Source: Acidobacteriota bacterium (GTDB taxonomy: Bacteria > Acidobacteriota > Thermoanaerobaculia > Gp7-AA8). From it: a stretch of 64,000 bases of DNA. Position 1 is the stretch's first letter; each line of letters starts with the position of its first letter. Positions 1-64,000 of this stretch are shown here, one piece after another. Below the pieces are notes generated by a model, which was not told where the DNA came from, searched no databases, and saw only the letters and a list, made by a program, of their open reading frames with translations. The position numbers and the translations under genes are program-made. Location of the stretch: NCBI GenBank assembly GCA_019247495.1, contig JAFAOU010000018.1, forward strand, positions 1,518-65,517, given 5' to 3'.

Positions 1-28172: not shown

Positions 28173-29249
28173 CTAGAGGCCGTAGAAACGCTTTGGGTTG
28201 TGGCAGAGGAGCTTTTCGACCGTTGCGTCGGAAATCGTCCCTTTGAGTGCCATCGCATCCTTCATGACGTTCGGGTCGTGATCCATGTGTGGGAAATCGG
28301 AGCCGATGAGGATGTTGTCGGCGCCTATGAAATCCATGAGCGGGGCCAGGTAAGCCTCCGTCGGTTCGATGGCAACGAAGCACTGCCGGCGGAAGTATTC
28401 GGACGGTTTCATGGTCACGTTGCCGCGCACCTCCCACTCCAGGTCGTGGTACTCGCGGTCGAGACGCCAGAGCCAATACGGAACCCAGCCTCCGCCCGCT
28501 TCCAGAAACGCGAAGCGAAGACGCGGATGCCGTTCCAGGACGCCGCCTTCGATCAGCGCCAGCAGGGCCATCATCTGTTCCATCGGATGCGAGCAGGCGT
28601 GCATGGCGAAACGCGAGTCGAAGCGGTCGGCACCTGCCGACGGCACGCGGGCGTGAGTGCCTTCATGGATTCCAACCGCGATGTTCAACTCCTCGCACGC
28701 GCTCCAGAACGGTTCATACGCGGGATCGCTGAGGAGGCGTCCTTTGATCGGATTGGGACGCATCACGACAGCGCGCCATCCGAAACCGGCGATGCGGCGC
28801 AACTCCGGCACCATCTCGTCAGGCGCATGACGATTGATCGCGCCGACGCCGCGCAGCACCTGTGGATCGTAGGCCACGAAGTCGCGTAGCCAGTTGTTGT
28901 ACGCACGGATGAACGCGCCTGCCAGCGCGGCATCCATCGAGTCGACCGCGAAGAGGAATCCGCCGACCGAGGGATAGAGGAACGCAAAGTCGGCGCCGAG
29001 AATCCTGAGCGCTTTGACCGTCGAAGGAGCATCCCAGGCGGTGATGCCGTACGCCGCGTGGCTGCGATCGAGGATGGACGGACCGGCAGAAGCCACTTTG
29101 TCGGAGATCTTGTTGTAGATCGCCTCGCCATCGAGACGCAGCGCCGTGGTGATGGAGTGGCTGCCGAACTCCGGCTCCAGGTAGTCGTTCCAGATGCTGG
29201 CGGGCTCCCACACGTGGCAGTCGGCGTCGATGATTTCGTGGGCGGTCAT
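28173..29249 (-). CDS. amidohydrolase family (Amidohydro_2/LigW-ACMSD-like) metalloenzyme
   Basis: IDADCH, GIHEG, FLEAGGGW, GSDFPH motifs; ATGA overlap with the SagB gene. Confidence 0.88.
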   Translation of the reverse strand: MTAHEIIDADCHVWEPASIWNDYLEPEFGSHSITTALRLDGEAIYNKISDKVASAGPSILDRSHAAYGITAWDAPSTVKALRILGADFAFLYPSVGGFLFAVDSMDAALAGAFIRAYNNWLRDFVAYDPQVLRGVGAINRHAPDEMVPELRRIAGFGWRAVVMRPNPIKGRLLSDPAYEPFWSACEELNIAVGIHEGTHARVPSAGADRFDSRFAMHACSHPMEQMMALLALIEGGVLERHPRLRFAFLEAGGGWVPYWLWRLDREYHDLEWEVRGNVTMKPSEYFRRQCFVAIEPTEAYLAPLMDFIGADNILIGSDFPHMDHDPNVMKDAMALKGTISDATVEKLLCHNPKRFYGL

Positions 29250-30550
29250 TGCCGGTCTCCTTCCGCTCTGCTTCCGATGATGAATTCGCCCACGGATGTC
29301 TCCTCGTAGTAGTCGACGCCGGCCGCTGCGGCAAAGACGTCTGAGTCGCCGCCGCCGATGGCGCAGGCGCCGAGGCCCATCGCCTCTGCCACGAGATAGA
29401 GCGTCTGCATCAGGGCGCCCACGTCCTTGAGGATGAGCGCGTAACCCATCGACTCGTACTTCCAGAAGACTCTCGCGAATCGAGCGGTGATCGTCAGCAG
29501 CACCTGCGGCGGAGCGTATGGTTCTTGCGTCGCCTGCTGAAGAAGCGCCTTCGACGAATCTCCGATGCGCGCGAGGCGGTGCTCGAGCGGATCGTAGTGA
29601 TAGAGCCCGGAGCGGAGGTCAGCGCAGGTATGGACCGTGAGGTAGATCTCCAGCTCGTACACCGCGCCGCCGCCGGGATACGGACGGTTGCTGAGTTGCT
29701 GGCCGATACCGACGTCGTAGACGTCGCGGATCCGCGCGGCGCGGAAGAGAAGCTCGCCCAGCTCGCGGCAAGTGATCGGCGGCTCGCCGAACTGCCGTGA
29801 GGAGTGGCGGTTCTCGATGACGGAGGTGAATTCGCCCTGCAGCTCAGGTCTGTGGAGAGGTACGACGTCGTCGGATGCGATTTGCTTCGCCACCGGGGGC
29901 GGCTGCGTGCGAAGGCGAAATGGAAACGAGGCTCCGTACTGGCCGTGATGACGCCCCTTCCGCGACCGCGCGTGGAAGAGAAGATCGTAAAAGTTCCAGT
30001 AGCCGAGCGAACCGTCGTTCTCTTGCTCGCCGGCGAAGAGACCGCAACTCCAGAAGAGCGTGCAGAGCGCGGAAACCTCATCCGGCGGAAGGATTGCGGT
30101 CAGCTCGTCTGCGCGCCGCGGCGTAGCCAGCGTCGCCAGGAACGGCAGCAGGCGCGGATCGGTGAGGGTGACGTGAGCTGCGGATAGCGGCGTTTCGATT
30201 GTCATCGTGTCGCCATCGCGGCGAATCAGCGCAAATCGAGAGAGGAGCAACGGCTGGCCAGGGTCCACGGTTCGTAAATCCAGCCGCGTTCTGCATGTGG
30301 CCGTGGCCAGCGTTCCGTCATCGCTGGCGATTCGATACGACAGCGCGTCGCGGCGGGCCAGCGCGTCCAGCGCGTAGTACAGCAGCGGAAGACCACCCCG
30401 CCCGTCCGCGGCGATGACGCTCGTTTCGAGCTCGTCCTCCGTTTCGCCGTTTCGTGCGATTCGTGCGAGCGCATCGCGTACGCCGGTTGGAAGGGAGGCC
30501 GAGGGCGCTTCGCCGTCACGCAGAAGCAATTCGATGCGCGCGGCGGCCAT
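29246..30550 (-). CDS. SagB/ThcOx-family FMN-dependent azoline dehydrogenase
   Basis: FYDLLFHARSRKGRH, RHSSRQF, RPYPGGGAVYELE, KYESMGYALILKDVG. Confidence 0.9.
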   Translation of the reverse strand: MAAARIELLLRDGEAPSASLPTGVRDALARIARNGETEDELETSVIAADGRGGLPLLYYALDALARRDALSYRIASDDGTLATATCRTRLDLRTVDPGQPLLLSRFALIRRDGDTMTIETPLSAAHVTLTDPRLLPFLATLATPRRADELTAILPPDEVSALCTLFWSCGLFAGEQENDGSLGYWNFYDLLFHARSRKGRHHGQYGASFPFRLRTQPPPVAKQIASDDVVPLHRPELQGEFTSVIENRHSSRQFGEPPITCRELGELLFRAARIRDVYDVGIGQQLSNRPYPGGGAVYELEIYLTVHTCADLRSGLYHYDPLEHRLARIGDSSKALLQQATQEPYAPPQVLLTITARFARVFWKYESMGYALILKDVGALMQTLYLVAEAMGLGACAIGGGDSDVFAAAAGVDYYEETSVGEFIIGSRAEGDRQ

Positions 30551-30559
30551 GGCAGCGCC

Positions 30560-32848
30560 TCAGAAGAAAACCGGTATCGGATTCAGCTCGGCTTCCGGCA
30601 GCGGTGCGGGCAACCAGCCCAGCGATACCGGAACGTCATACAACCGGCCTGGTCCGAGACGTTGCCAGAAGTGACGCATCCCCGGCACGACCACGCGCAC
30701 CACGGAAAGGCCGATGTCAGGCCGAGTCTGATCGAGGACGAGCGTCTCCAGGCCGTGTTCTGCGGCGATGCGCACACACGCCTCGACGTCGTCTTTCAGA
30801 TCATCGTGGTCGAACCGTCGATAGTCCTGAGCGCCGACGGTTGCACCGGATGGAGCAAGGTATGAATGTTCCGCGAGCGTGGCCGTTCGGAGCCAGTCGA
30901 GAACCTCATCGCTCATCGTGTCGAATGGCGAATCGGCAGTGTGGCGATTGATGACGACCGGCAGAAACTGATTTGTTTCTGTCACCGCGCGAAGGATTCC
31001 GAGCTTCGCATCAAGATGGCAGCCGAATCCGACGATGAGATCCTCGGCCGGCGTATCGATGCGGCGGCTGACGGCGGCGAAGGCGGGGATGCCGAAGTCG
31101 CCGGTGATATCGAGAACCGTGAGATCGCGATTCAGCGAACGGTAGTAGCGCCGCAGCGTGGCGAAGTAAGGCTCATCGAACGTATCGAGGTCGACGGCTG
31201 GCCGGGTCAGGCGGTTGTACCACCAGATGGCGACGCAGTCGCGTTCCACCAGTTCGAGGAATCCCTGCAGGACGGCCTCTTCAAGGGAGTTGCCGGCCGC
31301 GCAGCCGTTCGAGTCGGCCCAACCGAAGGGTTCGCGCGGCTGGTATTCGAAATAGCAGTAGGCCGTCGGGAGGTAGCGGACGCGATCTTCCGTCAACGAC
31401 CAGAGAGGGGACCATTCGATTTCGGCGGAGGGATCGAATGGCGCCGGAACGCGGTGAGAGCGCGGGGCGGGAGTCTCGTTATGCCGTTGGTATTGCGCGG
31501 CGCTGTAAAGCATGCAGTCGTTCGGATGAATGGCGGCGTCGCCGATCGATCCGAAGCTGGCTCGGAAGCGCGGCTCGCTTCCGTCGAAGAGGCCGCTGTA
31601 GCGCTCGATCGCTTCCGCCAGCGCGCCGGCTTTGGCCTGCTGCGCGGTCTTACCCTTTCCGCCGCTCCCGCTGCGGAAGCGTCCGCGCAGCGATTCGAGA
31701 GAGTCATCGATACGCGACGCGTTGCGGCCCGCGAAGCAGAGCGGCGCAGCGGTGGAATCGACCGGCGACTCCGAGGTCAAGTGAGTGACGACTCCGGTCA
31801 GCGCACTTACGTGACGGCTGTAGCGCGCCAGCGTCACTTCCGGCGATTCCGAACGAAAGCCGCCATCGCTGGTGAACTTCTTGGTGCGGCTCGTGAGGCG
31901 GATCGGCTCCGCCGTTCGAGACGGCGCTGCCCGGCCGGTTCCGCATTCAGGGCATTGCGGCCGCCGCACCACCGGATGGCGCTCGCTGGTCAAGCACGCC
32001 AGGTCGATGGTCAGCAGACTGTTCTCCAACTCCGGACTCGGCGCGCCGGCCAGCCACTTAGCTACCTCGGTCGCGATGAGAGAAGCCGCTGCGGACTCGG
32101 TCAGGGGAATGCTGAAGTTGCTCGCCACACGCGGATACGAGTCGTTTTTGCGCCGCTGCACGAACCGCTCGGCCTCGCGCTGCGTGCGCAGACGGTGAGC
32201 GAGGCACGTCCAGCACGCAGTCACGCCAGGCCGGATCAGTGGCCCGATCCAGAGGAGGGAGCCTACGGGACGCGCGAGGAGCCACGGTGATCCGTCCTGC
32301 AGGCGTGCGGCGTTGAATGCGGCTAATTCCGGACGGAGATAGTCATCGGTCAGAACGACTGAAACGCTCCCTTCGGCGGCGACACCGATGCCGGCGGAGG
32401 TCAGCGACCGCAGGAGCGGTTCGGTTGCGATGTCCCCAATCGCCACGATTGCCACGCGAGCTTCGGAGAGAGCACGAACCGCGGTGCCGGGGGAGACACC
32501 GAGCGCATCCCAGAATTGCGCTGCCGGCGGTGGAAGAGAGTCGTCGCTCTCGCGGATGACGCCGCATTTTTCCAGCCGTTCGAGAGCGTAGTAAACCTCG
32601 ATCGCGCTTACGGCCGGCCTCGCCGCGTCAACGATTTCGTCGACGGCCCTTCCTTCGCCGAGAAGAGACGTCACGGCGGTATACGCGGAGCCGCTGAAAA
32701 GCTGGGCTCCCCGCTCGCTGAGCAGGAGCGTGTGCTCGTCATCGACGATGGTGACGTCGTAGCAAGTCCTGAACTCCGGTCGGATAAGCAGGTAGATCTC
32801 CTTTTCGGTACGAGCACGCCCCCGGCGGCCGTGAAACGCTGAGGCCAC
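30560..32848 (-). CDS. fused leader-binding/E1-like + YcaO cyclodehydratase (TOMM/LAP)
   Basis: IGPLIRPGVTACWTC E1-like domain; EAIERYS, DSNGCAAG, ELVERD YcaO ATP motifs; Pro-rich C-terminus PIPVFF. Confidence 0.92.
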   Translation of the reverse strand: MASAFHGRRGRARTEKEIYLLIRPEFRTCYDVTIVDDEHTLLLSERGAQLFSGSAYTAVTSLLGEGRAVDEIVDAARPAVSAIEVYYALERLEKCGVIRESDDSLPPPAAQFWDALGVSPGTAVRALSEARVAIVAIGDIATEPLLRSLTSAGIGVAAEGSVSVVLTDDYLRPELAAFNAARLQDGSPWLLARPVGSLLWIGPLIRPGVTACWTCLAHRLRTQREAERFVQRRKNDSYPRVASNFSIPLTESAAASLIATEVAKWLAGAPSPELENSLLTIDLACLTSERHPVVRRPQCPECGTGRAAPSRTAEPIRLTSRTKKFTSDGGFRSESPEVTLARYSRHVSALTGVVTHLTSESPVDSTAAPLCFAGRNASRIDDSLESLRGRFRSGSGGKGKTAQQAKAGALAEAIERYSGLFDGSEPRFRASFGSIGDAAIHPNDCMLYSAAQYQRHNETPAPRSHRVPAPFDPSAEIEWSPLWSLTEDRVRYLPTAYCYFEYQPREPFGWADSNGCAAGNSLEEAVLQGFLELVERDCVAIWWYNRLTRPAVDLDTFDEPYFATLRRYYRSLNRDLTVLDITGDFGIPAFAAVSRRIDTPAEDLIVGFGCHLDAKLGILRAVTETNQFLPVVINRHTADSPFDTMSDEVLDWLRTATLAEHSYLAPSGATVGAQDYRRFDHDDLKDDVEACVRIAAEHGLETLVLDQTRPDIGLSVVRVVVPGMRHFWQRLGPGRLYDVPVSLGWLPAPLPEAELNPIPVFF

Positions 32849-32868
32849 CGGAGGCTAGTCGTTTGAGA

Positions 32869-33156
32869 TCAGCAGCAGAAGACCATGTCTTTGTGGCAGT
32901 TGGTGCTGCTGCAGAAGGGGGTGCCCTTGTAGTTGCCGAGATGTTCCTCGTTCAGATCGGCGGGCTTCGCCGGGAGGCCGAGAGTGAGCGTGCTCTGCGT
33001 CGAATCGACGGCGATCTTTACCGTGATGGCGGGATTGATCTTCCACCCGGCTTCTTCCAACACCTTCGCCGGCTCCTTGAGGAGACGGTCGCGATAGGCA
33101 TCATCCGACCACGCCCTTGCAATGACTTTTTCATAATTATGAGTTTCTTCCGACAT
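32869..33156 (-). CDS. NHLP (nitrile-hydratase-like leader) RiPP precursor; putative core ~TPFCSSTNCHKDMVFCC
   Basis: KVIARAWSDDAYRDRLLKEPAKVL and LPAKPADLNEEHL leader motifs; Cys/Ser/Thr-rich tail; AAGGA RBS; 20 nt upstream of YcaO. Confidence 0.88.
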   Translation of the reverse strand: MSEETHNYEKVIARAWSDDAYRDRLLKEPAKVLEEAGWKINPAITVKIAVDSTQSTLTLGLPAKPADLNEEHLGNYKGTPFCSSTNCHKDMVFCC

Positions 33157-33246
33157 GACGAATCCTTTCTTTTGAACTGCGTTTATGTCGAGGACCGGGT
33201 CTGACGAGGGACCCCAATGAAAATATCCTCGACACGTTCCTTGGTC

Positions 33247-35919
33247 TCACGGGGATGCGCTGGGAGAGTTACGACGAGGCAGGTTGTAAATGAGCCGCAA
33301 GTGAATCGTCCTGCCGGCCTGGAGCACCCGAGGCAATGTGGTGAAGTTGCCCGGGTCGGAATAGTTCTTATTGAGGAGGTTAAAGGCGCTGAGCTGCAGG
33401 GTTGTTTTCGGCAGAATGCGGTAGCTCAGGGTGGCGTCCGTCGTCGAATACGGATCCGTCTGCGTAAAAGGGTCGGTTGCGTCCGTCGTTCCTGGCCCGG
33501 TCCGCCGGCGTCCCACGAAATGAACGCGCAGCCCGCCGTACAGGCGTAGTGAAGCATCGCTGTCAACTCCTACAGTGGCCTGATTGGCGGCGATGTCGGC
33601 CACTGGCAGCTGTCGAATCACTTTGCCGCTGCCGTCCACGAGTGGATTGCCCTCGAAATCGGCCGGGTTCAGTTGCAGCGGCTTCGTATGTGTGTAATTC
33701 GCCCACAGGCGGAATCGGGACAGCCTGTACGCCGCGGTTGCCTGTAATCCGGTAACGAGGAGACGATCGCGATTCTGATACTGCGCGCACCCCGAGAAAC
33801 AGTCGGGTACGAGGGTGCCGTCGGGCAGGCGCGGCGCGCCGATGGCCACGACGTTCGAATAGCTGGCCCGGTACGCCGACGCTTCCACCGACAGCCTTTC
33901 GTCGCGCTCCCAGCTCGCGCTCAGCTCCACGTTGCGCACGCGCTCCGGTGTAAGGCCGTTGCTGCGATATTCGATGACGTATCGCAATACGCTGAATTTT
34001 TGAGCTTCTGTTGGGTCCTTGAATGCTTCCGAATAAATGCTCTTGAGTACGAGCCGTCCATCGCCCGGTGACCAGATCACTCCGACTCGGGGCGTGAACA
34101 GCGTTCCATAGCCGTACGCGCCGGGTTTGTTGTCGATACTGTTGTGGCTGACCCGGCCTGCAAGAACGAATCGCAACGCTTTATACGGTTTCCATGATCC
34201 CTGGCCATAGACGGCCGCGTCGGTATGCTCATTCTCCTCAGGTTTCTCGAGAGCAGTTCCCGTCAGAAATCCAGGACCGCTGGGCGAAGAATCCAATTGC
34301 GTCTGCACTGAGGATTTTGCGAACTCAACGCCGGCCACGCCGCTGATCTTTTCCGACGGTTCATAGGTGAGGCTGATTTCGCTGCGCAATATGCTGTTGA
34401 GTAAACCGAATGTATCTCTCTCGATCCACGGAGAGGCGGGCGCGCAACCGACCGGCTGCGGGTCGTTCGGAGCGACGCAGGGAGGCACAAGACTCCATAG
34501 GCTGAGAAAGCCGTCGTAATAGCTGTGTGTGTAGTCGAAGCGGGAGCTGGCCCGGTCGAGTGACGTCTGTTGATAGCGCGCGAAGATGTTGAGTTTCATG
34601 CGGTCGAGAGGGACCGAGTACTTCATGTATAGAGCGGTCTCTTTCGGCGTCCATGTGGTATTTCCCGTGATCCCGACCGGTATGCCGTAGGCGGAGATGA
34701 TGCCCTCCTGCGACGACCACGATTGAAGGCCGACGGTCAGGTTTTGAACCCGCAGCCGGGCATTCACGGACCAGTTGTTGGCGCGGTCATCGAAGCCGGC
34801 TCCGTGATCCTCGATCAGCTTCCGATCGAGTCCGCGCACGAGTGTTTCACCCGCATCCGTCAGATCGATTCCCGCGGCGCTGCAACGAATGTAGGGCGAC
34901 GGCGTCGCGCAGAGTGCGGCTCTTTCTTCGGAAGTGCCGCCAAGGTGCAGCAGGCTTTTGTAATCGATGGTCCTGTAGGTGAAGTCGTAAAAAGGGAGCG
35001 CGGAAAGATCGCGCTCTTTCGACTGCTGAAAATTCGCGGCCACGCTCCATGCAATCGTCGCGTCGCGGTTGGCGCCGGCGGCGGTGATGTCCGCGGACCG
35101 ATTCGAGTAGCCGCCACCGGTCACCTCGCCGATCAGTCCGAACCGCCCCTTCTCGCCGATGATCGACTCGGGATCGCGGGTGATGATGCTGATTACGCCC
35201 GTGTACGCATTCGCGCCATACATCGTCGAGGCCGGGCCGTAGATCACCTCGACGCGCTCGATATCCGTCAGCGAATACTGCCGCGAGAGGTAGACCACGC
35301 TGCCGCTCAGATCGTTCTGCTCGACACCGTCGACGAGCAGGAGCAGGCGGTCGTTTTCGTTGTTGAGGTAGCCGCGTTGATAGATGGAGGAGTAGTTCGC
35401 TCCATTCAGCCGCGCGATGTCGAAACCGGGCAGGTCGTGAAGAAGTTGTTCGAGGTCGAGGTAGCCGCGCCGCTCGATTTCGTCGCCAGTGATGACCATG
35501 ACCGTGGCGGGCGCTTCGCGCAGACTCTCGCTCGTCTTCGACACGGAGGTGACCTGCGTCTTCTGCTCCTCTTTGCGCACCTTCGCGACGAGCGAGAGAT
35601 AGCGCGCCGACGATCCGGCCTCGGGTTCGTAGTTCGCCTGCAGTCGGAGGAGCGTGGAGACTTCTTTTCGCGCCTTCTCCGGCTCATCGTTGTTGAGATA
35701 GGCGCGCGCAAGCAGTGAGTGGACGTGGGTTGCTACCGCACGCGAGGTCGGTGTGCCGAGGCATGGGGCGAGTTTCGCAGGGATGTCTTCGAAGAGACCA
35801 AGCTCGTAGGTTTTTTCCGCGTCGTGCAGAGCGTCCTCGCACGCGGTCTGCGCGAAGACCTTGGACGACGAGGTCAGCAGGAAGACGGAAGCGAACAGCG
35901 TGATTGCAGTTTTTTTCAT
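33247..35919 (-). CDS. TonB-dependent receptor with N-terminal TPR-like extension
   Basis: Signal peptide; plug motifs (EAPATVMVIT, IERVEVIYGPASTMYGANAYTGVISII); NLLNKNY...GRT barrel end; ATGA overlap with the upstream gene. Confidence 0.88.
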   Translation of the reverse strand: MKKTAITLFASVFLLTSSSKVFAQTACEDALHDAEKTYELGLFEDIPAKLAPCLGTPTSRAVATHVHSLLARAYLNNDEPEKARKEVSTLLRLQANYEPEAGSSARYLSLVAKVRKEEQKTQVTSVSKTSESLREAPATVMVITGDEIERRGYLDLEQLLHDLPGFDIARLNGANYSSIYQRGYLNNENDRLLLLVDGVEQNDLSGSVVYLSRQYSLTDIERVEVIYGPASTMYGANAYTGVISIITRDPESIIGEKGRFGLIGEVTGGGYSNRSADITAAGANRDATIAWSVAANFQQSKERDLSALPFYDFTYRTIDYKSLLHLGGTSEERAALCATPSPYIRCSAAGIDLTDAGETLVRGLDRKLIEDHGAGFDDRANNWSVNARLRVQNLTVGLQSWSSQEGIISAYGIPVGITGNTTWTPKETALYMKYSVPLDRMKLNIFARYQQTSLDRASSRFDYTHSYYDGFLSLWSLVPPCVAPNDPQPVGCAPASPWIERDTFGLLNSILRSEISLTYEPSEKISGVAGVEFAKSSVQTQLDSSPSGPGFLTGTALEKPEENEHTDAAVYGQGSWKPYKALRFVLAGRVSHNSIDNKPGAYGYGTLFTPRVGVIWSPGDGRLVLKSIYSEAFKDPTEAQKFSVLRYVIEYRSNGLTPERVRNVELSASWERDERLSVEASAYRASYSNVVAIGAPRLPDGTLVPDCFSGCAQYQNRDRLLVTGLQATAAYRLSRFRLWANYTHTKPLQLNPADFEGNPLVDGSGKVIRQLPVADIAANQATVGVDSDASLRLYGGLRVHFVGRRRTGPGTTDATDPFTQTDPYSTTDATLSYRILPKTTLQLSAFNLLNKNYSDPGNFTTLPRVLQAGRTIHLRLIYNLPRRNSPSASP

Positions 35920-64000: not shown

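What the first reader, a model, noticed from the sequence alone, without database searches (positions are those of the whole stretch)
28173..33156. Compact NHLP-type azole RiPP cluster with an unusual core and no protease or exporter
Seen: precursor, fused YcaO cyclodehydratase, SagB/ThcOx oxidase and amidohydrolase, with gaps of 20 nt, 9 nt and a 4-nt overlap. The putative core TPFCSSTNCHKDMVFCC has 4 Cys, 2 Ser and 2 Thr and ends in Cys-Cys. Known: YcaO plus SagB converts Cys/Ser/Thr to thiazoles and oxazoles, and NHLP clusters usually carry a C39-peptidase ABC exporter. None is present here. Inference: a new polyazole peptide, possibly with a terminal bis-thiazole. The core does not match any RiPP I recognise.
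Basis: partly seen in the sequence, partly recalled or inferred. Interest (0 to 1): 0.85.

Follow-up and report, generated by a model that had tools for sequence, protein, structure and literature searches.

The report
Azole peptide cluster with terminal-thiazole oxygenase
A soil Acidobacteria gene cluster makes a small cysteine-rich, ring-modified peptide, and its so-called amidohydrolase is most likely a two-iron oxygenase that removes the peptide's terminal carboxyl group to leave a bare thiazole, a step not yet shown for any ribosomal peptide.

Summary
The four minus-strand genes are real and lie exactly as described: a 95-aa NHLP-type precursor, a fused RRE/E1-like YcaO, a SagB/ThcOx dehydrogenase and a PF04909 protein. 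The reading is right except for the fourth gene.

- **Fourth gene.** It is not a hydrolase. It carries the D-x-H and D-x-P-H-x-D signature of amidohydrolase-related dinuclear oxygenases. It is about 58% identical to LynB7, which oxidatively decarboxylates thiazoline-4-carboxylates to thiazoles.
- **Linkage.** Relatives of this oxygenase sit next to a fused YcaO in about 62 of 80 genome loci. 40 of 77 linked precursors end in Cys and 65 of 77 end in Cys, Ser or Thr. None has a double-glycine motif.
- **Predicted product.** A polyazole peptide ending in a decarboxylated bithiazole.
- **Missing protease and exporter.** No C39 exporter is in the window. Relatives carry a sedolisin peptidase where this genome has a VapBC-like pair.
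- **Context.** A TonB-dependent receptor always lies directly upstream. The whole block is far more diverged than its 93-98% identical flanks.

A 2026 paper noted the oxygenase/"thiazoline synthase" neighbourhood but named no product. I rate this a new variant of a known kind.

The parts
32869..33156 (-). Precursor peptide, 95 aa. The NHLP-type leader is about residues 1-73 (nt 32938-33156). The hypervariable core is about residues 74-95, GNYKGTPFCSSTNCHKDMVFCC (nt 32872-32937).
   Evidence: PF02979 41.9 bits; TIGR03793 50.5 bits against a cutoff of 50.9. The alignment of 11 relatives is conserved up to L73. After that only the last Cys positions are kept.
30560..32848 (-). Fused cyclodehydratase: N-terminal winged-helix (RRE-like) domain, E1/ThiF-like leader-binding domain and YcaO domain.
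   Evidence: PF21084 (residues 28-98), TIGR03882 (188-354, 166 bits), TIGR03604 (397-759, 269.6 bits, above cutoff), PF02624 E 3e-102.
29246..30550 (-). SagB-type FMN dehydrogenase with a ThcOx-like N-terminal domain. It converts azolines to azoles.
   Evidence: PF22767 (102-201), PF00881, TIGR03605 (172.9 bits against 78.4).
28173..29249 (-). BarH/LynB7-like amidohydrolase-related dinuclear oxygenase (ARO). Predicted to act as a C-terminal thiazoline-4-carboxylate oxidative decarboxylase. Its start overlaps the SagB stop by 4 nt.
   Evidence: - Motifs D10-C-H12 and D318-F-P-H321-M-D323, plus H195 and E250, are invariant in the 15 relatives aligned.
- The ARO definition is taken from PMC13154177.
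- The best PDB sequence hit is PtmU3, E 6e-33.
- The top Foldseek hits are all AROs.
- It is about 58% identical to LynB7.
33247..35919 (-). TonB-dependent outer-membrane receptor (890 aa), 90 nt upstream of the precursor on the same strand. Its ATG overlaps the stop of the upstream nSTAND1 gene (ATGA).
   Evidence: - It is directly upstream of the precursor in all 11 distinct Thermoanaerobaculia-type loci, including the inverted L012.
- The overlap was read.
- No NCBIfam subfamily cutoff is reached.
35916..41136 (-). SLATT (40699-41136), TIR/DUF4062 (39017-40501) and nSTAND1-WD40 (35916-39020) genes. They are translationally coupled to the receptor. Whether they belong to the RiPP system is uncertain.
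   Evidence: Pfam calls on L001, ATGA overlaps, and presence in every related locus with enough flank.
27527..28137 (-). VapC-like PIN toxin (27742-28137) and Phd-like antitoxin (27527-27745). They occupy the position where five relatives carry a convergent sedolisin (S53) peptidase.
   Evidence: compared. There is no sedolisin anywhere in the window.

Best explanation
This is a ribosomal azole-peptide (LAP/TOMM, NHLP-leader) pathway with an unusual last step.

1. The 95-aa precursor is bound through its nitrile-hydratase-like leader by the RRE/E1-like part of the fused YcaO enzyme.
2. The YcaO domain uses ATP to cyclodehydrate Cys (and probably Ser/Thr) in the roughly 22-residue core to azolines. 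This includes the C-terminal Cys, which becomes a thiazoline-4-carboxylate.
3. The SagB flavoprotein oxidises the internal azolines to azoles.
4. The fourth protein, annotated as an amidohydrolase, is a diiron oxygenase of the BarH/LynB7/DolJ type. It uses O2 to oxidatively decarboxylate the terminal thiazoline-4-carboxylate.

The mature peptide would therefore end in a carboxylate-free thiazole, here a Phe-thiazole-thiazole (2,4'-bithiazole) tail. The terminal Cys should lose 18 Da on ring closure and a further 46 Da on decarboxylation.

Shown here: gene content, family membership, the oxygenase's metal-ligand motifs, its closeness to LynB7, its genomic coupling to YcaO, and the enrichment of Cys, Ser or Thr at the precursor C-terminus.

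Inferred: the peptide as substrate, the order of the steps, and what the product does. Leader removal is probably done by a sedolisin-type peptidase that is encoded next door in relatives but not here. No exporter is encoded nearby. The conserved upstream TonB-dependent receptor suggests that the product, or a complex of it, is taken back up.
For: 1. **Core enzymes.** They pass their curated cutoffs.
2. **Oxygenase motifs.** The fourth protein has both ARO-defining motifs, N-terminal D-x-H and C-terminal D-x-P-H-x-D. According to PMC13154177 these are absent from the characterised PF04909 hydrolases and decarboxylases. D10, H12, H195, E250, D318, H321 and D323 are invariant across the 15 sequences aligned. 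They correspond to the LynB7 ligands D11, H13, H197, E252, D320, H323 and D325 listed in PMC10127204.
3. **Similarity.** It is about 58% identical to LynB7 over 352 aligned residues. The Foldseek alignment to PtmU3 shows 24% identity. The top PDB sequence and fold hits are PtmU3, SfbO, TruffO, DitZ and AibH, all oxygenases.
4. **Biochemistry of relatives.** LynB7 converts 2-substituted thiazoline-4-carboxylates to thiazoles with Fe2+ and O2 and tolerates different C2 substituents. E0U9F9, from the clade whose neighbourhoods carry a 'thiazoline synthase' in about 69% of cases, does the same.
5. **Linkage to YcaO.** In about 62 of 80 genome loci the oxygenase lies next to a fused YcaO, mostly directly downstream of it.
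6. **Precursor ends.** Of 77 NHLP-like precursors beside an oxygenase, 40 end in Cys and 65 end in Cys, Ser or Thr. Of 35 in related loci without the oxygenase, 7 and 15 do (Fisher p = 0.002 and 2e-5). Background small ORFs end in Cys 4% of the time.
7. **Within the window's own clade.** 13 of 14 precursors at oxygenase-bearing loci end in Cys and one ends in Cys-Ser. The L013 precursor (no oxygenase) and the two L096 precursors (contig ends before that position) end in Tyr, Ala and Asp.
8. **Persistence without SagB.** The oxygenase is kept where SagB is absent (L012, L094). It is the most conserved enzyme of the block at 75-84% identity, against 55-76% for YcaO.
Against: - No peptide substrate has ever been tested with a BarH-like oxygenase. 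The published assays used small thiazoline acids.
- The LynB7 sequence came from a machine-read PDF with nine apparent frameshifts, so 58% is approximate.
- LynB7 does not accept a thiazole-4-carboxylate. If SagB oxidised the terminal ring first, the oxygenase would be blocked, so some ordering or selectivity has to be assumed.
- About 16% of oxygenase-linked precursors end in Phe, Val, Leu or another residue. 7 of 35 precursors in oxygenase-free loci also end in Cys, so the correlation is not absolute.
- The counted loci are not phylogenetically independent.
- There is no expression evidence. Only DNA runs hold the sequence.
Confidence: 0.68

Rival explanations
1. The fourth protein is a true metal-dependent hydrolase. 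It would remove the leader or a C-terminal residue, as the thiazoline-specific amidohydrolase PurAH does in bottromycin biosynthesis. That would explain why no protease is encoded.
For: - It hits Pfam Amidohydro_2.
- No protease is encoded in the window.
- Some oxygenase-linked precursors carry one extra residue after the last Cys.
Against: - It has the D-x-H and D-x-P-H-x-D motifs that PMC13154177 reports as absent from characterised PF04909 hydrolases and decarboxylases.
- Every PDB sequence hit with E <= 0.01 is an oxygenase, decarboxylase, hydratase or C-C hydrolase of the PF04909 fold, and the best ones are oxygenases. No PurAH-like chain appears.
- PMC10127204 gives only 14% identity between LynB7 and PurAH.
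- Relatives carry a separate sedolisin or S8 peptidase.
Confidence: 0.06
2. The fourth protein is an ARO oxygenase but hydroxylates a C-H bond elsewhere in the core, as PtmU3, SfbO and AibH do on their substrates, rather than decarboxylating the terminus.
For: Most characterised AROs are hydroxylases. LynB7's reaction is itself proposed to start with C5 hydroxylation or H-abstraction.
Against: - It is about 58% identical to LynB7, against 24% to PtmU3 in the fold alignment. It sits inside the BarH-like radiation in the tree.
- The cores are hypervariable except for the terminal Cys positions, so the terminus is the only conserved candidate site.
- The terminal residues are enriched for Cys, Ser and Thr.
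Confidence: 0.1
3. A reading of function that is compatible with the same biosynthesis. The peptide is a secreted scavenger such as a metallophore, re-imported through the adjacent TonB-dependent receptor. The sedolisin in relatives would process or recycle it. This resembles the receptor- and peptidase-linked lasso-peptide clusters of Proteobacteria and the methanobactin operons.
For: - The receptor lies directly upstream of the precursor in all 11 distinct loci of this clade. In L012 it stays with the RiPP genes although the unit is inverted relative to both flanks.
- Receptor identity to the window tracks YcaO identity across loci: 79/76, 73/73, 71/66, 62/62, 56/58 and 51/56 %.
- The cores are rich in Cys and His.
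Against: - The genomes are close relatives (CheR 93-98% identical), so shared gene order is weak evidence.
- The receptor matches no siderophore subfamily above its cutoff.
- It is translationally coupled to the upstream nSTAND1 gene, not to the precursor.
- Oxygenase-linked clusters in other phyla have no receptor.
- Fully oxidised thiazoles are poor metal ligands (general chemistry).
Confidence: 0.2
4. The product is an ordinary narrow-spectrum antibacterial azole peptide. The receptor and the STAND/TIR genes are unrelated neighbours.
For: Many characterised linear azole peptides are antibacterial (general knowledge). Hypervariable cores on conserved leaders are typical of bacteriocin-like RiPPs.
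Against: - No immunity gene or exporter is nearby.
- The receptor is persistently linked.
- A different STAND-type signalling protein follows the same RiPP module in 61 of about 73 cyanobacterial and Thiotrichaceae loci.
Confidence: 0.3

Closest known systems
LynB7 / BarH / DolJ, the nonheme diiron oxidative decarboxylases of the lyngbyapeptin B, barbamide and dolastatin 10 NRPS-PKS pathways (PMC10127204)
   Same: About 58% sequence identity, the same seven metal-ligand positions including the Asp at the last motif position, and a predicted substrate that is a C-terminal thiazoline-4-carboxylate.
   Different: Those enzymes act on small NRPS-released acids in cyanobacteria. Here the partner is a ribosomal precursor with a YcaO enzyme, the host is an Acidobacteriota (Thermoanaerobaculia) bacterium, and a SagB dehydrogenase is also present.
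E0U9F9 clade of BarH-like AROs (Liu, Nguyen, Britt and Rittle, JACS 2026, PMC13154177)
   Same: It belongs to the same large clade whose neighbourhoods hold a 'thiazoline synthase' (about 69%). E0U9F9 makes 2-phenylthiazole from the thiazoline acid with a diiron cofactor.
   Different: - That paper names no natural product, precursor or RiPP class, and reports BarH-like proteins only from cyanobacteria and myxococcota.
- This locus adds SagB, a poly-Cys hypervariable core and a TonB-dependent receptor.
- Identity to E0U9F9 itself was not measured here.
NHLP/Nif11 TOMM clusters (Haft, Basu and Mitchell 2010, PMC2887384; Cox et al. 2015, PMC4603692) and azole-containing proteusins such as nostatin A (PMC11583998)
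   Same: A nitrile-hydratase-like leader without the CxxCSC site, a fused cyclodehydratase, an optional dehydrogenase and a hypervariable core.
   Different: This locus has no double-glycine leader end and no C39 ABC exporter. It has an extra oxygenase. The text searches of the two papers checked (PMC4603692 and PMC11583998) found no mention of an amidohydrolase.
Bottromycin C-terminal thiazole formation (P450 BotCYP/BtmJ) and PurAH
   Same: A ribosomal peptide whose C-terminal Cys-derived thiazoline is oxidatively decarboxylated to a thiazole.
   Different: Bottromycin uses a cytochrome P450 for that step and needs PurAH to remove a follower peptide first. Here the Cys is already terminal and the enzyme is a diiron TIM-barrel oxygenase.
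Receptor-linked RiPP clusters: methanobactin (MbnT) and lasso-peptide clusters with a TonB-dependent receptor and an isopeptidase (recalled from memory, not tested here)
   Same: A TonB-dependent receptor, and in relatives a peptidase, encoded beside a RiPP precursor.
   Different: The chemistry is different (no MbnBC, no lasso cyclase). No metal binding or uptake is shown here.

Membership tests
Azol(in)e RiPP (TOMM / linear azole peptide) | SagD-type YcaO cyclodehydratase | tested here: met
   TIGR03604 scores 269.6 bits against a cutoff of 219.25. PF02624 E 3e-102.
Azol(in)e RiPP (TOMM / linear azole peptide) | E1-like / RRE leader-binding partner | tested here: met
   TIGR03882 scores 166 bits against 36.9. 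The PF21084 winged helix covers residues 28-98, fused to YcaO.
Azol(in)e RiPP (TOMM / linear azole peptide) | SagB-type FMN dehydrogenase | tested here: met
   TIGR03605 scores 172.9 bits against 78.4, with PF22767 and PF00881.
Azol(in)e RiPP (TOMM / linear azole peptide) | Azole rings in the mature product | not testable with these tools
   Needs mass spectrometry of the modified peptide.
NHLP leader family (TIGR03793) | Nitrile-hydratase-alpha-like leader domain | tested here: inconclusive
   - PF02979 scores 41.9 bits, above its cutoff of 27.2.
- TIGR03793 scores 50.5 bits, just under its cutoff of 50.9.
- jackhmmer links the precursor to 71 NHLP-like precursors.
NHLP leader family (TIGR03793) | Double-glycine leader end with a C39-peptidase ABC exporter | tested here: not met
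   - The precursor has no GG motif, and 0 of 77 oxygenase-linked precursors have one, against 10 of 35 without the oxygenase.
- No exporter was found in the window.
- The whole genome could not be searched.
Amidohydrolase-related dinuclear oxygenases (ARO) | PF04909 TIM-barrel fold | tested here: met
   - Pfam E 1.4e-32.
- The AF2 model has pTM 0.79.
- Foldseek TM-score is 0.70 to PtmU3.
Amidohydrolase-related dinuclear oxygenases (ARO) | N-terminal D-x-H motif on the first beta-strand | tested here: met
   D10-C11-H12 is invariant in 15 relatives.
Amidohydrolase-related dinuclear oxygenases (ARO) | C-terminal D-x-P-H-x-D/E motif | tested here: met
   In D318-F-P-H321-M-D323 the positions D318, P320, H321 and D323 are invariant.
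Amidohydrolase-related dinuclear oxygenases (ARO) | Dinuclear Fe/Mn cofactor and O2-dependent activity | not testable with these tools
   Needs metal analysis and an enzyme assay.
BarH/LynB7/DolJ-type thiazoline-4-carboxylate oxidative decarboxylases | Close sequence relationship to a characterised member | tested here: met
   It is about 58% identical to LynB7 over 352 residues, using a machine-read sequence, so the figure is approximate. LynB7 nests among the YcaO-linked homologues in the tree.
BarH/LynB7/DolJ-type thiazoline-4-carboxylate oxidative decarboxylases | A pathway partner that makes a C-terminal thiazoline-4-carboxylate | tested here: met
   The precursor ends in Cys-Cys and the YcaO gene is in the same operon.
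BarH/LynB7/DolJ-type thiazoline-4-carboxylate oxidative decarboxylases | Conversion of the thiazoline acid to a thiazole with loss of CO2 | not testable with these tools
   Needs an assay with 2-phenylthiazoline-4-carboxylate or the cyclised peptide.
PurAH-like thiazoline-specific amidohydrolase (bottromycin) | Sequence similarity to PurAH | tested here: not met
   No such chain appears among the 42 PDB sequences matched at E <= 0.01. That a PurAH structure is in the PDB is recalled from memory, not checked. PMC10127204 gives 14% identity between LynB7 and PurAH.

The most novel reading that the evidence does not exclude
The RiPP genes, the TonB-dependent receptor and the translationally coupled SLATT, TIR and nSTAND1-WD40 genes form one system.

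In this reading a strain-specific, hypervariable azole peptide with a constant decarboxylated thiazole end is released, taken up through its co-diversifying receptor, and sensed by the STAND protein. The STAND protein then switches on the TIR and SLATT effectors. That would be a peptide-keyed recognition or self/non-self circuit.

The same RiPP module (NHLP precursor, YcaO, oxygenase) is followed by a different STAND-type signalling protein (Ser/Thr kinase, AAA_16, GAF, His kinase) in 61 of about 73 cyanobacterial and Thiotrichaceae loci. This family of modified peptides may therefore generally be ligands of, or be controlled by, STAND sensors.
Probability: 0.12. Interest if true: 0.9.

Novelty: new variant of a known kind. 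Interest (0 to 1): 0.62.

Why it matters
A carboxylate-free C-terminal thiazole is a key feature of bottromycin, dolastatin 10 and barbamide. In ribosomal peptides it is so far known to be made only by a P450. If this cluster works as predicted, a diiron TIM-barrel oxygenase does the same job on a gene-encoded peptide.

- The oxygenase family has at least 490 relatives among one-per-species genomes. Most of those examined sit next to a YcaO and an NHLP precursor, and no product has been described for any of them.
- It would correct a systematic misannotation ('amidohydrolase') in RiPP mining.
- It would give the recently defined ARO superfamily its first peptide substrate.
- It would extend BarH-like enzymes to Acidobacteriota.
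- It would offer a small enzyme set (precursor, YcaO, oxygenase) for engineering C-terminally capped peptides.
- The receptor and STAND linkage, if real, would point to a signalling or uptake role rather than a plain antibiotic.

Tried and rejected

**Searches that led nowhere**
- The word-based homologue search with the precursor found only itself.
- The promoter and terminator scan gave fewer sites than shuffled sequence and was uninformative.
- Three literature searches returned nothing relevant: NHLP + TonB-dependent + YcaO, BarH + YcaO, and NHLP + YcaO + amidohydrolase. One broad search was swamped by unrelated 'Barh' hits.
- The proteusin cyclodehydratase paper (PMC9746716) is not held.
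- Nostatin A was checked as a possible match. Its paper mentions no amidohydrolase or decarboxylation.
- Sequencing-run search found only DNA metagenomes (root, rock, rhizosphere) and no RNA, so there is no expression evidence.
- The metagenome scan with YcaO returned only three more loci of the window's clade. It mainly served as an oxygenase-free contrast set.

**Ideas considered and rejected**
- A classical non-oxidative PF04909 decarboxylase of the LigW/ACMSD type acting on a thiazole-4-carboxylate. The motifs are those of the oxygenases, and the oxygenases outrank the decarboxylases in both sequence and fold searches.
- A PurAH-like peptidase.
- The receptor belonging to a named siderophore, haem or B12 receptor subfamily. 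No NCBIfam cutoff was reached.


Full report
**1. Observation**

The four genes exist as described on the minus strand.
- Precursor: 32869-33156, 95 aa, preceded by an AAAGGA ribosome-binding site.
- Fused cyclodehydratase: 30560-32848, 762 aa.
- SagB/ThcOx oxidase: 29246-30550, 434 aa.
- PF04909 protein: 28173-29249, 358 aa.

The spacings are 20 nt, 9 nt and a 4-nt overlap. The curated models agree.
- The YcaO protein exceeds the cutoffs of TIGR03604 and TIGR03882 and has an N-terminal winged helix (PF21084).
- The oxidase exceeds the cutoff of TIGR03605.
- The precursor passes Pfam NHase_alpha but falls 0.4 bits short of the NCBIfam NHLP cutoff.

The same four proteins are called on nine independent metagenome contigs. 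The DNA is present in root, rock and rhizosphere metagenomes. The nearest named relatives are Thermoanaerobaculia (Acidobacteriota) MAGs.

**2. The 'amidohydrolase' is an oxygenase**

- Its best solved relative is PtmU3 (E 6e-33). Next come SfbO, TruffO, DitZ and AibH. These are the founding members of the amidohydrolase-related dinuclear oxygenases (AROs).
- The 2026 paper that defines this superfamily (PMC13154177) gives two diagnostic motifs: an N-terminal D-x-H and a C-terminal D-x-P-H-x-D/E. It states that they are absent from the characterised PF04909 hydrolases and decarboxylases.
- The window protein has D10-C-H12 and D318-F-P-H321-M-D323. These residues, with H195 and E250, are invariant in relatives. 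They correspond to the seven LynB7 ligands listed in PMC10127204.
- An AlphaFold model (pLDDT 72, pTM 0.79) finds PtmU3 and SfbO first, and most of the top dozen hits are other AROs, ahead of every classical decarboxylase.
- A frameshift-tolerant alignment against the lynB7 gene printed in that paper's supplement gives about 58% identity over 352 residues. The text is machine-read and contains errors, so the figure is approximate. The Foldseek alignment to PtmU3 shows 24% identity.
- LynB7 converts 2-substituted (4R)-thiazoline-4-carboxylic acids to thiazoles with Fe2+ and O2. It tolerates different C2 substituents, needs the free carboxylate, and does not accept the already aromatic thiazole acid.
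- PMC13154177 reports the same reaction for E0U9F9. It notes that E0U9F9's clade has a 'thiazoline synthase' neighbour in about 69% of cases, with no known product, and that BarH-like proteins were seen only in cyanobacteria and myxococcota.

**3. Comparative test of the prediction**

A scan of one genome per species with an oxygenase alignment found 490 relatives. The best 80 loci were kept.
- A fused YcaO lies next to the oxygenase in about 62 of the 80 loci, mostly directly upstream on the same strand. SagB is usually absent outside the window's clade.
- An iterative profile search recovered 71 NHLP-like precursors beside these oxygenases. 36 end in Cys and 59 end in Cys, Ser or Thr. Among 4,107 background small ORFs the rates are 4% and 18%.
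- A metagenome scan with a YcaO alignment supplied related clusters that lack the oxygenase.
- After pooling and removing duplicates, precursors at oxygenase-bearing loci end in Cys in 40 of 77 cases and in Cys, Ser or Thr in 65 of 77. At oxygenase-free loci the counts are 7 of 35 and 15 of 35 (Fisher p = 0.002 and 2e-5). These counts are not phylogenetically independent.
- Within the window's own clade of 11 distinct loci, 13 of 14 precursors at oxygenase-bearing loci end in Cys and one ends in Cys-Ser.
- The precursor of L013 (no oxygenase) ends in Tyr, and the two of L096 (contig ends before that position) end in Ala and Asp.
- In the 11 precursors aligned, the sequence is conserved up to L73 of the window protein. 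After that, 8 to 28 residues are unrelated in sequence and length except for the last Cys positions: FCC, CCC, PCS, PCC, FCAC, FCHC, WCC, CIC.
- The oxygenase is the most conserved enzyme of the block, at 75-84% identity against 55-76% for YcaO. It persists where SagB is missing (L012, L094). This fits an enzyme that sees only the constant terminus.
- In the tree, the window's oxygenase falls in a fully supported Thermoanaerobaculia clade next to Parabeggiatoa sequences. LynB7 nests inside the cyanobacterial radiation.

**4. Mechanism**

The fused enzyme binds the leader and uses ATP to cyclodehydrate Cys, and possibly Ser and Thr, in the core GNYKGTPFCSSTNCHKDMVFCC. SagB oxidises the internal rings. 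The diiron oxygenase removes CO2 and two hydrogens from the terminal thiazoline-4-carboxylate. The predicted end group is a Phe-thiazole-thiazole with no carboxylate. What is shown and what is inferred is set out under Best explanation.

**5. The missing protease and exporter**

- No C39 peptidase, ABC transporter, S8/S53 peptidase or second precursor lies in the 64 kb.
- This is normal for the subfamily. None of the 77 oxygenase-linked precursors has a double-glycine leader end, whereas 10 of 35 precursors without the oxygenase do.
- Five relatives carry a convergent sedolisin (Pro-kumamolisin activation domain plus a Peptidase_S8 Pfam match) right after the oxygenase.
- Parabeggiatoa clusters carry an S8 subtilase, a radical SAM enzyme and, in L016, a second YcaO.
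- In the window that slot holds a PIN/Phd toxin-antitoxin pair.

**6. Context**

- A TonB-dependent receptor lies directly upstream of the precursor in all 11 loci of the clade.
- In L012 the unit receptor-precursors-YcaO-oxygenase-sedolisin is inverted relative to both flanks. The receptor therefore travels with the RiPP genes.
- In the window, the receptor's start codon overlaps the stop of an nSTAND1-WD40 gene, which in turn overlaps a TIR/DUF4062 gene. A SLATT gene precedes them.
- The flanking cheR and cheB genes are 93-98% and 85-96% identical between loci. The block genes are only 51-84% identical and the precursors 35-48%. The block is a hypervariable island in a conserved neighbourhood.
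- Receptor divergence tracks YcaO divergence across loci.
- In 61 of about 73 cyanobacterial and Thiotrichaceae loci, a 1,500-1,850-aa Ser/Thr kinase-AAA_16-GAF-His kinase protein follows the oxygenase. It is often accompanied by RR-PAS-AAA_35 and CHAT-AAA_35 proteins.
- These links suggest uptake or signalling roles. They are inference only, because the Thermoanaerobaculia genomes are close relatives and no functional data exist.

**7. Novelty**

- NHLP/YcaO clusters have been known since 2010.
- The oxygenase family and its YcaO neighbourhood were noted in 2026, without a precursor, product or RiPP framing.
- No paper in the searched library links NHLP, YcaO and this enzyme.
- New here: assigning the gene in a RiPP operon to the BarH type, the precursor-terminus evidence, the occurrence in Acidobacteriota, the SagB-plus-oxygenase poly-Cys variant, and the receptor and STAND context.

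I rate it a new variant of a known kind.

Noticed in passing
window 27527-41136, compared with 25629-27523 and loci L007-L020: The 13.6-kb minus-strand block is 51-84% identical between related genomes. The adjacent cheR and cheB genes are 93-98% and 85-96% identical. The block is a hypervariable island, and in L012 its RiPP part is inverted.
   Followed up: partly
window 35916-35919 and 39017-39020: ATGA stop-start overlaps join TIR/DUF4062 to nSTAND1-WD40 and nSTAND1-WD40 to the TonB-dependent receptor. The receptor is therefore translationally coupled to a conflict-system-like operon as well as lying 90 nt from the precursor.
   Followed up: partly
L017-L093, e.g. L037:11101-16569 and L022:12121-16479: In 61 of about 73 cyanobacterial and Thiotrichaceae loci a giant Ser/Thr kinase-AAA_16-GAF-His kinase protein follows the oxygenase. 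It is often followed by an RR-PAS-AAA_35 protein and preceded by a CHAT-AAA_35 protein.
   Followed up: partly
L016:652-11980 and L035:1304-11080: Parabeggiatoa versions of the cluster add a radical SAM enzyme and an S8 subtilase. L016 also has a second fused YcaO.
   Followed up: no
L013:7562-8053 and L096:3172-4062: These two loci (L013 lacks the oxygenase; the L096 contig ends before that position) have precursors with repeated cores (GKT[KR]GGGAV.DETPG three times; SDSHGNCY repeats). None of them ends in Cys, Ser or Thr.
   Followed up: partly
loci L017-L093 (precursor tails): Cyanobacterial oxygenase-linked precursors fall into conserved tail families. One is ...PYIPL[ST]x[CS] and another is ...LYG[IL][ML]R[VQH][CST]. 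They have only one or two cyclisable residues, all at the very end.
   Followed up: no
window 27527-28137: A PIN (VapC-like) / Phd-like toxin-antitoxin pair sits exactly where five relatives encode a sedolisin peptidase.
   Followed up: partly
window 45968-58293: A respiratory gene run: split cytochrome b, a 1,119-aa multihaem cytochrome c, COX1, COX3, COX2, CtaA and a UbiA-family (CtaB-like) prenyltransferase.
   Followed up: no

What the first reader, a model, noticed from the sequence alone, without database searches (positions are those of the whole stretch)
35550..35919. TBDR carries a ~95-aa helical TPR-like periplasmic cap instead of an STN domain
Seen: after the signal peptide, QTACEDALHDAEKTYELG...LAPCL...LLARAYLNNDEPEKARKEVSTLL precedes the TonB-box-like VTSVSK. 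It has two Cys that could form a disulfide. The C-terminus also runs past the usual terminal aromatic strand (…LIYNLPRRNSPSASP). Inference: the cap is a signalling handle for the WD40 partner.
Basis: partly seen in the sequence, partly recalled or inferred. Interest (0 to 1): 0.6.

Follow-up and report, generated by a model that had tools for sequence, protein, structure and literature searches.

The report
TPR cap on STAND-partnered outer-membrane receptor
An outer-membrane TonB-dependent receptor carries a small helical (TPR-like) periplasmic domain that, on outer-membrane barrels from four phyla, was seen almost only next to an inner-membrane STAND ATPase with a periplasmic WD40 propeller, which points to an undescribed outer-to-inner-membrane signalling link.

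Summary
Window 33247-35919 (minus strand) encodes an 890-aa TonB-dependent receptor (TBDR). It has a signal peptide (aa 1-23), a ~97-aa cap (24-120) with two conserved cysteines, a TonB box that aligns with CirA's, then plug and barrel.

AlphaFold2 (pLDDT 92) folds the cap as five helices: two TPR-like hairpins plus a capping helix. It is not an STN or carboxypeptidase-like domain.

- Of 52 capped-TBDR loci, 48 have a gene for nSTAND1-TM-stalk-WD40 (or at least its periplasmic part) directly upstream.
- None of the 37 nearest uncapped TBDR loci has one.
- The same cap on small porin-like barrels (5 of 5), and once on a barrel-less membrane-anchored protein, also follows this propeller gene. 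The cap is therefore the common element.
- The partner's model shows a ~160-residue continuous helix after the membrane segment, then a seven-bladed propeller, so both parts are periplasmic.

Limits:
- Physical contact is untested.
- Cys-pair caps also occur beside PEGA-domain Ser/Thr kinases.
- Three capped-TBDR loci lack the partner.

I found no paper describing this. This scan had already noted the same system in Bacteroidota genomes. Verdict: a new type of N-terminal extension on a TonB-dependent transducer-like receptor.

The parts
33247..35919 (-). Capped TonB-dependent receptor gene (890 aa plus stop)
   Evidence: Translation. Pfam Plug and TonB_dep_Rec_b-barrel. 76 close homologues.
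35851..35919 (-). Signal peptide, aa 1-23
   Evidence: Read from the sequence: basic N-terminus, hydrophobic core, VFA|Q cleavage-like site.
35560..35850 (-). The cap, aa 24-120: five helices (two TPR-like hairpins plus a capping helix). Conserved Cys27 (35839-35841) and Cys53 (35761-35763).
   Evidence: AF2 pLDDT 92.1, pTM 0.83. TPR-type structural matches only. ESM Atlas matches with TM 0.80-0.91. Cys conservation.
35536..35562 (-). TonB-box region KTQVTSVSK, aa 120-128, and the start of the tether to the plug
   Evidence: Aligns with the ETMVVTA stretch of CirA. V-S-K is >=90% conserved among capped TBDRs. pLDDT falls to 62 at the end of the cap model.
35194..35523 (-). Plug domain, aa 133-242
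   Evidence: Pfam PF07715, E 3.9e-20. PDB matches to the plugs of CirA, PhuR and BtuB.
33280..35193 (-). Beta-barrel, aa 243-880
   Evidence: Pfam PF00593, E 8.6e-31. Far below the cut-off of every NCBIfam TBDR subfamily.
33250..33279 (-). Non-conserved 10-aa C-terminal tail (PRRNSPSASP) after the last strand
   Evidence: Variable among close homologues. Absent in distant orthologues.
35916..39020 (-). Partner gene: nSTAND1 NTPase, TM, stalk, WD40 (1034 aa from Met72 of the long ORF). Its stop overlaps the TBDR start (ATGA), and its start overlaps the TIR gene's stop (ATGA).
   Evidence: Pfam nSTAND1 E 1e-95 and WD40 E 1.7e-44. Junction sequences.
37470..37529 (-). Single transmembrane segment of the partner (P0002 aa 569-588). 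The N-terminal flank is more basic than the C-terminal flank.
   Evidence: Hydropathy scan: 38 of 39 partner proteins have such a segment about 70 aa after the NTPase domain. Flank sequences.
37047..37469 (-). Periplasmic stalk helix of the partner (P0002 aa 589-729)
   Evidence: AF2 gives one continuous helix, model residues 6-164. Conserved alanines spaced seven residues apart.
36045..36884 (-). Beta-propeller of the partner (P0002 aa 784-1063), predicted periplasmic
   Evidence: AF2: 27 strands, pLDDT mostly >=90. Pfam WD40.
39017..40501 (-). TIR/DUF4062 protein, the presumed cytoplasmic effector of the cassette
   Evidence: Pfam TIR_2 E 2.1e-10 and DUF4062 E 8.3e-6. Found upstream of the partner in many but not all related loci.

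Best explanation
The cap is a periplasmic mini-TPR domain: two hairpins plus a capping helix, with the first hairpin probably stapled by a Cys27-Cys53 disulfide. It hangs from the receptor's plug on a short tether that contains the TonB box. This is the position the STN domain holds in FecA-type TonB-dependent transducers.

It most likely serves as the docking and communication module between the outer-membrane protein and the periplasmic end (propeller and top of the stalk) of the inner-membrane nSTAND1-TM-stalk-WD40 protein encoded just upstream. Together they would form an envelope-spanning link.

My proposed sequence of events: an event at the receptor (ligand binding, TonB-driven plug movement, or hijacking by a phage or bacteriocin) changes the cap-propeller contact. 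The change passes down the stalk and across the membrane to the STAND NTPase. The NTPase switches or oligomerises and activates the co-encoded TIR protein.

Shown here: the domain layout, the fold, the conserved Cys pair, the TonB-box position, the specific gene-neighbourhood link, and the partner's predicted topology.

Inferred: the physical contact, the direction of signalling, the nature of the stimulus and the TIR output.
For: (1) Fold and position. AF2 gives pLDDT 92 and five helices. All structural matches are TPR-type. The TonB box lies C-terminal to the cap.

(2) Specific co-occurrence. 48 of 52 capped-TBDR loci have the partner gene directly upstream on the same strand. Only a signal peptide or a short gap separates them: 60-345 nt from the partner's stop to the first cap residue. 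A 49th locus has it convergent within 3.3 kb. These loci come from Acidobacteriota, Latescibacterota, Ignavibacteria and many Bacteroidota. None of the 37 nearest uncapped TBDR loci has it.

(3) The cap, not the barrel, is the common element. Caps on small OMP_b-brl_2 barrels follow the same partner gene in 5 of 5 loci. A barrel-less, TM-anchored cap protein does too.

(4) A locus with a 'headless' partner (TM, stalk and propeller, no NTPase) still keeps the capped TBDR (L044). Seven nSTAND1-TM relatives with other outer parts have no cap or plug gene nearby.

(5) Topology. 38 of 39 partners have one TM segment. The window's partner has a more basic N-terminal flank, a ~160-residue continuous helix and a confident propeller.

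(6) In three cultured Bacteroidota genomes the only cap hit in the whole genome is the partner-adjacent TBDR. The window's own genome has two hits, both in such cassettes.

(7) Cap distances track those of the stalk and propeller (r 0.66 and 0.56) but not the NTPase (r 0.24). The partial correlation of cap with propeller is 0.31, and of cap with stalk 0.45, both with p about 5e-4.
Against: - No direct test of contact was possible, because the tools offer no multimer prediction.
- All capped TBDRs form one orthologous family. The capped-versus-uncapped contrast is therefore partly one of family against family, and the loci are not independent.
- Cys-pair caps also occur next to Pkinase-TM-PEGA kinases with no STAND (L084, L106, L114).
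- Cys-less relatives are fused to PEGA, NHL or FGE-sulfatase domains. The domain is thus a general module.
- Three capped-TBDR loci have no partner nearby, yet keep an intact cap (L002, L126, L029).
- The plug co-varies with the propeller as strongly as the cap does (partial r 0.45).
- The distance analysis is affected by saturation and by possible swapping of modules.
Confidence: 0.55

Rival explanations
1. The cap is a general periplasmic scaffold. It might bind peptidoglycan, an assembly factor, TonB or ExbD, or a peptide. It rides along because the whole receptor gene belongs to the operon. Any contact with the STAND protein would go through the plug or TonB box, not the cap.
For: Cap-like domains sit on many unrelated exported proteins: PEGA-PDZ, LysM, a TssQ-named lipoprotein cluster, FGE-sulfatase. 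The plug co-varies with the propeller as well as the cap does. Orphan capped TBDRs keep the cap.
Against: Caps on small barrels that have no plug or TonB box, and one cap with no barrel at all, still follow the same propeller gene. In three whole genomes the cap occurs only beside the partner.
Confidence: 0.2
2. The cap is an autoinhibitory lid. It masks the TonB box or plug and so gates transport by the receptor, independently of the STAND protein.
For: The cap lies immediately N-terminal to the TonB box. TPR grooves commonly bind extended peptides; the P4H peptide-binding domain and the Hop TPR are among the weak structural matches.
Against: It does not explain the near-obligate neighbourhood with the propeller gene. 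It also does not explain caps on proteins that lack a TonB box.
Confidence: 0.1
3. The receptor serves the neighbouring azole-peptide (NHLP/YcaO) cluster, for example by importing or sensing the peptide, and the cap binds that peptide.
For: In the window the precursor gene starts about 90 nt downstream of the TBDR stop. No terminator-like site was found between them. The same order recurs in L003.
Against: YcaO lies next to the capped TBDR in the window and in one of the 46 related loci scanned for it. The second cassette in the same genome lacks it.
Confidence: 0.05

Closest known systems
TonB-dependent transducers with an STN signalling domain (FecA-FecR-FecI, FpvA, PupB cell-surface signalling)
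   Same: An extra periplasmic domain lies N-terminal to the TonB box of a TBDR. The receptor is encoded next to a single-pass inner-membrane protein whose C-terminal part is periplasmic and whose N-terminal part acts in the cytoplasm.
   Different: The extra domain is all-helical and TPR-like, not the STN fold. The partner is a STAND NTPase with a stalk and a WD40 propeller, not a FecR-type anti-sigma factor. The linked output gene is a TIR protein, or in some Bacteroidota an HATPase_c_2 protein, not an ECF sigma factor.
nSTAND1-centred conflict systems (Pfam PF20703; Kaur et al. 2021, PMC8195603)
   Same: The partner carries a clear nSTAND1 domain, with a TIR protein encoded upstream.
   Different: That paper's text does not mention TonB, outer membrane or periplasm. 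Here the sensor part lies beyond a TM segment and is paired with an outer-membrane protein.
Short TPR peptide-binding domains (collagen prolyl 4-hydroxylase peptide-binding domain; Hop/RPAP3 TPR; periplasmic TPRs such as PilF, BamD, LpoP)
   Same: The same general fold, helical hairpins plus a capping helix, about 100 aa. VIA-align Z is about 10; Foldseek TM is about 0.55-0.66.
   Different: There is no significant sequence relation: Foldseek E is at best 0.08 and Pfam TPR hits are below cut-off. The cap has its own signature, including a Cys pair in the first hairpin.
ESM Atlas cluster automatically named 'TssQ family T6SS-associated lipoprotein' (NCBIfam NF038027)
   Same: Close predicted-structure match over the whole cap: TM 0.85, rmsd 1.8 A, 105 residues. 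Weak sub-threshold profile hits from two cap proteins, E 8e-5 and 3e-3.
   Different: All scores are below the family cut-off (23 bits against 65). That cluster is a stand-alone lipoprotein of Pseudomonadota. The experimentally studied Bacteroides TssQ is described as a different, elongated TM protein (PMC10781749).

Membership tests
TonB-dependent receptor | Plug domain followed by a 22-strand-type barrel domain | tested here: met
   PF07715 E 3.9e-20 and PF00593 E 8.6e-31, both above their cut-offs.
TonB-dependent receptor | TonB box N-terminal to the plug | tested here: met
   KTQVTSV aligns with the CirA stretch ETMVVTA. That this stretch is CirA's TonB box is from my own knowledge. The motif is conserved in capped orthologues.
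TonB-dependent transducer (STN type) | STN domain (PF07660) N-terminal to the TonB box | tested here: not met
   No STN hit at E<=0.1. The region folds as five helices.
TonB-dependent transducer (STN type) | Adjacent FecR-type anti-sigma factor and ECF sigma factor | tested here: not met
   The adjacent genes are nSTAND1-WD40, TIR/DUF4062 and YcaO.
SusC/Oar-type TBDR with a CarboxypepD_reg N-terminal extension | CarboxypepD_reg beta-sandwich before the plug | tested here: not met
   No Pfam hit. The model is all-helical.
TPR repeat superfamily | Helix-turn-helix repeats with a TPR-like fold | tested here: met
   All top structural matches are TPR proteins, Z about 10. This is only a generic fold match.
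TPR repeat superfamily | A Pfam TPR model above its curated cut-off | tested here: not met
   The best hit is TPR_19: 20.3 bits against a cut-off of 25.
nSTAND1 conflict system (for the cassette) | nSTAND1 NTPase with a co-encoded effector domain | tested here: met
   nSTAND1 E 1e-95; TIR_2 E 2.1e-10 in the overlapping upstream gene.
TssQ family lipoprotein (NF038027) | A profile score above the curated cut-off | tested here: inconclusive
   Only sub-threshold hits from related cap proteins, together with a good predicted-structure match.

The most novel reading that the evidence does not exclude
The Cys-stapled mini-TPR is a general 'outer-membrane handle'. It would couple outer-membrane barrels, or membrane-anchored proteins, to the periplasmic ends of single-pass inner-membrane signalling proteins: STAND NTPases with a WD40 propeller, and possibly PEGA-domain Ser/Thr kinases. 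That would define a class of trans-envelope signalling separate from STN/anti-sigma systems. In TIR-bearing cassettes such as this one, it would make an NLR-like receptor that reports events at a TonB-dependent receptor (for instance phage or bacteriocin docking) to a cytoplasmic NAD-consuming effector.
Probability: 0.3. Interest if true: 0.85.

Novelty: new variant of a known kind. Interest (0 to 1): 0.68.

Why it matters
TonB-dependent receptors are known to signal inward through a single kind of N-terminal domain (STN), which talks to anti-sigma factors. Here a different, small helical domain sits in the same place. On outer-membrane barrels it was found almost only beside a membrane-spanning STAND (NLR-like) ATPase whose propeller lies in the periplasm.

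If the two touch, bacteria would have an NLR-type switch that reads the state of an outer-membrane transporter. That is a route by which envelope events could trigger TIR-type responses or regulatory outputs.

The gene pair is present in cultured Bacteroidota (Dyadobacter, Mucilaginibacter, Runella, Sediminibacterium), so it can be tested at the bench.

Tried and rejected
- STN or carboxypeptidase-like fold: rejected.
- Foldseek against the PDB gave no match at E<=0.001. VIA-align gave only generic TPR matches. No specific solved relative could be named.
- RiPP link: YcaO adjacency was seen in the window and one of the related loci scanned for it.
- Terminator and promoter scan of 32700-41400: no more sites than chance, and none at a gene junction.
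- The 476-aa ORF upstream of the orphan receptor in L126 is not a remnant of the TIR or STAND genes.
- Literature searches found no paper describing this pairing. Search terms were nSTAND1; STAND + TonB-dependent + WD40 + TIR; and TonB-dependent + N-terminal extension + TPR.
- The TssQ lead could not be settled for lack of a seed sequence.
- The language-model Atlas search gave only weak generic TPR leads, with scores of 0.84 or below.
- Three context look-ups returned contigs too short to be informative.
Full report
**1. What is at the coordinates**

The finding lies on the minus strand. Window 33247-35919 encodes an 890-aa protein, P0001. Its start codon overlaps the stop of the upstream gene as ATGA.

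Pfam finds a Plug domain (aa 133-242, E 3.9e-20) and a TonB-dependent receptor barrel (to aa 848, E 8.6e-31). There is no STN and no CarboxypepD_reg domain. The N-terminal 130 residues give only sub-threshold TPR hits; the best is TPR_19 at 20.3 bits against a cut-off of 25.

Read directly from the sequence:
- aa 1-23 are a typical signal peptide.
- aa 24-120 are the cap, with Cys27 and Cys53.
- aa 120-128 read KTQVTSVSK.

A residue-level alignment with the colicin I receptor CirA puts KTQVTSV opposite ETMVVTA, which I know as CirA's TonB box. So the cap lies N-terminal to the TonB box, as an STN domain would.

The 10-residue tail after the last strand is real. It varies freely among close homologues. 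Three sampled distant orthologues lack it and end in or within one residue of an aromatic. I give it no weight.

**2. The cap is a real, conserved domain with a TPR-like fold**

- A search scored on aa 20-130 alone found 76 receptors of the same length with the same cap.
- The cap alone, run against 1.8 billion cluster representatives, gave 172 hits at E<=1e-3.
- In a 149-sequence alignment both cysteines, one glycine and two alanines are at least 90% conserved.
- AlphaFold2 on this alignment gave a confident model (mean pLDDT 92.1, pTM 0.83) with five helices: two hairpins plus a long capping helix. Confidence drops at the end, where the tether to the plug starts.
- The cysteines sit at the start of helix 1 and the end of helix 2. 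A disulfide stapling the first hairpin is therefore plausible. I had no coordinates to measure the distance.
- Foldseek against the PDB gave nothing at E<=0.001; the weak rows were TPR domains and designed TPR-like helical repeat proteins. VIA-align gave Z about 10 to TPR proteins such as MalT domain III, Cns1, PilF, BamD and the prolyl-4-hydroxylase peptide-binding domain. For helical repeats this means only a shared general fold.
- The ESM Atlas search by shape was more telling, with TM 0.80-0.91 and rmsd 1.5-2.2 A over about 100 residues. The matches were the N-termini of TBDR clusters from Acidobacteriota and Bacteroidota, a 215-member porin-like OMP_b-brl_2 cluster, PEGA-PDZ proteins, LysM proteins, and a cluster named 'TssQ family T6SS-associated lipoprotein'.

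**3. The neighbourhood test**

In the window the upstream gene, P0002, is an nSTAND1 NTPase (E 1e-95) with C-terminal WD40 repeats. Upstream of that, again with an ATGA overlap, lies a TIR/DUF4062 protein.

I fetched 80 genome loci with an alignment of cap plus plug. I then scanned their six-frame ORFs with my own profiles.

- 43 loci carry a cap-positive receptor. They come from Thermoanaerobaculia, other Acidobacteriota, Latescibacterota, Ignavibacteria and many Bacteroidota. The Bacteroidota include cultured Dyadobacter, Runella, Larkinella, Mucilaginibacter, Sediminibacterium, Nibrella and Persicitalea.
- In 41 of these 43 a gene of the partner family ends just before the receptor on the same strand.
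  - In seven of them the contig ends inside that gene. A profile of the periplasmic part identifies each fragment as the partner's C-terminus (E 1e-20 to 1e-114).
  - In one (L044) the partner has a TM segment, stalk and propeller but no NTPase.
- L013 has the partner convergent, 3.3 kb away.
- L029 has none; a reverse transcriptase gene lies upstream.

Adding the metagenome loci, two census loci and the genome's own two copies gives these totals:

| Group | Loci | Partner directly upstream |
|---|---|---|
| Capped TBDR | 52 | 48 (one more convergent; three without) |
| Nearest uncapped TBDR from the same search | 37 | 0 |
| Cap on small barrel | 5 | 5 |

These loci are related to one another, so the counts are not independent trials.

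**4. The cap, rather than the barrel, goes with the propeller**

- The same cap is found on small OMP_b-brl_2 barrels that have no plug or TonB box. All five such loci with readable context (L085, L087, L116, L117, L118) have the partner gene directly upstream.
- One barrel-less protein (signal peptide, cap, TM segment, proline-rich tail) also follows a propeller of this family, with E 6.8e-63 to the C-terminal end of my profile.
- Conversely, seven nSTAND1-TM relatives in the window's own phylum carry other outer parts: TPR arrays, multi-TM RDD domains, or a double propeller. None has a cap or plug gene within the fetched stretches.
- In three cultured Bacteroidota genomes the only cap hit in the whole genome is the partner-adjacent receptor.

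**5. Topology of the partner**

- 38 of 39 partner proteins have one strongly hydrophobic segment about 70 residues after the NTPase domain. The propeller follows about 200 residues later. The single exception is split by a frameshift.
- In the window's protein the N-terminal flank of that segment is more basic than the C-terminal flank, which puts the NTPase inside the cell.
- AlphaFold2 on aa 566-1105, with 40 aligned partners, gave mean pLDDT 88.7. The model shows one continuous helix of about 160 residues including the TM segment, two short helices, 27 strands consistent with seven blades, and two C-terminal helices.
- The stalk carries conserved alanines spaced seven residues apart.
- By inference, about 140 periplasmic helical residues at 0.15 nm each span about 21 nm. 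That is enough to bring the propeller near the inner face of the outer membrane, where the cap hangs.

**6. Co-variation**

I compared pairwise distances across 34 complete locus pairs.

| Comparison | Correlation |
|---|---|
| Cap vs stalk | 0.66 |
| Cap vs propeller | 0.56 |
| Cap vs NTPase | 0.24 |
| Cap vs propeller, controlling for plug, barrel, NTPase | 0.31 (p about 5e-4) |
| Cap vs stalk, same controls | 0.45 (p about 5e-4) |
| Cap vs NTPase, controlling for plug, barrel, propeller | -0.01 |
| Plug vs propeller, controlling for cap, barrel, NTPase | 0.45 |

Propeller distances are near saturation. So this shows only that the periplasmic parts are inherited and diverge together, apart from the cytoplasmic head. 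It is not evidence of contact.

**7. Limits on specificity**

- The domain family is wider than the STAND context. In a 301-genome sample of the phylum containing Sediminibacterium, 16 genomes had a cap hit at E<=1e-8. Of the hits whose neighbourhoods were fetched, the receptors and three small-barrel proteins were partner-adjacent, and 15 other cap proteins were not.
- Several of those 15 are proteins with a signal peptide, cap, TM segment and an LPxPPxLP-like tail. They are encoded just downstream of Pkinase-TM-PEGA kinases (L084, L106, L114) or of a PEGA protein (L109).
- In the window's own phylum, cap-like domains are fused to PEGA, NHL or FGE-sulfatase domains.
- A tree of 90 caps splits them into two groups with 93% SH-aLRT support. 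One group holds all partner-linked caps plus the kinase-linked ones. The other holds the PEGA/FGE fusions.
- The Cys pair is present in 92% and 98% of partner-linked caps and in all five kinase-linked caps. It is absent from all PEGA/FGE-fused caps.
- Three capped-receptor loci lack the partner but keep an intact cap. Two of them (L002 and L126) are the same syntenic site in related metagenomes. A close relative of those two (L129) has the full cassette.

**8. Outputs vary**

TIR proteins precede the partner in the Acidobacteriota loci and in part of the Bacteroidota loci. In other Bacteroidota loci an HATPase_c_2 protein, of the anti-sigma-kinase type, sits there instead (L011). In L044 it is fused to a permease.

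The NHLP/YcaO peptide genes downstream of the window's receptor recur only in L003. They are missing from the genome's second cassette. I treat that link as local.

**9. Known or new**

- The paper that named nSTAND1 does not mention TonB, outer membrane or periplasm.
- Full-text searches for the combination found nothing relevant.
- No Pfam or NCBIfam model covers the cap above cut-off.
- Earlier notes of this scan had already described the same pairing in Bacteroidota genomes and in a second piece of this genome. I re-tested their main points here. I add the small-barrel and barrel-less cases, the headless partner, the kinase-linked relatives and the orphan loci.

**10. Verdict**

The cap is a new kind of N-terminal extension on a TonB-dependent receptor, in the position of an STN domain.

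On genomic and topological grounds it is most likely the contact point for the periplasmic propeller of a membrane-spanning STAND ATPase (confidence about 0.55). Contact, direction and stimulus are not shown.

Noticed in passing
G000 contig C179, about 89300-96500 (locus L093: 5315-12473, minus strand): The same genome holds a second TIR / nSTAND1-TM-WD40 / capped-TBDR cassette, with 56% identity between the two STAND proteins. It has no YcaO neighbour. None of seven genomes of the same family had a cap hit, so the cassettes look horizontally acquired.
   Followed up: partly
L084 5179-5754; L106 9039-9983; L109 9746-10372; L114 9320-10987: Small proteins with a signal peptide, a Cys-pair cap, a TM segment, a Gly-rich stretch and a C-terminal LPxPPxLP-like motif. 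They lie just downstream of Pkinase-TM-PEGA kinases or of a PEGA protein. The proline-rich C-terminal motif is unexplained.
   Followed up: partly
L044 6609-9921: A 'headless' partner (TM, stalk and propeller, no NTPase) precedes a capped TBDR. It is itself preceded by a permease fused to an HATPase_c_2 domain. L011 has a stand-alone HATPase_c_2 gene in the same place.
   Followed up: partly
window 37047-37469 (alignment A3): The partner's stalk has conserved alanines spaced exactly seven residues apart over more than 100 residues. Its length from the TM segment to the propeller is near-constant (about 195-205 aa) across phyla.
   Followed up: partly
protein P0046 (1070 aa, ENA): A database protein joins the partner's stalk and propeller to the capped receptor in one reading frame. 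This is probably a frameshift or gene-call artefact at the ATGA overlap, not a natural fusion.
   Followed up: no
L029 2849-10577: Two capped TBDR genes in tandem with no partner gene nearby. A reverse transcriptase gene lies upstream on the opposite strand.
   Followed up: no
window 35919-35990 and L137 480-660: Partner proteins end with a conserved helical tail after the propeller, with a motif like LTxxEW...Y...CP that includes a cysteine. This could be another periplasmic contact element.
   Followed up: no
L007 6671-9791: The partner gene in this Acidobacteriota MAG is split into two overlapping frames. This is a likely frameshift or assembly error.
   Followed up: no
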